Below are positions 1-64,000 of a DNA stretch of 64,000 nt, in pieces. Source of the DNA: an uncultured virus (IMG/VR IMGVR_UViG_3300039191_000526). Its lineage: Duplodnaviria > Heunggongvirae > Uroviricota > Caudoviricetes. Position numbers and translations under genes: made by a program. Numbering within the stretch: position 1 is the first letter of the stretch; each line of letters begins with the position of its first letter. Under the pieces are notes generated by a model, which saw only the letters and a program-made list of their open reading frames with translations, was not told the DNA's origin and ran no database searches. The stretch is from the IMG/VR virus record IMGVR_UViG_3300039191_000526. One strand, given 5' to 3'.

Positions 1-231
1 TTCTTTTCTTTCTCTAATATAATCAACAGTTTTTTCTAATGATTCTTCAACTTCATATAAATCTAATACATCTTCTGTAATTGTTGAAATATAATCATTC
101 ATCTTTAAATCATCAACTACATTAAGAGCTCTATTTAATAATTCAACCGCCTCTTCACTTTCTCTAATCTTTTCTTCATCACTTGCTTCTGCCATTTTCT
201 TTAACCTATTTGCAATTTTATTTTTTGACAT
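1..231 (-). CDS. Partial acidic helical protein (MSKNKIANRLKKMAEASDEE...), similar to the 8186..8551 product; runs off the window edge
   Basis: Translated by hand; AAGGAG SD upstream of ATG at 231; not in ORF track. Confidence 0.75.
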   Translation of the reverse strand, partial: MSKNKIANRLKKMAEASDEEKIRESEEAVELLNRALNVVDDLKMNDYISTITEDVLDLYEVEESLEKTVDYIRERKE

Positions 232-303
232 TATATAAACACTCCTTTAAGTTTTTATTTTCTAATACTTATATAAATATTATATAATCTTATATAATAC
301 TTA

Positions 304-1269
304 TTAAAAAATATTTCCATTTAAATCATCATCATCAAACCTTTCACCATTCATTGCATCTTCTACTTGTGATATATCAATTCCATCATCACTATCAAAA
401 CTACTAATTAATTGATCTTCACTTTGTGGTGTATTACTTTCTAAATATAAAGATCCATTTATATATGCTCTTTCTTTCATTACTGCTGTTTTTATATCTT
501 CTTTTAAGTCCATTAAAGTATGTGACCTAACTAATTTCATACCACTCCATTCTCCAGTCATTCTATCTCTTCGCTTATTAGCCCCTACTAAAGCAGAATA
601 TACAGTGTGTATTTTGTCAAAAATAATATAACTTATTTTACCATCTTCTGTTGTTCCTTTATCAATAATTTCTTGAGTTAATAATTTATGCCTTGGTATT
701 TGATTAGGATGATGAATTCCCTCTGGTAAAACATGTTTTTTACGCCTTTCATCTTCGGATAAATGTTTCCATCTTTCTTCTTCTTCTAACATATTTTGTA
801 CTTGTTGTTTATCTTTTTTATCTTGATGTTTAATACAATTTAATTTAGATCCATTTTTACTTAAACCATTCAATTTATTTATTTCTCTTTTCTTTTTCTT
901 TTCTTTATGCTTTAATGTATCCTTTAATTTTCTAGTATATCTTTTAATTCCACTTTCAAATCCATATTGTTCTACAACATTTTCTAAGTGGGCAATTTGC
1001 TTATTACTAGCTGTTTGTAATAACCATTTATAAATCCAACTACAATATTGCCCTTTTAAAATATTATATATAAATCTCTTTATAAGATTAATTGAATTAG
1101 TATTCTCTAATCTTTTATATTGTAATAATTTTGAATTAAAATTAAATTCTTTTACCCAAAATAAAGCTTGTGAGCTACCTTTTTTAACATTATTTTTATT
1201 CTCTTCAATTAATTTTTCAATTTCCTGTTTTTGTTTCCAAATATCTACTATTACCATATTGTACCACAC
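304..1269 (-). CDS. Hypothetical protein with acidic C-terminal tail
   Basis: 321-aa ORF, GGAGG SD, promoter at 1295-1323. Confidence 0.7.
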   Translation of the reverse strand: MWYNMVIVDIWKQKQEIEKLIEENKNNVKKGSSQALFWVKEFNFNSKLLQYKRLENTNSINLIKRFIYNILKGQYCSWIYKWLLQTASNKQIAHLENVVEQYGFESGIKRYTRKLKDTLKHKEKKKKREINKLNGLSKNGSKLNCIKHQDKKDKQQVQNMLEEEERWKHLSEDERRKKHVLPEGIHHPNQIPRHKLLTQEIIDKGTTEDGKISYIIFDKIHTVYSALVGANKRRDRMTGEWSGMKLVRSHTLMDLKEDIKTAVMKERAYINGSLYLESNTPQSEDQLISSFDSDDGIDISQVEDAMNGERFDDDDLNGNIF

Positions 1270-1294
1270 CTCCTCTTTATTACCTTATATTATT

Positions 1295-1323
1295 ATTATA
1301 CCATACTTTAATGTAAATGTAAA
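1295..1323 (-). promoter_or_regulatory. Sigma-A-like promoter
   Basis: TTTACA-17 nt-TATAAT with TG extension on - strand. Confidence 0.7.
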
Positions 1324-1330
1324 TAGTTTT

Positions 1331-1798
1331 TTAATTTTTATTTAACTTTAATAAAGTTTTATATTTATCTGATAAATTAGATTCAATATATTCCTCAATT
1401 GATCTTTTATCCCAATAATGTATATTATTATTAATATAATATTTTAAAATTTTTTGATCAATAATCTCTTTAAGAATATCATAATTATTAGGATTAGTAA
1501 AATTATAATATTGAATATAATCCAATAAATTATGAATTTTTCCTTTCATATTAGATAATATTATTTTATTTTTAAATAACTCAATTAATAGTTTATTTAA
1601 TTCATATTCAAATTGATTCTGTTTGTTTTTTCTAATAAAACAAGAATCATTTTTATAAATAGTACTTTTAAAAATTTTAATACAATTATTTAATTCTTTT
1701 ACTTGTCTAATAAAAGATAAAATTGAACTATAACTACATAAAAAATCCGTTCCATGATCTTTTTTATATAAAAGTAATACTTGATTAATTTTTTGCAT
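1331..1798 (-). CDS. Hypothetical protein ending in the shared C-terminal helix (YKTLLKLNKN)
   Basis: ORF with SD; promoter at 1822-1850. Confidence 0.65.
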   Translation of the reverse strand: MQKINQVLLLYKKDHGTDFLCSYSSILSFIRQVKELNNCIKIFKSTIYKNDSCFIRKNKQNQFEYELNKLLIELFKNKIILSNMKGKIHNLLDYIQYYNFTNPNNYDILKEIIDQKILKYYINNNIHYWDKRSIEEYIESNLSDKYKTLLKLNKN

Positions 1799-1821
1799 TA
1801 TTCTTCACTCCTTTTTATTTA

Positions 1822-1850
1822 ATTATATCATACCTTATTTATTATGTAAA
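1822..1850 (-). promoter_or_regulatory. Sigma-A-like promoter
   Basis: TTTACA-17 nt-TATAAT. Confidence 0.7.
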
Positions 1851-1892
1851 CATTTTTTTAATAATAAATAAAAAAAAGCAACTAGCTCAAGG

Positions 1893-2366
1893 CTAGCTGC
1901 AAATATCTTCCATAATATTTTCAATTCTATCGCCTGGTGTGTGAATTGTTTTACCAGCTCTTTTAAAGAATTCTTGTTTAGTTTCTACAAAACCTGATTG
2001 TAATTTATCTTTTCTTTTAACTAAAACTAAATTTCTATAATCTAAATACCAATCTCTTGTATAAGTTTCATACTTAGTTCCAATCTTAAAGAATCTTACT
2101 TTTCCTAACCCTGCTCTATTAGTTGACGGTTGAATAAAAATCCCAAAACGATCATGATTAGTATTATATACAATATCACCTGGTTTTAATCGATAACGAT
2201 ATGGAATCTCTTTATACCACTCTAAATCTCTTATTTCATCTGGATTAACCCCTTGAATATGAGTTGCAATAACTTCTTTTAAAGACTTATTAGTTACTTG
2301 TTCTTCTTTAGAAGACTTTTCCTTAACTATTTCAATATCCCTCTCATTATCCTTAACATTATTCAT
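1893..2366 (-). CDS. Hypothetical protein, possible KOW/SH3-like barrel
   Basis: LKPGDIVYN...RFGIF resembles KOW-type motif; AAGGAG SD; preceded by tandem promoter array. Confidence 0.55.
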   Translation of the reverse strand: MNNVKDNERDIEIVKEKSSKEEQVTNKSLKEVIATHIQGVNPDEIRDLEWYKEIPYRYRLKPGDIVYNTNHDRFGIFIQPSTNRAGLGKVRFFKIGTKYETYTRDWYLDYRNLVLVKRKDKLQSGFVETKQEFFKRAGKTIHTPGDRIENIMEDICS

Positions 2367-2556
2367 TATAAACCAACTCCTTTTATAGGTTTTATTGTGT
2401 GTTAAAAATTTGTGTGTTAAAAAAATAAAATATATTTTTAAAATAAATGTAAAACTTTTATTGCTTTACATTTATTATTATATCATTTTTTAATTATTAC
2501 TATACTACTTTTATTTAATTTTATTACAATACATTGTAATAAAAATGTAAATAGTA

Positions 2557-2950
2557 TTTTTTATATTTTGTTATTATTACCAATAAATGTAAATACCTCA
2601 TAAAAAAATATTTAATATTTTTACTTTACATTTATTATTATAACACTTTTCAATTGTTTTGTAAACAGATTTATTTAATTTTTTATAAAAAAAGTAAATA
2701 AATGTAAATTGTTCATTAAAAAAAGTAGTTTGCTTGTTTTTTATATTTTGTTATTATTACCAATATTTATTATTATTACCAATAAATGTAAATACTATAT
2801 AAAAAAAATTTTGCTGTGTTTTTACCTTACATTTATTATTATAACACTTTTCAATTGTTTTGTAAACAGATTTATTTAATTTTTTATAAAAAAAGTAAAT
2901 AAATGTAAATTGTTTATTAAAAAAAGTAGTTTACTTTTATTTTATATTTA
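2557..2950. repeat. Tandem duplication of about 200 bp, each copy with a - strand promoter (2637-2665, 2838-2866)
   Basis: About 2619-2733 is near-identical to about 2820-2934; TTTACA-aaacaattgaaaagtgt-TATAAT in both. Confidence 0.85.
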
Positions 2951-3236
2951 TATTATATCATACAATTATTATTTTGTACATAATTTTTTATTTTTTATAA
3001 AACAAAGAACTAGGCTGTTTAACCTAGTCCTTTAAATAAATTAATTCTTTTTTTTAGCTTTACTTTCTAAATATTGTTTTTTAGCTTTTCTTTTGATTTC
3101 ATTTTGCTTAGCCTTAACTAAATAATATTCGTTCATTTTATTCACCTCACAGGCTTATTCCTGCTCAGTTACTCACTACATTTGGTTTTAATAAAACCCT
3201 ACTTAATTATCAACTTTCAATTACTAAATACTATAA

Positions 3237-3602
3237 TTATTTATTAATATTATCATCTTTCGATTTATGCATTGCTAAAGACATTAATTGATGAGTAATA
3301 TGCATTTGTATAAAATTAGCATCTTCTGAACTCCATTCCCCTAAAAATTGACCACCAATTCTTTTTTTATTATCTTTTTTATTATCATGTTCAGGGGCAA
3401 TTCCATCTAATATTAATAGTGCCCTTTCACAATCTAAGTCTTTTGTAGGACCTTCCATTTGAATTTCTCCAGTATCTTTATTAACTTTAAAATTATATTC
3501 TACAATTTCATCCTCTTATTGGGATTTTTCTTTATTTAAATCTTCTTTATTATTTCCTTTATTAATTTCTTCCCCCTGTAAATTTAAAATTTTCCCAGCC
3601 AT
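3237..3602 (-). pseudogene. Hypothetical gene interrupted by in-frame TAA at 3516-3518 (or two in-frame genes)
   Basis: ATG at 3602 with GAGGAGG SD is in frame with the 3237..3458 ORF; only one TAA between them. Confidence 0.5.
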
Positions 3603-3640
3603 TATTAGCCTCCTCATTTGTTTTTTACTTTACAATAATT

Positions 3641-3669
3641 ATTATAATACACTTTAATAGCTTTGTAAA
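3641..3669 (-). promoter_or_regulatory. Sigma-A-like promoter
   Basis: TTTACA-17 nt-TATAAT. Confidence 0.7.
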
Positions 3670-3687
3670 CATTTTTTTATAAAAAAA

Positions 3688-3981
3688 TTAAAAAATTGTA
3701 TTTTTAGTTACTTTCTTTAAACTTCTTTTTTCATTTTCATTTAACTGATTACAATTTTCTAATACTTTTTCAGCCATTGTAGGACTTAAACGTAATTTAT
3801 TAATAGCACTTATTCGTTGATTATAAGTAAGCTCACTATAATAGTTATTAAGTAATTCCATTGCACCCCTTGGGGAACATGTTAATTTTGCTATAACCAT
3901 AGACATATCATCATTATCTTTATTTTTTAGCTTTTTTAATAATTCATCAACATTAATTTCATACAATTTATAATCCTCCAA
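3688..3981 (-). CDS. Hypothetical helical-repeat protein
   Basis: Internal repeat SP..A..LL......L...(Q/E)(R/K). Confidence 0.55.
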   Translation of the reverse strand: MEDYKLYEINVDELLKKLKNKDNDDMSMVIAKLTCSPRGAMELLNNYYSELTYNQRISAINKLRLSPTMAEKVLENCNQLNENEKRSLKKVTKNTIF

Positions 3982-4032
3982 TTCTATCTTTGTTATAATT
4001 ATATATAATAAGGTTACTTTTTTAATATTTTT

Positions 4033-5277
4033 TTAATTATTTGTTAGTTTATCATATTGTTTTTTCATTGTCTTTTGTGATCGCTGTCGAAGGGTATCTA
4101 AAAGATCATAATTATCAAAAACTAATTCAACTATCTTAGAATCTAAATGATCATTTTCTACTTTTTCAGATAAAATCTTCTTAGTTTTTTCTTTTGATAA
4201 CCCATCACGATATGGTCTATCCTCAGTAACTGCGGTAAATACATCAGCAACAGCCATAATTCTAGAACCCAATGGAAGATCTTCTTTTGTTAGACCAAAT
4301 GGATAACCACTTCCGTCTAAATGTTCATGGTGATAAGCTGCCCATTTTGCTATATCTGATAAATCCTCTAATGGATTTAAAGCATAATAAGTATAAAAAG
4401 TATGTGATTTTATTATTTTATATTCATTATTATTTAATGTTGATGGTTTGTTTAATATGTTTAATGGAATAGTTAATTTACCTAAATCATGTAAATATCC
4501 AGCTACTTTTATTTTTGATTGATTATGATTAGTCCAATTTAATAATTCTGCTATCATTTTAGCTACCTCTGCAACACCCTTAGAATGAGTTGCAGTAAAA
4601 GGCGTTCTAAAATCTATTATTTTACTAAATATTTTACTTAATTGAACCAATTGATCAATATTTAACTTTATTTTATTTGTACCATATTTATCTTTTAGTT
4701 CAGATTCAATTATATTAGAAGAAACTATATTCAACCAAAAGGATTTATTTTTAGAAATTTTTAAAAATAAATCCACCAACTCTGGATGTAGTTTATTCCC
4801 TCTATACTCTTTTACTAATTTTCTTGTTTGATCTTTTTGGTGTAAAATATTTCCATTATTATTACAATTAATATCTATTACATTAGCTAAATTAATTAAG
4901 TATGAACCTAATGGAATATTTTTTCTACTATTATAATCTTCATGATGATATTTAATTATTTTAGCTACCCTTTTAAAAGGTTCAAAAGAATGAAATAGTT
5001 TATAACCAACCTCAGCATGTCTAGAATCATTAAGATCCATTGCTAAATTAGTTATACCATTTATAGGGAAAATACCAATATCATGTAAAGCACTAGCTAT
5101 AATTATACTATGTTTTTGTTCATAATCAAGATCCATTTCTTTTAATAATTGATATACTATATAAGTTACTTTCTTATGATGGTTTGATATAATTGGACTT
5201 GCCATATCTGTTATATGGGACACACTTAAAGAAATATTAAAAGGGCATATACTATATTTTTTATTTTCTTGATTCAT
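4033..5277 (-). CDS. Tandem HD / HD-GYP cyclic dinucleotide phosphodiesterase
   Basis: Degenerate N-terminal HD (LHDIG, YHHE) plus intact HD-GYP (THS, LHDLGK, HHEHLDGSGYPFGL, VADVF, RPYR). Confidence 0.9.
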   Translation of the reverse strand: MNQENKKYSICPFNISLSVSHITDMASPIISNHHKKVTYIVYQLLKEMDLDYEQKHSIIIASALHDIGIFPINGITNLAMDLNDSRHAEVGYKLFHSFEPFKRVAKIIKYHHEDYNSRKNIPLGSYLINLANVIDINCNNNGNILHQKDQTRKLVKEYRGNKLHPELVDLFLKISKNKSFWLNIVSSNIIESELKDKYGTNKIKLNIDQLVQLSKIFSKIIDFRTPFTATHSKGVAEVAKMIAELLNWTNHNQSKIKVAGYLHDLGKLTIPLNILNKPSTLNNNEYKIIKSHTFYTYYALNPLEDLSDIAKWAAYHHEHLDGSGYPFGLTKEDLPLGSRIMAVADVFTAVTEDRPYRDGLSKEKTKKILSEKVENDHLDSKIVELVFDNYDLLDTLRQRSQKTMKKQYDKLTNN

Positions 5278-5359
5278 TTTCTTAATAACCTCCTCTTTTT
5301 ATTTGAATACTATTTTAATAATATAAAATATTAGTATTAAAATTTATTTATAAAAACTA

Positions 5360-5388
5360 TTTACAAAGTAACTAATTAGTGATATAAT
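5360..5388 (+). promoter_or_regulatory. Sigma-A-like promoter for the + strand operon 5469-8174
   Basis: TTTACA-17 nt-TATAAT, TG extended -10. Confidence 0.75.
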
Positions 5389-5468
5389 ATAAATACAACA
5401 CAATAACATTATACTATATTTAATTAAATAAAAAGTACAAGCTTTTTTAAACAAAAAGGGGGATTAAT

Positions 5469-6020
5469 GTGTTTTTAAATATTAATTGGAATAATACCAA
5501 AAATGTTATAGATAATATTATACAACAAAATAATGAAAATATACAATTATATATTTTAAAACATTATAATAAAATGAAAGATTTTGATCACATGAGAGAA
5601 TTATCCATTAAAATATTCCCTAAATTAAAATGCAATACTAAATCGCGTAAGTTTTGTTTTAATTGGCTATTAAATTTAGCCCCATCTAAATTAATTAAAA
5701 TTGCTCTTGATAATCACTTAACTAAACAAGAATTAGAAAAATTATATTATAATCAAAAAAGCCATTACATAAATAGAGTTAAATCCAAAGCTTTTCTTTG
5801 TAGTACTATACATGTTATTATAATTTTATTTAAAGAATTCTTAACTAAAAAAGAAATAAATTTAATTGTTAAATATTTAAAAAAATATAATCCCAATCAA
5901 GGTGATAAATCAACCTTAAAGGCTATCTTAAATGAAAATCCACCTGATTCTATTAAACAAACCATTGAATCTATATTAATTATTAATCAACTTCAAGGAG
6001 GTAACAACAATGTTACATGA
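5469..6020 (+). CDS. Hypothetical helical protein with shared C-terminal helix (IESILIINQLQ)
   Basis: ORF with SD, first in operon. Confidence 0.65.
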   Translation: MFLNINWNNTKNVIDNIIQQNNENIQLYILKHYNKMKDFDHMRELSIKIFPKLKCNTKSRKFCFNWLLNLAPSKLIKIALDNHLTKQELEKLYYNQKSHYINRVKSKAFLCSTIHVIIILFKEFLTKKEINLIVKYLKKYNPNQGDKSTLKAILNENPPDSIKQTIESILIINQLQGGNNNVT

Positions 6021-6624
6021 AAATATAAAATCTAAAAGAGAAAAAATTCTACAGGAAGATATAAATGATAAAAAGCAATATAATCTATTAAAAGATTTTA
6101 TTAATGATACTCGACCAACTAAAATGCAATCAAATATAACCCAAGTACATTCGAGTCATTATTATATGATTATTTCTACTTTTAGAAATATATTGCGAAA
6201 TTTTAAACAAAACTCTAAATCACATAATTTATCTTTTGGAATTTTAAGAGAATTAAATGAAATTGATGGGTTATTTCATGCAGCAATGGATGGTTTTTTA
6301 ACTAAAAAACAAAGAAAAATACTTTATCATAATCATAAAAAAGATTATAATGAAAAATATACTTTTTATAATAATGATTATTCTGATTTTAGTGAAATTG
6401 CTTCAGTATGTTCTTTTGTTTTAATGTTTGGAGATTTATTAGAAAAAAAAGATAAAGAATATACTTTCCCTTTTATTAAAAAACTTTGTAAAAAAGATTT
6501 ACCACTTAAAGATGATCAAATAGATGAATTAATTAATACTTATTTATTAGAAACACTTGATTTTGGGCAATTACCTGAAGAATTAATTCCTAATATAATA
6601 TCTTTAAAATTAAATAATCTCTAG
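6010..6624 (+). CDS. Hypothetical helical protein related to 5469 ORF (LTKKQ...LY), shared C-terminal helix
   Basis: GGAGG SD, coupled to upstream ORF. Confidence 0.65.
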   Translation: MLHENIKSKREKILQEDINDKKQYNLLKDFINDTRPTKMQSNITQVHSSHYYMIISTFRNILRNFKQNSKSHNLSFGILRELNEIDGLFHAAMDGFLTKKQRKILYHNHKKDYNEKYTFYNNDYSDFSEIASVCSFVLMFGDLLEKKDKEYTFPFIKKLCKKDLPLKDDQIDELINTYLLETLDFGQLPEELIPNIISLKLNNL

Positions 6625-6656
6625 ACTGTTTATTTCAGTAAACAAAGGGTGATTCT

Positions 6657-6971
6657 ATGGATAAAAAAAATCTTTCTAATAATATAAAGAAAGAAATCTC
6701 TATTGATAATATACCTGAATCAGAATTTATAATTAGACCTTCACAATACTTTTTTAAATTAATTAGTGATTATATTATAAAACATAATATTTTATCTAAA
6801 TCAAATAAAAATTATATTAAATTACTAATTAAACAATATCTTAATAAAACTAAAAGAGATAATATTGATATAATTAATGGTATTAATCATGTTTTAAACA
6901 AGTATAATTTACCAGAATGGTTTGTAGAACATTTAAATGGTATTAAGGTGATATATACCATAGATAAATAA
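6657..6971 (+). CDS. Hypothetical protein
   Basis: ORF with SD in operon. Confidence 0.6.
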   Translation: MDKKNLSNNIKKEISIDNIPESEFIIRPSQYFFKLISDYIIKHNILSKSNKNYIKLLIKQYLNKTKRDNIDIINGINHVLNKYNLPEWFVEHLNGIKVIYTIDK

Positions 6972-7022
6972 AATTAATTAGAGTACACATGAGGTATTTT
7001 ATATTAAAAGGAGGAATATAAT

Positions 7023-7706
7023 ATGAGACCTAAAGAAATAATTAATTTTTTAAATGATACTACTAATATAAAACAAAGAGATACTTTCATAAAAAAATTA
7101 TTAAATACTAATGGTGATTCTAGTTTATATGTTTCACATATATTAACTTTTAATGAAAATATGAAAAAACTTTTTGAAAGAGAAAAATATTATATATTAC
7201 AATCTATTATTAATAAATCTAATACTAATAAAGATATGTTTTCTCTTAGCTATGGAGAAGTCCATGATTTTCTTAGGTTAATTTTTGAAACTACTAATTA
7301 TAAATCACCTAGTAGAAAATTAGCATTAAATTTTATTATCAATAATGATGATTTAAAACATACTGCTTATAGTTATGCTGTTATGGGAGATAACTTGTTT
7401 AGTGCTTGTGAACTTAAAGCTATTTTTAATAAAAATGGAAAAGAATATAGTAATATGATATTAAATCGAATTATTAATGGAGATAGTGCAACTTGGATGA
7501 GAATTTCTTTAAAATTCCTATTTACTTTTCATAGTTTTTTATCTAATTCTTATAAGAAAAAATTATTTAATAATTTAAAAATTGACCAATTTGATAAAGA
7601 ATGCTATAAAGAAGCTGATAAAATTATTGAAGCTAATATTATTTATCAAGATATTATAGATAAATTTCAAGCAGAAATTATTAAAACAAAATTGTTAAAA
7701 GGGTAA
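7023..7706 (+). CDS. Hypothetical helical protein, shared C-terminal helix (QAEIIKTKLLKG)
   Basis: AGGAGG SD. Confidence 0.65.
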   Translation: MRPKEIINFLNDTTNIKQRDTFIKKLLNTNGDSSLYVSHILTFNENMKKLFEREKYYILQSIINKSNTNKDMFSLSYGEVHDFLRLIFETTNYKSPSRKLALNFIINNDDLKHTAYSYAVMGDNLFSACELKAIFNKNGKEYSNMILNRIINGDSATWMRISLKFLFTFHSFLSNSYKKKLFNNLKIDQFDKECYKEADKIIEANIIYQDIIDKFQAEIIKTKLLKG

Positions 7707-7730
7707 ATACAATAAACCAGGAGTGATAAT

Positions 7731-8174
7731 ATGGATTTAATTAAAAATACTAGTGTTTTAAAAGAAAAAATAAAATCAATAAAAAAAGAATCCATTAAGG
7801 ATTCTGATAAATATATTAAAGTTGTTAAACAAATTGATCCTAAGTACTTTAAAGGGGAAATAGTTAAGGTATTATATTATGAATTTAAAAGCTATATTAT
7901 AAAAAGAATGGAAAAACAACTTATATCTAAAGAATCTGATTTTAAACGAAATAAAAAGTTCCATATAGAGGCAGTTTTAAATAAGATATTAACTTTTAAC
8001 AAATATATGACTTTAAAAGAAAAATCAGGCTTATTAAAAAAATTAAATATAAATAATATAAATAGTCAAGATATAATTGATAAAATAAAAACAATTATAA
8101 AGGTTTGTCAATTAAATGAAGAACTTAAAAGTGAATTACAATCTAAAATAACAATAATGAAATTAAATAAATAA
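7731..8174 (+). CDS. Hypothetical protein, shared C-terminal helix (QSKITIMKLNK)
   Basis: AGGAG SD. Confidence 0.65.
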   Translation: MDLIKNTSVLKEKIKSIKKESIKDSDKYIKVVKQIDPKYFKGEIVKVLYYEFKSYIIKRMEKQLISKESDFKRNKKFHIEAVLNKILTFNKYMTLKEKSGLLKKLNINNINSQDIIDKIKTIIKVCQLNEELKSELQSKITIMKLNK

Positions 8175-8199
8175 AACCGTGGATTTTATTCCACGGTTT
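8174..8199. terminator. Bidirectional intrinsic terminator between convergent genes
   Basis: AAACCGTGGA ... TCCACGGTTT stem. Confidence 0.7.
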
Positions 8200-8551
8200 C
8201 TTCATTATTAGAATCACCTTTATCAGAATCATCTTGTATTGGATCTTTAGGTGCTATATAAGATTTTAAATATTCTTTATCATTAAAATTACTCATTATA
8301 TCTTGTAAATCAGACACTAAACTAGTAATTTCCATAGCATCTTCATTTTCAGGTAAATTAACAGTCATATCAATCTTTTTATATAAACTAGGATATGATT
8401 CATATAATGCATTTAAATTATCAAACATTACATAATATATATCTTTTAATTCTTCTGCTGCTTCATCAATCCTATTTAGCACTTTACTTGCTTCTTCTAC
8501 AGTTTTATCAGAATCTTCAATTTCATCTGCTAATCTCTTTAATCGCCGCAT
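8186..8551 (-). CDS. Acidic protein with N-terminal RLKRLA motif
   Basis: ORF with SD; similar to 1..231 product. Confidence 0.7.
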   Translation of the reverse strand: MRRLKRLADEIEDSDKTVEEASKVLNRIDEAAEELKDIYYVMFDNLNALYESYPSLYKKIDMTVNLPENEDAMEITSLVSDLQDIMSNFNDKEYLKSYIAPKDPIQDDSDKGDSNNEETVE

Positions 8552-8657
8552 TATTATCCCCCCTTTACTCTTAATTTTTACTATATTTTTACTAAGATTT
8601 TAATAAGAATCTATTATGTTTTTACTTAATAATTATTAAGTGTCTACTTAATAGTTT

Positions 8658-9209
8658 CTAATTAAATATTCTGTCATAATCGTCTAATAAATCAATAATA
8701 TAATCAAATTTAAAATTTAAATATGATGGTAAAACATTTTTATAATCCTCTGACTGCTCATCAGTAATAACTAATGATATATGCTCAAAAACTTGTTCTT
8801 GTGTTTCAAATTCAAGAATTTCCATTAAATTATTATGTAGTCTATCTCTAATTTCTTTTAATAATTCTTTACATCTGCTTTTTTCAGATTCATTATCAAA
8901 GTTTTTAATAATATTTGTAATTTGCTCATCTTGAACTAAAATTTCACCATTCCAATCCAAAATTTCATTTAATTCTTGAAAAAGCTTTATTATTTCATCC
9001 CCCATAATTTGCTGTAGAATAAATTTATCAAAAATCCCATCTTGGAACTTTGCCCTAAGGCACATTACATCTCCTAATAGCTTATAATATTTATCTAATT
9101 CATCAGACGTTAATCCCATACGATCTTTTTTGCGTTGATATAAATTTGCTTCCTCTCTTTTTTCTTCCATATCTTCATATAATCTATTAATTTCATCTTG
9201 TGATAACAT
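8658..9209 (-). CDS. Hypothetical acidic helical protein; N-terminus MLSQDEINRL resembles the FliM/FliY CheY-binding peptide
   Basis: GGAGG SD favours ATG at 9209 over the ORF-track start. Confidence 0.65.
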   Translation of the reverse strand: MLSQDEINRLYEDMEEKREEANLYQRKKDRMGLTSDELDKYYKLLGDVMCLRAKFQDGIFDKFILQQIMGDEIIKLFQELNEILDWNGEILVQDEQITNIIKNFDNESEKSRCKELLKEIRDRLHNNLMEILEFETQEQVFEHISLVITDEQSEDYKNVLPSYLNFKFDYIIDLLDDYDRIFN

Positions 9210-9356
9210 TATCTTTCCTCCCAATTTTTTATTTAATTATTTAATATATTATTTTATCGCAAAAATAATTTCTTTAAGAATTTTTTTAATCTTTATTTTT
9301 TTTTATAGATTACAATAAAGTTTAAGATTAATTTTATAGTGTAAAGTGTAAAATTT

Positions 9357-9399
9357 CGACTCGCGAAAAGCGACGCGGACCGACGAGGTCCATTTTTTT
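9357..9399. other. GC-rich double hairpin followed by T-run in a non-coding block
   Basis: TCGC-gaaaa-GCGA (9361-9373) and GGACC-gacga-GGTCC (9377-9391) then ATTTTTTT. Confidence 0.6.
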
Positions 9400-9849
9400 A
9401 CTTAAATCTACTTAGAATTTAGTTCTTTATTGTCTTCTTAATATAATAATACATATTTTATGTATATTTTTTTACACTTTTATTAAATTGGGGGTATAAA
9501 TTACACTTTTAACACCTACAGAGTAGTATAATAATATACAAATTAAGTCAATTTAATGTATAAATTAGTTCAAATCTAATAATAACTTTAATCTAATAAT
9601 TCTAGGGAGATAAGGAAGTAAGAGGTTATATAAGTGAAAAATAGGGTGTAAAATATTAAAAAAACCTTATTTTGGTTTATACTTTACACGCTTTACACCC
9701 CTTAAATAATTATTATTTAGTCCCTATTTACACTTGAGAGGTTTATTTTACAGTTATAATAGTATTAAGTGTAAATGTAATAAGAGGCTATAGTGATGGT
9801 TGTGGGGCATTATAATTGCGTATAAAAGTATTATGTAAGGATATAAAAT

Positions 9850-10420
9850 TATCTTATTATATAAAGAGTTCTTTTATTATATAAGGAGAGTCTTTTTTAT
9901 TATATATAGTTCTTTTATTATATAATGAAAGTTATCTTATTATATAAAGACTCCTTTTATTATATATATAATTCTTTTATTAATTATCCTATTATATAGG
10001 GAACCTTTTTATTACATATAGAGTCCTTTAATTATATATAGTTTTTTTATTATATATATAGTCTTTTTATTATATAGTTCTTTTATTATACAAAGACTAT
10101 TTTTATTATATATAGATTATCTGAGTCCTCCCCCTTTATTAATTATCTTATTATATAAGGATAGTTCTTTTATTATATATAGTTCTTTTATTATATAAAG
10201 ACTCTTTTTATTATATAAAGACTCTTTTTATTATATATATAGTCTTTTTATTATATAAAAAGGACTACCTTATTAGTATTAATAAGATAGCCCCTTAAAC
10301 TTCTTCTATTATATATAGTTCTTTTATTATATATATAGTTCTTTTATTATATATATAGTTCTTTTATTATACAAAGACTATTTTTATTATATATAGTCTT
10401 TTATTATATATAGTCTTTTA
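9850..10420. repeat. Array of about 25 imperfect 17-20 bp direct repeats, core CTTTTATTATATA(T/A)AG; candidate origin or protein-binding array
   Basis: Counted by eye; no ORF; no unique spacers. Confidence 0.9.
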
Positions 10421-10705
10421 TTTAAAAAGATCTGTTATTTGTACTATTCCTGTTTCATCCCATAAATTATTATCGTCTAAATAATCTAATACATCTCTAT
10501 CATCATTCCCAAATTTACCTTCCTCTTTTGTTTCTACATCTTTTCTTATTTCATCCATATTTTCCTTAAGTCCATAATTAAATGTTAAGCCATTACCTTC
10601 AGGAATAAGACTTAATAATGTATCCCCTTTAGTAAATACTTTTTGATCCTGTACTTCCCCATCATAAGACCATGCCTTTGCAACTTTCTTTAATCTAGTT
10701 CTCAT
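10418..10705 (-). CDS. Acidic protein with N-terminal RLKKVA motif
   Basis: AAGGAGG SD. Confidence 0.7.
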   Translation of the reverse strand: MRTRLKKVAKAWSYDGEVQDQKVFTKGDTLLSLIPEGNGLTFNYGLKENMDEIRKDVETKEEGKFGNDDRDVLDYLDDNNLWDETGIVQITDLFK

Positions 10706-10795
10706 TATAAATTCCTCCTTAATAGTTTTAAAATTTATTTTATTTATTTAATTATATTATATCCAATTCTATAATATTACTATTTTTTCTAAAAA

Positions 10796-11302
10796 TTAAA
10801 TATAAAATAAGATTAGTATTATAATTAATATTAGAAAAAATCCTATCTTTATTTTTTTAGAATTATCTACTTCTTTATTTTTTTTTATATGGTATTCTGT
10901 TATCATCTTCCCCTCTGTTACTAGCCTTGGTTTAGGTGGGGTAGGTGGTTTTGGAATATTATTAAAATCATGTATTTTTAAATTATTAGATAATTGTAAT
11001 GATGTAATAAAAGAATCTATTTTAATTTTATTTAATGTATGTGAATTTTTATATAAGAATATTTTATTTACTTTATTATTTGTATTAGGATTTTTATCTA
11101 AAAAAGGATTTTTATTATCTTCGGATAATATATATTTTTTAAAGTCCTTTTCTTTAATTCTACATATTCCTATATTTAATAGTGAATCTTTATTAATTCT
11201 TATATAATCATTTGTTTCTTTATATTGTATATATATAATACTATAATTTTCTATTTTTTTATTTAATTTTTCTAAAGTATTAATTTTTCCTTGTGTATTC
11301 AT
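10796..11302 (-). CDS. Hypothetical protein with Pro-rich linker and C-terminal TM anchor
   Basis: PKPPTPPKP; hydrophobic tail; N-terminal domain related to 11554, 21972, 26324. Confidence 0.65.
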   Translation of the reverse strand: MNTQGKINTLEKLNKKIENYSIIYIQYKETNDYIRINKDSLLNIGICRIKEKDFKKYILSEDNKNPFLDKNPNTNNKVNKIFLYKNSHTLNKIKIDSFITSLQLSNNLKIHDFNNIPKPPTPPKPRLVTEGKMITEYHIKKNKEVDNSKKIKIGFFLILIIILILFYI

Positions 11303-11329
11303 TATCTCTCGTCGTCCCCTTTCACATTA

Positions 11330-11554
11330 TTATTCCCCTTTATTTATTGGTTTAAATCTAAGTTTTTCCTCCCCTTTAATATTAATTGTTTCTTTAAACA
11401 TACTACATGGTCTTGCATATAATAAATCCGATCCTTTTGCATAATATAATATTAATTTATTTAATGTTTCTGTATGCATTGCTTTTTCTATAGTAATATA
11501 TTCTTGCCCCTTAAAATGTTTATATAATACTTCATTTAATAGCTTTTTTTTCAT
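11330..11554 (-). CDS. DUF1653-family protein
   Basis: YKHFKG..Y......HTET....YY......YARP..MF motif. Confidence 0.8.
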   Translation of the reverse strand: MKKKLLNEVLYKHFKGQEYITIEKAMHTETLNKLILYYAKGSDLLYARPCSMFKETINIKGEEKLRFKPINKGE

Positions 11555-12066
11555 TATAAATCCTCCCCTAATGTCATTTTAGCAATAGTTTTATTTGATA
11601 AAAGATTTGTTTTTGCCATTGATCTACCCATTTTAAAACTCATTTTATGTTTTTTCATTTTATATTTTTCAGGTTTTTTATAAGATTGGTTTGATAATTT
11701 AGCCATTGATAAAATTGAATCCAATTCATTTAAATCTAATTCATGTTCCTCTTTATTAATTACCTTTTTATTTTTTTTATCCTCAAATGATGTTCTATTC
11801 AACATAGGATCACCAAGGGTTTTAGACATCATATGATCCATTTCTATCTCGAGATCTTTAAATAGAGCCTCTAGTATGTAACCTGGTGCCTTACCATCAT
11901 GTTCTTTTAAAAACTCCTTTAATTTTTTATTTTGATTAGTATTAATTGTTTTTTCTTTTTTACCTCGATTAATTTTTATAAATTTATTATTTTTAATTTC
12001 AATATATACTAATTCATGTTCCAATACTATCTCTGATATTTCTTTATAATTATATTGTTTAGACAT
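11554..12066 (-). CDS. Hypothetical protein (family with 10796, 21972, 26324)
   Basis: Shared E...HE.V.IEI....YI.I N-terminus. Confidence 0.65.
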   Translation of the reverse strand: MSKQYNYKEISEIVLEHELVYIEIKNNKFIKINRGKKEKTINTNQNKKLKEFLKEHDGKAPGYILEALFKDLEIEMDHMMSKTLGDPMLNRTSFEDKKNKKVINKEEHELDLNELDSILSMAKLSNQSYKKPEKYKMKKHKMSFKMGRSMAKTNLLSNKTIAKMTLGEDL

Positions 12067-12155
12067 TTTAAATCCTCCTCTTCTAACGGTTTATAATATT
12101 ATATTTATATTACATATTTTTTTTTAACTTTTTTTATATTTTTTTTAAAATTTTA

Positions 12156-12184
12156 TTTACAAAATAAAATTTTTATGATATAAT
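12156..12184 (+). promoter_or_regulatory. Sigma-A-like promoter
   Basis: TTTACA-17 nt-TATAAT. Confidence 0.7.
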
Positions 12185-12235
12185 AATAAATGTACCAACA
12201 ATATAATAGTGAATTCCCAAGGAGGGGCATAGGAT

Positions 12236-12781
12236 ATGAAAAATGAGATTGTAGATGAAGGTTATTTAGGTGATTATGAGGATACCCTAGGGGATGGTGT
12301 AAGGCAATATCATGTAAGAAAAGCATTTTCATTATTTAATAAAACTAATTCTCGTAAAAAAAGATTAAAATTGGCTAGATTTATTTCACATTCAAGTTAT
12401 TTATCACATTTAAGTATTACTAGAAAAGATTTAAATGAAAAAGAAAGAGAAATATTTTTTAAAGGTATTTTAAAAGATTTTGAAAGCTCTTGGAATTATC
12501 TATCATCAGATTTATGTATAATGAATGAAAAAATAATGATCTTTAAAAATCATTTTGTTAGGTTTTTATTTGAATATTCTACTAAAGAGGTATTAAAATA
12601 TTTTAAAGATATACCAAACCAACAATGGGATTATATGATTGATAACTTTTATAAACTCAATGATAATAAAAAATATGAATACTCTAATATTATTTTATCT
12701 TATAATGACTATTTAAATTTAAATAAAGATCAAATTGATAGATTAGAAAATCTTGCTGTAATATATCAATTACAAAAATAA
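12236..12781 (+). CDS. Hypothetical helical protein, shared C-terminal helix (LENLAVIYQLQK)
   Basis: AAGGAGG SD, own promoter and terminator. Confidence 0.7.
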   Translation: MKNEIVDEGYLGDYEDTLGDGVRQYHVRKAFSLFNKTNSRKKRLKLARFISHSSYLSHLSITRKDLNEKEREIFFKGILKDFESSWNYLSSDLCIMNEKIMIFKNHFVRFLFEYSTKEVLKYFKDIPNQQWDYMIDNFYKLNDNKKYEYSNIILSYNDYLNLNKDQIDRLENLAVIYQLQK

Positions 12782-12805
12782 AAACGACTCATAAGGAGTC
12801 GTTTT
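12781..12805. terminator. Bidirectional intrinsic terminator
   Basis: AAAACGACTC-ataag-GAGTCGTTTT. Confidence 0.75.
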
Positions 12806-12821
12806 GTTACATAATATTTTT

Positions 12822-13139
12822 TTAAAGATATTGTAAGTCATTTGTAACAGTTACTATTGCTGAAACATATCCTTCTTCAGTCCAATTATTAATTCCTTTA
12901 ATTTTATCATGAAATTCATTAAAATTATCATAAGTCACTTTTTGACCATCAGTATATTCTTGATAATCTTCTATATAATTATAATAAACTCCTTGATCAT
13001 TAGTATAAGTTATAATTATACTATTTCCATTTCTTTCTCCATAAACATAATTTGTTCCTCCCCCAGCAATTCCTTCTGTTGTTCCTATTAAACTATAATT
13101 ACCAGAACTATCAGCAGATTTTTTTAATAGTCGTTTCAT
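12822..13139 (-). CDS. Hypothetical protein with N-terminal RLLKKSA motif
   Basis: GGGAG SD. Confidence 0.7.
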   Translation of the reverse strand: MKRLLKKSADSSGNYSLIGTTEGIAGGGTNYVYGERNGNSIIITYTNDQGVYYNYIEDYQEYTDGQKVTYDNFNEFHDKIKGINNWTEEGYVSAIVTVTNDLQYL

Positions 13140-13198
13140 TATTTATTTCACTCCCTTGGTATGTAATTTCATAATTAATATAGATTACATAAAGGGTA

Positions 13199-13522
13199 TT
13201 ATTTTAATAATTTATATGTTGTCATTATACTTAAAAATTAATTACCAGTACAAGGGCCTATTATATTAGCTATTATATATTGCCTTGTTTTTGAAAGGTC
13301 ATATTGTATATTAGTATCTTTAATTATATTAGTAATATCTTCTATTTCTTTTTGGCCATACATATATTTATATAATATTTTATTACATTTTACATTCTTA
13401 TAATTATATTTAATATATGTATGTAAAGATTGATCAGAAATAGTAATTTCACTATTACATAAAAATATTTGTATTTTTTGATTATTAAACTTATTTAAAT
13501 TTTTTTTATTTAATTTATACAT
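13199..13522 (-). pseudogene. Pth2-like (IGP) family member with premature TAA at 13238-13240
   Basis: IIGPCTGN*FLSIMTTYKLLK* aligns with paralog 17874 (IGPCTEDQLNTILTTINLY). Confidence 0.55.
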
Positions 13523-13664
13523 CTATATCAAATTCTTGTGATAATTTTAATGTAAATAAATGTGTTGTTGAACTGTTTCTTTTAATAAACATATCTTCAT
13601 TTTTAATACCTTTATTTGATTTATTTACTAGATCAAAATTATTATTATATAAAAAGATTTTCAT
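13515..13664 (-). CDS. 49-aa protein MKIFLYNNNF...DMFIK...LFTLKLSQEFDIDV, paralog of the upstream gene
   Basis: Translated by hand; GGTGA SD; below ORF-track size cutoff. Confidence 0.6.
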   Translation of the reverse strand: MKIFLYNNNFDLVNKSNKGIKNEDMFIKRNSSTTHLFTLKLSQEFDIDV

Positions 13665-13673
13665 TTTATTCAC

Positions 13674-13978
13674 CTACCTAATAGTAATATCTATATCTTC
13701 TGAAACTTTTAATGATAATAATATTGAAATTAATTTATCTTTATTATTATGTTTAACCATTCCAAAATTTCCATAAGGGGTTTTACAAGAACACAATTCA
13801 ATTTCTTTAAAATCATTTAATAATACCATAAAATAAATAAATTGTTCATTAGAAGCGTTTATTTTAATAAACATATCATTATTAAAGGTAGTCATGTTAT
13901 AATTATTCTTAATTATACTTTTAATTTTTTTTTACTATTAACTACCTTAAAATCATTATGATATATAAATATTCTCAT
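13674..13978 (-). pseudogene. Hypothetical gene with apparent 1-nt frameshift in an A9 tract (13925-13933)
   Basis: ATG at 13978 (MRIFIYHNDF, like the paralog MKIFLYNNNF) is one base out of frame with 13674..13895. Confidence 0.5.
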
Positions 13979-13992
13979 TATAATCAACCTTT

Positions 13993-14307
13993 CTATATTG
14001 TTTTATTAGAAAGCATTTTTCCAGTCATTGTAAAAGATTCAAGTTTACTTTTATTAGATGGTCCAATTAATAAAGCGCAATCTTTATTTCTTATATTAAA
14101 TGTTTCAGCATTAATATTCATATCATCAGCAATATTTATTAATAAATCTAAATCATTAACATTATTAATAGTTCCTGAATAAAACTTATCAGAATCAATA
14201 TTAAATTTTTGACAAATTTGTCTTCCAATATAATAAGGATCAGATATTCCTAAATCATCATAGCAATCCATGTCAGTTCTTATTATAATTAAATATTTAT
14301 CATTCAT
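13993..14307 (-). CDS. Degenerate peptidyl-tRNA hydrolase 2 (Pth2)-like protein
   Basis: IIIRTDM ... IGRQ ... LLIGPSNKSKLESFTMTGKML follows the Pth2 motif order. Confidence 0.5.
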   Translation of the reverse strand: MNDKYLIIIRTDMDCYDDLGISDPYYIGRQICQKFNIDSDKFYSGTINNVNDLDLLINIADDMNINAETFNIRNKDCALLIGPSNKSKLESFTMTGKMLSNKTI

Positions 14308-14322
14308 ATTATCTACTCCTTT

Positions 14323-15552
14323 TTAAAGTATAGTATTAAGAAGGCCTTTATAAACATCACCCATTTTTATACTTATTCCAATTTTATAAATTGGATTATC
14401 AATTTCAATATTAGGTTCATTCTTCATATTAAAATTATAATTTCTAAATTCAACCCCTGAAAATAAATTTAAATATTTAAATTTAGCAATTAACCCTAAT
14501 TCTGCCATTAAACTTAAATTTGTTTTTTGAATATTATTATTAACATGTTCGTAATTTATTCCTCCTATACCTATTCCTGAAGTACCATATAATTTCCACG
14601 GTATAATAGGCATTTGATAACCTACAACCCATTCATAATTTAATCCTTCATATTCTTTTCCTATATCAATAAAGTTTAAATTAAATTTTGAATAAATATT
14701 GTTTGATAAATTATATTTTTTTAATTCAATACCATATATTCCAGTATTAGATGTTTTAAGATTATTTATTGGTGAAGATATTGTTATTGGTGAATATCTA
14801 AAATTTACATCATATAAATAATATTCATCAATTGGATATAATTTAATATTCATTTTCTTTTTAATATTTTTTTGTTTTATAATTCTTCCTTTAGATGAAT
14901 CATTAGTTGATTGAGTAATATAAATAATCCCCTTTTGTTTATGATTACTATTAAAAACCTTATAATAATTATTTTCTTTTATTCTATATTTATGTCCTCC
15001 ATTAATTTTCACAGAGTTTAAACCAACTTCTTCTATATAAGGTTTATTATTATTTGATATATTCTTAAAACTTGCATTAAATTGTTTAATTAGATTATTT
15101 AAAGCATAAGATATAGCTTGTTGTTTATTATCATTAGATCCATATGATTCTATTTCAATAGCTTTAGTATATAGTCCACTTTCTACATTTATCATTTTAA
15201 TTATTACATTTATATTAGCGACTCCATTTTCTACTACATTTTTAGTAAAACTACCTACAACTATTTTATTAACCCCACTAATTCTTCCAAATTCAATAGC
15301 AGTTTCTTCATTAATTAATCCACTATGCTGTAATTTTTGTTCTTTTAAAATTTCTTTTAATAAAGATCTATTAATTACATTATATTTATTTGATTGAATT
15401 AATTTAGTAGAAATTTTATTAGCTAATATTTTACCATATTTTTTATTCCATCCTGTAAAGTCCAAAACAGTAATATTATCCTTAGCTAAAATAGGTTGAG
15501 ATAATAAAAGTAAAAATAACATTAGTAAAATTAAACTAATTCTTTTTTTCAT
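14323..15552 (-). CDS. Secreted CsgG/HfaB-like protein with beta-rich C-terminal domain
   Basis: Signal peptide; ITVLDF...VINRSLLKEILKEQKLQHSGLINEETAIEFGRISGV is CsgG-family-like. Confidence 0.75.
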   Translation of the reverse strand: MKKRISLILLMLFLLLLSQPILAKDNITVLDFTGWNKKYGKILANKISTKLIQSNKYNVINRSLLKEILKEQKLQHSGLINEETAIEFGRISGVNKIVVGSFTKNVVENGVANINVIIKMINVESGLYTKAIEIESYGSNDNKQQAISYALNNLIKQFNASFKNISNNNKPYIEEVGLNSVKINGGHKYRIKENNYYKVFNSNHKQKGIIYITQSTNDSSKGRIIKQKNIKKKMNIKLYPIDEYYLYDVNFRYSPITISSPINNLKTSNTGIYGIELKKYNLSNNIYSKFNLNFIDIGKEYEGLNYEWVVGYQMPIIPWKLYGTSGIGIGGINYEHVNNNIQKTNLSLMAELGLIAKFKYLNLFSGVEFRNYNFNMKNEPNIEIDNPIYKIGISIKMGDVYKGLLNTIL

Positions 15553-15859
15553 TGTTAATCCCTCCTTTTAATTTATAATTTAACAATAAACTTTCCATTT
15601 TATCTGATTGATATTTTATAATAACATACTCAATACAAGAATCTTGTGTATGCGATGTATAAGCTAATGTACTATCAATATATTTAATATTATAATTAAT
15701 ATTTAACTTATTTAGATCATTAATAATTTTTTCTAATTGTTTGTTATTTTCACATGATAATCTTTTAACCCTTTTAAAACATGTTCCTTGAGGTGATACA
15801 AAGTTTTTATTATATAAAATATATTTTCTTATATTTAAAACATTTTCTTTTATATTCAT
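15536..15859 (-). CDS. LLLNYKL paralog family member
   Basis: Clear similarity to the next three ORFs. Confidence 0.7.
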   Translation of the reverse strand: MNIKENVLNIRKYILYNKNFVSPQGTCFKRVKRLSCENNKQLEKIINDLNKLNINYNIKYIDSTLAYTSHTQDSCIEYVIIKYQSDKMESLLLNYKLKGGINNEKKN

Positions 15860-15877
15860 TATTTATTCCTTTCTTAT

Positions 15878-16153
15878 TTAAAATTTATTTAATTTATAAT
15901 TTAATAATAAACTTTCCATTTTTTCTTGTTGGGATTTTATAATAATATATTCTATTGGAGTAGTTTTGTTATGATTAAGGTATACACTAGGGTTATTAAT
16001 GTATTTAATATTATATTTAATATTGAGTTTATTTAAATCTTTTATTATTTGTTCTAATTTTCTATTATTTTTAAAATAAAAAAATTTATAATTCAAAGCA
16101 TGATCAGTAAAGTTTTTAGTAAAATTTTTATTACATAAAAGATATTTTTTCAT
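15878..16153 (-). CDS. LLLNYKL paralog family member
   Basis: LEQIIKDLNKLNI...MESLLLNYKL. Confidence 0.7.
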   Translation of the reverse strand: MKKYLLCNKNFTKNFTDHALNYKFFYFKNNRKLEQIIKDLNKLNIKYNIKYINNPSVYLNHNKTTPIEYIIIKSQQEKMESLLLNYKLNKF

Positions 16154-16154
16154 C

Positions 16155-16412
16155 TTATCCCCCTTTTATTTGATTACTTAATTTATAATTTAATAAAATA
16201 TCCTCAACTTTTTCTTCTTGAAATTCTACAAAAATAAATTCAATTTCATCAAGTGTTTTATTTTTATATTGAATTTGATAGGTAATATTATATTTATCTA
16301 ATTCTTTAATTAATTGTTTAAAATCAACATTGTCTTTTAAATGGATTATTTTTCTACCCCCTATAACCCCTTGTGGTAATAATGGATTACCTTTATATAA
16401 ATAATATCTCAT
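16155..16412 (-). CDS. LLLNYKL paralog family member
   Basis: VEDILLNYKLSN. Confidence 0.7.
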   Translation of the reverse strand: MRYYLYKGNPLLPQGVIGGRKIIHLKDNVDFKQLIKELDKYNITYQIQYKNKTLDEIEFIFVEFQEEKVEDILLNYKLSNQIKGG

Positions 16413-16414
16413 TA

Positions 16415-16699
16415 TTATTGGTAACCTCCTTTTATTTTATTGCTTAATTTATAATTTAATAATAAACCATCAACTTTATTAATATGATCTTTAATAACAA
16501 TATATTTAATTGTTCTTAAGTGTTCTTTTGATGAATCATCATATTTTTTACATGTAAAATTAACATTTAATTCTTTTAAATCTTTAATTACTTTTAATAA
16601 TTCACGACTATTTTTAAATTTAAAAACCTTAGATTTTACCACTAAACTCATTGGTAATATAGTAATACTTATTGAATTATTAAAAAATATATATTTCAT
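16415..16699 (-). CDS. LLLNYKL paralog family member
   Basis: VDGLLLNYKLSN. Confidence 0.7.
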   Translation of the reverse strand: MKYIFFNNSISITILPMSLVVKSKVFKFKNSRELLKVIKDLKELNVNFTCKKYDDSSKEHLRTIKYIVIKDHINKVDGLLLNYKLSNKIKGGYQ

Positions 16700-17058
16700 T
16701 AATTACATTCCTTTCCACATTCCTTAGAGCATTTTGAACAATATTTTTCAATAAATTGACTTTTTGATAATTTATGATATTCTTTATCTGCTATTGAACC
16801 TACCAATCCTAAAATAAATAATAACATAAAAAGTAAAATAAAAATACTAAAATATATTTTTGTATGTTCAATACCAAATTGGATAACTTTATTTAAAAAA
16901 GGGATTACTCCATCATTAAAAATAAATTTATCACTATTATTATAATAACGAGCAATATCAATATTTCCTACAAACATCATTGTAAAAGGAAATATTAAAA
17001 ACATTATAATTACATTACAAAATATATAAACCCTTTTAAATCTTCTCTTTTTGTTCAT
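16699..17058 (-). CDS. Two-TM membrane protein with C-terminal CxxCxxxC
   Basis: Hydrophobic segments; similar to 17586 ORF. Confidence 0.6.
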   Translation of the reverse strand: MNKKRRFKRVYIFCNVIIMFLIFPFTMMFVGNIDIARYYNNSDKFIFNDGVIPFLNKVIQFGIEHTKIYFSIFILLFMLLFILGLVGSIADKEYHKLSKSQFIEKYCSKCSKECGKECN

Positions 17059-17060
17059 TA

Positions 17061-17357
17061 TTATTCATCCCCTTTAATTAAATTATAAATAGTTAAAATT
17101 TTATCTAATAAGTCTTGATTAATTGATTCAGTTACATATCCTATACTTATAGTTGCAAATTCAGAATCAATAAAATCACTTGTTACATTTTTATGATGAA
17201 TATTTAACTTTATATTATTTTCTTTTAAAATGCTTACAAGTTTGTGATTTTTATTATTTAATAAAGAATAATAATAGACTTTTTTATATTTCTTATTAAT
17301 TATATTTTTAAAATTTTTCATATGAATATTACCTTTATTAAAAGCTATTCTGGGCAT
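17061..17357 (-). CDS. Hypothetical protein, shared C-terminal helix (LDKILTIYNLIK)
   Basis: AGGAGG SD. Confidence 0.6.
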   Translation of the reverse strand: MPRIAFNKGNIHMKNFKNIINKKYKKVYYYSLLNNKNHKLVSILKENNIKLNIHHKNVTSDFIDSEFATISIGYVTESINQDLLDKILTIYNLIKGDE

Positions 17358-17369
17358 TTCATCTCCTCC

Positions 17370-17582
17370 TTATATGCTATTAAGTATTTCACAATATTCA
17401 TAAAAATTATCTAATTTTTCTTTATAATTAAAACTAACTTTAATTGAATTATTATTAAGAAAAGTACAATTTAAATTTAATTTTTTAGTAAGAGTAATAA
17501 TCTTATTTAATGCTTCAGTTTTTACTTTTAAAGTTTTATTATTTTTAGTATTAATATCTTTAGTATGTACAATTAAATTCAT
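17370..17582 (-). CDS. Hypothetical protein
   Basis: ORF in operon. Confidence 0.55.
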   Translation of the reverse strand: MNLIVHTKDINTKNNKTLKVKTEALNKIITLTKKLNLNCTFLNNNSIKVSFNYKEKLDNFYEYCEILNSI

Positions 17583-17585
17583 TTT

Positions 17586-17855
17586 TTATTCTCCTTTATT
17601 ATTTATATTATAAAATTTATAACCACAATATAATTGAAGTAAAAATCCTATTACCATAATAGTTATAGATAATTTTGGTGTATAACTTCCAATTTTAGAA
17701 ATTTTATTTAATATATTAATTCTATATAAAGTAGGTGTTTTATTAAATATATATATTTCTCTATATCTAAACCACCCTAAAAAACCTATCATAATAAAAA
17801 TTAACGCTACTACATATATAAAATCATATAATAAATTTAATTTTTTTTTATTCAT
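17586..17855 (-). CDS. Two-TM membrane protein
   Basis: Two hydrophobic segments. Confidence 0.6.
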   Translation of the reverse strand: MNKKKLNLLYDFIYVVALIFIMIGFLGWFRYREIYIFNKTPTLYRINILNKISKIGSYTPKLSITIMVIGFLLQLYCGYKFYNINNKGE

Positions 17856-17873
17856 TTTAATAATTTTCCTTTC

Positions 17874-18197
17874 TTAATATAAATTAATAGTGGTTAAAAT
17901 AGTATTTAATTGATCTTCTGTACAAGGTCCAATTAAACATATTAAGATTTTACCTGTATTATCACGTCCTGCTTTAATTTTAATGTCCATTTGTTGGGAA
18001 ATATCATATACTTTTTTAATATTATTAACACTAATTATTTCAATTTTATTTTTAATATTATTTTCCCCTTTAAAAACTTGTTCCATTAACCCCATTGCCA
18101 TTCCCATTCCACTCCAAGAATTACCTAATTGTCTCCCAATATTTCTTTGAAGATTTTTTAGTTCAAATAAATAATGCTTCTTTTTCACTATAATCAC
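17874..18197 (-). CDS. Degenerate Pth2-like (IGP) family protein
   Basis: IGRQ ... CLIGPCTEDQLNTILTTINLY. Confidence 0.55.
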   Translation of the reverse strand: MIIVKKKHYLFELKNLQRNIGRQLGNSWSGMGMAMGLMEQVFKGENNIKNKIEIISVNNIKKVYDISQQMDIKIKAGRDNTGKILICLIGPCTEDQLNTILTTINLY

Positions 18198-18492
18198 CTT
18201 TTAATTGTAATTTTAATGATAATAATTGAGATTCTATAAAATTTTCTTCTCCTACTATATATATTAAAATAACATTGTAATTTTCAGAATCTTCAATAGG
18301 ATAAATAGTTTTAATTTTATTTTCATCTATATTAAAATTATAAATGATTTTATCTAATAGTGTTGAATTAACATAAATAAATTGTTTTTTTAATATTTTA
18401 GATGATAATTCATCACCTGGTGATAAACATTCTTTAATTTCATTTTTATATAATCCTTTATATTTTGTACGGCATAAAATAAATTCTTTCAT
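18163..18492 (-). CDS. Hypothetical protein, shared C-terminal helix (IESQLLSLKLQ)
   Basis: ORF in operon. Confidence 0.6.
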   Translation of the reverse strand: MKEFILCRTKYKGLYKNEIKECLSPGDELSSKILKKQFIYVNSTLLDKIIYNFNIDENKIKTIYPIEDSENYNVILIYIVGEENFIESQLLSLKLQLKGDYSEKEALFI

Positions 18493-18494
18493 TA

Positions 18495-18818
18495 TTATTC
18501 CCCCAATAATTTAATACTAGTACTAAAAGCATCAATTTTATTTTTTTCACAAGGGCCAACAATAACACCTTGAGGAATGTGTTTAGTTATTCCAGAACCA
18601 TCAACAACTTTATTAAATAAACCTTGCTTTTCGGCAATTTTAGCAATTTTACTATAATCTTGATCAGTATTAATTATTTTAGTTTCTATATTACAATCAA
18701 TTACTTTATTTAGAAATTTATCTTGTTTATTAATTATTTTATTAAAATGTTCTTCTTTATAACTGTATATATTTAAATCATTTTTATCATACATCATAAT
18801 TAATCTCTTTAATTCCAT
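18495..18818 (-). CDS. Degenerate Pth2-like (IGP) family protein
   Basis: KIAEKQGL..VVDGSGIT..PQGVIVGPCEKNKIDAFSTSIKLL resembles the Pth2 C-half. Confidence 0.55.
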   Translation of the reverse strand: MELKRLIMMYDKNDLNIYSYKEEHFNKIINKQDKFLNKVIDCNIETKIINTDQDYSKIAKIAEKQGLFNKVVDGSGITKHIPQGVIVGPCEKNKIDAFSTSIKLLGE

Positions 18819-18835
18819 TTAATCATTCCTCCTTT

Positions 18836-19174
18836 TTATAATAACTTACTTATAGTACCAAAAGAATTAATTTTTTTAATAGAATCAGGTCCAATTATAA
18901 CTCCCTGGGGTATATCTTTTTTTGATCCTCCCCAGATAATTTTATTAAATAAATTTTGATCATCAGCTTCATTGGAAATTTTTCGAAAATTTATATCTTT
19001 ATTCTCAATAAATTCCTCTTCTATTTTATCAATTTTTTTATTAAAGTTATTATTAATTATTTTTTGTAAAAGATCATCTTGTATATCTGTTATTTTAATT
19101 AAATTTTCCCCACCATATACATCACAATCTAAATCTAATTTATTATGCACTATAACTAATCTTTTTAATTTCAT
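18836..19174 (-). CDS. Degenerate Pth2-like family protein, close paralog of 18495
   Basis: MKLKRL start; IPQGVIIGPD. Confidence 0.55.
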   Translation of the reverse strand: MKLKRLVIVHNKLDLDCDVYGGENLIKITDIQDDLLQKIINNNFNKKIDKIEEEFIENKDINFRKISNEADDQNLFNKIIWGGSKKDIPQGVIIGPDSIKKINSFGTISKLL

Positions 19175-19175
19175 A

Positions 19176-19439
19176 TTATTTATCCCCCATATATTCATTT
19201 ATAACTTCTTGTATAATTCTTTTTAATTCATCATCGTTTTCTAGCTTCTCTTGGGCACCTCTAATGCCCTCTATAAACTCTTTAAATTCATCCATAGGTT
19301 TATTATACCATTCACTATAAGGGTTTAATATGCATGATGAGGCACCCTGACAATTCCCATTACATTTTAAATTAACCGGATCACATTGTTCACAATCTTC
19401 ATAATCATAAATACATTCATCAAAATCAATCATTATCAT
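19176..19439 (-). CDS. Small Cys-rich protein
   Basis: Six Cys in the N-terminal half; own promoter at 19464-19492. Confidence 0.65.
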   Translation of the reverse strand: MIMIDFDECIYDYEDCEQCDPVNLKCNGNCQGASSCILNPYSEWYNKPMDEFKEFIEGIRGAQEKLENDDELKRIIQEVINEYMGDK

Positions 19440-19463
19440 CCTCCTTTTACTTGTTACAATTAT

Positions 19464-19492
19464 ATTATACCATATAATTTTATAAATGTAAA
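19464..19492 (-). promoter_or_regulatory. Sigma-A-like promoter
   Basis: TTTACA-17 nt-TATAAT. Confidence 0.7.
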
Positions 19493-19559
19493 CAAAATTT
19501 TAATAAAATTTATAAAAAAATACCATAAGAGGAATTCCCCTTATGGTATCAATTAATTA

Positions 19560-19997
19560 TTATCCATTTCTCCAAGCCTCTTCAATATATCCAATATCTT
19601 CTTCGGTAAAATCTGTTCCAAATTTTTCATTAAGTTTATCTGCTACAAATCCTTTTAATTCTCCTAATTTCTTATCAGAATGCCTATTTAATAAAGTGGA
19701 AAATTCTATTCCAATAAATTCAGAATAATATGGAATAGATGCATTTGTAAAATCAGTACCTTCCACTAATTCATAAGAATCAAAATATTCTTTACCATAA
19801 GCAATTTTATCTTCCCTAGTAAAATTATCAGGATCTTCATGCTCATCTAAATAATATAAATAATCTTTTTTAGCTCTTTCATTAAAAGTTTCAACATATA
19901 AATCATCACAGTTTTCTTTAACTTCATCAAAATTTAATCCTAACGCTACAAAACTTGAACTAGAACTATTGGTAACAAATCCATTTCTAATCTTCAT
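19560..19997 (-). CDS. FVTNSSSSSF-motif protein 1
   Basis: N-terminus MKIRNGFVTNSSSSSF; AAGGAG SD. Confidence 0.85.
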   Translation of the reverse strand: MKIRNGFVTNSSSSSFVALGLNFDEVKENCDDLYVETFNERAKKDYLYYLDEHEDPDNFTREDKIAYGKEYFDSYELVEGTDFTNASIPYYSEFIGIEFSTLLNRHSDKKLGELKGFVADKLNEKFGTDFTEEDIGYIEEAWRNG

Positions 19998-20014
19998 ATT
20001 ATCACTCCTTAAAA

Positions 20015-20404
20015 TTATCTTGTTTGGTCTTTAATTATATGTATATTTTCAAAGAAAGGTTTAATACCTTGAAGGGCCATTTTATATTCAATATCATTAC
20101 ATCCTTGATCTAAAATACCACCAACATAAATCATTTCTCCTTTTTTTAATCTTTTTTTACATTTACCATATTCTTCACTAATATAATTATCTTTGTTTAA
20201 TGTTGAATGTAATTGGGCAATTGTTTTAGGGAAACAATATTTTTCCATAAAAACTTGATCTAACTCTTTTAAAGATGTAATTTTATCAGAATAATTAGAT
20301 AAATCAATTTTATAGCCATCTATATTTTTATTTAATTCTTTTTTAGATGAAATAATAAAACTTGAACTAGAACTATTAGTAACAAATCCATTTCTAATCT
20401 TCAT
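20015..20404 (-). CDS. FVTNSSSSSF-motif protein 2
   Basis: Start moved to ATG 20404 so it begins MKIRNGFVTNSSSSSF; body paralogous to protein 3. Confidence 0.85.
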   Translation of the reverse strand: MKIRNGFVTNSSSSSFIISSKKELNKNIDGYKIDLSNYSDKITSLKELDQVFMEKYCFPKTIAQLHSTLNKDNYISEEYGKCKKRLKKGEMIYVGGILDQGCNDIEYKMALQGIKPFFENIHIIKDQTR

Positions 20405-20408
20405 ATTA

Positions 20409-20801
20409 TTACCTTCTTTCATCACGAATAACAGTTAAATTACTTGTATCTAATGTTTCTTCAATTCCTTTTTGATTTAATAACATTTCTACACCCTCAA
20501 AAGCTTCACTTGAAATATTGCCAATATAAATTTTTTCTCCATTTTTTATTTTTTCTTTACAATCTTTATATTCATTTGCAATATATTCATTTTCTTTTAA
20601 CAATTTTTTAAAGCCTTCAGTTGTGTGAGGATAAGCATAATTTTCCATAAAATATTGATCTAACTCTTTTAATGATTTAATTTTTGTACTATATTCTGAT
20701 AAATCAACTTCCATATTAACTTTTGCTTTAGATTTATCATGAGTACTTACAATAAAACTTGAACTAGAACTATTAGTAACAAATCCATTTCTAATCTTCA
20801 T
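20409..20801 (-). CDS. FVTNSSSSSF-motif protein 3
   Basis: Same N-terminus; DLS.YS.KI.SLKELDQ.FME.Y shared with protein 2. Confidence 0.85.
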   Translation of the reverse strand: MKIRNGFVTNSSSSSFIVSTHDKSKAKVNMEVDLSEYSTKIKSLKELDQYFMENYAYPHTTEGFKKLLKENEYIANEYKDCKEKIKNGEKIYIGNISSEAFEGVEMLLNQKGIEETLDTSNLTVIRDERR

Positions 20802-20815
20802 ATTATCACCTCTTT

Positions 20816-21442
20816 TTAATATTTTAAATTCAAATTAGCATGAACTGATCGATAATTTTCATATTCTGATTTTACATGTTTATTAACAGTAAAATTCATA
20901 TTCATAGCATTTTTTATTCTTATTTTATGTTTTTTATCAATTATCATTTTTAAGATTGAATCAATTTTTCTTTCATCTTTAATAATAGTACCATCTTTTT
21001 CTTTATCAATATATTTTATTTTATTATCGTTGATACAAACATTTTTATATTGTGATGTTTGATGAGGGAGACAATATTTTACCTCAATAGTATAGCTAAT
21101 ATGTTTTTTAGCATTATTAGATAAAAATTTTCTTAACGATAGAATTTTACTTTTATCAAAATTATGATCTATCAAAACTGTTTCTGAATGATCTATTAAA
21201 ATAATTTCTTTAGGAAGAATTTTAATAGATTTAATAAAACTTCCTGTTTGATAAATATAAAATTGTTTACTAGGATTATCTTTTTCATACATAACAGCTT
21301 TATGGCCATCTGGATATACATCATGAGGACCATGTCCAGTTCCTCCTCCATCTTTACAAGTAAAACATACTATATATTCTTTATCACTATTAGGGAATCT
21401 TTCACTTTTAACTATATCTCCAATTTTTAATTTTCTTTCCAT
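20816..21442 (-). CDS. Hypothetical two-domain protein (GGGTGHGPHDVYPDGH motif)
   Basis: AGGAGG SD. Confidence 0.65.
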   Translation of the reverse strand: MERKLKIGDIVKSERFPNSDKEYIVCFTCKDGGGTGHGPHDVYPDGHKAVMYEKDNPSKQFYIYQTGSFIKSIKILPKEIILIDHSETVLIDHNFDKSKILSLRKFLSNNAKKHISYTIEVKYCLPHQTSQYKNVCINDNKIKYIDKEKDGTIIKDERKIDSILKMIIDKKHKIRIKNAMNMNFTVNKHVKSEYENYRSVHANLNLKY

Positions 21443-21931
21443 TTAAATCCCTCCTATAATTTTATATGAAATATAAATTAAATAAAATGAATTAAATAAT
21501 GCTAATGATTTATTTAATTTTTTCATATCTATATTAAGTTCATTTTTAAAAGTAGAATTACTACTTAATATAGAAATAGTTATATTTATTAGAGCAACAT
21601 TCATAGCACTATGAGAAACAATAAATCTTATTATAAAAAATAAATATATAAAATATATAAACTCAATAAAATAATAAAATAAAATAAATTTTTTAATTTG
21701 ACTTTCTATTTTTTCTATTTTATTTTGATATAATTTTTGCATTTGTAGTTGTTTTGTAAAAATTGTAAATTTTCTTGTATTAATCTTACATTTTTTATTT
21801 ATTTTTTCTTTTATTTTATTATATTCATCTTCTTTTTTATTTAACCATTTTTGTTGTGGGGTAACTGTAAAATTATCCCAAATAAAAAGAAAAGCAAAAA
21901 GGAGGTTAACTAAAATTATTATTAAATCCAT
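21443..21931 (-). CDS. Membrane protein
   Basis: Several hydrophobic segments. Confidence 0.55.
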   Translation of the reverse strand: MDLIIILVNLLFAFLFIWDNFTVTPQQKWLNKKEDEYNKIKEKINKKCKINTRKFTIFTKQLQMQKLYQNKIEKIESQIKKFILFYYFIEFIYFIYLFFIIRFIVSHSAMNVALINITISILSSNSTFKNELNIDMKKLNKSLALFNSFYLIYISYKIIGGI

Positions 21932-21971
21932 AATATTTTTGCTCCTTTAAAAATATTTAATAAAAAAAATA

Positions 21972-22316
21972 TTATTTTTTTAACTTTTTTGACAATAAAA
22001 ATGCTTCTAATGTTTCATCATTATATTCTGAATATTTAATAATTTTATAGTTTGGTTCTATACTTTTTAAATCAGAAATTGTAAACTCTTTTTGAGATTG
22101 ATTCTCAAATAATTTTTCATGGAGTGTTTTTGGTTCTTTATTATTTTTATTCCAAGATGATTTTCTATTAATCATCTTTTTTATTTGGTTAGCAAAATTA
22201 GCATTTTTTGATTTATTATTTATAATTTCTTTATAATCGCCTGATTGTAACTCTATACGTAATCCATCATGTTCTTCATATAATTTTTCAAAATCTTTGA
22301 CACTTAACTTATTCAT
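21972..22316 (-). CDS. Hypothetical protein (family with 11554/26324), shared C-terminal helix (LEAFLLSKKLKK)
   Basis: AAGGAGG SD before MNKL at 22316. Confidence 0.65.
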   Translation of the reverse strand: MNKLSVKDFEKLYEEHDGLRIELQSGDYKEIINNKSKNANFANQIKKMINRKSSWNKNNKEPKTLHEKLFENQSQKEFTISDLKSIEPNYKIIKYSEYNDETLEAFLLSKKLKK

Positions 22317-22428
22317 TTTTATCCTCCTTATTAGGTTGAGGGGGATCAACTTCTTGGGCTAACAACATCAATCGACCAAAAAACCATGTAAAGAATACTA
22401 AAAATATTATAAAACCTATTATTTCCAT
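22309..22428 (-). CDS. 39-aa single-TM peptide (MEIIGFIIFLVFF...)
   Basis: Translated by hand; AAGGTGA SD. Confidence 0.5.
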   Translation of the reverse strand: MEIIGFIIFLVFFTWFFGRLMLLAQEVDPPQPNKEDKNE

Positions 22429-22439
22429 ATTATCACCTT

Positions 22440-22754
22440 CTATATTATTCCTTTAAGTTTTAATATTATCTTAAAACAATCTAATTTTTCTTGTGAAGTA
22501 GGTCCAATTTGGACTGCTACTATTGTATTTGGATGACCATTAATGATATATTGACCTAAACTATCTTGTTCAGCAATTATATGCATAGCACCAGTTTCTA
22601 TTGCTAAATCTTTTACTTTATGTATTAAATTATCTTTAACACCAATTCCATTTACTGGTTCTTTAGGTAAAGATATATTAGAATTTTGATCAGCAAATAA
22701 TTTCCACGTAGGGATAGATTCATTATAATATATATCTTTTTTGATTAAAAACAC
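22440..22754 (-). CDS. Degenerate Pth2-like (IGP) family protein
   Basis: PNTIVAVQIGPTSQEKLDCFKIILKL. Confidence 0.55.
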   Translation of the reverse strand: MFLIKKDIYYNESIPTWKLFADQNSNISLPKEPVNGIGVKDNLIHKVKDLAIETGAMHIIAEQDSLGQYIINGHPNTIVAVQIGPTSQEKLDCFKIILKLKGII

Positions 22755-22783
22755 CTCCTTTCTATAGGAATATTTTTTAATTA

Positions 22784-23905
22784 TTATATAATATCTTTTT
22801 TGTCTCGTTCACATAAAACTATTTCAGGAACAACTGGACAACCACCTAAACATTCATTATAATCACTACACTCATTACATGATGTATTAAAGTGATTTCT
22901 AAAATTATCAAATGTATCTGATTTCCATGCATTTTCTATTGTATCATTTGAAATATCATAGCCCCACTTTTGTTTTTGATCAAAAGAACATGGTGTTGCA
23001 ATTAAATCTGCTGTAATATACATAGACCATCTTCCACCTTCACAAGTATCAATACTAGCTCTATTAATATTATTAGTTAAATTAATAATCCCTGGCACAT
23101 TACAAGAATCGAATCCAATTTGAAAATTTAAATCTTTTTCTTTCATTAAATCATCAATTGTTTTATAAAACTCTTTAACTTTAGGATCATTATAATCTAA
23201 AACATTATCTTGACTCCCTAAGCCTACTGGTTTATGTAACAAAAATATTACAGCATTTATACCATCATCAAAACCATTATTTTTTAATTTATTAATAGCA
23301 TCATCAATAGAATTATTTGATAATACATAATGAATATTAGTAGTTACACCAGCATTTACGAATTTTTTAATAGCTCTTCTAGTATGAGGTTGGTTATATT
23401 CTGATACTGCAACAGCTCCACAAAATTCTTTTGTTATTTCAACTTCTCTATCAGTTAAATCTAAACCAGAGGTAGTATAATTAGGAATTATATTATTTTG
23501 TTTACAATAAGAAACTAACCTTTTAAAGTTTTCATGTTTATTAACATCACCTCTTCCCCCTAGAGCTAATTGAAATGTTTTACCTTTACACTCATCAACA
23601 ATTTTTTTAAAATCTTCAAAAGACATATTATCTTTATGAGTATTTAATCCATCTTGATAACATTCAACTCCTGATTTAATACATAACCCTGATTCTCCAT
23701 GAATACAATGTCCCATTACTCCGACATCTATTAACTCGGGAAAATTAGTCATAAAAGGATCTTTTCCAGTATCTTCACCATTTTCTAAAATTCCACTTCT
23801 CATATAAAACCCATTTTCTAAATTAAACATTGATTTAAACTTATTTTCCCTATCAGTTTTAACCATAACATTTCCTTGTTTTGTAGATGTAATTGAATTA
23901 GCCAT
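22784..23905 (-). CDS. Radical SAM / SPASM-domain protein with non-canonical CX7CX6C motif
   Basis: CIHGESGLCIKSGVECYQ, LGGRGD, YTTSG, GFDSC, SPASM CEGG...PCSF...CxxCxxxxxCxGGC. Confidence 0.88.
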   Translation of the reverse strand: MANSITSTKQGNVMVKTDRENKFKSMFNLENGFYMRSGILENGEDTGKDPFMTNFPELIDVGVMGHCIHGESGLCIKSGVECYQDGLNTHKDNMSFEDFKKIVDECKGKTFQLALGGRGDVNKHENFKRLVSYCKQNNIIPNYTTSGLDLTDREVEITKEFCGAVAVSEYNQPHTRRAIKKFVNAGVTTNIHYVLSNNSIDDAINKLKNNGFDDGINAVIFLLHKPVGLGSQDNVLDYNDPKVKEFYKTIDDLMKEKDLNFQIGFDSCNVPGIINLTNNINRASIDTCEGGRWSMYITADLIATPCSFDQKQKWGYDISNDTIENAWKSDTFDNFRNHFNTSCNECSDYNECLGGCPVVPEIVLCERDKKDII

Positions 23906-24122
23906 TTAAATTCCTCCTTATGATTTTTTTGATTTTACTTAATATTTTATATTTTAATGAAAATTCCACATTTATATTATTAATTTTACTTTCAATATTA
24001 TTAAATTTATTTTCTATATTATCTAAACAATTATTAGTCTTTCTTTTAATCCTATTATTTAATTCATTATTTTCTTTTTCTATTTTAGATATAATATTTT
24101 GATTATCTTTAATTGGATTCAT
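23898..24122 (-). CDS. Small coiled-coil protein (C-terminus SLKYK.L.KI shared with 24532 ORF)
   Basis: GGAGG SD. Confidence 0.55.
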   Translation of the reverse strand: MNPIKDNQNIISKIEKENNELNNRIKRKTNNCLDNIENKFNNIESKINNINVEFSLKYKILSKIKKIIRRNLNG

Positions 24123-24134
24123 TTTATTACCTCC

Positions 24135-24341
24135 TCATTCAATTTTATTGATAATCATAGAATTAATATTATAATTTTGTTCACCATATTTATGTTTTAA
24201 GCCTTTTTTTACTTCTTTTTTTACTTTCTCTTTATTATCACTTGATCTAAATAAAGTTTTCTTTAAGACACCTAAATTTTCACCACAACAGGTATTAATA
24301 ATTTCTATATCAATATTAATTTTAAATTTTATTAAATCCAT
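24135..24341 (-). CDS. Hypothetical protein
   Basis: AGGAGG SD. Confidence 0.55.
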   Translation of the reverse strand: MDLIKFKINIDIEIINTCCGENLGVLKKTLFRSSDNKEKVKKEVKKGLKHKYGEQNYNINSMIINKIE

Positions 24342-24514
24342 TATAACCCTCCTTTTATTAATATTTTAATCAAATAATAAAATTAAACTTACTATTAAAC
24401 CCCCTGTTAATAATACACATAAGTAAAATGTAGCAGTTCGATATTTTTTTATTATTTTTTTTATTTTATTATAATTCATATTTAAATTACCCTCCTTTTT
24501 GTTTCTCAATATAT

Positions 24515-24543
24515 ATTATACCATACTACAATTATTTTGTAAA
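24515..24543 (-). promoter_or_regulatory. Sigma-A-like promoter upstream of the radical SAM gene cluster
   Basis: TTTACA-17 nt-TATAAT with TG. Confidence 0.7.
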
Positions 24544-24882
24544 TATTTTTTCAATTTTATTTAATACTTTATATTTTAAAGAAGTTTTTTTATCTATAGA
24601 TAAAGGCTTATATAAGGGACAATCATTATCATAATTAACTTCACATACTTTAATATAATGTTCCTCATTGCACTTTTCTTTACCAGTTACTTGTTGCCAT
24701 TGCTGATATTTATCTTTAAATTCATCTAATGTTTTTAACCCTATAATAGCCTCATCAATAATCTCATTAGTACATAATTCCATTTTAGCAATTTCATAAA
24801 GCCTATGTTCAGGAATTTTACATTTTAATTCATTACTAACATTTTTATAATAAATACAATTTTTACATAATACATCACTCAT
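24532..24882 (-). CDS. Cys-rich hypothetical protein
   Basis: CKNC ... C ... CP. Confidence 0.6.
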   Translation of the reverse strand: MSDVLCKNCIYYKNVSNELKCKIPEHRLYEIAKMELCTNEIIDEAIIGLKTLDEFKDKYQQWQQVTGKEKCNEEHYIKVCEVNYDNDCPLYKPLSIDKKTSLKYKVLNKIEKIFTK

Positions 24883-25443
24883 TTAATTTCCTCCTTTTAT
24901 ATTAGCATTATATGTTTTCTTAATTGATCCTTTAGGAATATAAAAAATTCTTTTATTATTTTGTGAAGGATCCCAAGGGGCATCTATAGGGTTACCTTTA
25001 TAATCAACATATTTTGGTTGTTCAATAACATATCTAGGTTTCTTTGAAAATCTTATAATTGCTTTATTTGCTTTAATTTTTTTCATTTTAATTCCTTCTT
25101 TTGTTTTAATATAATAATAATAGTATATATTTTCTTTTATTTTTCCACTAGTTAAAAAAATAGTTCCCCTTATATTCCCTTCTATATTACTATGAGTTTG
25201 AAAAGAATATAATTTAACAGATTGTTTTGGAATATATTTAATTGGTTTTAATGAATAATAATAGCAATTATAAAAAAATGTTATAATTGAAATTATTATT
25301 GCAAGAATAATAAAAGAATAACAACTACCTAGAAATCCATATATTAATATTGACAATTTTGAATTATTTTTATATTTAATCCAATAAAATATTGTTAATA
25401 TAATATTTAAAAATAAAAATAATTTTATATTAAGTATACCCAC
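24883..25443 (-). CDS. Phage membrane protein
   Basis: N-terminal TMs, YYYY..., FYIPKGSI. Confidence 0.6.
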   Translation of the reverse strand: MGILNIKLFLFLNIILTIFYWIKYKNNSKLSILIYGFLGSCYSFIILAIIISIITFFYNCYYYSLKPIKYIPKQSVKLYSFQTHSNIEGNIRGTIFLTSGKIKENIYYYYYIKTKEGIKMKKIKANKAIIRFSKKPRYVIEQPKYVDYKGNPIDAPWDPSQNNKRIFYIPKGSIKKTYNANIKGGN

Positions 25444-25609
25444 TATATTCCCCCCTTATTAAAACATATAATAAGGAGTACACTGCTAATGTACCCCCTA
25501 TTTATATATTAATGTTTTCCAAGTAAATTATCTAGTATAATCTTACCTAATATATAACAATTACCTATCATAACTATAATTACTATCCACAAAAATATTT
25601 TCTCTAACA

Positions 25610-25915
25610 TTAATTTTCCTCTCTTTCCTTTATTTTGTTACATACATTTATTTTATTTCTTTTAATATCAAAATAAAAACAATAAGCATCAATTACATTT
25701 CTCCATCTAAAATAATCATCATTATGATGACTTCGGAATCCATCTTGATATTCTTTAAAAAACCTACATGAAGGAATATTATATTTAATTTCTAGCTCTA
25801 ATAATTCCTTTTCTAATTGTTTCTTTTTTTCTTCAATTGGAATTTGTTTTATTTTATTTTCAAATTCTTCTCTAGTCATATCATCATTAATTTTAATTTT
25901 AACCATATTAGACAT
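25610..25915 (-). CDS. Small protein resembling TumA-like antitoxins
   Basis: LEIKYNIPS..FF..YQ.G......DYF.W pattern. Confidence 0.4.
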   Translation of the reverse strand: MSNMVKIKINDDMTREEFENKIKQIPIEEKKKQLEKELLELEIKYNIPSCRFFKEYQDGFRSHHNDDYFRWRNVIDAYCFYFDIKRNKINVCNKIKEREEN

Positions 25916-25922
25916 CCTTATA

Positions 25923-26282
25923 TTAATTTAATTTTCTACCACATTCATGACATGTAATTTTATTATAATTAATATTAACAATACCTAATGTTACTTTATC
26001 ACAATGTGAACATTCAACATTAATTTGAACCTCATTAACATCAAAATTCTTTTCAATAAAATCTAAGGCTACCCAAAAGTTTTCTGTTAATGATTTTTTA
26101 CAGATATTAATTAATTCTTCATTGGTCTTATTTTTAATGTCCACTGTTTTATTAAATGGTTCTTTTAAAGCTTTTTTGTGTTGATATTCTGAAGTTGTTT
26201 TAAACATTTCCTCTAATTTTTCTCTTGAAGCATTTTCAACAGTATTAGTAAAATTTTGAATCTCTTTATCAGTAAGTTCCAT
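25923..26282 (-). CDS. Zinc-ribbon protein
   Basis: CSHC...CHECG. Confidence 0.65.
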   Translation of the reverse strand: MELTDKEIQNFTNTVENASREKLEEMFKTTSEYQHKKALKEPFNKTVDIKNKTNEELINICKKSLTENFWVALDFIEKNFDVNEVQINVECSHCDKVTLGIVNINYNKITCHECGRKLN

Positions 26283-26312
26283 ATTATCTCCTCCTATTAA
26301 CTATTTAATTAT

Positions 26313-26341
26313 ATTATATAATATTATTGTAACTTTGTAAA
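26313..26341 (-). promoter_or_regulatory. Sigma-A-like promoter
   Basis: TTTACA-17 nt-TATAAT. Confidence 0.65.
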
Positions 26342-26665
26342 CAATTTTTTTATTTTTTTTTCTTTGCTTATTCTAATAATTTTTAAAAGATTAATTAAAC
26401 TTTTTATGTGATATTCATTATATCCAATAATTTTAAAAGCTGAACATTGATTATAATGATCTTTTTTTAAAGATGAAGATATAAAATCACATAGTTCAAT
26501 ATCATTTATATTTCTATTATGTATTTCATCAATAAGATAATCTATATTATCATCTATTATTTTCCCTTCATGAAATATAATATAATTATTTGGAGTGATT
26601 TCAATTTCAACTTTCTCATGTGAATTAATTATATCAATTAATTCTTGTAGTTTTAATTTTTTCAT
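26324..26665 (-). CDS. Hypothetical protein (family with 11554/21972)
   Basis: AAGGAGG SD; HEKVEIEI. Confidence 0.65.
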   Translation of the reverse strand: MKKLKLQELIDIINSHEKVEIEITPNNYIIFHEGKIIDDNIDYLIDEIHNRNINDIELCDFISSSLKKDHYNQCSAFKIIGYNEYHIKSLINLLKIIRISKEKKIKKLFTKLQ

Positions 26666-26752
26666 TATAAACCTCCTTATTAATATTAAAAAGAGACCGC
26701 AATGGTCTCTTTTAATAAATTATATAATATTATATAGCTTTTTTTTACTTTT

Positions 26753-27220
26753 TTAATATCCCATTCTTTTTCTCCAATCATGATATAAATTTAATATATA
26801 TAATGCCCAATTTTTAATAGGTTCTTTAGGTAAGTTTTTACCTTTTTCTAAAAAAGAAATTGTAACATATGATATTTGAGTATTACTATATAAATTAATA
26901 TAAAATTCCTTATATTGATTTTTATTATCTATTGTTGATTTTAATGTATTAGGTAATTTAAGTTTCATATTAAAAACAATTGGTTTATAATAATTTTCAT
27001 CATAAAATGAATTAATTGTATTTTGAATAGAAGAAAACTTTTTATATTTTCTATCTGGTGATCCAGTGTTTACTTGGGTATCAATTAAAATATTTTCTCC
27101 ATTTTTAATTTTTAAATCAAAATCAATAACTTCCCAATCTTGAAAATTTGGAATATTGTTTAAAAACTTTAATAATTCTTCAAAATCATTAAATTGTATT
27201 TTAATCATTATGTATTTCAC
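26753..27220 (-). CDS. Hypothetical protein
   Basis: ORF downstream of mazF. Confidence 0.55.
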   Translation of the reverse strand: MKYIMIKIQFNDFEELLKFLNNIPNFQDWEVIDFDLKIKNGENILIDTQVNTGSPDRKYKKFSSIQNTINSFYDENYYKPIVFNMKLKLPNTLKSTIDNKNQYKEFYINLYSNTQISYVTISFLEKGKNLPKEPIKNWALYILNLYHDWRKRMGY

Positions 27221-27578
27221 CTTCCAATAAAATTTTATCAGTTAGGAAGAAACTCTTTTTTATTCCTTTATTAATATTAATTAATGTTTTTTTAGAACAA
27301 ATCCCTATTTTTTTTCCTAACCTTTCTTTATCAATTGTTCTAATTTGTTCTAATAATACTATTGATTGTTGATTTAACCCACAATTTTTTGTTAAAGAAA
27401 CATGAGTAGGCATATGTTTCTTTTTTTTATGGGTAGTAATAGCTGCAACAATAGTAGTTGGACTATATTTATTTCCTATATCATTTTGAATAATAATTAC
27501 AGGTCTTTTTCCAGATTGTTCAGACCCTATAGTACCTGATAAATTAGCATAATAAATTTCTCCTTTTTTTACTATCAT
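27201..27578 (-). CDS. mazF: PemK/MazF-family endoribonuclease (no adjacent antitoxin)
   Basis: KKGEIYYANL...GSEQSGKRPVIIIQNDIGNKYSPTTIVAAIT...LLEQIRTIDKERL. Confidence 0.9.
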   Translation of the reverse strand: MIVKKGEIYYANLSGTIGSEQSGKRPVIIIQNDIGNKYSPTTIVAAITTHKKKKHMPTHVSLTKNCGLNQQSIVLLEQIRTIDKERLGKKIGICSKKTLININKGIKKSFFLTDKILLEGEIHND

Positions 27579-27594
27579 ATCTTATTTTAACCTC

Positions 27595-28308
27595 CTAAAC
27601 CCCCTCATTAAAGCTATTACCTTGTGAATCTTGTCCATCATTTACTGGTAATTCACCATCTAATATTTTTTGTTGTCTTTCTTGGAATGAATCCCACTGC
27701 TTTTTAAATTCTTGAGCAAATTTAAATTCTAAATCTCCATTCATATCAAGTTCTTGGTCAATTTGCCGTATAGTAGATAAAACAATCTCAGCAAATCTGG
27801 TAATTTCATTACTAAAGAAATTAACATCAATTCTATTTTGATTTTGTAATTCACCAGTTAAATCAGCTAACGAATTAATTAATCCTTTAACTGAATTCAT
27901 ATATCTAATAGTTAAATTATGCTTTTCTTTTGTGCTTTGCATATCTTCAACTTCTTCAATGTTTACTAGTGCCCTTTCAATCATGTATGATATAGTATTA
28001 ACCTCATCAATAATAATGTCAGTTCCTTGTTCATATTTATCTTTTACTTCTTTTAATCTTTCTTTTGTTTCAGCGGTTTTAATTTTAATATCATCAGATG
28101 GATCAAAATGATTTTTCATATGCCTTCTAATTGAAGAAGGTTTAATATTTTCTTTTTTAACTATTTCTTGTTCATCTGGATCACTTAAGCTTTGTAGATA
28201 TTCATAAATTTTCTGAGGGGACATTCCTTGAGTATGTAACTCTTCAATAACCCCTCTAAACTTTGAATTACATGTTTTACATTGTTTTACATATGTATTA
28301 CTTCCCAT
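27595..28308 (-). CDS. Zn-finger/HTH plus helical protein (possible small terminase or DNA-binding protein)
   Basis: CKTC...GMSPQKI...SIRRHMKNH; function speculative. Confidence 0.45.
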   Translation of the reverse strand: MGSNTYVKQCKTCNSKFRGVIEELHTQGMSPQKIYEYLQSLSDPDEQEIVKKENIKPSSIRRHMKNHFDPSDDIKIKTAETKERLKEVKDKYEQGTDIIIDEVNTISYMIERALVNIEEVEDMQSTKEKHNLTIRYMNSVKGLINSLADLTGELQNQNRIDVNFFSNEITRFAEIVLSTIRQIDQELDMNGDLEFKFAQEFKKQWDSFQERQQKILDGELPVNDGQDSQGNSFNEGV

Positions 28309-28402
28309 ATTGCAACCTCCTTATTATTATTCATTATTTTAATAAATTATAATTTAGTTTTTATTATAAAAAAAAAGTGGATAAAATCCACTTTAAATAA
28401 AT

Positions 28403-28732
28403 TTATATTAATTTTAATCTTCTTTTAACCCAATCAGTTTCTATATATCTTTCTTCTTCTTGTAAAACATATCGTTCTCCATTATCAGCGGTTTTAATTA
28501 AATCTCTTCTTAATTCATGAGCTCTCAATTCCATTTCAGAAAATTTCATAAATTCCCCTTGGTCATCTGGTAAAGGTTGATAATTTAATGTTGGAAAATG
28601 ATAAGCCCATTCATATTCACTCCATAATTGATGGGTTATATCTCCTAATAATTTTATATGATAAATTTCAGCCCATTCTTCAGGAGTTCTTTTTTTCATA
28701 TCAACGTCCTCAACTTTTTCCCAAGTAGACAT
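28403..28732 (-). CDS. Hypothetical protein
   Basis: ORF with SD. Confidence 0.65.
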   Translation of the reverse strand: MSTWEKVEDVDMKKRTPEEWAEIYHIKLLGDITHQLWSEYEWAYHFPTLNYQPLPDDQGEFMKFSEMELRAHELRRDLIKTADNGERYVLQEEERYIETDWVKRRLKLI

Positions 28733-29088
28733 GTTATAGCCCCTTTCTATTGGTTGCTTTTTTTAATTTAAGAATATTATATAATGGTTTAATTAAAGGC
28801 CAATTTTGACTTAATATTGTAATAATAATAAAAAATATGAATAAAGCCATTATTCTCACCTCTTATTTTATTTTTTATTAGGATATAATATATATACCCC
28901 ACTATAACAAATTAATAATAATATTGTTAAAAATGTTTTAGCTAATATACCAATATCACAATTATATAAAAAAATACTATAAATAATAAATATTGTTATT
29001 AAAAAATATAAAAATTGTTTTTTAGTCATTATAATCTCCTTTTTTTATTAAGGTGGCTATATGAATTATAGCCACCCTGGTAAAAGAA

Positions 29089-30459
29089 TTAATCCATCAT
29101 ATCGGCAGCTTCCTGAGCAAGTTTAGATCTTACACATTCTTTATTTTCCATTGTAATTTGAGCACATAATGAACTTCCTTTCATTGATTCTGAAGCATAA
29201 GATAATCCATTTGTTCTTTCACTTAAATAAGGATTATCAATTTGTTCAGGGTCACCAACCATTATTACCTTAGTACCTTTCCCAGCACGCGTAACAATTC
29301 CTTTAGCTTGTTCCCGAGTAAGGTTTTGGGCTTCATCTATAATTAACCAATGTTTTACAATTGACCTCCCTCTTAAATACCCTACTGCTTGCATATCAAT
29401 ATATTGCTTTTCAAATAATTGAGCTATTTTATCTTGTAATTCTTCTTCATTTTTATATCTTTCATCTTCATTAGAATCAACTAATACTTCTAAATTATCA
29501 TAAATAGGACGCATTAAAGGTTTAATTTTTTCCTTTTCATTTCCTGGTAAATATCCTAAATCGTCCCCCATTAATTCATTAGGTCGGCATACTAAAATCT
29601 TTCTAAATTTATCATCATTATTTAAAACTATATTTTGTAATCCAGTAGCTAATGAATAGAATGTCTTAGCAGTCCCTGCTGGACCTTTAACTAGTACTAA
29701 TGGTATATCATTAACATCAGCCATTAAAGCTTCCTGCATGAATTTCTGGCCACTATTACGTGGAGTAACACCATAAGGGTATTCTTTTAAATGTTGTAAT
29801 TGTTCAATCTTAGTACAATCATTATTAATTTTACCTAATCCTGAACCATCATTAGTTTCAATAGTTATAAATTCATTAGGGGTAAAATCATAATTAATTT
29901 GTTTACCTTCCTCAATAACGCTAATTTCATTTATATTTAAATAGCCTTGCTCAAAAAATTTATTTAATGTTTTTTGAGAGGTATGAACTGTTTTTCTACC
30001 TTTATATTGGTTATTTAACTTTGGAGCTTTATCAGAGTTATAATCTTCAACATTCAACCCCATTGCATCTGCTTTAATACGTAAATTAGTATCTTTAGAT
30101 ATTAAAACAACATTTTTTTCTTCTTTTTTTAATGCTTTACAAATTTGTAAAATTCGATGATCAGCTTTATTTAATTCCCACGTTGGAGGTAATTTAATAT
30201 CTCTATGGTTTAATTCAATTCTTAAAATTCCTCCATTATTCATTTTAACGCCTTTATTAAGATTACCTTTTTTACGATATTTTTCAATTTTATTAGTAGC
30301 TGTTCTAGCATGAAAATTAATTTCTTTTTTTCCTTTTTTAAAATCATCTAATTCATCTACAACAGCTCCAGGTACAATTATATTGTTATCTTCAAACGCT
30401 ACTAATGCTTCGGGGGAATGCAATAAAACATTTGTATCTAACACAAAAGTTTTCTCCAT
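29089..30459 (-). CDS. phoH: PIN-PhoH family protein (YlaK-like)
   Basis: VLDTNVLLH PIN domain; GPAGTAKT, YLRGRS, IIDEAQN, GDPEQID. Confidence 0.92.
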   Translation of the reverse strand: MEKTFVLDTNVLLHSPEALVAFEDNNIIVPGAVVDELDDFKKGKKEINFHARTATNKIEKYRKKGNLNKGVKMNNGGILRIELNHRDIKLPPTWELNKADHRILQICKALKKEEKNVVLISKDTNLRIKADAMGLNVEDYNSDKAPKLNNQYKGRKTVHTSQKTLNKFFEQGYLNINEISVIEEGKQINYDFTPNEFITIETNDGSGLGKINNDCTKIEQLQHLKEYPYGVTPRNSGQKFMQEALMADVNDIPLVLVKGPAGTAKTFYSLATGLQNIVLNNDDKFRKILVCRPNELMGDDLGYLPGNEKEKIKPLMRPIYDNLEVLVDSNEDERYKNEEELQDKIAQLFEKQYIDMQAVGYLRGRSIVKHWLIIDEAQNLTREQAKGIVTRAGKGTKVIMVGDPEQIDNPYLSERTNGLSYASESMKGSSLCAQITMENKECVRSKLAQEAADMMD

Positions 30460-30533
30460 TAGTTAATAGCCTCCCATTTCATTTTAAAAAATTTTATTTT
30501 ATTTTTATTGTATCTTCATAATCTAAATATAAC

Positions 30534-31271
30534 TTAACAGTCCTTTAATAATAATAATTTCTTTTTTAATTGGTCATTTTTAGTTTGATTTATTAGGTTA
30601 TAAAATTTATTTAGTGAATTTTTTCTTAACCAAGAATCTAAATCATCATTTTTAGGTAATAAATTAGCATGTAATTTAACTTTTAAATCTCCTTTAGTAT
30701 GTAAATTCCTTATTCCCTTAAGACCTTCTTGGCCAGCATTATCAGAATCATATATTACATGTATGTTTTTAGTATAACGAGCTGCAACAGCTAAATGATC
30801 TAAAGAACAATGTGCTCCAAAAGTTGAAGTAACTATTTTTAAACCTTTTTGCCAAGCTGTAATTACATCAAATTGCCCCTCAGTAATAACCATTTTTTGT
30901 TGTTTTAAAATATCTTTTTTATTTACTGATAAACCAAATAGTGTTTTTCTACTTGGAAATGAATAATGATCATATTTAGGACCATTTAAGCGATTATCAA
31001 TTAACCTTCCAGAGATTGATATTATTTTTCCATTTTGATCTCTTATAGGAAATGTTATTCTTCCCCACATTTTAGTCCAAGGCTTTTTGTTAGAATTATT
31101 ATTATAACATAAAGGAGTACTTTTAAATGGGGACCATCCAATTTCCCATTCTTTAACTGTCTTATATTCAATCCCTCTTGATTTTAAATACTGCCTAGCT
31201 TTTTTACCAGTATTTCTTTTTAATAATTGTTTTTTATAAAACTTATTTTCTTCTTTTAAATTTAGTTCCAT
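30534..31271 (-). CDS. dnaG: DNA primase catalytic core (Toprim) lacking an N-terminal zinc-binding domain
   Basis: YLKSRGI, RITFPIRDQNG, GR, PKY, ITEGQFDVI, YDSDNAG; start reassigned by SD. Confidence 0.85.
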   Translation of the reverse strand: MELNLKEENKFYKKQLLKRNTGKKARQYLKSRGIEYKTVKEWEIGWSPFKSTPLCYNNNSNKKPWTKMWGRITFPIRDQNGKIISISGRLIDNRLNGPKYDHYSFPSRKTLFGLSVNKKDILKQQKMVITEGQFDVITAWQKGLKIVTSTFGAHCSLDHLAVAARYTKNIHVIYDSDNAGQEGLKGIRNLHTKGDLKVKLHANLLPKNDDLDSWLRKNSLNKFYNLINQTKNDQLKKKLLLLKDC

Positions 31272-31370
31272 AATCATCCCTTCCTTATTAAAGGATCTCT
31301 TATATATAAAATATTTAAAAAAAAGCAATTTTTAAACAAAAAAAAGTAAGAAGGTTAAAAAACCTTCTTA

Positions 31371-31754
31371 CTAGCATGCTAATAAGCGCATTTTATTATT
31401 TATATCATATTGTTGTAAACAAACAATTTCATAATCATATAAATCTAAATTACTATTATCACGATTAGGATAAACAAATTCCTTTTTACTAAAATCAAAA
31501 ACTGGATGATGCATTAATTCATCTTTAACATAGTGACACATTTTATTAAAATTAATTTTAATATTATATTTTTCACCATAATATTCCTTAAATTCATCTG
31601 ATTTTAAATAATGGTACATATCATAGTTTAATCTAACTGCTATTTTACCCGGTTTTTGTTTTTTAACTTCTTTCACTTTTTGTTTAATTTCTTTAATAAA
31701 ACCTATAAAAACAGATTCTTTCAATTTTATTTTTTCCTCTTCATTTATGTTCAT
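31371..31754 (-). CDS. Hypothetical protein
   Basis: ORF with SD. Confidence 0.6.
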   Translation of the reverse strand: MNINEEEKIKLKESVFIGFIKEIKQKVKEVKKQKPGKIAVRLNYDMYHYLKSDEFKEYYGEKYNIKINFNKMCHYVKDELMHHPVFDFSKKEFVYPNRDNSNLDLYDYEIVCLQQYDINNKMRLLAC

Positions 31755-31768
31755 TATAATTCCCCCTT

Positions 31769-32083
31769 TTAAGAAGCTAAGTTAATCATTGATTGAATAC
31801 TATTAATTTTTTGTTTAGTAGAAGGTCCAATAGAAATAGCATTATTATTTAAAAAATTATTTAAAATAAAATATTTTATATTTTTTGTTGATTTAATCAT
31901 TTTAATTATAGAAGATAATTGATTATTAGTTACTTCTATAAATTCCATATTTGAACAAGTACTAATTTCATTATTATTAATACAATCTAATATTGCACCT
32001 TTAGTAGTACTTATATTTTTTATTTTATTTGTATTTGCTATTTCCATTGGATAATTCTCACAAAAATAAATTATTTGTTTCAA
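31769..32083 (-). CDS. Degenerate Pth2-like (IGP) family protein
   Basis: TTG start after AAGGAG; AISIGPSTKQKINSIQSMINL. Confidence 0.5.
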   Translation of the reverse strand: MKQIIYFCENYPMEIANTNKIKNISTTKGAILDCINNNEISTCSNMEFIEVTNNQLSSIIKMIKSTKNIKYFILNNFLNNNAISIGPSTKQKINSIQSMINLAS

Positions 32084-32087
32084 TAAT

Positions 32088-32375
32088 TTATTCTCCTTTC
32101 GATTTAATAATAGTAATTTCATCCTCATCAATGAAATTATTAAAATTATTTTTATTCCATATACCAAATTTAATTAAAATGTCATATTTATTTATATATT
32201 TATTCACTATATGATTAATTTTATTTTCAATTTTACTAATATTTTTATTTGTTAAAGGTTCAATTCCAATTTCAACATAATTTAAATCATTAGATTTGTA
32301 AAATGCAACTCCAATAATATCATTAATTTCAGATTTTTTTAATTCTTTGTATAATTTTTTTTGCCATTTATTCAA
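32088..32375 (-). CDS. Hypothetical protein, possibly degenerate minimal-nucleotidyltransferase-like fold
   Basis: Paralog of the upstream frameshifted gene. Confidence 0.5.
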   Translation of the reverse strand: MNKWQKKLYKELKKSEINDIIGVAFYKSNDLNYVEIGIEPLTNKNISKIENKINHIVNKYINKYDILIKFGIWNKNNFNNFIDEDEITIIKSKGE

Positions 32376-32389
32376 TTCATCCCACCTCT

Positions 32390-32651
32390 CTATTTAGATT
32401 TTATAATACTATCCTTTCTAAGCCACTCTTTAAACTCTCTAATGGTTAAAGTAAAAAAATCAATAACAATATCATTATATTTATTATATATCTCGCAATG
32501 TATCTTGGAACATTTTTGAATTACTGACATACTACATGGATCAACAGCTACATTAATATACCAGATTCCATGTCTCTTAGTAAAGCTCATTTTTATAAAT
32601 TCATCGATTTTTTTTTAGTTTATTAAAATATTCTTTTTGCCACTTATCCAC
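32390..32651 (-). pseudogene. Paralog of 32088 ORF with 1-nt frameshift in A9 tract (32608-32616)
   Basis: GTG start reads MDKWQKEYFNKLKK (cf. MNKWQKKLYKELKK), one base out of frame with 32390..32590. Confidence 0.55.
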
Positions 32652-32685
32652 ATAATCACCCTCTTTGTTTATGATCAACAATTTT

Positions 32686-32714
32686 ATTATATAATATCTC
32701 AAGTAAATTGTAAA
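32686..32714 (-). promoter_or_regulatory. Sigma-A-like promoter
   Basis: TTTACA-17 nt-TATAAT. Confidence 0.65.
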
Positions 32715-32721
32715 TAGTTTT

Positions 32722-33075
32722 TTATTTATTTTTATTAATAATAGTTAATGTTTCACCTTTTTTTAAGGGGTACATAGTTTTACATGTATCACAAAGTTTA
32801 TTTGTTTTATTTTTATCTAAATCATTAATATAATAGGATATTTCTTCACAATGGGGACATTTAAAAATATAATTATAATCTATAACCCCACCTTTTTTTA
32901 ATTTAAAAATTATCTTTTTCATTTCTTGTTTCCCTATTCCTTTTTGGCTAATTCTCCTAGCTCTTCGAGTTAATCCTGTTAATCTTACTAATTCAACTTC
33001 TTCCATGTTAAAAATGTCAATAATATCTTCAATCATATTGTCCATATTTTTATCTCTCCAAAACTCGTCAGACAT
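32722..33075 (-). CDS. Zinc-ribbon protein
   Basis: CPHC...CDTC. Confidence 0.65.
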   Translation of the reverse strand: MSDEFWRDKNMDNMIEDIIDIFNMEEVELVRLTGLTRRARRISQKGIGKQEMKKIIFKLKKGGVIDYNYIFKCPHCEEISYYINDLDKNKTNKLCDTCKTMYPLKKGETLTIINKNK

Positions 33076-33086
33076 ATAAACCCCCC

Positions 33087-33446
33087 TTATAATAAATTGC
33101 TAATTGTTTCTATTACTTTATCTTTATTAATAGGTTTTACTATAAAATCTTTTGCGCCTGCCTCAATAGCTTCTAATACCATTGGCTTTTGTCCCATAGC
33201 ACTACATACTATAATTTTAGTATTAGGATCATAATCAAGAATTTGTTTAGTAGCTTCAATACCATCTACTTTAGGCATTGTTATATCCATTGTTACTAAA
33301 TCAGGTGTTGTTTCTTTATATTTTTCAATAGCTTGTTCACCATTATTAGCTTCATCAATAACTTCATATCCTTGTTCTTCAATTATCCTACTTAACATTA
33401 CTCTCATAAATCTAGCATCATCAGTAATTAATATCTTTTTTGACAA
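33087..33446 (-). CDS. cheY: Stand-alone receiver protein, Firmicute-type CheY
   Basis: ILITDDARFMR, PDLVTMDITMP, CSAMGQ..MV.EAI.AGAKDFIVKP. Confidence 0.88.
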   Translation of the reverse strand: MSKKILITDDARFMRVMLSRIIEEQGYEVIDEANNGEQAIEKYKETTPDLVTMDITMPKVDGIEATKQILDYDPNTKIIVCSAMGQKPMVLEAIEAGAKDFIVKPINKDKVIETISNLL

Positions 33447-33527
33447 GTTTGATTACCTCCTCCTATATATTAGGTTTTCTATTTATAAAATAAAAAAAAT
33501 AAGGGGCTATATACCCCTTATTTAAAA

Positions 33528-33809
33528 TTAAATTAAACTTTTTATAAAAACTTTAATAAGTGTTTTTGTTTTAATATTTGGTTTGTCTTGAATTAAAGTC
33601 CTATTAAACCTACGATAATCATATACATATTCAAAGATTTTTTTAAGGTCATCATCACCTTCTACGTGATCACTAATATGTTTTTCATCATTATCAATAA
33701 TATTATCCAACATTTTATTTAATTCATAATCATCATTACATTGTAAAAGTAATTGAACAACATAAAAAGAATAAGCTGTTTTAAACATTTTCATTTTTAC
33801 CACCTCCAT
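33528..33809 (-). CDS. Hypothetical protein
   Basis: ORF with SD. Confidence 0.55.
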   Translation of the reverse strand: MEVVKMKMFKTAYSFYVVQLLLQCNDDYELNKMLDNIIDNDEKHISDHVEGDDDLKKIFEYVYDYRRFNRTLIQDKPNIKTKTLIKVFIKSLI

Positions 33810-33859
33810 ATATTTAAATATATGGAAGATAATAATTAATTATTTTTATTCAATACCCA

Positions 33860-34060
33860 TTATTTAAACCTTAATTCTTTTTTAAAGTCATCAAATTCTT
33901 TTTTAGAAGGCATATTATCTTTAAATTCTAAATATAATAATATTTTTCTTAACGATTTTTGTAAGTTATAATAGGTTTCATTTAATTGTATTTTATTATT
34001 TTTTATTTGTAAAGAATAATATTTATTTAAAAATTTTTTATTTATATTCCATTTAATCAT
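33860..34060 (-). CDS. Small paralog-family protein (33860-34939 cluster)
   Basis: I.L.E....L..I...L...EF.DF pattern. Confidence 0.5.
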   Translation of the reverse strand: MIKWNINKKFLNKYYSLQIKNNKIQLNETYYNLQKSLRKILLYLEFKDNMPSKKEFDDFKKELRFK

Positions 34061-34362
34061 TTTTTTATATCCTCCATAAATTTATTCATTAATTTTTTTG
34101 ATTCAATAAAATCATTAATTTTTTGTGGAGAAATATCTATTTGATTTTTATTGCAATAATTAATTAATGTAGATATGTAATGTTCAAGTTCAATAATTCT
34201 TTTTAAATTTTGTTTAATACCTTTTTTCTTACACGTAATTTCATAATATTCTTCTTCGTTATTCCATTCTATATATCCATTATCTCCAGGAATTTGTATG
34301 TTTTTAATTATTATTAATTTTCTCCATTGTTTTATATGAATCAATAAAATCTTTAAAATCAT
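34057..34362 (-). CDS. Small paralog-family protein
   Basis: INDFIESKKLMNKF; true start uncertain. Confidence 0.5.
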   Translation of the reverse strand: MILKILLIHIKQWRKLIIIKNIQIPGDNGYIEWNNEEEYYEITCKKKGIKQNLKRIIELEHYISTLINYCNKNQIDISPQKINDFIESKKLMNKFMEDIKK

Positions 34363-34630
34363 TTAATTGTTCTTTTGATTCAAGATATTTAATTAAATAA
34401 AATAATGTTTCATGAATATCTTTAAGAGTTAAATTATAATTTATATAACTATTTTCATTTTTATAATCTTTGTGTTGATCATTAAAATTATCATTATCAT
34501 GAATAGTTTCCAATAAACTTTTATGGATTTTATTTTCATTTAATTTTAATTCTGATTTTGTAATATTTGATGTAGTATTAGGATCGATATATAAACCATC
34601 AGAGTTATATTCCTCCATTATTATTACCAC
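34304..34630 (-). CDS. Small paralog-family protein
   Basis: LTLKDI...FKDFIDSYKTMEKI. Confidence 0.55.
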   Translation of the reverse strand: MVIIMEEYNSDGLYIDPNTTSNITKSELKLNENKIHKSLLETIHDNDNFNDQHKDYKNENSYINYNLTLKDIHETLFYLIKYLESKEQLNDFKDFIDSYKTMEKINNN

Positions 34631-34633
34631 CTT

Positions 34634-34939
34634 TTATTTATTATCTGCTAATTTTTCAGTTAACTCAATAGCTCTTATTACATCTTCAAATTCTTCTTCA
34701 TCATCAATAATACCTTTAACTATTAAAATTCTTTTAATGGCTTCAATTTTATTATTAATCTCTTTTAATGAAATTTGATTATTTTCTATAGTAATTGCAC
34801 TTTTGTCAATACTATGATCATGTAATACATAATTCTTTGGACCAAAAGTAATATTATTATTTCCTTTTTTTAACTCATCAAGATCAGTTTCAATTTTATC
34901 AAAAATATTATTGTTTTTATTAGAATTATAATGCCTCAT
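34634..34939 (-). CDS. Small paralog-family protein
   Basis: ISLKEI...FEDVIRAIELTEKL. Confidence 0.55.
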   Translation of the reverse strand: MRHYNSNKNNNIFDKIETDLDELKKGNNNITFGPKNYVLHDHSIDKSAITIENNQISLKEINNKIEAIKRILIVKGIIDDEEEFEDVIRAIELTEKLADNK

Positions 34940-34990
34940 ATATAAGAAGGAAGGGGATAACCCTTCCTTATTTCCCCCCCTTTATTAATA

Positions 34991-36190
34991 TTAAATATCA
35001 GACCAATCTTCTTCATTTCCATCAGCAATTGGGACATCTTCTCCATTTTCTAATGCTTTAGCTTCTTTTTGCATTCTTCTTTCAAATTCTTCTTTAGAAA
35101 TATCACTATCATAATCCTCAGAATCAAATATTTTTGTTCCATCAGTTATTCCATTTTGAATCATATCCATAATTTCTTGTTGTACATGAGGAAATTGCCT
35201 AATTTCATCTTTTACATGATCTTTCTTTTTAGCAAGAAAATCTGGTTCTGTAGGCCATTTCCATGTTCTACCTCTTGAATTTAAATTACCTGATGAATCA
35301 TAACGGGGAATTAATCCCTTAGCCATAGCAACATCAGCTAATTCTTCAGCTTTATCAACTTGGCGACCATCATAATATACTTTAAATTGTGCTTCTCTAA
35401 ATGGAGGAGCAACTTTATTTTTAACTACCTTAGCTACAATTTCATGACCAACTTGTATTGTCTCTCCACCCTGTTTTTCTTTAATTGAAGAACCACCAGC
35501 ACGTCTTAATTTAACCCTTACTGAACTATAAAATTTAAGAGCTCGACCACCAGGAGTGGTATTAGGGTTTCCATACATTACTCCAACCTTAGAACGTGTT
35601 TGATTAATAAAAATTATATTAGCTCCATATTCTGATGCTTTTGGAACAATTCTTCTTAAAAATTGTGACATATGACGTGCAACTAATGCAATATTTTGTT
35701 TACCTACATCTTCTTCTAATTCCTCTTTTGGAACTAAAGCTGCAACAGAATCTAAAACTATCATATCAATTCCTGCCTCAACTAAACTATCAATTACTTT
35801 AAATGCTTGTTGTAAATGATCAGGTTGTGATAAAACTAATTCATCTATATTAACTCCTAATTTACTAGCAAATGTTGGATCAAAAGAATGTTCCATATCA
35901 ATAAAAGCTGCAATTCCACCTTGATCTTGACATTTTCCCATTACTTTTGTAGCAGTTAATGTTTTACCAGATGATTCAGGACCAAAAAATTCTACTACCC
36001 TTCCTTTAGGGACACCTCCAACTCCTAATGCCATATCAAACATTAATGATCCAGTTGGAATAGATTCTACAGGTTCTCTTTCATGATCTCCCATAACATA
36101 TGCAACATTATCTTTCTTAGTTGATTTTTCTAGTCTTTTAATTGCTTTTTTAATTGACTTCATTTTCTTTTCTTTTTCAGTTTTAGCCAT
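34991..36190 (-). CDS. recA: RecA recombinase with divergent acidic C-terminus
   Basis: GPESSGKT, FIDMEH, LDSVAALVP, FINQ, PGGRALKFYSSVR, KVVKNKVAPPFR. Confidence 0.97.
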   Translation of the reverse strand: MAKTEKEKKMKSIKKAIKRLEKSTKKDNVAYVMGDHEREPVESIPTGSLMFDMALGVGGVPKGRVVEFFGPESSGKTLTATKVMGKCQDQGGIAAFIDMEHSFDPTFASKLGVNIDELVLSQPDHLQQAFKVIDSLVEAGIDMIVLDSVAALVPKEELEEDVGKQNIALVARHMSQFLRRIVPKASEYGANIIFINQTRSKVGVMYGNPNTTPGGRALKFYSSVRVKLRRAGGSSIKEKQGGETIQVGHEIVAKVVKNKVAPPFREAQFKVYYDGRQVDKAEELADVAMAKGLIPRYDSSGNLNSRGRTWKWPTEPDFLAKKKDHVKDEIRQFPHVQQEIMDMIQNGITDGTKIFDSEDYDSDISKEEFERRMQKEAKALENGEDVPIADGNEEDWSDI

Positions 36191-36323
36191 TAAAAAATTC
36201 CTCCTTATGTATTTGCTTATCTATATTAATAATATTTAAATTTTTTATTTTTTTTAATAAAAAAATAAAAAAAAATATTACCTGTAGAGTTTATATTAAT
36301 TAATATAATTTATGAAGATTATA

Positions 36324-36950
36324 TCAATTAAATTCTTTTAGATATTTTATAATATTTTGTGTAGATTGTTTTACTTCATAATATAATCCTTTACTTAATA
36401 TTTGACTTACAGAAGATTGGCTAATATTAAAATGACTAGCTACTTTTTGTTGGTTATTATATTTTTCATATATCTTAATTATTTCTTTTTGCCTTTGAGT
36501 TCTATTTTTTTTATTTAATTCAATAAAATGAAGTAATGAATTAATTAAATTTGAGGTGCTTTTTAAAGGTAATAAATAGTGAAGATTAAATTTTTCTTTT
36601 TTGGATTTATTAATCATTTCTCTAGCTCTATGGTAAGCTTTACCATCTAAATCCCAAGTAGTAGAATTGGGAAAAATTTTAGTTGAAATTTCCCCAATTC
36701 CTACTCCAAAATATAATTTTATAGGAGAGAATTTTTTATTTATTTTTTTCACTATTTCATAACTTAAAGAAGGTTTATTAATTAAACCTTGTATTTCATC
36801 ACCAGCATAAATTTTAAAATCAGCTACTAAACAACCCTTATAAGTACAATTAATTTCTTTTAAATATCTTTTTATTTTATTCTGTAATTTATTACGATTT
36901 TTAATTTGTTTAGACCCTACTATATCACCAATAATCGCACAATAATTCAT
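36324..36950 (-). CDS. SatD-family protein with C-terminal HTH
   Basis: AIIGDIVGS, AGDEIQG, FGVGIG, DGKAYHRAR, Q..VA..F.ISQSSVS. Confidence 0.8.
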   Translation of the reverse strand: MNYCAIIGDIVGSKQIKNRNKLQNKIKRYLKEINCTYKGCLVADFKIYAGDEIQGLINKPSLSYEIVKKINKKFSPIKLYFGVGIGEISTKIFPNSTTWDLDGKAYHRAREMINKSKKEKFNLHYLLPLKSTSNLINSLLHFIELNKKNRTQRQKEIIKIYEKYNNQQKVASHFNISQSSVSQILSKGLYYEVKQSTQNIIKYLKEFN

Positions 36951-36963
36951 TTTTTCACCTACT

Positions 36964-37527
36964 TTACAAATATTTTTTATTAATATATTTATAAATTTCA
37001 TTCCAATTATTAACCCTTTTAATGTTATTATCATTAACATTTTTATTATAAGGTCTAGTAAATAATATTGGTTCAATACCTTTCTCTTTAATATCTAATA
37101 TATTACTCCATTTATCATCAATCATTACATCACAATTTTTCCATTGGCAAGCATATCCTTTATCTCCACAATTAAAATTTAAAGTATCATAAGGAATTTC
37201 CTGTTTTTTTATCCACTCTTCAGTTAAAGAAGCAACATTATAATCTCGTGCTGTTAAAATGTGTAAATTACAATTATTATATTGTAATAATGATAATACT
37301 TTTTTTGCATTATCTTCAACAGATATTATATCTAATAGTTCTTCATTATATGTTTCCCAAAAATTCATAATATCTTCCTCATTAGTTATACCTGCAGCTT
37401 CTAACATACTATATTGTTTTAAATCAACTTCAATATCAAAATCTCTTTTTAAGATATATTGAATTGCCTTTGAAAGATTATTTAAACAACCATCAATATC
37501 AATTCCAATATTAAATTCTTTATTCAT
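36964..37527 (-). CDS. 5'(3')-nucleotidase, NT5C/HAD family
   Basis: IGIDIDG, LTAR, K...MIDD, RPYN, RV.NW. Confidence 0.85.
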   Translation of the reverse strand: MNKEFNIGIDIDGCLNNLSKAIQYILKRDFDIEVDLKQYSMLEAAGITNEEDIMNFWETYNEELLDIISVEDNAKKVLSLLQYNNCNLHILTARDYNVASLTEEWIKKQEIPYDTLNFNCGDKGYACQWKNCDVMIDDKWSNILDIKEKGIEPILFTRPYNKNVNDNNIKRVNNWNEIYKYINKKYL

Positions 37528-37579
37528 CTAAACCACCTCTTATAATTGTTATATTATTTATTAATTTTAATATAAAAAA

Positions 37580-37786
37580 CTACTCATTTAATTTATTTTT
37601 ACTTAATTTTTCTATTTTACTCTCTAATATTATTACTCTTTCTTTTAACTGGTTAACTTCTTGTCTATATTTTGTAATACTATTGGTTATAGTCAAATTT
37701 ACCCAAAAAGAAGAAAACAAAGTTACTATCCATACTATAAAAATAGTTATTCCTAAAATAATTATTTGATCTTTATTGTTCAACAT
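37580..37786 (-). CDS. TM plus coiled-coil small protein
   Basis: N-terminal hydrophobic helix. Confidence 0.55.
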   Translation of the reverse strand: MLNNKDQIIILGITIFIVWIVTLFSSFWVNLTITNSITKYRQEVNQLKERVIILESKIEKLSKNKLNE

Positions 37787-37878
37787 TAATCACCCCCATT
37801 TTAATAATTTATTTAATAATATAATATAACTTTAAAAATTATTTTTTAACTTTCTTTTAAAATATTTTTATAAAATTG

Positions 37879-37907
37879 TTTACAAAGCCATTTAATAATG
37901 ATATAAT
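37879..37907 (+). promoter_or_regulatory. Sigma-A-like promoter for the helicase operon
   Basis: TTTACA-17 nt-TATAAT. Confidence 0.75.
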
Positions 37908-37935
37908 AATATTGTAACGTATGAGGAGGGATAAT

Positions 37936-39348
37936 ATGGTTAAAATTATAATGAGAAATGTAACATCAAAAATTAAAAATGTTCCTAGTAAAAAAGCACT
38001 TCAATTAATAAACAATAAACTATCATATGAAGTAGGTGGATTTGCCTCAAAAAAAGAAACTAAATATTTATTTAATATTAAAAATAAAACAACTTATACT
38101 GGATTAATTCCTCATGTTTTAAGAATATTAAGTAAAATGAATATTAAATATAAAATTATTGATAAAAGGAAAAAGCCTGAATCTAATGCTAATTTTAAAA
38201 TTATTGATCCTTTTAAACCACGAAAATATCAGGCTCCTATCATTAATAGAACTGAATCAAGAGAAATAATTCAAGCAGCTACAGGAGCAGGTAAAACCTA
38301 TATTATGGCAGAATTAGCAGCTAAATTTAATATTAAACCATTATTAATAATTGCTCCTAAAGTATCATTAGTTTTACAAATAAAAAATGAATTTGAAAAA
38401 TTTTTAAATGTTAATAAAATAGGAATTGTTGGTGGTGGACATAATAATATCCAAGATATTACTGTTGCAACACCACAATCAGCTCCTAATGAATTAATTA
38501 AAAAAGCAAAAGGATTATTTTATGATGAATGTCATAATCTTCCTGCAGATTCATTATTTAATATAGCTAAAAATGCTAAAAATGCTTATTATAGAATTGG
38601 TGTTTCAGCTACTCCTTGGAGGGATGGTGATGAAGATATGTTAATTGAATCAGCTTTAAATGTAAGAAAACCTTATTTATCATTAAATGCTTCTAAATTA
38701 ATTAAAATAGGTAAATTAACTCCAGTTGATATTAATTTTATACCTGTAGAGGGAAATTGTAATAAGTGGCAAGGTAATTATCATAAAACTTATAATTGTG
38801 AAATTGTTAATAATAATAAACGTAATAATATAATTACTAATTTAACTAAAAAATTATATAATAATGATAGGTCAACTTTAATTTTAATTCAAAAAATAAA
38901 ACATGGTGAATTATTATTAAATAAAATAAAAGATCAATTAAATGATAATGAAGATACTTTATTTGTTGATAAAAAAGGTAATTTTCATAATGTTAATAAA
39001 GTTGAGTTTATTTCTGGTAAAGATGATTTAGATCGAAGAGAAGCTGTTTTTGAAGCAACTAGAAAAGGATTTTGTAAAATCCTTATAGGATCAACCATTG
39101 CAGATGAAGGGTTAGATATACCTCGATTAGATTCTTTAATCCTAGCTGGTGCAGGTAAAGCATCTACACGAACATTTCAACGAATAGGAAGGGTATTAAG
39201 ATTACATGATAAAAAAGATAAAGCTTTAGTATACGATTTTATTGATTCTTATAAAACTTTTTATAATCAATCAAAATATCGTAAAAAATTATATAAAACT
39301 GAACCAAAATGGAATATTAATATTTTAAAACAAAAAGAAGTATTATAA
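37936..39348 (+). CDS. SF2 DNA helicase (UvsW-like)
   Basis: ATGAGKT, DECH, SATP, EGLDIP, QRIGRVLR; GAGGAGG SD before 37936. Confidence 0.9.
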   Translation: MVKIIMRNVTSKIKNVPSKKALQLINNKLSYEVGGFASKKETKYLFNIKNKTTYTGLIPHVLRILSKMNIKYKIIDKRKKPESNANFKIIDPFKPRKYQAPIINRTESREIIQAATGAGKTYIMAELAAKFNIKPLLIIAPKVSLVLQIKNEFEKFLNVNKIGIVGGGHNNIQDITVATPQSAPNELIKKAKGLFYDECHNLPADSLFNIAKNAKNAYYRIGVSATPWRDGDEDMLIESALNVRKPYLSLNASKLIKIGKLTPVDINFIPVEGNCNKWQGNYHKTYNCEIVNNNKRNNIITNLTKKLYNNDRSTLILIQKIKHGELLLNKIKDQLNDNEDTLFVDKKGNFHNVNKVEFISGKDDLDRREAVFEATRKGFCKILIGSTIADEGLDIPRLDSLILAGAGKASTRTFQRIGRVLRLHDKKDKALVYDFIDSYKTFYNQSKYRKKLYKTEPKWNINILKQKEVL

Positions 39349-39359
39349 GAGGTGATAAT

Positions 39360-39635
39360 ATGGATCATGATTTATGTTATGTTTATCGTAATGATGGTAA
39401 TAAGGATGGATTTTATATAGTAACTAATGGTTATGTATCAACTACTGAAAACGCTTATAAATATTTTAATGTTTCTTTACCAGAATATGAAAAAATATTA
39501 TTAAAATACAATGGAGATAAAAAAATAGTAGGTTATAGGGATGGAGATAAGAGAAATTTATATATGTATTCCTTTAAAAATAGACAAGATGTTGAAAATT
39601 GTTTAGTATTATTAAAATTATTAAAAAAAGAATAA
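39360..39635 (+). CDS. YNG...FKN...LKLL paralog family member
   Basis: One of seven related ORFs 39360-41923. Confidence 0.7.
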   Translation: MDHDLCYVYRNDGNKDGFYIVTNGYVSTTENAYKYFNVSLPEYEKILLKYNGDKKIVGYRDGDKRNLYMYSFKNRQDVENCLVLLKLLKKE

Positions 39636-39656
39636 AGTAAATTTAAAGGAGAGATT

Positions 39657-39917
39657 ATGGTGGAAATTTTATATACTGAAAAACAAGATTATCGTATTGT
39701 ATCTAAAAATCATATTAAAGGAGAAAAATATTATTATCAAGTATTAAGTATAGAAAAAATCTTAAAAAAAATAACTATTGATAATGCAAATAAATTAAGA
39801 AATATTATAAAACAATATAATGGTAAATTATACCGTAGAGAAACAATTATAAGTTTTAAAAATGAAAAAGATGCTGAAAATTTTTTGTTAATACTAAAAT
39901 TATTAAGAAAGAGATGA
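39657..39917 (+). CDS. YNG...FKN...LKLL paralog family member
   Basis: KQYNG...FKNEKDAENFLLILKLL. Confidence 0.7.
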   Translation: MVEILYTEKQDYRIVSKNHIKGEKYYYQVLSIEKILKKITIDNANKLRNIIKQYNGKLYRRETIISFKNEKDAENFLLILKLLRKR

Positions 39918-39921
39918 TAAA

Positions 39922-40161
39922 ATGAATAAAAAAAATAATGTACATTTAAATAAAATTCATATAAAAGAAACAAAACAAACTTTTTGGGAAATTTTTATAT
40001 CTAATAATACCTCTCAAAAAAGATATGATACACAAGTGTTAACATTAATGAGAATAAAAGATAATTATCAACATTATCCTATAAATGAATTTGAAAATAT
40101 GATTTATTTTAAAGATAAAAGTTTAGCTGAAAATATTATAGTTTTATTAAAATTATTATAA
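39922..40161 (+). CDS. Paralog family member
   Basis: IYFKDKSLAENIIVLLKLL. Confidence 0.65.
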   Translation: MNKKNNVHLNKIHIKETKQTFWEIFISNNTSQKRYDTQVLTLMRIKDNYQHYPINEFENMIYFKDKSLAENIIVLLKLL

Positions 40162-40174
40162 GGGGAAGAAAAAT

Positions 40175-40525
40175 ATGAAATTAACAATGACATTTTTAAA
40201 AAGTAAAAGGAGGAAAAATATGAGATCAACAATGGCATTTTTAAAAAGTAAAGGTGGAGAAAAAACTATTTATCCAAAAGGTTACTTTTGTACTTATGAT
40301 GAAAATAAAATTATTCCTAGTTATTTAAATTTTATATTAAAAATTAATAATATAAAACCATATAAAAAACAAGTAAAACAATTAATTAAACAAAATAATG
40401 GTATTTTTTGTGAAACTAATCAAGCAAATTTTGGTTCTAAAGCTGGTAAAAAACAATACCCTTATTTTAAAACAAAAAAAGATATTGAAAGTTTTATTGT
40501 TAGTTTTAATTTATCTTTTAATTAA
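40175..40525 (+). CDS. Paralog family member with duplicated N-terminal segment (M..TM.FLKSK twice)
   Basis: YFKTKKDIESFIVSFNL. Confidence 0.65.
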   Translation: MKLTMTFLKSKRRKNMRSTMAFLKSKGGEKTIYPKGYFCTYDENKIIPSYLNFILKINNIKPYKKQVKQLIKQNNGIFCETNQANFGSKAGKKQYPYFKTKKDIESFIVSFNLSFN

Positions 40526-40548
40526 ATTTTAAAAAGGTGGTGTAAAAT

Positions 40549-40803
40549 ATTAAACTCTCTTATAAACATGAAGATGAATTATTAGTTCCTGGATATTATA
40601 TAACTATTGATGGAACCCCTTTGTTTCCTGATATTGCTTCAAGTTGCTTTAAAATATCATCATCAGATAAATATAAAAAAATATTACTTAATAATGGAGG
40701 GAAAAAATTTCATGCTGGTGCAGGTAATGAACATATTTATTTTACAAATAAAAAAGACATTGAACAAGTTTTAATTATATTAAAATTATTAAAAAAGGAA
40801 TAA
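40549..40803 (+). CDS. Paralog family member, probable ATT start
   Basis: Frame open back to TAA at 40543; IKLSY...GYYITIDG aligns with the next gene. Confidence 0.6.
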   Translation: MKLSYKHEDELLVPGYYITIDGTPLFPDIASSCFKISSSDKYKKILLNNGGKKFHAGAGNEHIYFTNKKDIEQVLIILKLLKKE

Positions 40804-40830
40804 AAATAATATTGTTTTTTTAAAAAAATA

Positions 40831-40859
40831 TTTACATTTAATTAAAAGTATATTATAAT
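40831..40859 (+). promoter_or_regulatory. Sigma-A-like promoter
   Basis: TTTACA-17 nt-TATAAT. Confidence 0.7.
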
Positions 40860-40864
40860 ATTAA

Positions 40865-41155
40865 ATGAAAGGGGAGGTAGATAATATTAAAATTTCTTAT
40901 AATTGTGAGGATCAAAGATCAATTGAAGGATATTATATAACTATTAATGGGACACGATTATATTCTAATATTGCTCCAAATTGCTTTAAAATATCACAAC
41001 AAGAATATAAGAATATGTTACTTAAGCATGGAGGTAAAGAATATAATGTTAGTAGGGGACATAAACAAATTTATTTTAAAAATAAAAAAGATGCTAAAAA
41101 AATTGTAATGGTATTAAATTTATTAAAAAGAAACAGACCTAGCTTAAATGCTTAG
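40865..41155 (+). CDS. Paralog family member; ATT at 40886 may be the true start
   Basis: GGGGAGGT SD lies inside the ORF-track 5' end, 7 nt before ATT. Confidence 0.65.
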   Translation: MKGEVDNIKISYNCEDQRSIEGYYITINGTRLYSNIAPNCFKISQQEYKNMLLKHGGKEYNVSRGHKQIYFKNKKDAKKIVMVLNLLKRNRPSLNA

Positions 41156-41166
41156 GTCTGTTTTTT
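41130..41166. terminator. Bidirectional intrinsic terminator
   Basis: AAACAGACCTA ... TAGGTCTGTTT. Confidence 0.7.
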
Positions 41167-41532
41167 ATATGTTCTTTTTTCCGGAATTACTCCTCGTACT
41201 CCACCTTCAGGATTATCCATATCTCCTTTATATCTAGGAATTATATGTATGTGTAAATGCATTACAGTTTGCCCTGCTACCTTTCCATCATTAATACCTA
41301 TATTAAACCCATCAGGATTGTATTTAAATCTTAGAACACTTTTACATTCTTCTAACATTGATTGTAAATATTGTAGTTCATAACTAGATAAATTAAAATA
41401 ACTTTCAGTATGTCTTTTAGGAATAATTAGCATATGCCCTTTGGAAACTGGATATTTATCATATATTGCAAAAAATGCTTCATTTTCTAAAATTTTATTA
41501 TCATAATTACAAAAAACACAATCTTTTTTCAT
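41152..41532 (-). CDS. HIT-family nucleotide hydrolase
   Basis: CVFC, D.YPVS.GH.LIIPKRH, AGQTVMHLHIHIIPR. Confidence 0.93.
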   Translation of the reverse strand: MKKDCVFCNYDNKILENEAFFAIYDKYPVSKGHMLIIPKRHTESYFNLSSYELQYLQSMLEECKSVLRFKYNPDGFNIGINDGKVAGQTVMHLHIHIIPRYKGDMDNPEGGVRGVIPEKRTYKKQT

Positions 41533-41558
41533 TATATCACTCCTTTTTTAAAAATGTA

Positions 41559-41587
41559 TTTACATATATTCAATAATATGTTATAAT
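41559..41587 (+). promoter_or_regulatory. Sigma-A-like promoter
   Basis: TTTACA-17 nt-TATAAT. Confidence 0.7.
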
Positions 41588-41620
41588 ATAATTATAATAA
41601 ATTAAATAGGAGGTTTTTAT

Positions 41621-41923
41621 ATGCCAATTAAAGATACTTTTAATGTTTATGGTGAATCTATTCATAATTTTAATGTAATGGAATTTAATAATAGTGATGA
41701 CCTTTTTGGTGTTGAAAATATTGAGGGTAAAGGTAAACATTATAGAATAATTAAACAAAATTCCCACGGTGATGTTTTACCAACTCAAAAAGATGAGTTT
41801 AAAGATTTCCCAAAAAAATTTAATGTTAAAATTGATCAAAAGGGTTATTGTTATTTTAACACTAAACAAGAAGCTGAAAAAATTTTACCATCTCTTAAAA
41901 CATTATATAAATTAACAAAATAA
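41621..41923 (+). CDS. Paralog-family-like protein (YFNTKQEAEKIL...YKL)
   Basis: AGGAGG SD, own promoter and terminator. Confidence 0.7.
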   Translation: MPIKDTFNVYGESIHNFNVMEFNNSDDLFGVENIEGKGKHYRIIKQNSHGDVLPTQKDEFKDFPKKFNVKIDQKGYCYFNTKQEAEKILPSLKTLYKLTK

Positions 41924-41942
41924 GAAAAGTAGGGATAATTCC

Positions 41943-42089
41943 CTACTTTTTATTTTTTTCTTTTTTAAAAACATGTAATTCATCACATTCTACACAACAT
42001 TTATGTTCAACATTAGTATATCTTCCATCATTACCAAAATAAACTTTATATAATTTTTTACCACATTTTTTACATTTTTCTTTATTCAT
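41943..42089 (-). CDS. Small zinc-ribbon protein
   Basis: CKKCG...CVEC. Confidence 0.55.
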   Translation of the reverse strand: MNKEKCKKCGKKLYKVYFGNDGRYTNVEHKCCVECDELHVFKKEKNKK

Positions 42090-42462
42090 TATTACCTTGA
42101 TCCTCCTTAGATTTACCCTTATCGCCCTTATTATCTTGTGTGGTATTATTTTGGGTTTTAGGTGGTTCCTCTTTGTTATTATCTTCTTCAATTATATAGT
42201 CTACCTTAACAACTTTTTTAGCAATTACTAATCCTTTTTCTTCATTATAAATTAATTCATGTTCATCTGAAACATTAGAAATAATAGAATTAAAAATTGT
42301 AAATAATTCACTTACAAACTCACTTCTATCACCTTTTAAATTAGTAATCTTTAATTGTCTTACTACATTTTCATCATTATCTTCTTCAATATTAACATCC
42401 ACTTCAAAAGATTCATTAAAACTATCTAATAAGTTTTTTATTTTCTTAAGTGTATTATTCAT
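42082..42462 (-). CDS. Hypothetical acidic protein
   Basis: AGGAG SD. Confidence 0.6.
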   Translation of the reverse strand: MNNTLKKIKNLLDSFNESFEVDVNIEEDNDENVVRQLKITNLKGDRSEFVSELFTIFNSIISNVSDEHELIYNEEKGLVIAKKVVKVDYIIEEDNNKEEPPKTQNNTTQDNKGDKGKSKEDQGNNE

Positions 42463-42549
42463 TTTTTCAACTCCTACTTAAGTAGTATATTATTGTTCTA
42501 TAATTATAATATTATAAAATAACTATTTTTTTAACTATATTTTTTAAAA

Positions 42550-42897
42550 TTATCCTCCTATTAAAACATTAGGACTATATGTTTTAAATTGAAGCATAGG
42601 TCCTGCGTGTGATAAATCTTGATCTTTTTTTCTACCTGCTGGCTTACCCTCAATAAAAACTGAAGAACTACCAGCAGGAATTTGCCCTGGCCTTCCACCA
42701 CAACATAAATCTTTTTCATCAACTGGGTCTCCCATTCTAGCAGCAGGTTTTCCATTAATAAAAACAGAATTAGCTGCAGCGGATATTTTACCAGTAACTG
42801 TTACAACTGGATGGACTGGTGATGGTGTAAAATGTCCAGCATGTTCTGGTACGGTACCTTGTGCAATATCATTTAATCTTAATGCATTTTTACTCAT
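42550..42897 (-). CDS. PAAR-domain protein (tail spike tip, T4 gp5.4-like)
   Basis: VFINGKPAARMGD, GSSSVFIEGKPAGR, SPNVLIGG. Confidence 0.9.
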   Translation of the reverse strand: MSKNALRLNDIAQGTVPEHAGHFTPSPVHPVVTVTGKISAAANSVFINGKPAARMGDPVDEKDLCCGGRPGQIPAGSSSVFIEGKPAGRKKDQDLSHAGPMLQFKTYSPNVLIGG

Positions 42898-42978
42898 ATT
42901 AACACCTCTTTATAATCCTTTTATTATAATATAAAACCACCTTTTATAATAATAACTATAAAAGGTGGTTAATAATCT

Positions 42979-43116
42979 TTATTGTTCTAATTGTTTATCA
43001 AAAGTAACTCTATCTTTCCATTCTTCAGATTTACCAGGGTTCCAATTATTGACATTAGTATAAAACCCCACAACTCTACTATAAATCTCACATTCAGTTC
43101 TTTCATTATTTTTCAT
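42979..43116 (-). CDS. nrdD: 45-aa stand-alone glycyl-radical loop of class III ribonucleotide reductase (NrdD C-terminal piece)
   Basis: Hand translation MKNNERTECEIYSRVVGFYTNVNNWNPGKSEEWKDRVTF; GGAGG SD; not in ORF track. Confidence 0.9.
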   Translation of the reverse strand: MKNNERTECEIYSRVVGFYTNVNNWNPGKSEEWKDRVTFDKQLEQ

Positions 43117-43143
43117 TATTAATCAGCCTCCATATATTTATTG

Positions 43144-43833
43144 TTAATTTCTAATTTGAACATTAGAAATATATTTATTAGCAATTTTTTTAAACTCTTT
43201 TAATTTTTTTTCGGGAAAACTATTAATATTTAATAAATCCTTATCTAAGGTGTTTTGAGGTTTGAAATTTTGAATATAATATTGTTTAGATCCTTTTATT
43301 AATTTAACTATTTTTTCTATATCTTTATTATTATGAAAATTTGGAACTACTGTTGTTCTAAATTCATAATCTATATTATTATTTTGTATTATTTTTATAG
43401 ATTTTTTTATTTGATTAATATATTTATTACTCCCTGTAAGGCACTCTTGATTACTAGAATGGGCTTTTAAGTCCATTGCAATATAATCAATAAGTTGATC
43501 TTTTAACAGTTCCTGAATGACCTCTGGGTTGGTTCCATTGGTATCTAATTTAATTTTTAATCCCATATTTTTTAGTGTTATTATAAAATTTTTTAAATTA
43601 GATTGTAAAGTAGGTTCTCCCCCTGTGATACAAACTCCATCTAAAACTTTTTTTCTACCTTCAAGAAAATTTAAAATTTGATCTATATTAATTCCTTCAT
43701 TATCATTATTATTAATTAACTCACTATTATGACAATATGGACAATTTAAATTGCACCCAGAGGTAAATAATGTTGTAACAATATGTTCAGGATAATCAAT
43801 CATTGACGTTTTAACAATACCAGAGATTTTCAT
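43144..43833 (-). CDS. nrdG: Anaerobic RNR activating enzyme (radical SAM)
   Basis: SMIDYP, GCNLNCPYCHN, TGGEPTL, KLDTNG, YEFRTT. Confidence 0.93.
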   Translation of the reverse strand: MKISGIVKTSMIDYPEHIVTTLFTSGCNLNCPYCHNSELINNNDNEGINIDQILNFLEGRKKVLDGVCITGGEPTLQSNLKNFIITLKNMGLKIKLDTNGTNPEVIQELLKDQLIDYIAMDLKAHSSNQECLTGSNKYINQIKKSIKIIQNNNIDYEFRTTVVPNFHNNKDIEKIVKLIKGSKQYYIQNFKPQNTLDKDLLNINSFPEKKLKEFKKIANKYISNVQIRN

Positions 43834-44144
43834 TATAAATCACTCTCTTCAGAGTTACAATATAATACATAATTTTTATCTTCGCAATCTGAAATCATTT
43901 TTTTAATAATTTGAACATATTGTTTAATTCTTTTTCTACCATACATTCGCCATTCATAAAAAAAATTATCTTCATCACTTTTTAAAAACTTATTTAATTC
44001 TTCTTTCCAATTGTATAATTCATCTTTATCAGCTAAAAATACTTTTCTTTTTATATCATGAATAATATATTGTAATAATTCATAATCTTTTATATTTAAA
44101 TGACTTTTTTTATAGTTAATTTGTTTAATTTTATTTAATTTCAT
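43833..44144 (-). CDS. Hypothetical protein between nrdD and nrdG
   Basis: AAGGAGG SD. Confidence 0.6.
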   Translation of the reverse strand: MKLNKIKQINYKKSHLNIKDYELLQYIIHDIKRKVFLADKDELYNWKEELNKFLKSDEDNFFYEWRMYGRKRIKQYVQIIKKMISDCEDKNYVLYCNSEESDL

Positions 44145-44201
44145 AATATCCTCCTTAGTTTAAAATAAGGAGGGAATAATCCCCCTCCATTATATACTTA
44201 T

Positions 44202-46226
44202 TTATTCTTCAGAATAATTACTTTCTGCATCACATTTTGGACAATATTCATGAGCTCCAGGTAAATAACCATGAGTTGGACAAACAGAAAATGTTGGTGT
44301 GATTGAATAATAAGGTAACTCATAATTATCAGCAATTCTCTTTACTAATTTTTTAGTGGATTCAATAGATGGCATTTTTTCACCTAAAAATCCATGTAAA
44401 ACTGTTCCACCAGTATATCTCTTTTGAAGATCATCTTGTAAATCTAATGCTTCAAAAATATCATTAGTACATCCAACTGGCAATTGAGTGGAATTAGTAT
44501 AATAAGGTTCTACATCATCTGAAATTACCCTATCTTGATTTGCAAAAATAATATCTGTACCAAATTCTTCTTTGTCTAATTTTGCAAATCGATATGTTGT
44601 TCCTTCTCCTGGAGTTGCTTCTAGATTATAAATATTACCTGTTTCTTCTTGGTATTCTTGTAATCTATCTCTCATTACATCCATTAATTTAATTGCAAAT
44701 TCTTTACCTTTAGAAGTAGCAATATCTTTCCCCATAAAGTTTAATAAAGCTTCATTTACTCCTAAAAGACCAATAGTATTAAAATGGTTTTTCCAATATT
44801 GGTCAAATCTTTGTTTTACAGATCTTAAATAAAATTTACTATATGGATACAATCCACCTTCAGTTAATTTTTCTAATAATTCCCGTTTAATTTCTAAACT
44901 TTCTTTAGCTAAATCCATTAATTCTAATACTTTATCAATAAATTCTTCTTTAGTTTCAGCTTGATAACCAATTCGTGGCATATTAACTGTTACTACTCCA
45001 ATACTACCAGTCATAGGATTTGACCCAAATAGTCCTCCACCTTTTTTACGTAACTCTCTATTATCTAATCTCAATCTACAACACATTGATCTTACATCAG
45101 ATGGATCCATATCAGAATTAACAAAATTTGAGAAATATGGTGTTCCATATTTTGCTGTCATTTTCCAAATTGGATCTAATAATTCATTTTCCCAATCAAA
45201 ATCAGGAGTTATATTATAAGTTGGAATTGGAAATGAAAAGATTCTTCCTTTTTTATCCCCTTCTAACATAACTTCAGCAAAAGCTTTATTTACCATATCA
45301 ACTTCATCTTGAAATTCTTTATATGTTCTTTCTTTTGGTTCTCCACCAATAATAACTGGTTCATCTGCTAAAATATCAGGAACTTTTAAATCCATTGTAA
45401 TATTAGTAAATGGAGTTTGAAAACCGACCCTTGTTGGAACATTTAAATTAAATATAAACTCTTGCATTGCTTGTTTTACTTCTTCATATTCTAAATTATC
45501 ATATGCAATAAAAGGAGCTAATAATGTATCAAAATTTGATACGGCTTGTGCACCTGCTGCTTCCCCTTGTAATGTATAAAAGAAATTAACTAATTGTAAT
45601 AATGCAGTACCAAAGTGCTTAGGAGCACCACTTTCAACTTTTCTTTCTACACCACTAAATCCATTTAATAAAATATCCTTTAAATCCCATCCACAACAAT
45701 AAACTGAAAGATTACCTAAATCGTGAATATGTAGGTCACCTGATACATGTTTTTCACGGATATTTTGTGGATATACTTTTTGTAACCAATATTGTGATGT
45801 TACTTCAGAAGCAATATGGTTATTTAACCCTTGTAAAGAATACCCCATATTAGAATTTTCTTTTATTTTCCAATCTAAATTATTAACATATTTATCAATC
45901 GTATTTATAGAATCTTCAAATATTTTTTTTGTATTTCTCATATTTTTATGTTGTTCTCTATATAAAATATATGATTTAGCAACTTGTTGATAATTTTTCA
46001 TTAAATAAAATTCAACAATATCCTGTACTTGTTCAACTGAAATTATTTCTTTTTTATCATAATAGTCTTCTAAATCTGATATAACTAAATCTGTAATTGC
46101 TTTACCAATGTTATTTGGATTATCCTTATTAGTTGCCACCGCAGCTTTAGTAATTGCTTGTTTAATTTTTTGTTCATTAAATTCTACTTCTCTTCCATCA
46201 CGTTTTTTTATTTTTTCTATTGTCAT
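44202..46226 (-). CDS. nrdD: Anaerobic ribonucleoside-triphosphate reductase with ATP-cone, ending before the glycyl-radical loop
   Basis: KKRDGR cone, HIHDL, YCCGW, FPIPT, RSMCCRL, EATPGE, YTGGT, ends CPTHG...CPKC. Confidence 0.95.
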   Translation of the reverse strand: MTIEKIKKRDGREVEFNEQKIKQAITKAAVATNKDNPNNIGKAITDLVISDLEDYYDKKEIISVEQVQDIVEFYLMKNYQQVAKSYILYREQHKNMRNTKKIFEDSINTIDKYVNNLDWKIKENSNMGYSLQGLNNHIASEVTSQYWLQKVYPQNIREKHVSGDLHIHDLGNLSVYCCGWDLKDILLNGFSGVERKVESGAPKHFGTALLQLVNFFYTLQGEAAGAQAVSNFDTLLAPFIAYDNLEYEEVKQAMQEFIFNLNVPTRVGFQTPFTNITMDLKVPDILADEPVIIGGEPKERTYKEFQDEVDMVNKAFAEVMLEGDKKGRIFSFPIPTYNITPDFDWENELLDPIWKMTAKYGTPYFSNFVNSDMDPSDVRSMCCRLRLDNRELRKKGGGLFGSNPMTGSIGVVTVNMPRIGYQAETKEEFIDKVLELMDLAKESLEIKRELLEKLTEGGLYPYSKFYLRSVKQRFDQYWKNHFNTIGLLGVNEALLNFMGKDIATSKGKEFAIKLMDVMRDRLQEYQEETGNIYNLEATPGEGTTYRFAKLDKEEFGTDIIFANQDRVISDDVEPYYTNSTQLPVGCTNDIFEALDLQDDLQKRYTGGTVLHGFLGEKMPSIESTKKLVKRIADNYELPYYSITPTFSVCPTHGYLPGAHEYCPKCDAESNYSEE

Positions 46227-46229
46227 TAA

Positions 46230-46970
46230 TTAGTCCTCCTTAAAAGTAATTTTATCAAAAGGTTTTATTGTTTTTATATTATTATTAAATAAAATTTCTT
46301 TAAAATTATTAACATTTTTTTGATAATGCATTAAGTAAATCTTCTGTTTAATATTATTAGGTAATTCTAATATTAAAGGTAAAGGTGCATGAACAAAATC
46401 ATTATAATCATCTGATGTGTCATCTAATAATTGAACATCATGAAAGATGTAATCTATATCATCTATATTATATTGTTTCCAGTCAATAAATCTGGTATCA
46501 GCAGTGTAAATAAAATTATTGGAACGAATCATATAACTTGGTTTATTATTAATATGTTTTGTAGGATATTGAATAAACTTTTTATTTGATATTTTAAATG
46601 ATTTATTTATTTCATAAATATTAAAATATTCATAAAGATCATATTGCTCACCATCAGGTTTCATTGTATGGCTTAAATATTGTATTAAACCATCAACTAT
46701 ATTTTCACTAACAATTAAATTTGTTTTTTTATTATATAAATATTTATTTTTAAATCCAATTTCTTCTAAACCATTTATATGATCACCATGTAAATGTGAA
46801 ATCCAAATATTATCTAAATCTTTTAAATCAATAATTTTTGATAATTGATTAGGTACATCATACCCACAATCTAATAAAAGATTTGTCCCATTAAATTCAA
46901 GTAAGGCTGATGTATTTTTATGTTTATGATTAAAAGCACTACCTGTACCAACAAAAGTAATTTTACTCAT
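46230..46970 (-). CDS. MBL-fold metallo-hydrolase, Apyc1 (anti-Pycsar)-like
   Basis: GTGSAF, LLDCG, SHLHGDHINGLEE, H...KPSY, YTADT, FHD.Q, VHA...L.LP...K.KI.LMHY. Confidence 0.75.
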   Translation of the reverse strand: MSKITFVGTGSAFNHKHKNTSALLEFNGTNLLLDCGYDVPNQLSKIIDLKDLDNIWISHLHGDHINGLEEIGFKNKYLYNKKTNLIVSENIVDGLIQYLSHTMKPDGEQYDLYEYFNIYEINKSFKISNKKFIQYPTKHINNKPSYMIRSNNFIYTADTRFIDWKQYNIDDIDYIFHDVQLLDDTSDDYNDFVHAPLPLILELPNNIKQKIYLMHYQKNVNNFKEILFNNNIKTIKPFDKITFKED

Positions 46971-47042
46971 TTTTATTTATCACCTATTCTTAATTATTTG
47001 CTTGGATTAATTATATATATTTTATCTTTAGGTTTATAACAA

Positions 47043-48266
47043 TTAATAATAATTATTATTAAATATATTCTCTATTATATTAATATTATAATCATGTACA
47101 TTTTTTAAATATTTTTTTGAACTTGATGCTAATTTATCAGCTTTTCTAATTTTAATAATTTCCTTAATATTATTTTTGCCAACTTTTTTTATTATTTTTC
47201 TCAAAGTTTTTTGTTTGGATCTATTAAAAGGTAAAGCCATATGATATAATATATATAAATAAACTTTATTAGCAAAATTTTCATTAAAGCCTAACTCTAT
47301 TAATCTTCTCCGAGCTATTCTAGCGCTAACTTTATCATGGCCATAATAATGACAATTATTATTAATTTTAATTTCATCTTTAGTTAATAATTTAGATGTA
47401 CTAAAATTATATTTAATTTGTTTTACTGTTATTAATCCATGATTTCTATTACTAATGATTACTTTATCTCCTTTATTAAATAAATCTGTATCAACCAATA
47501 TTTTTCCATGACACTCTTTGGTTTTAATTTTACCTATATCATGTAATAACCCTGCAATAAATAATTCTTTACTCTCATCTTTTAATTCTTTAGCTACTTT
47601 AATTATATGTTTATGTAATAATAAATTATGATGTTTATTTTCTTGGTCTACACCCCAACATTTGTTTAAAGTAGGAAATATATCTTTTAATTCACCTGTT
47701 TTATACATATTTTTTAAATCTAAAAATAAATTATCACTATTTTTTAATTTTAATATTTTATTTTTTTTTATATTAATATCTCTTAAATGAGTATGAAGAA
47801 TAAAGATTTTATTAAATCCTTCTTGTTTTATAGGAAGAGTTTGATTTTTAATTTTCATTTTTATAATATGTTCAGGAATATATTCATTATAAATCTCTTC
47901 CAATGGTGTTTCAACATAAATAATATTAACACTTAAACTATTATCTTTACACATTTTAATAATATGTTTTCGACGTTTTCTAGTCATAAAAGTTCCATTA
48001 ATAATAATTTGTTTATTACATTGATTAACAATTTTATATAATTTGTCCCAAGTTGATTTTGAATGGCGTTTAAAAAGGTCTTTTAAAGTGAAATTTTTAT
48101 TATTAGTAACAATATTATTTTTTAAAAAATCAAAATTAATTATTTTATAAGAGTCTTGTTTAAAATTATTAATTATTTTTTGTTTATATTGGGAAATTCC
48201 ATCAATTAAAATAACATCACTATTATTTTCATTTACAATATTATTAATCTTTTGTTTTAAACTCAT
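47043..48266 (-). CDS. Degenerate P-loop kinase-like domain fused to an HD domain
   Basis: INGT.....RR, VETPLE, P...EGF; Q...HH...L..H, LLHDIGK, YGH. Confidence 0.65.
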   Translation of the reverse strand: MSLKQKINNIVNENNSDVILIDGISQYKQKIINNFKQDSYKIINFDFLKNNIVTNNKNFTLKDLFKRHSKSTWDKLYKIVNQCNKQIIINGTFMTRKRRKHIIKMCKDNSLSVNIIYVETPLEEIYNEYIPEHIIKMKIKNQTLPIKQEGFNKIFILHTHLRDINIKKNKILKLKNSDNLFLDLKNMYKTGELKDIFPTLNKCWGVDQENKHHNLLLHKHIIKVAKELKDESKELFIAGLLHDIGKIKTKECHGKILVDTDLFNKGDKVIISNRNHGLITVKQIKYNFSTSKLLTKDEIKINNNCHYYGHDKVSARIARRRLIELGFNENFANKVYLYILYHMALPFNRSKQKTLRKIIKKVGKNNIKEIIKIRKADKLASSSKKYLKNVHDYNINIIENIFNNNYY

Positions 48267-48314
48267 AATTACCTCCTTTAATAAAACACTTAATATAAAA
48301 ATAAAGCAGAGTAT

Positions 48315-48665
48315 TTATTCCTCTGCTTTATCTATATTATAAGGTTGAATATGAAAACCATATTTTTCTTTTCTATATTGTATTTTTTTTCTAAATTCTT
48401 CTTGAATTTTTTTAGCTCTATTAAAATTATCTTCATTATTTAGAATTTTATCATTATATAATATTCCTTCAGGATCATTGCGATAATCCCATATTCCCCC
48501 TAGTTTTTCTTTACCAGTTTCTTCATCAACAATTACTTCTAAAGCTAATCCTAAAGGGTGTAAAAATTGTCTATTTAATTCTTGTAGATAACCTTTTTCT
48601 CTAAATTCTTTTATGGGAATTTTACTTATATCTTTCCCATCATTATTCATCACTATCATCTTCAT
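48315..48665 (-). CDS. Hypothetical phage protein
   Basis: KEFRE.GYLQELNRQFLHPLGLALEV. Confidence 0.65.
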   Translation of the reverse strand: MKMIVMNNDGKDISKIPIKEFREKGYLQELNRQFLHPLGLALEVIVDEETGKEKLGGIWDYRNDPEGILYNDKILNNEDNFNRAKKIQEEFRKKIQYRKEKYGFHIQPYNIDKAEE

Positions 48666-49335
48666 TACGATTATTATAACCTAAGTTATTAATTTTTGAA
48701 ACTGATACTTCATATGCTGTTCTTTGAACAACATCTCCATTACTTAATGTCTTTTTATAATCTCTACTTTGAATTCTACCTTGAATCTCAATATTATCTC
48801 CAACATTTAAATCTTTTCCAAATCTTGCATTTCTTCCCCATGTAATAATAGGAATATAATCTGATTTATTATAAACCCTATTTACTGCTAAAATAATATC
48901 ACAAATTTCTCTACCTTTAGGAGTTGTTCTATATACAGGATCTTTACAGATAAAGCCATTTAAATATATTTTATTTGGATTTTTAACTTCATAATCTTCA
49001 TTAACAGTTTCAATTTCTTTTACAAAAACTGTTAATTTTAATTTTTTATCATCTTCATCCTCAGTATTATAAGATCTAAACTCACCTTCAACTTTAACTT
49101 TCGTATCCTTAGTAATATTATTAATATTAATTAAACGTTCAGAAATAGTAAGTGGAATTTTATCAATTGCTCCACTCAATCTTGGAATTTCTAAAAGTGA
49201 TTCATAGAATTTTTCACCATAAACCTCGTTACTAAATTTACATTCTTTAATAATTGTACCAACTAAATTAGCTGTATTTTTTACTTTATTGTCTTTATCT
49301 TTTTCATTTTCATTTTTTGTCAAATTGTTAACCAT
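48643..49335 (-). CDS. ssb: Tandem-OB single-stranded DNA-binding protein (clostridial type)
   Basis: RLSG..D.IP.T.SERL, G.FRSYN, YRTTP.GREI, AVNR.Y.KSDYIP.I.WGRNA, GRIQSR. Confidence 0.88.
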   Translation of the reverse strand: MVNNLTKNENEKDKDNKVKNTANLVGTIIKECKFSNEVYGEKFYESLLEIPRLSGAIDKIPLTISERLININNITKDTKVKVEGEFRSYNTEDEDDKKLKLTVFVKEIETVNEDYEVKNPNKIYLNGFICKDPVYRTTPKGREICDIILAVNRVYNKSDYIPIITWGRNARFGKDLNVGDNIEIQGRIQSRDYKKTLSNGDVVQRTAYEVSVSKINNLGYNNRNEDDSDE

Positions 49336-49369
49336 TATTTTTTCCCCTTTCGTGTATTATTTTATTATT

Positions 49370-49401
49370 ATTATAATAGCTTTTTTAACGTTTTTTAACA
49401 A
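49370..49401 (-). promoter_or_regulatory. Class II promoter (TTGTTAAAAA-16 nt-TATAAT)
   Basis: Same element recurs upstream of other replication-region genes. Confidence 0.55.
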
Positions 49402-49600
49402 TTAATAATAAAAAAATCAAAAGATATTATTTTCCCTTTGATTTTAGTTAATTTTTTATTAAGATTTATGTGATAACTTTTTATATTTACCACTTTTTTA
49501 TTTTAATATAAATTCTCATATAATAAAAACTGGTAATCAATTAAGATTACCAGTTTAACATTTATATTAATTTACATGTTAGTTAACTTTATAAAATCTA

Positions 49601-50215
49601 TTATAATTGATCCCAATCGTCATCAGTAATTTCATCTTCATTTCCAGAAAAAGCATCATCATCTTGCTGTGGAGCAGAACCTTTACTTAATGCTTGTAAT
49701 CCCATCTGTCTAATTTCATCAGGGTTAGGAGCTTCATTAATTTCTTCAATAGTATCAGAATCCTGAATTCTTTGTTTTTCATCTTCATTTAATTCACTTT
49801 TACGAGGAGCTGGCATTAAAGTATATCTTGTATCTCTACCCGTACCGTCTCTTCTAATTTTAATATCATATTTTGTTGGATCTCCGTAATCAGGATCCAT
49901 TGCATATGCTTTAACTTGATTAAAGATCATTGGACCTGATTCTAAAATTTTAACTTCACCGTCAACACGATCAATTACTTTTACTTGGTATCGCTTAGAT
50001 GGAGCTTGACCTTCAGCACATAAAGGACAGCCACTTCCTGGGCAAATTACTTTTCTAGTTGAACCATCCGTAGTTTTCTCCCAATGTACTGAAATCATTG
50101 ATGGCTTACCAGCAATTCTTACTTTATTTTCTCCCGGTTGCAATTTTAAAAAGTCTACATTTCTCCCTTGACCTGGTTCTTTGATGCTTCCCCAATCCAT
50201 ATTAAAATTTGACAT
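49601..50215 (-). CDS. T4 gp32-like ssDNA-binding protein
   Basis: FLKL..GE..VRI, H...C....CPLC zinc site, YGDP..YDI.I.R.G.G..T.Y, acidic tail; SD favours ATG 50215. Confidence 0.75.
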   Translation of the reverse strand: MSNFNMDWGSIKEPGQGRNVDFLKLQPGENKVRIAGKPSMISVHWEKTTDGSTRKVICPGSGCPLCAEGQAPSKRYQVKVIDRVDGEVKILESGPMIFNQVKAYAMDPDYGDPTKYDIKIRRDGTGRDTRYTLMPAPRKSELNEDEKQRIQDSDTIEEINEAPNPDEIRQMGLQALSKGSAPQQDDDAFSGNEDEITDDDWDQL

Positions 50216-50325
50216 TATTAAATCATCCTCTCTGATTTTTTTTGAGTCATTGAACATTTGGGCAAAATATTGGCCATTGGTTCTGGACTCATTAGTTAAT
50301 TGATTTTTTAGAATTATCATTATTT

Positions 50326-50540
50326 GTTATTATAATAATAATTCTGATGAAACTTTTTAACAACTTATTTCAAAAAATTCTTGAAAAAATTAAACTGAAA
50401 AAATTAATTGTTACAATATTATAATAATAATTTTGATGAAACTTTTTAACAACTTATTTCAAAAAATTCTTGAAAAAGTTAATTGAATTAATTGTTACAA
50501 TATTATAATAATAACCTCTATAACTTTTTTTAACAAAAAT
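50326..50540 (-). repeat. Three tandem units of about 85-90 bp, each with a class II promoter; two carry a TTTCAA-N7-TTGAAA palindrome
   Basis: Promoters at 50332-50363, 50421-50452, 50505-50536. Confidence 0.8.
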
Positions 50541-50550
50541 ATTTATATTT

Positions 50551-51198
50551 TTATACTTCATTCCAATCCATTTTAGTTTTTTGATTTGAATCTTGTTCAT
50601 TTTGTTGATCATCATAATTTACATTTTGCATATTATTATCTTTAGGTTTTTTACGATATTCACCTAATTTTAATTGAGATTGTATCATGGTACCTTGCCT
50701 ACTAACACTATCTTGAATCGATTTAATATTCTTTAAAGTTTCCTTTACCTCTTCAGCAAAGATTTTAGCTGATTCAAGTTGCATTAGATGAATAGGGTAT
50801 CTCATTGTTGCTTCTCCTCGTCTTTTATCTTTAGATCTACCTTTACTCATATATTGAGCAGCATCTAAAAGCATGTTTACTAATCTTTTTCTTAATCTAT
50901 ATTCCCTATCTGCCATTCTATGTATTTCTACTAATCGATCTTTATAACCTTGAGATTTAGATAATCCTTCATTAATATCAAAAGTTGTTGGAGATTCAGG
51001 AATATTAACAGTCATATTATCCATTTCGTTTCGTAATGCTCTTTTGTTTAATTTAGGAAGAGTACTTAAAATATTATTAACCATATCTTCTAATTCACCT
51101 AAAGTAACTTTATCTTTATTACCTTTTTTATTTGCTTCAGTTGTTATTACATCTTCAAAATCACCATCGCCTAAATTTTTAATATCTTTTTCTTTCAT
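50551..51198 (-). CDS. Coiled-coil protein, possible UvsY-like recombination mediator
   Basis: Helical; lies between SSB and SbcC; function inferred from context only. Confidence 0.45.
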   Translation of the reverse strand: MKEKDIKNLGDGDFEDVITTEANKKGNKDKVTLGELEDMVNNILSTLPKLNKRALRNEMDNMTVNIPESPTTFDINEGLSKSQGYKDRLVEIHRMADREYRLRKRLVNMLLDAAQYMSKGRSKDKRRGEATMRYPIHLMQLESAKIFAEEVKETLKNIKSIQDSVSRQGTMIQSQLKLGEYRKKPKDNNMQNVNYDDQQNEQDSNQKTKMDWNEV

Positions 51199-51316
51199 AG
51201 TTTTACCTCCTATTTTGATATGTAACTATTTGTATTATATATTAATTAATATCTTTGTGTTTTTTAACAACTATTTTATAAAAAAAGGACCCTCTTTATT
51301 GAGGGCCCCATTTTAT

Positions 51317-53389
51317 TTAATTATTAATCTTATATACCTTACTTCCTTCAATTGGATCTTTATCAACTATAACCTTATTATCAAAAGACTGTTTCATATC
51401 ATTAATATGAGTAATAATCATTACTTGTTCAAATGTTTTAGTTAATTGTGATACTGCTTGAGTAAATTGATCTTTAGCATTCTCATCTTGACTACCTAAT
51501 CCTTCATCAATAATAAAGAAGTCTATATTAGCCCCTGCTCTTCTAGCTAAAAATTTAGCTAAACCAACATGGCATGCAAAATCAACTCTAAATTTTTCTC
51601 CCCCTGAATATGTTTCATATTTTCTAACACCATTAGGGTCATAAATATAAATATCTAATGTTTCAATTGATGAACGACGTTTATAATTTTTACCATTAGT
51701 ATCTTTCTGAGTTTTAAACTCTATTGAAACTTTTCCATTAGTTAAAATATCTAATAATTTATTAATTTCTTCTTCAATTTCTGGCAAAGCGTTCTCAATA
51801 ATTAATGCTTGAATACCTGATTTACCCCAAGCAGTTACTAAATCATCATAATCTGAATATTTTGTTTTTAACGCTTTTAATTTTTCATTTAATTCTTTTA
51901 ATTCGTCTTCAACTTCATTAATATCTTTTAATTTATCTTTAGCTATTGCAACAGTAGATTTCCATTCACTTAATTCATCTCTTAATTTATTTAATTTTTG
52001 ACGTATTGTATTATCATTAAAACTTTTATTATCAATATCTTCAACTTGTTTGTTTAAATTTTCTTCATATTCTTTTTTATGATATTTTAGATCATCCTTT
52101 AATTGTTCATTTTTTTGTTGTAAAGAAGATATTTTTTCTTCATTACGATTTATAGTATTTAATTTATTTTGTAAATTAGAAATTTTATTGTTATTAGAAT
52201 TAATTTCTGATTTTAATTTAGACATTTTTTCCTTATATTGATTAATATCTTCTTTATTTGAATTAACTTTTGATAAAATATTTTTGCCTTTTACCTTTAA
52301 TTCTTTTAGGTATTCTTCTTTATATTCCTTAGTTATATCATGACCACAAAATTCACATTCACCTTTATCATATTCTTTTAATTCTTTATATTGTTGTTTT
52401 ATTTCTTGTGCTTGTGATTGTAACATATCATTAGTTGTTTCTAAAGAACTTTTTTTATTAGAAAATTTTGTATATTTATCTTGTAAATCTTGATTATTAT
52501 TTTTTAAATCATTAATTTTATTTTTAATATTTTCTTTATCTTCCATTGTATTATTAAGGTCTTTTATATCCTGTTTAGTTTCTTGTATATTAGATTTAAT
52601 ATTTGATATTTTATTCTTTAAATTTTTTCTACGATTTAAAATTTGATTTCTTTGTTGTTTTAATTGATTATATTTAGCCTTTTCTGATACAATCTTTTCT
52701 AATTTTTTCTCATATTCTTTAACTTTATCCTTTAAAACTTCTATTTCATCATTACCTCGGTTTAAATTAGACTCATGCTTTTCTTTTTGATCTACTCTAT
52801 TTTCTAACATTTCTAATTTATTTTGTTTATTTTTAATTTTTCTATGAGTCCTTCTTCTTAATTCACGAGTATATTCTTCTAATTTTTCATATTTATTTAA
52901 TCCTAAAACTTGAACAAATACATCTTTTCTTTCGTCTGGTTTCTTTTTCATAAATCTACCTGATTTACCTTGGCCAATACATACAGTATCTAAAAAAGTA
53001 TTGTAATTCATTTTAATAATATTATTAATCTTCTTCTGAGTTTCTTTAATTCCTTCGCTATGATCTGTTCCATTAATATAAAATTCTAATTTATGTTTAC
53101 CATCCCTCTTTTTACTTCTAATAATTTTATATGTATTACTATTCATTTCAAAAACATATTCAATCTCAAACTTCTCAGCATTATTATTAATCAAATCCTC
53201 CATTCCAGAACCTCTCTTATCAACTCCACGAGCTCGATAAAATAATGCTGTAGTTATCATATCAATAATAGAACTTTTTCCAGCACCATTTTCACCAATA
53301 ATTGCAAACAAATCACCAAAACAACTAAATTCAATTTTTTCATCAATATATGATGTAAAATCTTTTGCTTTTATATATCTTGGTAACAT
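51317..53389 (-). CDS. sbcC: SbcC/Rad50-like ATPase (gp46-like)
   Basis: GENGAGKSS, Zn hook CEFCG, YSGGE, IIDEGLG, IITH. Confidence 0.93.
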   Translation of the reverse strand: MLPRYIKAKDFTSYIDEKIEFSCFGDLFAIIGENGAGKSSIIDMITTALFYRARGVDKRGSGMEDLINNNAEKFEIEYVFEMNSNTYKIIRSKKRDGKHKLEFYINGTDHSEGIKETQKKINNIIKMNYNTFLDTVCIGQGKSGRFMKKKPDERKDVFVQVLGLNKYEKLEEYTRELRRRTHRKIKNKQNKLEMLENRVDQKEKHESNLNRGNDEIEVLKDKVKEYEKKLEKIVSEKAKYNQLKQQRNQILNRRKNLKNKISNIKSNIQETKQDIKDLNNTMEDKENIKNKINDLKNNNQDLQDKYTKFSNKKSSLETTNDMLQSQAQEIKQQYKELKEYDKGECEFCGHDITKEYKEEYLKELKVKGKNILSKVNSNKEDINQYKEKMSKLKSEINSNNNKISNLQNKLNTINRNEEKISSLQQKNEQLKDDLKYHKKEYEENLNKQVEDIDNKSFNDNTIRQKLNKLRDELSEWKSTVAIAKDKLKDINEVEDELKELNEKLKALKTKYSDYDDLVTAWGKSGIQALIIENALPEIEEEINKLLDILTNGKVSIEFKTQKDTNGKNYKRRSSIETLDIYIYDPNGVRKYETYSGGEKFRVDFACHVGLAKFLARRAGANIDFFIIDEGLGSQDENAKDQFTQAVSQLTKTFEQVMIITHINDMKQSFDNKVIVDKDPIEGSKVYKINN

Positions 53390-53597
53390 TTTATCCCTCC
53401 TTATAAGATATAATATAAATTTTACTAGTTTTTTTTAAATAAAAAAAGAGAAAGGAAATTAATCCTTTCGCTGAAAATGATATGAAAAAAAGACAAATAT
53501 GATTAATATAATACATTGTATAATAGTAACTACCATAGTAATATTGTTAGGCAATATAATTAAACATATACTATATAATATTGTATAAAATATCCAT

Positions 53598-53807
53598 CTA
53601 AAATATTTTCTCATTTAAATAAACCTTAATTTTATTTTTAATTTTATATAATATTTTTTTACCATAATATAATCCTATTCCTAAACATAAAATATTAAGT
53701 ACTAATAAAGATACTAATAATTTAAGTGGTAATAAACTAAGTATTGCTGATGAAAAACATACTAATAAAATTAATATAATTAATTTTTTTATATTCATAT
53801 TTCTCAC
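53598..53807 (-). CDS. Small membrane protein
   Basis: Two hydrophobic helices. Confidence 0.5.
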   Translation of the reverse strand: MRNMNIKKLIILILLVCFSSAILSLLPLKLLVSLLVLNILCLGIGLYYGKKILYKIKNKIKVYLNEKIF

Positions 53808-54040
53808 TCCTCTAAAGATTTTTTCTTTTCAATTTTTAATTGTTCAGAACTCATTTTATATCCTAACCAAGATATTATAGTTATAAATAAACCTAATTTT
53901 ACTTTTCCTTCTTTAAATAATAATGTCATACCAGTTATAAGGGTTAAATGCCCTAATACTGTAAAAAATATAGAATTATAAAAATGATCATCAAAAATAT
54001 TTAACCATTTTAATGTACTTTTGATTTTATTTTTTATCAT
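53804..54040 (-). CDS. Small membrane protein
   Basis: Two hydrophobic helices. Confidence 0.55.
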   Translation of the reverse strand: MIKNKIKSTLKWLNIFDDHFYNSIFFTVLGHLTLITGMTLLFKEGKVKLGLFITIISWLGYKMSSEQLKIEKKKSLEE

Positions 54041-54369
54041 TTATTGTCCTCCTTTTTAAATTTATCCTCTGTTTCAATTATGGTATATTTAGAAATAAAC
54101 CAAGTAGATGGGTCATTAATTTTAAAATCACTTTTCCCAGTAGCATAGATATATTCATATTTATCTTTTTTATTATTATAATTTAATGATCCACAATGGG
54201 GACAAACTTTAGGCATTTTACCTGTATAAGTATTACCAACAACCTCATCTTCATTAGCTTTTATAAAGCCATTACATTTTTTACATTTAAGACCAAAAGT
54301 ATATTTATTTTTAAATTTATAAATTAAATATAAAATTATCCATATTGAAATAAAAATATAAATAATCAC
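54037..54369 (-). CDS. Membrane-anchored zinc-ribbon protein
   Basis: TM then CKKC...CPHCG. Confidence 0.6.
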   Translation of the reverse strand: MIIYIFISIWIILYLIYKFKNKYTFGLKCKKCNGFIKANEDEVVGNTYTGKMPKVCPHCGSLNYNNKKDKYEYIYATGKSDFKINDPSTWFISKYTIIETEDKFKKEDNK

Positions 54370-54825
54370 TTATTATCCTCCTTTTTAAATTTATTAAATT
54401 GATATTTAGCTAATTTAATAAATAATATTCCTATAATAATCATCCAACCAAAAATTAAATATTGTCCACTAATTATAGTTGAAAATGTTCCCCAAAATAA
54501 AAACATTTGACCTAATAAAGTAAAAAATAAAGTATCTAATAAATAATTTCTAAATTGAATATCAAAAATTCTTTTAAATTCTTTAAATACCTTAATTAAT
54601 AAATTTAACCCCCACTTAAAAGGTTTTAATAATATTTTAATTTTAATTCCCTCCTTTTTTTTAATTCTATGCTAAAGGGTATACTGGTCTACCATCAGTT
54701 ATAATAGATCTACCACATTTTTTACAGTAGGAATAATCATATTTTCTTTTACCTTTTTTATTAACATAATAAACATCTTTGATTTTATCATGATTACAAT
54801 TATTTTGATTCATTTTTATCACTCC

Positions 54826-55422
54826 CTAAAAATATTTTTCTTCAACTCTTTTAGATAATTCAATACAATCAAAAATAATTGAACAATCACCATAATGTTT
54901 ATAATTATCTAATAACCATTTATCTTCAAAATCATCCATTAATCTTATTTGTTCTTCACATTCTAAGTCATTACATGTAATATTTATATTAAGATAACTA
55001 TAATTACGCATTTCAGGATCATACCCAAAATCTATTAATAAATCCCTATTACCAAATAATTTTATTATTTTATTTCTAGATTCTAATATATATTTAACTA
55101 ATCCCTTATATTTTAATAATGTTTCTTTAATTTTATCTTCTTTTTCTTGGTTAATATAAAATAATTTCTCAATTTTATTAAAATTATTTAACCACTTTTT
55201 ATTATTCAAATGGTTATTAATAACTTGTATTTGTTTATTACTTTTTAATATTTGATTTTTTAATTTTTTAGTTGAATTTTCAATATTAGAGATAAAAATA
55301 TCATTCAATTCTTTATTATTAATTTTATTATTATTTGTTATATTTTTTATTGTTTTTTGTAAATCATTAATTTTATTACAACATTCTTTAATATTACTTT
55401 TTATTAAAAAATCTTTAGACAT
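54826..55422 (-). CDS. Coiled coil plus C-terminal DPE...W domain
   Basis: I..LF......YDPE.....L...I......L..F...W; family not confidently named. Confidence 0.5.
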   Translation of the reverse strand: MSKDFLIKSNIKECCNKINDLQKTIKNITNNNKINNKELNDIFISNIENSTKKLKNQILKSNKQIQVINNHLNNKKWLNNFNKIEKLFYINQEKEDKIKETLLKYKGLVKYILESRNKIIKLFGNRDLLIDFGYDPEMRNYSYLNINITCNDLECEEQIRLMDDFEDKWLLDNYKHYGDCSIIFDCIELSKRVEEKYF

Positions 55423-55424
55423 AT

Positions 55425-55703
55425 TTATTCCTCCATCATTTTTATTCGTTGTAATATTCTAGTTAAAACTACCCCTGCATTACTCCATTCTTTTATAGCT
55501 TTATTATATTTCTTTTCTTTTTTATTACCATTTAATAAAGGACTAAAAGAAAACATTATTCCTCTAGAATTAGCTATTTTTTGGTCTAATGTAAGATATA
55601 ATTTTTTCATATTACAATCCTTCCAATCAATAGTATCATCTTCATTTCTCATTTGTCTTTCTATTTCTTCAGCTAATTCCATTACTTCATCTCTAATTTT
55701 CAT
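55425..55703 (-). CDS. Hypothetical protein
   Basis: AAGGAGG SD. Confidence 0.6.
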   Translation of the reverse strand: MKIRDEVMELAEEIERQMRNEDDTIDWKDCNMKKLYLTLDQKIANSRGIMFSFSPLLNGNKKEKKYNKAIKEWSNAGVVLTRILQRIKMMEE

Positions 55704-55719
55704 TATACTATTCCTCCTT

Positions 55720-56385
55720 TTATTTTACAGTATATATTTTCCCATTTAATAAATCTAATCCTGTTAAATAGCCACCCTTACCACATCCAGTATCAATCAT
55801 AATTATATTACCTAAAAATTCAGCTTGTTCTACTGGAGTATGGCCCACTATAATTTTTTTATCATAATCATTCCAATTATGATAAAAAAATTCTTCTCTT
55901 ATCCATAATAAATCTTCCTCATCTTGAGCATATAAAGGAACATTAGGTTTAAGTCCAGCATGTACAAAGACAAATTCATCAGAATTAGTTTCTAAGGTAT
56001 ATACCTTTGGTTGATTATTAAACCATTTCATATCATTATAAAATTCTTTTAAATCACCCTCATAACTTCTCAATGTTTCTCTACCACCATTATATAAATA
56101 TAAATAAGGATCATAGGTGCTAGCTTTGTTTTTAACATTATGTTTAGCATATTGCCAAGCCATATCTTCATGATTCCCATTTAAAATGATATTACCTTCT
56201 TTTTTTAATTCTTTCATTTTTTTTACAACTTTTTTAGAATTAGGTCCTCTATCTATTGCATCACCTAAAAAAATAATTGTATCATTATCTGAATTATATT
56301 TCATTTTATTTAGTAATTTTATAAGCTTATCATATTCACCATGTATATCAGAAAATACTAAAATTCTATTCATACTTACCACCAT
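55720..56385 (-). CDS. Ser/Thr protein phosphatase-family metallophosphoesterase
   Basis: SDIHG, LGDAIDRGP, GNHE, FVHAG, LLWIR, VGHTP, IDTG. Confidence 0.92.
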   Translation of the reverse strand: MVVSMNRILVFSDIHGEYDKLIKLLNKMKYNSDNDTIIFLGDAIDRGPNSKKVVKKMKELKKEGNIILNGNHEDMAWQYAKHNVKNKASTYDPYLYLYNGGRETLRSYEGDLKEFYNDMKWFNNQPKVYTLETNSDEFVFVHAGLKPNVPLYAQDEEDLLWIREEFFYHNWNDYDKKIIVGHTPVEQAEFLGNIIMIDTGCGKGGYLTGLDLLNGKIYTVK

Positions 56386-56429
56386 CCTTACAATATTATT
56401 ATATAATATTTTATAGTAAATGTAAAATA

Positions 56430-56837
56430 TTATCTTTCAATTATTGAATTAATAACTTTTTTAAATCTTTGTAAATCTTCTTTATTAGAACAATGTTTTA
56501 ATTTAACTAAAGTATCTATTATTACTTGCTTAGCATATGATATTTGATTAAAATTAAAATTATTATTTTCTTTAGCTTCATCAATAGTATTTTTAATATT
56601 ATCCCAACTTTTTTCTTGTTGTATATGATTCTTACTAACATTATTACCATTAGGCATTTTATTAATCATGTCATTTTCTTTTAATAATTTTAATATTTTT
56701 TGTATATCATTATTAAGTGAAGATATTTGTTGTTCAATATTTTTATTTTGATTTTTTGAGGTCTCACCCGTCCCTCCTTTTGGAGGGATTGGGGTACCAT
56801 TAACACCATTAGGACTATATCCATTTTTATTTGTCAT
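56430..56837 (-). CDS. Hypothetical protein
   Basis: ORF with SD. Confidence 0.6.
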   Translation of the reverse strand: MTNKNGYSPNGVNGTPIPPKGGTGETSKNQNKNIEQQISSLNNDIQKILKLLKENDMINKMPNGNNVSKNHIQQEKSWDNIKNTIDEAKENNNFNFNQISYAKQVIIDTLVKLKHCSNKEDLQRFKKVINSIIER

Positions 56838-56849
56838 TTATATCACCCT

Positions 56850-57986
56850 TTATAATTGATCTTGAATTTCATTGATAATTTCTTTCCCTAATTGAATTCT
56901 TTCTTCAGATCTTTCTTTATCACCATAATACATTTTTAATCCATCATTAACTGAAACATTTTCAGTTAATTCTTCATTTCTCGACCTATCTTGATAATCA
57001 TATTCTTTTTGAACTCCTAACATATTTAAAGCACCTAAAACGTATCCATATTTATAAATTTTATTTTCTTGTAATGTTGTACCTTCATTCATTTTAATTT
57101 GAATTCTTACTATTGAATTTTTTATTTTATCTTTATTTTTATCTAATTCTCTAAGTATGTCATCTGTTATATCACCATCACAATTATATTCTAATTTTAA
57201 AGTAAGAAATTTTTGTGATTTAACTTCAATAAAATCATATGAAGTATCACCATTTTGTTTTATATTTAATTCAATAAACCCTTTAGGTTGCTTTTCTTCA
57301 TTAAAATCAATTCTCTGAGTTGACCCTGTATAAAAAACTAAAGGATCCTCTAATAATATTTGATGTTTATGTAAATGACCTAATATAGCAGCTGCTACAC
57401 CTTCTCTATTAAATTCTTCAGCTTCTATATATATTTCCTTATTCTCAACTAACCAATCATTAAGAAGTGCTCCTTTAATTGTTATATGGCCAATATATAC
57501 TATTGGAAAACCTTCATATTCAGTATTTTTAATAATATCTTTAATTTTTTGTTTATTATGGTAAGTTGGTAAAAATACAAATTTAATTTTCTCTCCATTT
57601 TCTTCATAAATATATTCCCTATGAAATCTAGTATGAATTACATTAGGTATATCTAATGTATCAAATGGTTTTAATGGGGATGATTTTTGATCAACTTTAG
57701 GAACATCATGATTACCGTCTAATAATAAAACAGTAATCCCTTTATCGGCAGCTTTTTTAATTCTTTTATTAAATTCATTTTGTAATGTTGGAGAAGGTAA
57801 ACTATTTTTATACATATCACCAGCACCAACAATTAATTTAATATTGTTATCTATAGCATATTGAATCATATTATCTAATGTTTCTAATGCTTTTACTTCT
57901 CTAATATTTAATCCCGTTTCAGAATCTAATTTACCATAACTTTTAACTCCTAAGTGAAAATCAGCAAAACTAATCAATTTTATCAA
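56850..57986 (-). CDS. sbcD: SbcD/Mre11-like nuclease (gp47-like)
   Basis: ADFHLG, AGD, GNHD, LGHLHKHQ, YTGS..RIDF.EE. Confidence 0.92.
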   Translation of the reverse strand: MIKLISFADFHLGVKSYGKLDSETGLNIREVKALETLDNMIQYAIDNNIKLIVGAGDMYKNSLPSPTLQNEFNKRIKKAADKGITVLLLDGNHDVPKVDQKSSPLKPFDTLDIPNVIHTRFHREYIYEENGEKIKFVFLPTYHNKQKIKDIIKNTEYEGFPIVYIGHITIKGALLNDWLVENKEIYIEAEEFNREGVAAAILGHLHKHQILLEDPLVFYTGSTQRIDFNEEKQPKGFIELNIKQNGDTSYDFIEVKSQKFLTLKLEYNCDGDITDDILRELDKNKDKIKNSIVRIQIKMNEGTTLQENKIYKYGYVLGALNMLGVQKEYDYQDRSRNEELTENVSVNDGLKMYYGDKERSEERIQLGKEIINEIQDQL

Positions 57987-58073
57987 TAAAAAAACCTCCT
58001 TTTATTTAATTTCAATAATATTTTAATAAAAGGAGGTTAAAATTTTAATTTTTATTTTATTTTATTTTATAAA

Positions 58074-59186
58074 TTACCACATACATTCTTCTTCAAAATC
58101 ATTTTTATTATCATCTGATAACTTTCTTACCATACCAATTCTTTGTTCAATTTCTTTTTTTTCGGTTTCATTTTCAATTGGAACAAAATAATCTTTTATT
58201 TTTATAAAATAATCAGTAGATAATCTACCTGGTAAAGAAGTTTTTATCGATTTATTGTCATTATAATATATATTTTCATTATCTTTTTTTCCATCTTTAT
58301 AATAATCTCCAGTTTTAGGATCAATCCCATTTTGATTTGATTTTTTAAAATTATATATTGCCTTAATAATTCGATATTCTTTATTAAATCTTTTATCAGA
58401 TTCAACATAATTTTTATCAACAATTTTATCATTACTATTAATGATAAAATCATTAATTTTATCTTCTTTAATACCTTTATAATAAGCTTTAATATTAAGA
58501 TTTTCATTTATATAAAAAGGTTTATAATAACAATCAATGCTTTTATTAGTTTCTTTTTGAATAATAGAATTAATCTTTGATAATCTTTCTTTATTATTAT
58601 CCAATGTTAAATATTTTTCTATAGTATAATTAAAAAACTTAACTTCTTGTTTAAAAGAATTAATTACGTTTTTAAATTTATTAATTTTGTTTTTTAATAA
58701 ATCTAATGTATCTTCTATATTAAATTTAATTGATATAACTTCTTTATTTTTTGAAATTAAACAGGAATAACACCATTGTTCCCATGTATTATTATTTGAA
58801 AAATTATGAGTTGATTTAATTAATAAGGCTACATTTTCATTATAATGATTTTTATCTTTTATTACTAAAACTTTTTTATTTTTTATTTGATTATTTTTCA
58901 TTATAACCCCATTATTTTTAGAATCATCATTAATACCACTCATATCTGCTTGTATTTGTCCCCCTTGAAAATCAAATAAACATTCTTTCCATTTTTTTGA
59001 TAATATTAAATTGGTAGTATTATTTATTAATTGTTCTTGTGACTCATAAATATTATCAATTTTAATAGTATCATGTTGAATTATTATTACTTGATCGCCT
59101 CTATTAATTTTATCAAATTTAACTTCTTTTAAATCTTTAGCTAATTCAACTTTAATATCCATTTTACCTTTAATTTTTATAGACAT
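58074..59186 (-). CDS. Hypothetical protein, paralog of 59358 ORF
   Basis: YKPFY....LNIKAY, G..P.TGDYYK.G.K.NE; GGAGG SD before 59186. Confidence 0.7.
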   Translation of the reverse strand: MSIKIKGKMDIKVELAKDLKEVKFDKINRGDQVIIIQHDTIKIDNIYESQEQLINNTTNLILSKKWKECLFDFQGGQIQADMSGINDDSKNNGVIMKNNQIKNKKVLVIKDKNHYNENVALLIKSTHNFSNNNTWEQWCYSCLISKNKEVISIKFNIEDTLDLLKNKINKFKNVINSFKQEVKFFNYTIEKYLTLDNNKERLSKINSIIQKETNKSIDCYYKPFYINENLNIKAYYKGIKEDKINDFIINSNDKIVDKNYVESDKRFNKEYRIIKAIYNFKKSNQNGIDPKTGDYYKDGKKDNENIYYNDNKSIKTSLPGRLSTDYFIKIKDYFVPIENETEKKEIEQRIGMVRKLSDDNKNDFEEECMW

Positions 59187-59357
59187 ATTATCTACCTCCA
59201 TTTTGTATGATTCAAAAAGTGCAGCCATAAATATATTATAATAAATATATAAAAGAAATGATTTTTTTAACAAAAAAAATTTAAAAATATTTTAATAATA
59301 AATAGTTAGATATTAAATCTCCAAGCAAGTTGTCGATTTAATATCTAGAGCAGAGCT

Positions 59358-60587
59358 CTATTCTTTATTTATCTTAGTCATTTCATTTACTATTTCGAAA
59401 CGTTCTTGCAAACAGTTTAATTTATCTTCATACATTTCTCTTATAGTACTATTTGCATAAATAAAATATCCCTTAATTTTTAAATATATATCGTAAGATC
59501 CAGAAAGAGTATGGTGTGCATTAACTAATATACCATCTTTATCTTTATACAATATATATTCATTATTCTTTTCTCCCCCTTTATAATAATCTCCAGTTTC
59601 AGGATTAACTCCATTATAATTAGTTTTAAATTTATACATTGCTTTAATAATTTTTAATTGTTCTTCAATTTCTGGTTTATAAGCTTTTTCACATTTTATT
59701 GTTTTATTATCATGTTTAATTATATATCCTGAATTATATTCATAATTATTACGAAGATATGCTTTAATATTAAGAGCTTTATCTTTGTAAAAAGGCTTAT
59801 AAAATCTATTAAAAATATCATTACCAAATTCATTTTTAATTAATTTTATTTTTTCTTTAGAATAATTATTTAAATGTTCTTGACAATTATAATTATAAAG
59901 TACTCTATAATTAAAAAATTTATCATATAATTTAGATTTAATTTGATTATTATTAACTAATTTATCAAGTAATTCACGAAAATTACTATTACTTAAAAAT
60001 AATGATTCTTCATTATCATTTAATATCATTATTCCTTTATTTGCATTCCATAATAATTTTTTATTACTAATATGATGGTTAAAATAAAAAACTATTATTG
60101 AGTCATTTGAAATTGGTATAGAAATATATTGTATTTTATTAATTATTTCTTCATCATTATCATTAGTTATAGACCCAACAAAAGGGTTATTAATAGTATT
60201 TTTTTTATTAAAAATATTAGTATAAATATCTTTAGTAAAATTAAAATAATCAAAATTATCATGTGGTGACATACGATCTCTAAAAACTCTATAAGGTTTA
60301 TTATTTATTATTAAAAATTGTTTATTTTCTACCTCATTTTTATATCCTATTTTTTTATGTTCATATTGTGGTTCTATAATTTTATTTTTAATACATGAAA
60401 AAGTATACAAAGAATTAAATCTAACATTTGATAATATTAAATTTTTTATTTGATTTACTTTTTTTTCTAATATTTCATTATATCTATTTTGTATTAATAT
60501 AATTTGGTCACCTATTTTTAAATCATTATAATTAATTTTATCTAAATCATCAGTTTGATAAATATCTTCTTTTATTTTTTGTAACAT
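59358..60587 (-). CDS. Hypothetical protein, paralog of 58074 ORF
   Basis: Same shared motifs. Confidence 0.7.
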   Translation of the reverse strand: MLQKIKEDIYQTDDLDKINYNDLKIGDQIILIQNRYNEILEKKVNQIKNLILSNVRFNSLYTFSCIKNKIIEPQYEHKKIGYKNEVENKQFLIINNKPYRVFRDRMSPHDNFDYFNFTKDIYTNIFNKKNTINNPFVGSITNDNDEEIINKIQYISIPISNDSIIVFYFNHHISNKKLLWNANKGIMILNDNEESLFLSNSNFRELLDKLVNNNQIKSKLYDKFFNYRVLYNYNCQEHLNNYSKEKIKLIKNEFGNDIFNRFYKPFYKDKALNIKAYLRNNYEYNSGYIIKHDNKTIKCEKAYKPEIEEQLKIIKAMYKFKTNYNGVNPETGDYYKGGEKNNEYILYKDKDGILVNAHHTLSGSYDIYLKIKGYFIYANSTIREMYEDKLNCLQERFEIVNEMTKINKE

Positions 60588-60591
60588 TATA

Positions 60592-61179
60592 TCACTCCTT
60601 ATATTGTACTAAAAAAGGTTTATCATAGATTCCATGCCACGCTTCATATTTGTCTTGAATTTTTTTAAACTCTTTATCTTCTATAAATTTAAGATGATCA
60701 TGAAATTTATCACACCCTGTGCATCCTCCATATCTTTCACCAATATAAATCATTTGTGCATTAGGATTAATTTCATGTAATTTTTTTAATACTTTATATG
60801 AAATATCATTTCTAAAATCAGGCCAACTTAATATTAATATATCAATTTGATCTCCATATTTTTCTATTGCTTTAATTGCATCAATTTTTTTAACTACTGT
60901 ATAAGTATCATCCCATTCCCTATTACCCTTATTAAACCATGAATAATCATCTGTAGCAATAATCTTAACACCTTTTTGTTGTAAGGCATATGTTAACAAG
61001 CCCAGTCCTAACATAACCTCTAGGCACCTTCTAGAGCCTATCCAATCCGCTAAAGGATTTACCCATTTCCAATTAACATGAATATATCCATATTTTGTTA
61101 TATACTCATCACGTTTTTTATATTCTTCTAACATTCCATATGAAGGTTTGTAATTAGGTATTTCAATTTCTTTTGACAT
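60592..61179 (-). CDS. SAM-dependent methyltransferase-like protein
   Basis: LEVM.G.G, IATD, ILSWP, YIGE..GGCT. Confidence 0.6.
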   Translation of the reverse strand: MSKEIEIPNYKPSYGMLEEYKKRDEYITKYGYIHVNWKWVNPLADWIGSRRCLEVMLGLGLLTYALQQKGVKIIATDDYSWFNKGNREWDDTYTVVKKIDAIKAIEKYGDQIDILILSWPDFRNDISYKVLKKLHEINPNAQMIYIGERYGGCTGCDKFHDHLKFIEDKEFKKIQDKYEAWHGIYDKPFLVQYKE

Positions 61180-61201
61180 ATTATTCCTCCTCACATTTAA
61201 T

Positions 61202-61230
61202 ATTATAACATACTTTTATTTTATTGTAAA
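61202..61230 (-). promoter_or_regulatory. Sigma-A-like promoter
   Basis: TTTACA-17 nt-TATAAT. Confidence 0.7.
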
Positions 61231-61274
61231 TAGTTTTTAAATAAAAACAAAAAAAATACACCAATTAAGGTGTA

Positions 61275-62288
61275 TTATAAACTTAATGATAATAATGTTA
61301 CAATATCATCAAAATTATAAAATTTCCATTCTCTATGAGTTTTTTGATTTTTATTTAAACATTGAGAAATACCTACTTGATTTAAATTATTTTTATTAGC
61401 AAATTTATTTTGGTTATTGAAAAAATACCATCTATTATTTTTATCAATTCCTATATATTTTGGTTGTAATTTTTTATTTTCTTTTACATATTCTTGTTGT
61501 ACTTCAGACATTTTATTCCATTTTTTGTACTTTAAAAAATACCATCCATTATGGATATGATTTTTATTAATAGAAGCTGATATACTATTTGCAGATAAAT
61601 TATGTTTTTTAGCAAATTTTCTTTGATTATTAAATTCATAAACATTTCCTTTAGGATTTATTCCAATATAATTAGGACTTACAATTTTATTGATAATTTT
61701 TTGTTTTTTCTTTTTATTAAAATTATTCCATTCATCATATTTATAAAAATCCCATCCATAGTGAAAATTAAATTTTTTATTAACACAATCAGAAATTGAT
61801 TCTTGAAGTAAATTGTGTTTTTTAGCAAATCTATTTTGGTTACTAAATTTATAAATTTCACCATTAGAATCAATTCCTATATAAAAAGGTTTTTTAGTTT
61901 TATATTTTTTTATATTATTTTTTATTGATTTACTAAAATTATCCCATTCTTGTTTTATATAAAATTTCCATCCTTTATGAAAATTAGCTGTTTTATTAAT
62001 ACAGGCTGATATATTATTTGAACGTAAATTATGTTTTCTAGCAAATTCACTTTGATTATTAAATATATGTACTTTTCCACTAGGAGAAATACCTACATAA
62101 GTAGATTTTTGTTTCCATTCATTATAATAATAAAATAACCATTTTTTATGAGTATTTTGACGATTATTTAAACAAGCTGATATACATTTGTAGTTTAAAT
62201 CATATTTTTTAGCAAAGTCTTTTTGGTTATTAAAATAATTTAATTTTCCTTTAGGACTAATTCCAGCATATTTATATACTGTTGACAT
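61275..62288 (-). CDS. Protein of five NUMOD1/IENR1-like HTH repeats, no nuclease domain
   Basis: Five copies of Y.GI...G....F.NQ..FA.K..L....IS.C.N.....H..W.F. Confidence 0.75.
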   Translation of the reverse strand: MSTVYKYAGISPKGKLNYFNNQKDFAKKYDLNYKCISACLNNRQNTHKKWLFYYYNEWKQKSTYVGISPSGKVHIFNNQSEFARKHNLRSNNISACINKTANFHKGWKFYIKQEWDNFSKSIKNNIKKYKTKKPFYIGIDSNGEIYKFSNQNRFAKKHNLLQESISDCVNKKFNFHYGWDFYKYDEWNNFNKKKKQKIINKIVSPNYIGINPKGNVYEFNNQRKFAKKHNLSANSISASINKNHIHNGWYFLKYKKWNKMSEVQQEYVKENKKLQPKYIGIDKNNRWYFFNNQNKFANKNNLNQVGISQCLNKNQKTHREWKFYNFDDIVTLLSLSL

Positions 62289-62394
62289 CTTACCACTCCT
62301 TATTTTTTATTTATTATTATAATATAATAACCAATAAGACTTTTTAACAAAAAAAGCTATGTATTTAAAAATACATAGCTTTAATAAATAATTT

Positions 62395-62742
62395 TTATAT
62401 TTTTTCTATTTCATTAGGTGCTAAAGTGTGTATATCAACTTTAAATAATACATTATCTTTTTTTAAAGTTACAATACGTCCAACCTTTATAATAGTTGCT
62501 TCTATTGGAGCGTTAATTTTTATGTATACTCCTTTTTTACTAATAAATGGATATTGAGTTAATTTTTCTATTAAAGTGGGGTGTATTAATTCATTCATTA
62601 TTTTTTCTTTATCAGTTTCAATAAGTTTAATAAAATTATCTTTTTTAACATGATCTTCAATTTCATAAGAAAGTGTTTGCAAAAGTTTAACTTTTTTGCC
62701 TTTATCCTTTGAAGTAAAATTAATAGGTTTCGCACTATTCAT
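62395..62742 (-). CDS. Hypothetical protein
   Basis: AAGGAGG SD before MNSAK; promoter at 62767-62795. Confidence 0.65.
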   Translation of the reverse strand: MNSAKPINFTSKDKGKKVKLLQTLSYEIEDHVKKDNFIKLIETDKEKIMNELIHPTLIEKLTQYPFISKKGVYIKINAPIEATIIKVGRIVTLKKDNVLFKVDIHTLAPNEIEKI

Positions 62743-62766
62743 TGTATCACCTCCTTTATTAATTAT

Positions 62767-62795
62767 ATTATAACATATTAATATAGTTTTGTAAA
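62767..62795 (-). promoter_or_regulatory. Sigma-A-like promoter
   Basis: TTTACA-17 nt-TATAAT. Confidence 0.7.
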
Positions 62796-62848
62796 CATTT
62801 TTTAAAAAAATAATAATAAAAAAATGCACCAATTAAGGTGCATTATAA

Positions 62849-63469
62849 TTATTCTTCTATATTATATATTTCTTTATCAATAATTCCATGAATTTCTTTT
62901 TGGTTTTTTGCTAATACTTCTTTATCATGTTTATATTTATTTGAGTTATATTCATCAGTACTCATTCCATCCATTAAATAATAAGTCAATGCCGCTGAAG
63001 CTGCATCGGTAACATCATCAGTAAATTCTTTAATAAAGTTAGTCCTACCAAATACTTCAAATATCTTTTCTGCAACTTCTTGTTTTATTTCATCTCCACT
63101 TTTCTTTGTCCCATCTTCTTTTTTACGTTTCATACCATTTAATACTTTTGATTTTAAAGTCATTACTGAATAATAAGTATATGGTATTTCATATTGAGCA
63201 AATAATAATAATGCAACCCCATGAACATGAGATAATTTACGTAATGTTTTAACATTTCTACTATAAAATTCTTGTTCAATTCCAATCTTATCAATATCAT
63301 ACTTATCTAAAATACTGCTTAATATTTTATGAATTTTTAACATTGCTTTATCTTCTTCTAAATCATCAGTTGAAATGTATCCATAATCAATAATTTCAAA
63401 TTCTTCATCATCAAATAAGAAAAACCCAGTACTACTTAAGCTTGGATCAATTCCTAGAATAGTTGACAT
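62849..63469 (-). CDS. ruvC: RuvC-like Holliday junction resolvase
   Basis: ILGIDPSLSSTG, IE, L...HGV, K, DD.TDA. Confidence 0.88.
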   Translation of the reverse strand: MSTILGIDPSLSSTGFFLFDDEEFEIIDYGYISTDDLEEDKAMLKIHKILSSILDKYDIDKIGIEQEFYSRNVKTLRKLSHVHGVALLLFAQYEIPYTYYSVMTLKSKVLNGMKRKKEDGTKKSGDEIKQEVAEKIFEVFGRTNFIKEFTDDVTDAASAALTYYLMDGMSTDEYNSNKYKHDKEVLAKNQKEIHGIIDKEIYNIEE

Positions 63470-63548
63470 ATTTTATCACCCTACTTTTTTTATATTCTGT
63501 ATTAATATAATAAAAAAAGTAGGGCAAAAAATTAGCAAATAATTTCAA

Positions 63549-63950
63549 TTATTTTTTAAAAGAAATGAATTCTTCAATATCTAATATTTCTTCACCATTA
63601 ATATCTTGTTTAATTGATATTTTAGGGCCTTTAGATTGACTATAACTAAAATAGACAGTATGTATATGTGGTATTGGCTTTCCATTTAATTTGATTATAG
63701 TATTATATGATTCTCCATTAGATAAAATTTCAACTTTATTTTTCATTTTATCAATTAGCGATTGTATTGGGGTTTTAATTAATATTTGTTTTGGAGTAAA
63801 TTTTATATTACAATAATCCTTTTCATCATCCAATGAAAATCTAGCTTCAGCTTTAAAAATATTATTCATTAAATTATTATTTACATATATAAGAGTATGG
63901 TTGGGATTATTATAATCATATATTATCCTTAAATAATAGTCATTTTCCAT
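63549..63950 (-). CDS. Hypothetical protein with internal duplication
   Basis: T.I..N...(M/I)..I twice; AAGGAGG SD. Confidence 0.6.
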   Translation of the reverse strand: MENDYYLRIIYDYNNPNHTLIYVNNNLMNNIFKAEARFSLDDEKDYCNIKFTPKQILIKTPIQSLIDKMKNKVEILSNGESYNTIIKLNGKPIPHIHTVYFSYSQSKGPKISIKQDINGEEILDIEEFISFKK

Positions 63951-64000
63951 TATTATTCCTCCTTTTTTAACCCTTCACTAATCGACCTCTTTAATACTTC

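What the first reader, a model, noticed from the sequence alone, without database searches (positions are those of the whole stretch)
19560..23905. Candidate phage protein-modification system: radical SAM/SPASM enzyme plus three proteins with an invariant MKIRNGFVTNSSSSSF N-terminus
Seen: three adjacent genes begin with the identical 16-residue MKIRNGFVTNSSSSSF, then diverge (proteins 2 and 3 are paralogs; protein 1 looks different). About 2 kb upstream on the same strand, downstream of the 24515-24543 promoter, is a radical SAM enzyme with CX7CX6C instead of CX3CX2C, a GFDSC motif and a SPASM domain. Known: SPASM radical SAM enzymes mostly modify peptides or proteins (anSME makes formylglycine from Ser/Cys; PqqE, AlbA, MftC). 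Inference: the NSSSSS peptide is the enzyme's recognition or modification tag on full-size target proteins, perhaps generating a cofactor or crosslink at Ser. I do not know of a characterised function for this pairing.
Basis: partly seen in the sequence, partly recalled or inferred. Interest (0 to 1): 0.86.

Follow-up and report, generated by a model that had tools for sequence, protein, structure and literature searches.

The report
Phage radical-SAM enzyme with tagged proteins
A large phage of an anaerobe encodes an iron-sulfur "radical SAM" enzyme in one operon with three small proteins that all start with the same 16-residue serine-rich tag; the same enzyme-plus-tag pairing recurs in many phages and in some bacterial defence gene clusters, so it is probably an undescribed protein-modification system.

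Summary
Three adjacent minus-strand genes start MKIRNGFVTNSSSSSF, and a radical SAM/SPASM gene with CX7CX6C lies 2 kb upstream in the same promoter-to-terminator unit.

The tag is a widespread, protein-level-conserved N-terminus (M-K-x-R-x-G-F-V-S/T-N-S-S-S-x-S-F) on hundreds of small, mostly acidic phage proteins with unrelated tails.

- **Tag-anchored loci:** 44 of 63 viral contigs also hold a relative of this enzyme.
- **Enzyme-anchored loci:** 74 of 80 hold tags within 10 kb. All 318 tags lie on the enzyme's strand.
- **Fold model:** the tag is left disordered, outside the globular tail.
- **Complex model:** the tag threads into the enzyme barrel, scoring 0.79 against 0.00 for the best control, onto the family's invariant residues.
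- **Clade marker:** Thr9 tags occur only with full-SPASM enzymes. This is a single event on the tree.

My best reading is that the tag is the handle and probable modification site of the enzyme. The chemistry is unknown; a Phe7-Ser/Thr9 cross-link is my leading guess.

One complete phage has nine tags and no such enzyme, which counts against this reading.

I found no description in Pfam, NCBIfam or the papers searched. Earlier agents of this scan reported the same system on other DNA.

The parts
24515..24543 (-). sigma-70-like promoter candidate (TTTACA, 17 nt spacer, TG-TATAAT) at the head of the unit
   Evidence: 11 of 12 matches with an extended -10. Such sites are not above chance overall in this AT-rich region.
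24135..24341 (-). 68-aa ORF, first gene after the promoter, no known family
   Evidence: No relative in any fetched locus.
23898..24122 (-). 74-aa ORF overlapping the enzyme's start, no known family
22784..23905 (-). radical SAM/SPASM enzyme, 373 aa. It has an N-terminal beta-sheet element, a CX7CX6C cluster motif (C67, C75, C82), GFDSC at 264-268, and a full CX2CX5CX3C SPASM tail.
   Evidence: (phrog_7293, 2.4e-22); nearest folds are SuiB, CteB, SkfB and anSMEcpe.
22440..22754 (-). 104-aa ORF directly after the enzyme. It belongs to a second local paralog family (see noticed in passing) and has no tag.
21972..22349 (-). 125-aa ORF, no family, no tag
21443..21931 (-). 162-aa ORF with hydrophobic stretches, no family, no tag
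20816..21442 (-). 208-aa ORF, phrog_7702 (function unknown), no tag
   Evidence: 1.6e-10
20409..20801 (-). tagged protein W3, 130 aa. The tag is coded by 20754-20801. The tail is a folded alpha/beta domain.
20015..20404 (-). tagged protein W2, 129 aa, paralog of W3. The tag is coded by 20357-20404. Its ribosome-binding site lies inside the end of W3.
19560..19997 (-). tagged protein W1, 145 aa, from a different tail family. The tag is coded by 19950-19997.
19519..19550 (-). intrinsic-terminator-like hairpin (14-bp stem, T run) 10 nt after the stop of W1

Best explanation
This is an early operon of a large lytic phage of an anaerobe. A peptide-modifying type of radical SAM enzyme, with a SPASM iron-sulfur domain, is made together with three small proteins that carry a 16-residue N-terminal tag, MKIRNGFVTNSSSSSF.

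I propose that the tag is a portable handle. Its basic start (K2, R4) pairs as a beta-strand with the enzyme's N-terminal beta-sheet element. Its invariant F7-V8-(S/T)9-N10-S11-S12 core reaches into the enzyme barrel beside SAM. There the enzyme abstracts a hydrogen atom and installs a covalent change on the tag. One enzyme would thus serve many unrelated, fast-evolving, mostly acidic proteins, much as one RiPP maturase serves many precursors with a shared leader.

- **Shown here:** the tag exists and is conserved at the protein level, tag and enzyme are genetically linked, and the enzyme has the fold class of peptide maturases.
- **Modelled, not shown:** the docking of the tag in the enzyme.
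- **Inferred:** that a modification occurs. My leading guess for its nature is a Phe7-to-Ser/Thr9 beta-carbon cross-link of the triceptide kind. Oxidation of a Ser to formylglycine is second.
- **Also inferred:** that the tagged proteins act in host takeover or counter-defence.
For: **The tag is real and selected as protein.**
All 167 have K2 and R4, and 122 have the identical MKIRNGFVSNSSSSSF.
- The share of same-residue codons that are identical is only 0.51 within contigs and 0.43 between contigs. Synonymous sites therefore drift while the peptide is held.

**The tails are unrelated.**
- 170 tails fall into 62 BLAST clusters.
- Lengths run from 56 to 315 aa.
- 90% of 591 tails have pI below 5.5.

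**Tag and enzyme are linked.**
- 36 of 63 tag-anchored contigs hold the enzyme within 10 kb, and 8 of the other 27 hold it elsewhere in the record.
- 74 of 80 enzyme-anchored loci hold tags. All 318 tags are on the enzyme's strand and none on the other strand in 1.47 Mb; 266 lie downstream.
- No other gene family is shared by more than 13 of the 63 contigs.
- Of this window's operon, only the enzyme and the tagged proteins have relatives in the fetched loci.
- An isolated E. coli T4-like phage has the enzyme and two tagged proteins.

**The tag is not part of the fold.** In the AF2 model of W3 (mean pLDDT 83.5), residues 1-10 average pLDDT 43 and residues 1-29 have no secondary structure.

**The complex model supports binding.**
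- The score is 0.79 (runs 0.78, 0.79, 0.80), against 0.00 for the best of 3 controls.
- That mark was reached by 116 of 157 solved complexes and 2 of 215 mismatched pairs.
- The runs agree in at least 53% of contacts, and the partner's pLDDT is 46-58.
- Contacts run from tag residues 1-14 and 16-17 to enzyme residues 31-38 and to the barrel strands.
- 16 of the family's 30 invariant columns lie among the 40 interface residues (hypergeometric p = 7e-10).

**The enzyme has a peptide-maturase fold.** The best fold matches are SuiB (E 2e-12), CteB, SkfB, anSMEcpe and PqqE.

**Tag residue 9 tracks the enzyme clade.** Of 97 distinct enzymes, 15 of 15 with the full SPASM motif go with Thr9 tags, and 80 of 82 four-Cys enzymes go with Ser9 tags.

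**There is a chemical precedent.** SPASM enzymes are known that link Phe C4 to the beta-carbon of a Ser two residues on (review PMC11002830, passage read).
Against: - **No chemistry observed.** Nothing here shows a mass change or SAM cleavage.
- **Tags without the enzyme.** One complete phage record (132.5 kb, terminal repeats, 100% complete by CheckV) has 9 tag-like sites. It has no match to the enzyme profile or to Pfam Radical_SAM. A 79%-complete record has 5 tags and only unrelated radical SAM genes.
- **Enzyme missing from many contigs.** 19 of 63 tag contigs show no enzyme. 17 of those 19 are at most 40% complete.
- **Limits of the counts.** They come from capped scans. Loci partly overlap, and related phages are not independent.
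- **Thr9 link is one event.** It is a single change on the tree, so it is a clade marker and not replicated covariation.
- **Limits of the complex model.** It used my own alignments and carried small molecules, which the calibration did not. The partner's fold confidence is low. Solved maturase-peptide complexes exist (SuiB-SuiA, anSME-peptide), so the pass may partly be from memory.
- **Odd cluster motif.** This enzyme's cluster motif is non-canonical, and the loop at residues 70-80 is poorly modelled.
- **Gene order here.** In this window, four untagged genes separate the enzyme from the tag genes, unlike most loci.
Confidence: 0.65

Rival explanations
1. The tag is a docking handle only. 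The tagged proteins are interchangeable adaptor or regulatory subunits that plug into the enzyme, directing or switching it towards other targets such as host proteins, nucleic acids or small molecules. The tag itself is not chemically changed.
For: The tails are very diverse, as adaptors would be. The complex model shows binding but cannot show chemistry. Earlier notes of this scan mention fused enzyme-tag forms, which I did not test.
Against: In the model, F7 and its neighbours fill the centre of the barrel next to the SAM-binding strands, at residues 112-116, 140-144, 163-166 and 188-192. That leaves no room for another substrate. The nearest folds are all enzymes that modify the bound peptide.
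Confidence: 0.12
2. The tag has a function of its own that does not need the enzyme, such as a targeting signal (like the capsid-targeting sequence shared by T4 internal proteins), a degron or an export signal. The radical SAM gene would then be merely a frequent neighbour in the same variable region.
For: A complete phage keeps 9 tags without the enzyme. Tag genes form arrays of diverse small proteins in variable regions, as T4 internal-protein genes do (this comparison is recalled, not tested). The three tags in this window are near-identical at the DNA level, which would favour recombination at the tag.
Against: 74 of 80 enzyme loci carry tags on the same strand, and no other family is comparably linked. 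Enzyme clade and tag variant go together. The complex model passes its controls. Bacterial cassettes keep a single tagged protein directly in front of the enzyme.
Confidence: 0.1
3. The shared N-terminus is the conserved core strand or catalytic loop of one fast-evolving fold. The three genes would then be ordinary paralogs.
For: W2 and W3 are true paralogs with a shared tail fold. phrog_7397 groups some tagged proteins as one family.
Against: The model leaves residues 1-29 without secondary structure, with pLDDT 43 for residues 1-10, while the tail folds confidently. The tails fall into 62 clusters and include forms with Cys-rich, zinc-ribbon-like tails. Matches to phrog_7397 cover only residues 1-18 to 1-29.
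Confidence: 0.03
4. The conserved element works at the nucleic-acid level, for example as a translation-initiation or regulator-binding site in the mRNA.
For: In this window, about 57 nt including the ribosome-binding region are identical in the three genes. This window ranks highest (0.96) among 79 contigs with at least 3 tags.
Against: Across contigs only 43% of same-residue codons are identical, and within contigs 51%. The E. coli phage uses different codons for the same peptide.
Confidence: 0.02

Closest known systems
SuiB-SuiA (streptide), CteB and SkfB: radical SAM/SPASM or twitch maturases of ribosomal peptides
   Same: These are the best fold matches: SuiB 5V1Q/5V1S/5V1T at E about 2e-12 with TM 0.62, CteB 5WHY, and SkfB 6EFN. 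SkfB is also the best real sequence match in the PDB, at 4.9e-5. In both cases one enzyme recognises a conserved N-terminal stretch of its substrate and works on it inside the barrel.
   Different: No RRE (winged helix) is present; the N-terminal element is four beta-strands. The substrates would be whole proteins of 56-315 aa with unrelated tails, not short precursors. The conserved stretch is at residue 1 and is probably itself the reaction site. The tag has no Cys, Lys-Trp or similar pair. The setting is phage early operons.
Triceptide enzymes (3-CyFEs: XncB, OscB, MscB)
   Same: These are SPASM radical SAM enzymes that link an aromatic ring to the beta-carbon of residue i+2. MscB links Phe C4 to Ser C-beta (review PMC11002830, passage read). 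The tag has an invariant F7-V8-S/T9, and the model puts F7 at the barrel centre.
   Different: At E 0.1 or better, the NCBIfam scan of this enzyme listed eleven families. By my reading of their names, none is a triceptide maturase. I do not know the accessions of those models, so I could not check that they are in the library. Known substrates are short peptides, often with repeated motifs. No chemistry was tested here.
Anaerobic sulfatase-maturing enzymes (anSMEcpe, AtsB)
   Same: The fold match is good (4K36, TM 0.60). They act on a Ser or Cys of a full-size protein and have a full SPASM domain with two auxiliary clusters, as this window's enzyme probably does.
   Different: The target motif (C/S-x-P/A-x-R, recalled) is absent from the tag. 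No sulfatase is present. No anSME model appears among the NCBIfam hits.
HXS anti-phage system (radical SAM-matured effector with His-x-Ser repeats; PMC13128918, listing and abstract seen)
   Same: A radical SAM maturase and a Ser-containing target protein are used in phage-bacterium conflict.
   Different: The motif is different (HxS repeats), the effector is periplasmic, and the system is bacterial. No sequence relation was tested.
Capsid-targeting sequence of the T4 internal proteins, and prochlorosin-type 'one enzyme, many precursors' systems (both recalled from general knowledge)
   Same: Arrays of diverse genes share only a short conserved N-terminal sequence that is read by one machine.
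   Different: No link to a prohead protease or a lanthipeptide synthetase is seen.

Membership tests
Radical SAM superfamily | CX3CX2C (or a close variant) binding the SAM-cleaving 4Fe-4S cluster | tested here: inconclusive
   This protein has CX7CX6C (C67, C75, C82); the column of the usual middle Cys holds Gly79. 84 of 94 relatives have C..CxxC[YF]K. Three Cys in the right loop are present, but the spacing is unusual and the loop is poorly modelled.
Radical SAM superfamily | partial TIM-barrel fold with SAM-binding strands; match to Pfam PF04055 | tested here: met
   175 PDB matches at E 0.001 or better. All 33 chains listed are radical SAM enzymes by their entry titles, except NifB (7BI7) and AbmM (8WM2), which I class as radical SAM from recall. 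PF04055 does not hit this protein but hits a bacterial relative at 49 bits.
SPASM domain (PF13186 / TIGR04085) | C-terminal Cys-rich domain with CX2CX5CX3C | tested here: met
   PF13186 scores 21.9 bits against a cut-off of 21.5. TIGR04085 scores 21 bits, below its cut-off of 27. The motif CNECSDYNECLGGC is present. Most relatives (84 of 94) lack it and keep four conserved Cys, which is twitch-like.
RiPP maturases with an RRE | N-terminal PqqD-like winged-helix recognition element | tested here: not met
   No PqqD or RRE hit in Pfam. Residues 1-64 are modelled as beta-strands only.
anSME (sulfatase maturase) | match to the family model and a target with C/S-x-P/A-x-R | tested here: not met
   No anSME model among the NCBIfam hits. 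The tag lacks the motif (the motif itself is recalled).
Triceptide 3-CyFE | aromatic-x-x motif in the substrate | tested here: met
   F7-V8-S/T9 is present. In 613 tag proteins picked by a pattern that allowed F/Y at 7, V/I/L at 8 and S/T/A/G at 9, F is about 100%, V 96% and S+T 99%.
Triceptide 3-CyFE | enzyme belongs to the XncB/OscB/MscB families | tested here: inconclusive
   The eleven NCBIfam hits at E 0.1 or better (GeoRSP, tungsten-cofactor maturase, mycofactocin, NirJ2, the SPASM domain, spiro-SPASM, TIGR04083, PqqE, SkfB and two unrelated ones) all score below their cut-offs. None is named as a triceptide maturase. I did not confirm that those models are in the library.
phrog_7293 (phage radical SAM, function unknown) | full-length match to the profile | tested here: met
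   E 2.4e-22, residues 7-352 matching profile positions 10-355 of 384.
phrog_7397 (tagged proteins of T4-like enterobacterial phages) | full-length match to the profile | tested here: not met
   Only residues 1-18 to 1-29 match, at E 4e-4 to 6e-3. The E. coli phage protein matches over its full length at 5e-119.

The most novel reading that the evidence does not exclude
Phages carry a general protein-tagging system. A single radical SAM enzyme installs a covalent cross-link or oxidation on a 16-residue N-terminal tag, perhaps a Phe7-Ser/Thr9 cyclophane. That modification switches on, stabilises or routes a changing arsenal of small acidic host-takeover or anti-defence proteins. Bacteria use the same enzyme-tag module inside an Avs-like protease/STAND defence cassette, so the tag chemistry is a shared currency of phage-host conflict.
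Probability: 0.3. Interest if true: 0.9.

Novelty: new variant of a known kind. Interest (0 to 1): 0.8.

Why it matters
If the tag is modified, this would be a radical SAM system that works on whole, unrelated proteins through a portable N-terminal tag rather than on a dedicated short peptide.

It is widespread. It appears in large phages from 22% G+C anaerobe phages to cultivable T4-like phages of E. coli, Klebsiella, Enterobacter and Cronobacter, and in bacterial defence-type cassettes.

It would give a function to hundreds of "hypothetical" early phage genes. It would define a new enzyme-substrate rule that can be tested in E. coli phages. It could also yield a short genetically encoded tag for enzyme-directed protein modification.

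Tried and rejected
- **tblastn of W3 and W1 against isolated phages.** Almost nothing was found, probably because the low-complexity filter masks the Ser run. The pattern scans were the way in.
- **Word-based protein search with W3.** It found only the protein itself.
- **Whole-genome search.** No genome is held for this window.
- **First collection pattern.** It had too few fixed bases. I added the ATG and re-sent it.
- **ESM Atlas for W1.** Only unnamed viral clusters came back.
- **NCBIfam and Pfam for tagged proteins.** No family was found.
- **PDB sequence search.** The top rows are pentatricopeptide repeats; I reject these as a repeat artefact of many stretches of about 5 bits each.
- **Glycyl-radical-type reading of R4-x-G6-F7.** Rejected, because G6 is replaced by S, D, C, K or N in some tags.
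- **RNA-level element.** Rejected on codon drift.
- **Thr9/full-SPASM link as replicated covariation.** Rejected, because it is one change on the tree and the independent-pairs test has no power.
- **Paper searches.** 'NSSSSSF' gave 0 papers, 'FVSNSS' gave 3 irrelevant ones and 'FVTNSS' gave 2 irrelevant ones. 'Radical SAM + phage + serine-rich + N-terminal' gave 0.
  - 'SPASM + bacteriophage + radical SAM' gave 6, none on this system by their titles and abstract starts. I read passages of only one, the eLife 2020 paper, which describes a different rSAM system with a C-terminal FxSxx motif.
  - 'Radical SAM + Slopekvirus' gave 1, which only annotates the gene as a predicted peptide-modifying enzyme.
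  - 'Radical SAM + STAND + antiphage + peptide' gave 10, with HXS the nearest.

Full report
**What is in the window**

The window is 22% G+C. It carries the replication and recombination genes of a large lytic phage: UvsX-like recombinase, SbcCD-like nuclease, single-strand-binding proteins, primase, helicase and PhoH. It also carries an anaerobic ribonucleotide reductase with its activase, so the host is probably an anaerobe.

Nearly all genes around the finding are on the minus strand. Three adjacent genes begin with MKIRNGFVTNSSSSSF:

- 20409-20801 (W3, 130 aa)
- 20015-20404 (W2, 129 aa from the ATG)
- 19560-19997 (W1, 145 aa)

A degenerate pattern for the motif hits only these three places in 64 kb, and none in 100 shuffles. 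Each ATG is preceded by a Shine-Dalgarno-like AGGAG/AGAGG, so residue 1 of the tag is the true start.

The radical SAM/SPASM gene is at 22784-23905. Four untagged small genes lie between it and W3. A promoter-like site (24543-24515) and a strong terminator-like hairpin (19550-19519, directly after W1) bracket the whole set as one probable transcription unit. Promoter-like matches are not above chance in this AT-rich DNA, so the promoter is only a candidate.

**The tag elsewhere**

I scanned IMG/VR contigs for ATG-N9-NGF[VIM][ST]NSSSSSF.

- The 167 distinct proteins all have K at position 2 and R at position 4, although the pattern left those codons free. 122 carry the identical MKIRNGFVSNSSSSSF.
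- With a looser expression, 613 distinct tagged proteins from viral and prokaryote loci give the consensus M-K-(I/T/V)-R-x-G-F-V-S-N-S-S-S-(S/T/A/C)-S-F followed by two hydrophobic residues. Positions 11 and 12 were fixed by the expression, and some others were restricted.
- The tag sits at residue 1 in 164 of 198 ORF calls. The rest are upstream alternative starts.
- Tails are unrelated: 170 tails fall into 62 BLAST clusters. Lengths are 56-315 aa. 90% of 591 tails have pI below 5.5.
- For this window, the tail pI is 4.28 for W1, 5.29 for W3 and 8.68 for W2.
- 69 of 613 tails are Cys-rich and zinc-ribbon-like.

Selection acts on the peptide and not on the DNA. The share of same-residue codons that are identical is 0.51 within contigs and 0.43 between contigs.

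This window is the extreme case. 14-15 of 15 codons are identical, the top of 79 contigs with at least three tags. About 57 nt, including the ribosome-binding region, are the same in all three genes. I read this as local homogenisation by gene conversion or recombination at the tag. It is a feature of this phage and not of the system.

**Linkage to the enzyme**

Starting from tags:

- 36 of 63 contigs with at least 10 kb held contain a relative of the enzyme within the held DNA.
- A search of the whole records finds it in 8 of the other 27.
- Of the 19 still without it, 17 are at most 40% complete.

Starting from the enzyme (profile of 31 relatives):

- 74 of 80 loci hold at least one tag within 10 kb.
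- All 318 tag matches are on the enzyme's strand and none on the other strand in 1.47 Mb. 266 of them lie downstream, often beginning right after the enzyme's stop, with up to 11 per locus.

Other evidence for linkage:

- In an all-against-all comparison of the neighbourhoods, the enzyme is the only family shared widely, by 38 of 63 contigs. The next family is in 13.
- Of the ten genes of this window's unit and five flanking genes, only the enzyme, W1, W2 and W3 have relatives in any fetched locus.
- 171 isolated phage records hold a 26-27% identical enzyme. They are mostly T4-like phages of Klebsiella, Enterobacter, Cronobacter, Citrobacter and Escherichia.
- The one I examined, an E. coli phage, also has two proteins starting MKIRSGFVSNSSSSSF, about 20 kb from the enzyme. 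One of them is the founding type of phrog_7397.

**Evidence against a strict dependence**

One record with terminal repeats, rated 100% complete (132.5 kb), has nine tag-like sites. It has no match to the enzyme profile or to Pfam Radical_SAM. A 79%-complete record has five tags and only unrelated radical SAM genes.

Either the host supplies the enzyme, or another enzyme does the job, or the tag has a use of its own.

**The enzyme**

The family has three conserved features:

- an N-terminal element (YNYxFNxxTGFFARWGKTxEDDP in most members)
- a cluster loop
- the invariant residues Q112, A114, G116, N142, T144, G163, N190, H192, G264-D266-S267-C268 (GFDSC), C288-E289, and C306-S307-F308

84 of 94 relatives have a canonical C..CxxC[YF]K and only four conserved C-terminal Cys, which is twitch-like. 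This window's enzyme belongs to a small clade that lacks the usual middle Cys (Gly79) and uses Cys75 instead, giving CX7CX6C. Its close relatives have other odd spacings. The clade also has the full CX2CX5CX3C SPASM motif.

The AF2 model (pLDDT 81.4) shows four N-terminal beta-strands, then the barrel. Its best PDB matches are peptide and protein maturases: SuiB, CteB, TigE, SkfB, anSMEcpe, PqqE and ChlB. No curated NCBIfam or PADLOC model claims it.

**Tag and enzyme together**

The fold model of W3, built on 17 relatives (pLDDT 83.5), leaves residues 1-29 without secondary structure. Residues 1-10 average pLDDT 43, while residues 30-130 fold confidently. The tag is therefore not modelled as a buried strand.

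The complex model used the enzyme, SAM, three 4Fe-4S clusters and residues 1-40 of W3.

- It supports binding but does not show it. The score is 0.79 (0.78, 0.79, 0.80), against 0.00 for the best of three controls.
- That mark was reached by 116 of 157 solved complexes and 2 of 215 mismatched pairs.
- The runs agree in at least 53% of contacts, and the partner's pLDDT is 46-58.
- The counts hold only roughly here. I supplied my own alignments, small molecules rode along, and solved maturase-peptide complexes could give a pass from memory.

In the model, tag residues 2-5 pair with enzyme residues 32-36. F7 touches residues 112, 140, 142, 163, 164 and 188 on the barrel strands. 16 of the 30 invariant enzyme columns lie among the 40 interface residues (p = 7e-10).

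**A clade marker**

Thr at tag position 9, as in this window, occurs only with full-SPASM enzymes. Among 97 distinct enzymes, 15 of 15 full-SPASM ones go with Thr9 tags. 80 of 82 four-Cys ones go with Ser9 tags; of the other two, one goes with Ala9 and one with Thr9. No locus mixes Ser9 and Thr9.

On the tree this is one change, so it is not replicated covariation. It does show that position 9 is not a free Ser/Thr site, unlike positions 13 and 14. It also places this window's enzyme with the bacterial form.

**Bacterial form**

The tag also occurs in prokaryote assemblies: 113 stretches, with 36 of 54 loci of at least 10 kb holding the enzyme. Many are metagenome bins that may be phage contigs.

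Isolates of Veillonella parvula, Lachnobacterium bovis and Acetatifactor muris, together with several bins, share a cassette with this gene order:

1. metallo-beta-lactamase nuclease (LmuA/Avs1a-like)
2. trypsin-like protease fused to a STAND NTPase (Avs2-like, 925 aa)
3. a 136-aa protein
4. one tagged 137-aa protein
5. the enzyme
6. a 302-aa protein

Verrucomicrobia, Sulfuricurvum and Terriglobales bins keep the STAND protein, the tagged protein and the enzyme. This places the module in phage-host conflict, but I did not test defence.

**Mechanism and chemistry**

I commit to the reading that the tag is both the handle and the site of a radical SAM modification (0.65).

For the chemistry, the invariant F7-x-S/T9, the modelled position of F7 and the clade-specific residue 9 fit a three-residue cyclophane. 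A review reports such a link for MscB, from Phe C4 to Ser C-beta at i and i+2 (PMC11002830, passage read). Oxidation of a Ser, as in anSME, is second. An ether or other cross-link cannot be excluded. None of this is shown.

**Prior knowledge**

Pfam, NCBIfam and PADLOC have no model for the tagged proteins. PHROGs lists both families as function unknown. The paper searches listed under Tried and rejected found no description. [quoted passage not shown]

Earlier agents of this scan reported the same enzyme-plus-tag system on other DNA at least eight times. Those are unchecked AI notes and not independent evidence. Their mention of bacterial defence loci led me to the genome scan, which I then checked myself. 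Their mention of fused enzyme-tag forms I did not test.

Noticed in passing
window 17061-19198 and 22440-22754, minus strand: A second local paralog family. Six ORFs of about 100-120 aa share a C-terminal stretch of the form h-h-I-G-P-x4-(L/I)-x2-F-x3-h-K-L-x-G. They are 22440-22754, 18836-19198, 18495-18818, 18163-18492, 17874-18197 and 17061-17357. One of them lies directly after the radical SAM gene, and the others lie just past the terminator. No family is known, and no relatives appear in the fetched loci.
   Followed up: partly
window 19950-20010, 20357-20417, 20754-20814: The three tag-coding segments and about 10 nt upstream are near-identical at the DNA level, with one synonymous change. 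This is the highest codon identity among 79 contigs with at least three tags. It suggests recent gene conversion or recombination at the tag in this phage.
   Followed up: partly
window 43144-43833 and 44202-46226, minus strand: NrdG-like activase (a second radical SAM protein) and the NrdD-like anaerobic ribonucleotide reductase. They point to an anaerobic host, which suits oxygen-sensitive radical SAM chemistry.
   Followed up: no
L248 5648-12349 (Veillonella parvula), likewise L292 and L231: A conserved bacterial cassette with this gene order: MBL nuclease (LmuA/Avs1a-like), trypsin-STAND NTPase (Avs2-like), a 136-aa protein, a tagged 137-aa protein, a radical SAM/SPASM enzyme, and a 302-aa protein. 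The 136-aa and 302-aa proteins have no family.
   Followed up: partly
record behind L047 (G008), 77.8-103.7 kb: A complete 132.5-kb phage record with nine tag-like sites in three groups. It has no relative of the enzyme and no Pfam Radical_SAM match.
   Followed up: partly
L079 around 11685 (plus strand): An 85-aa zinc-ribbon-like protein homologous to the tails of tagged proteins but without the tag. Tags can therefore be lost or gained.
   Followed up: no
L214 12063-13919: All four tags of this locus read M-K-x-R-Q-S-F-V-A-N-S-S-S-S-S-F, with Ser6 and Ala9. This is a genome-wide coherent tag variant alongside a canonical four-Cys enzyme.
   Followed up: no
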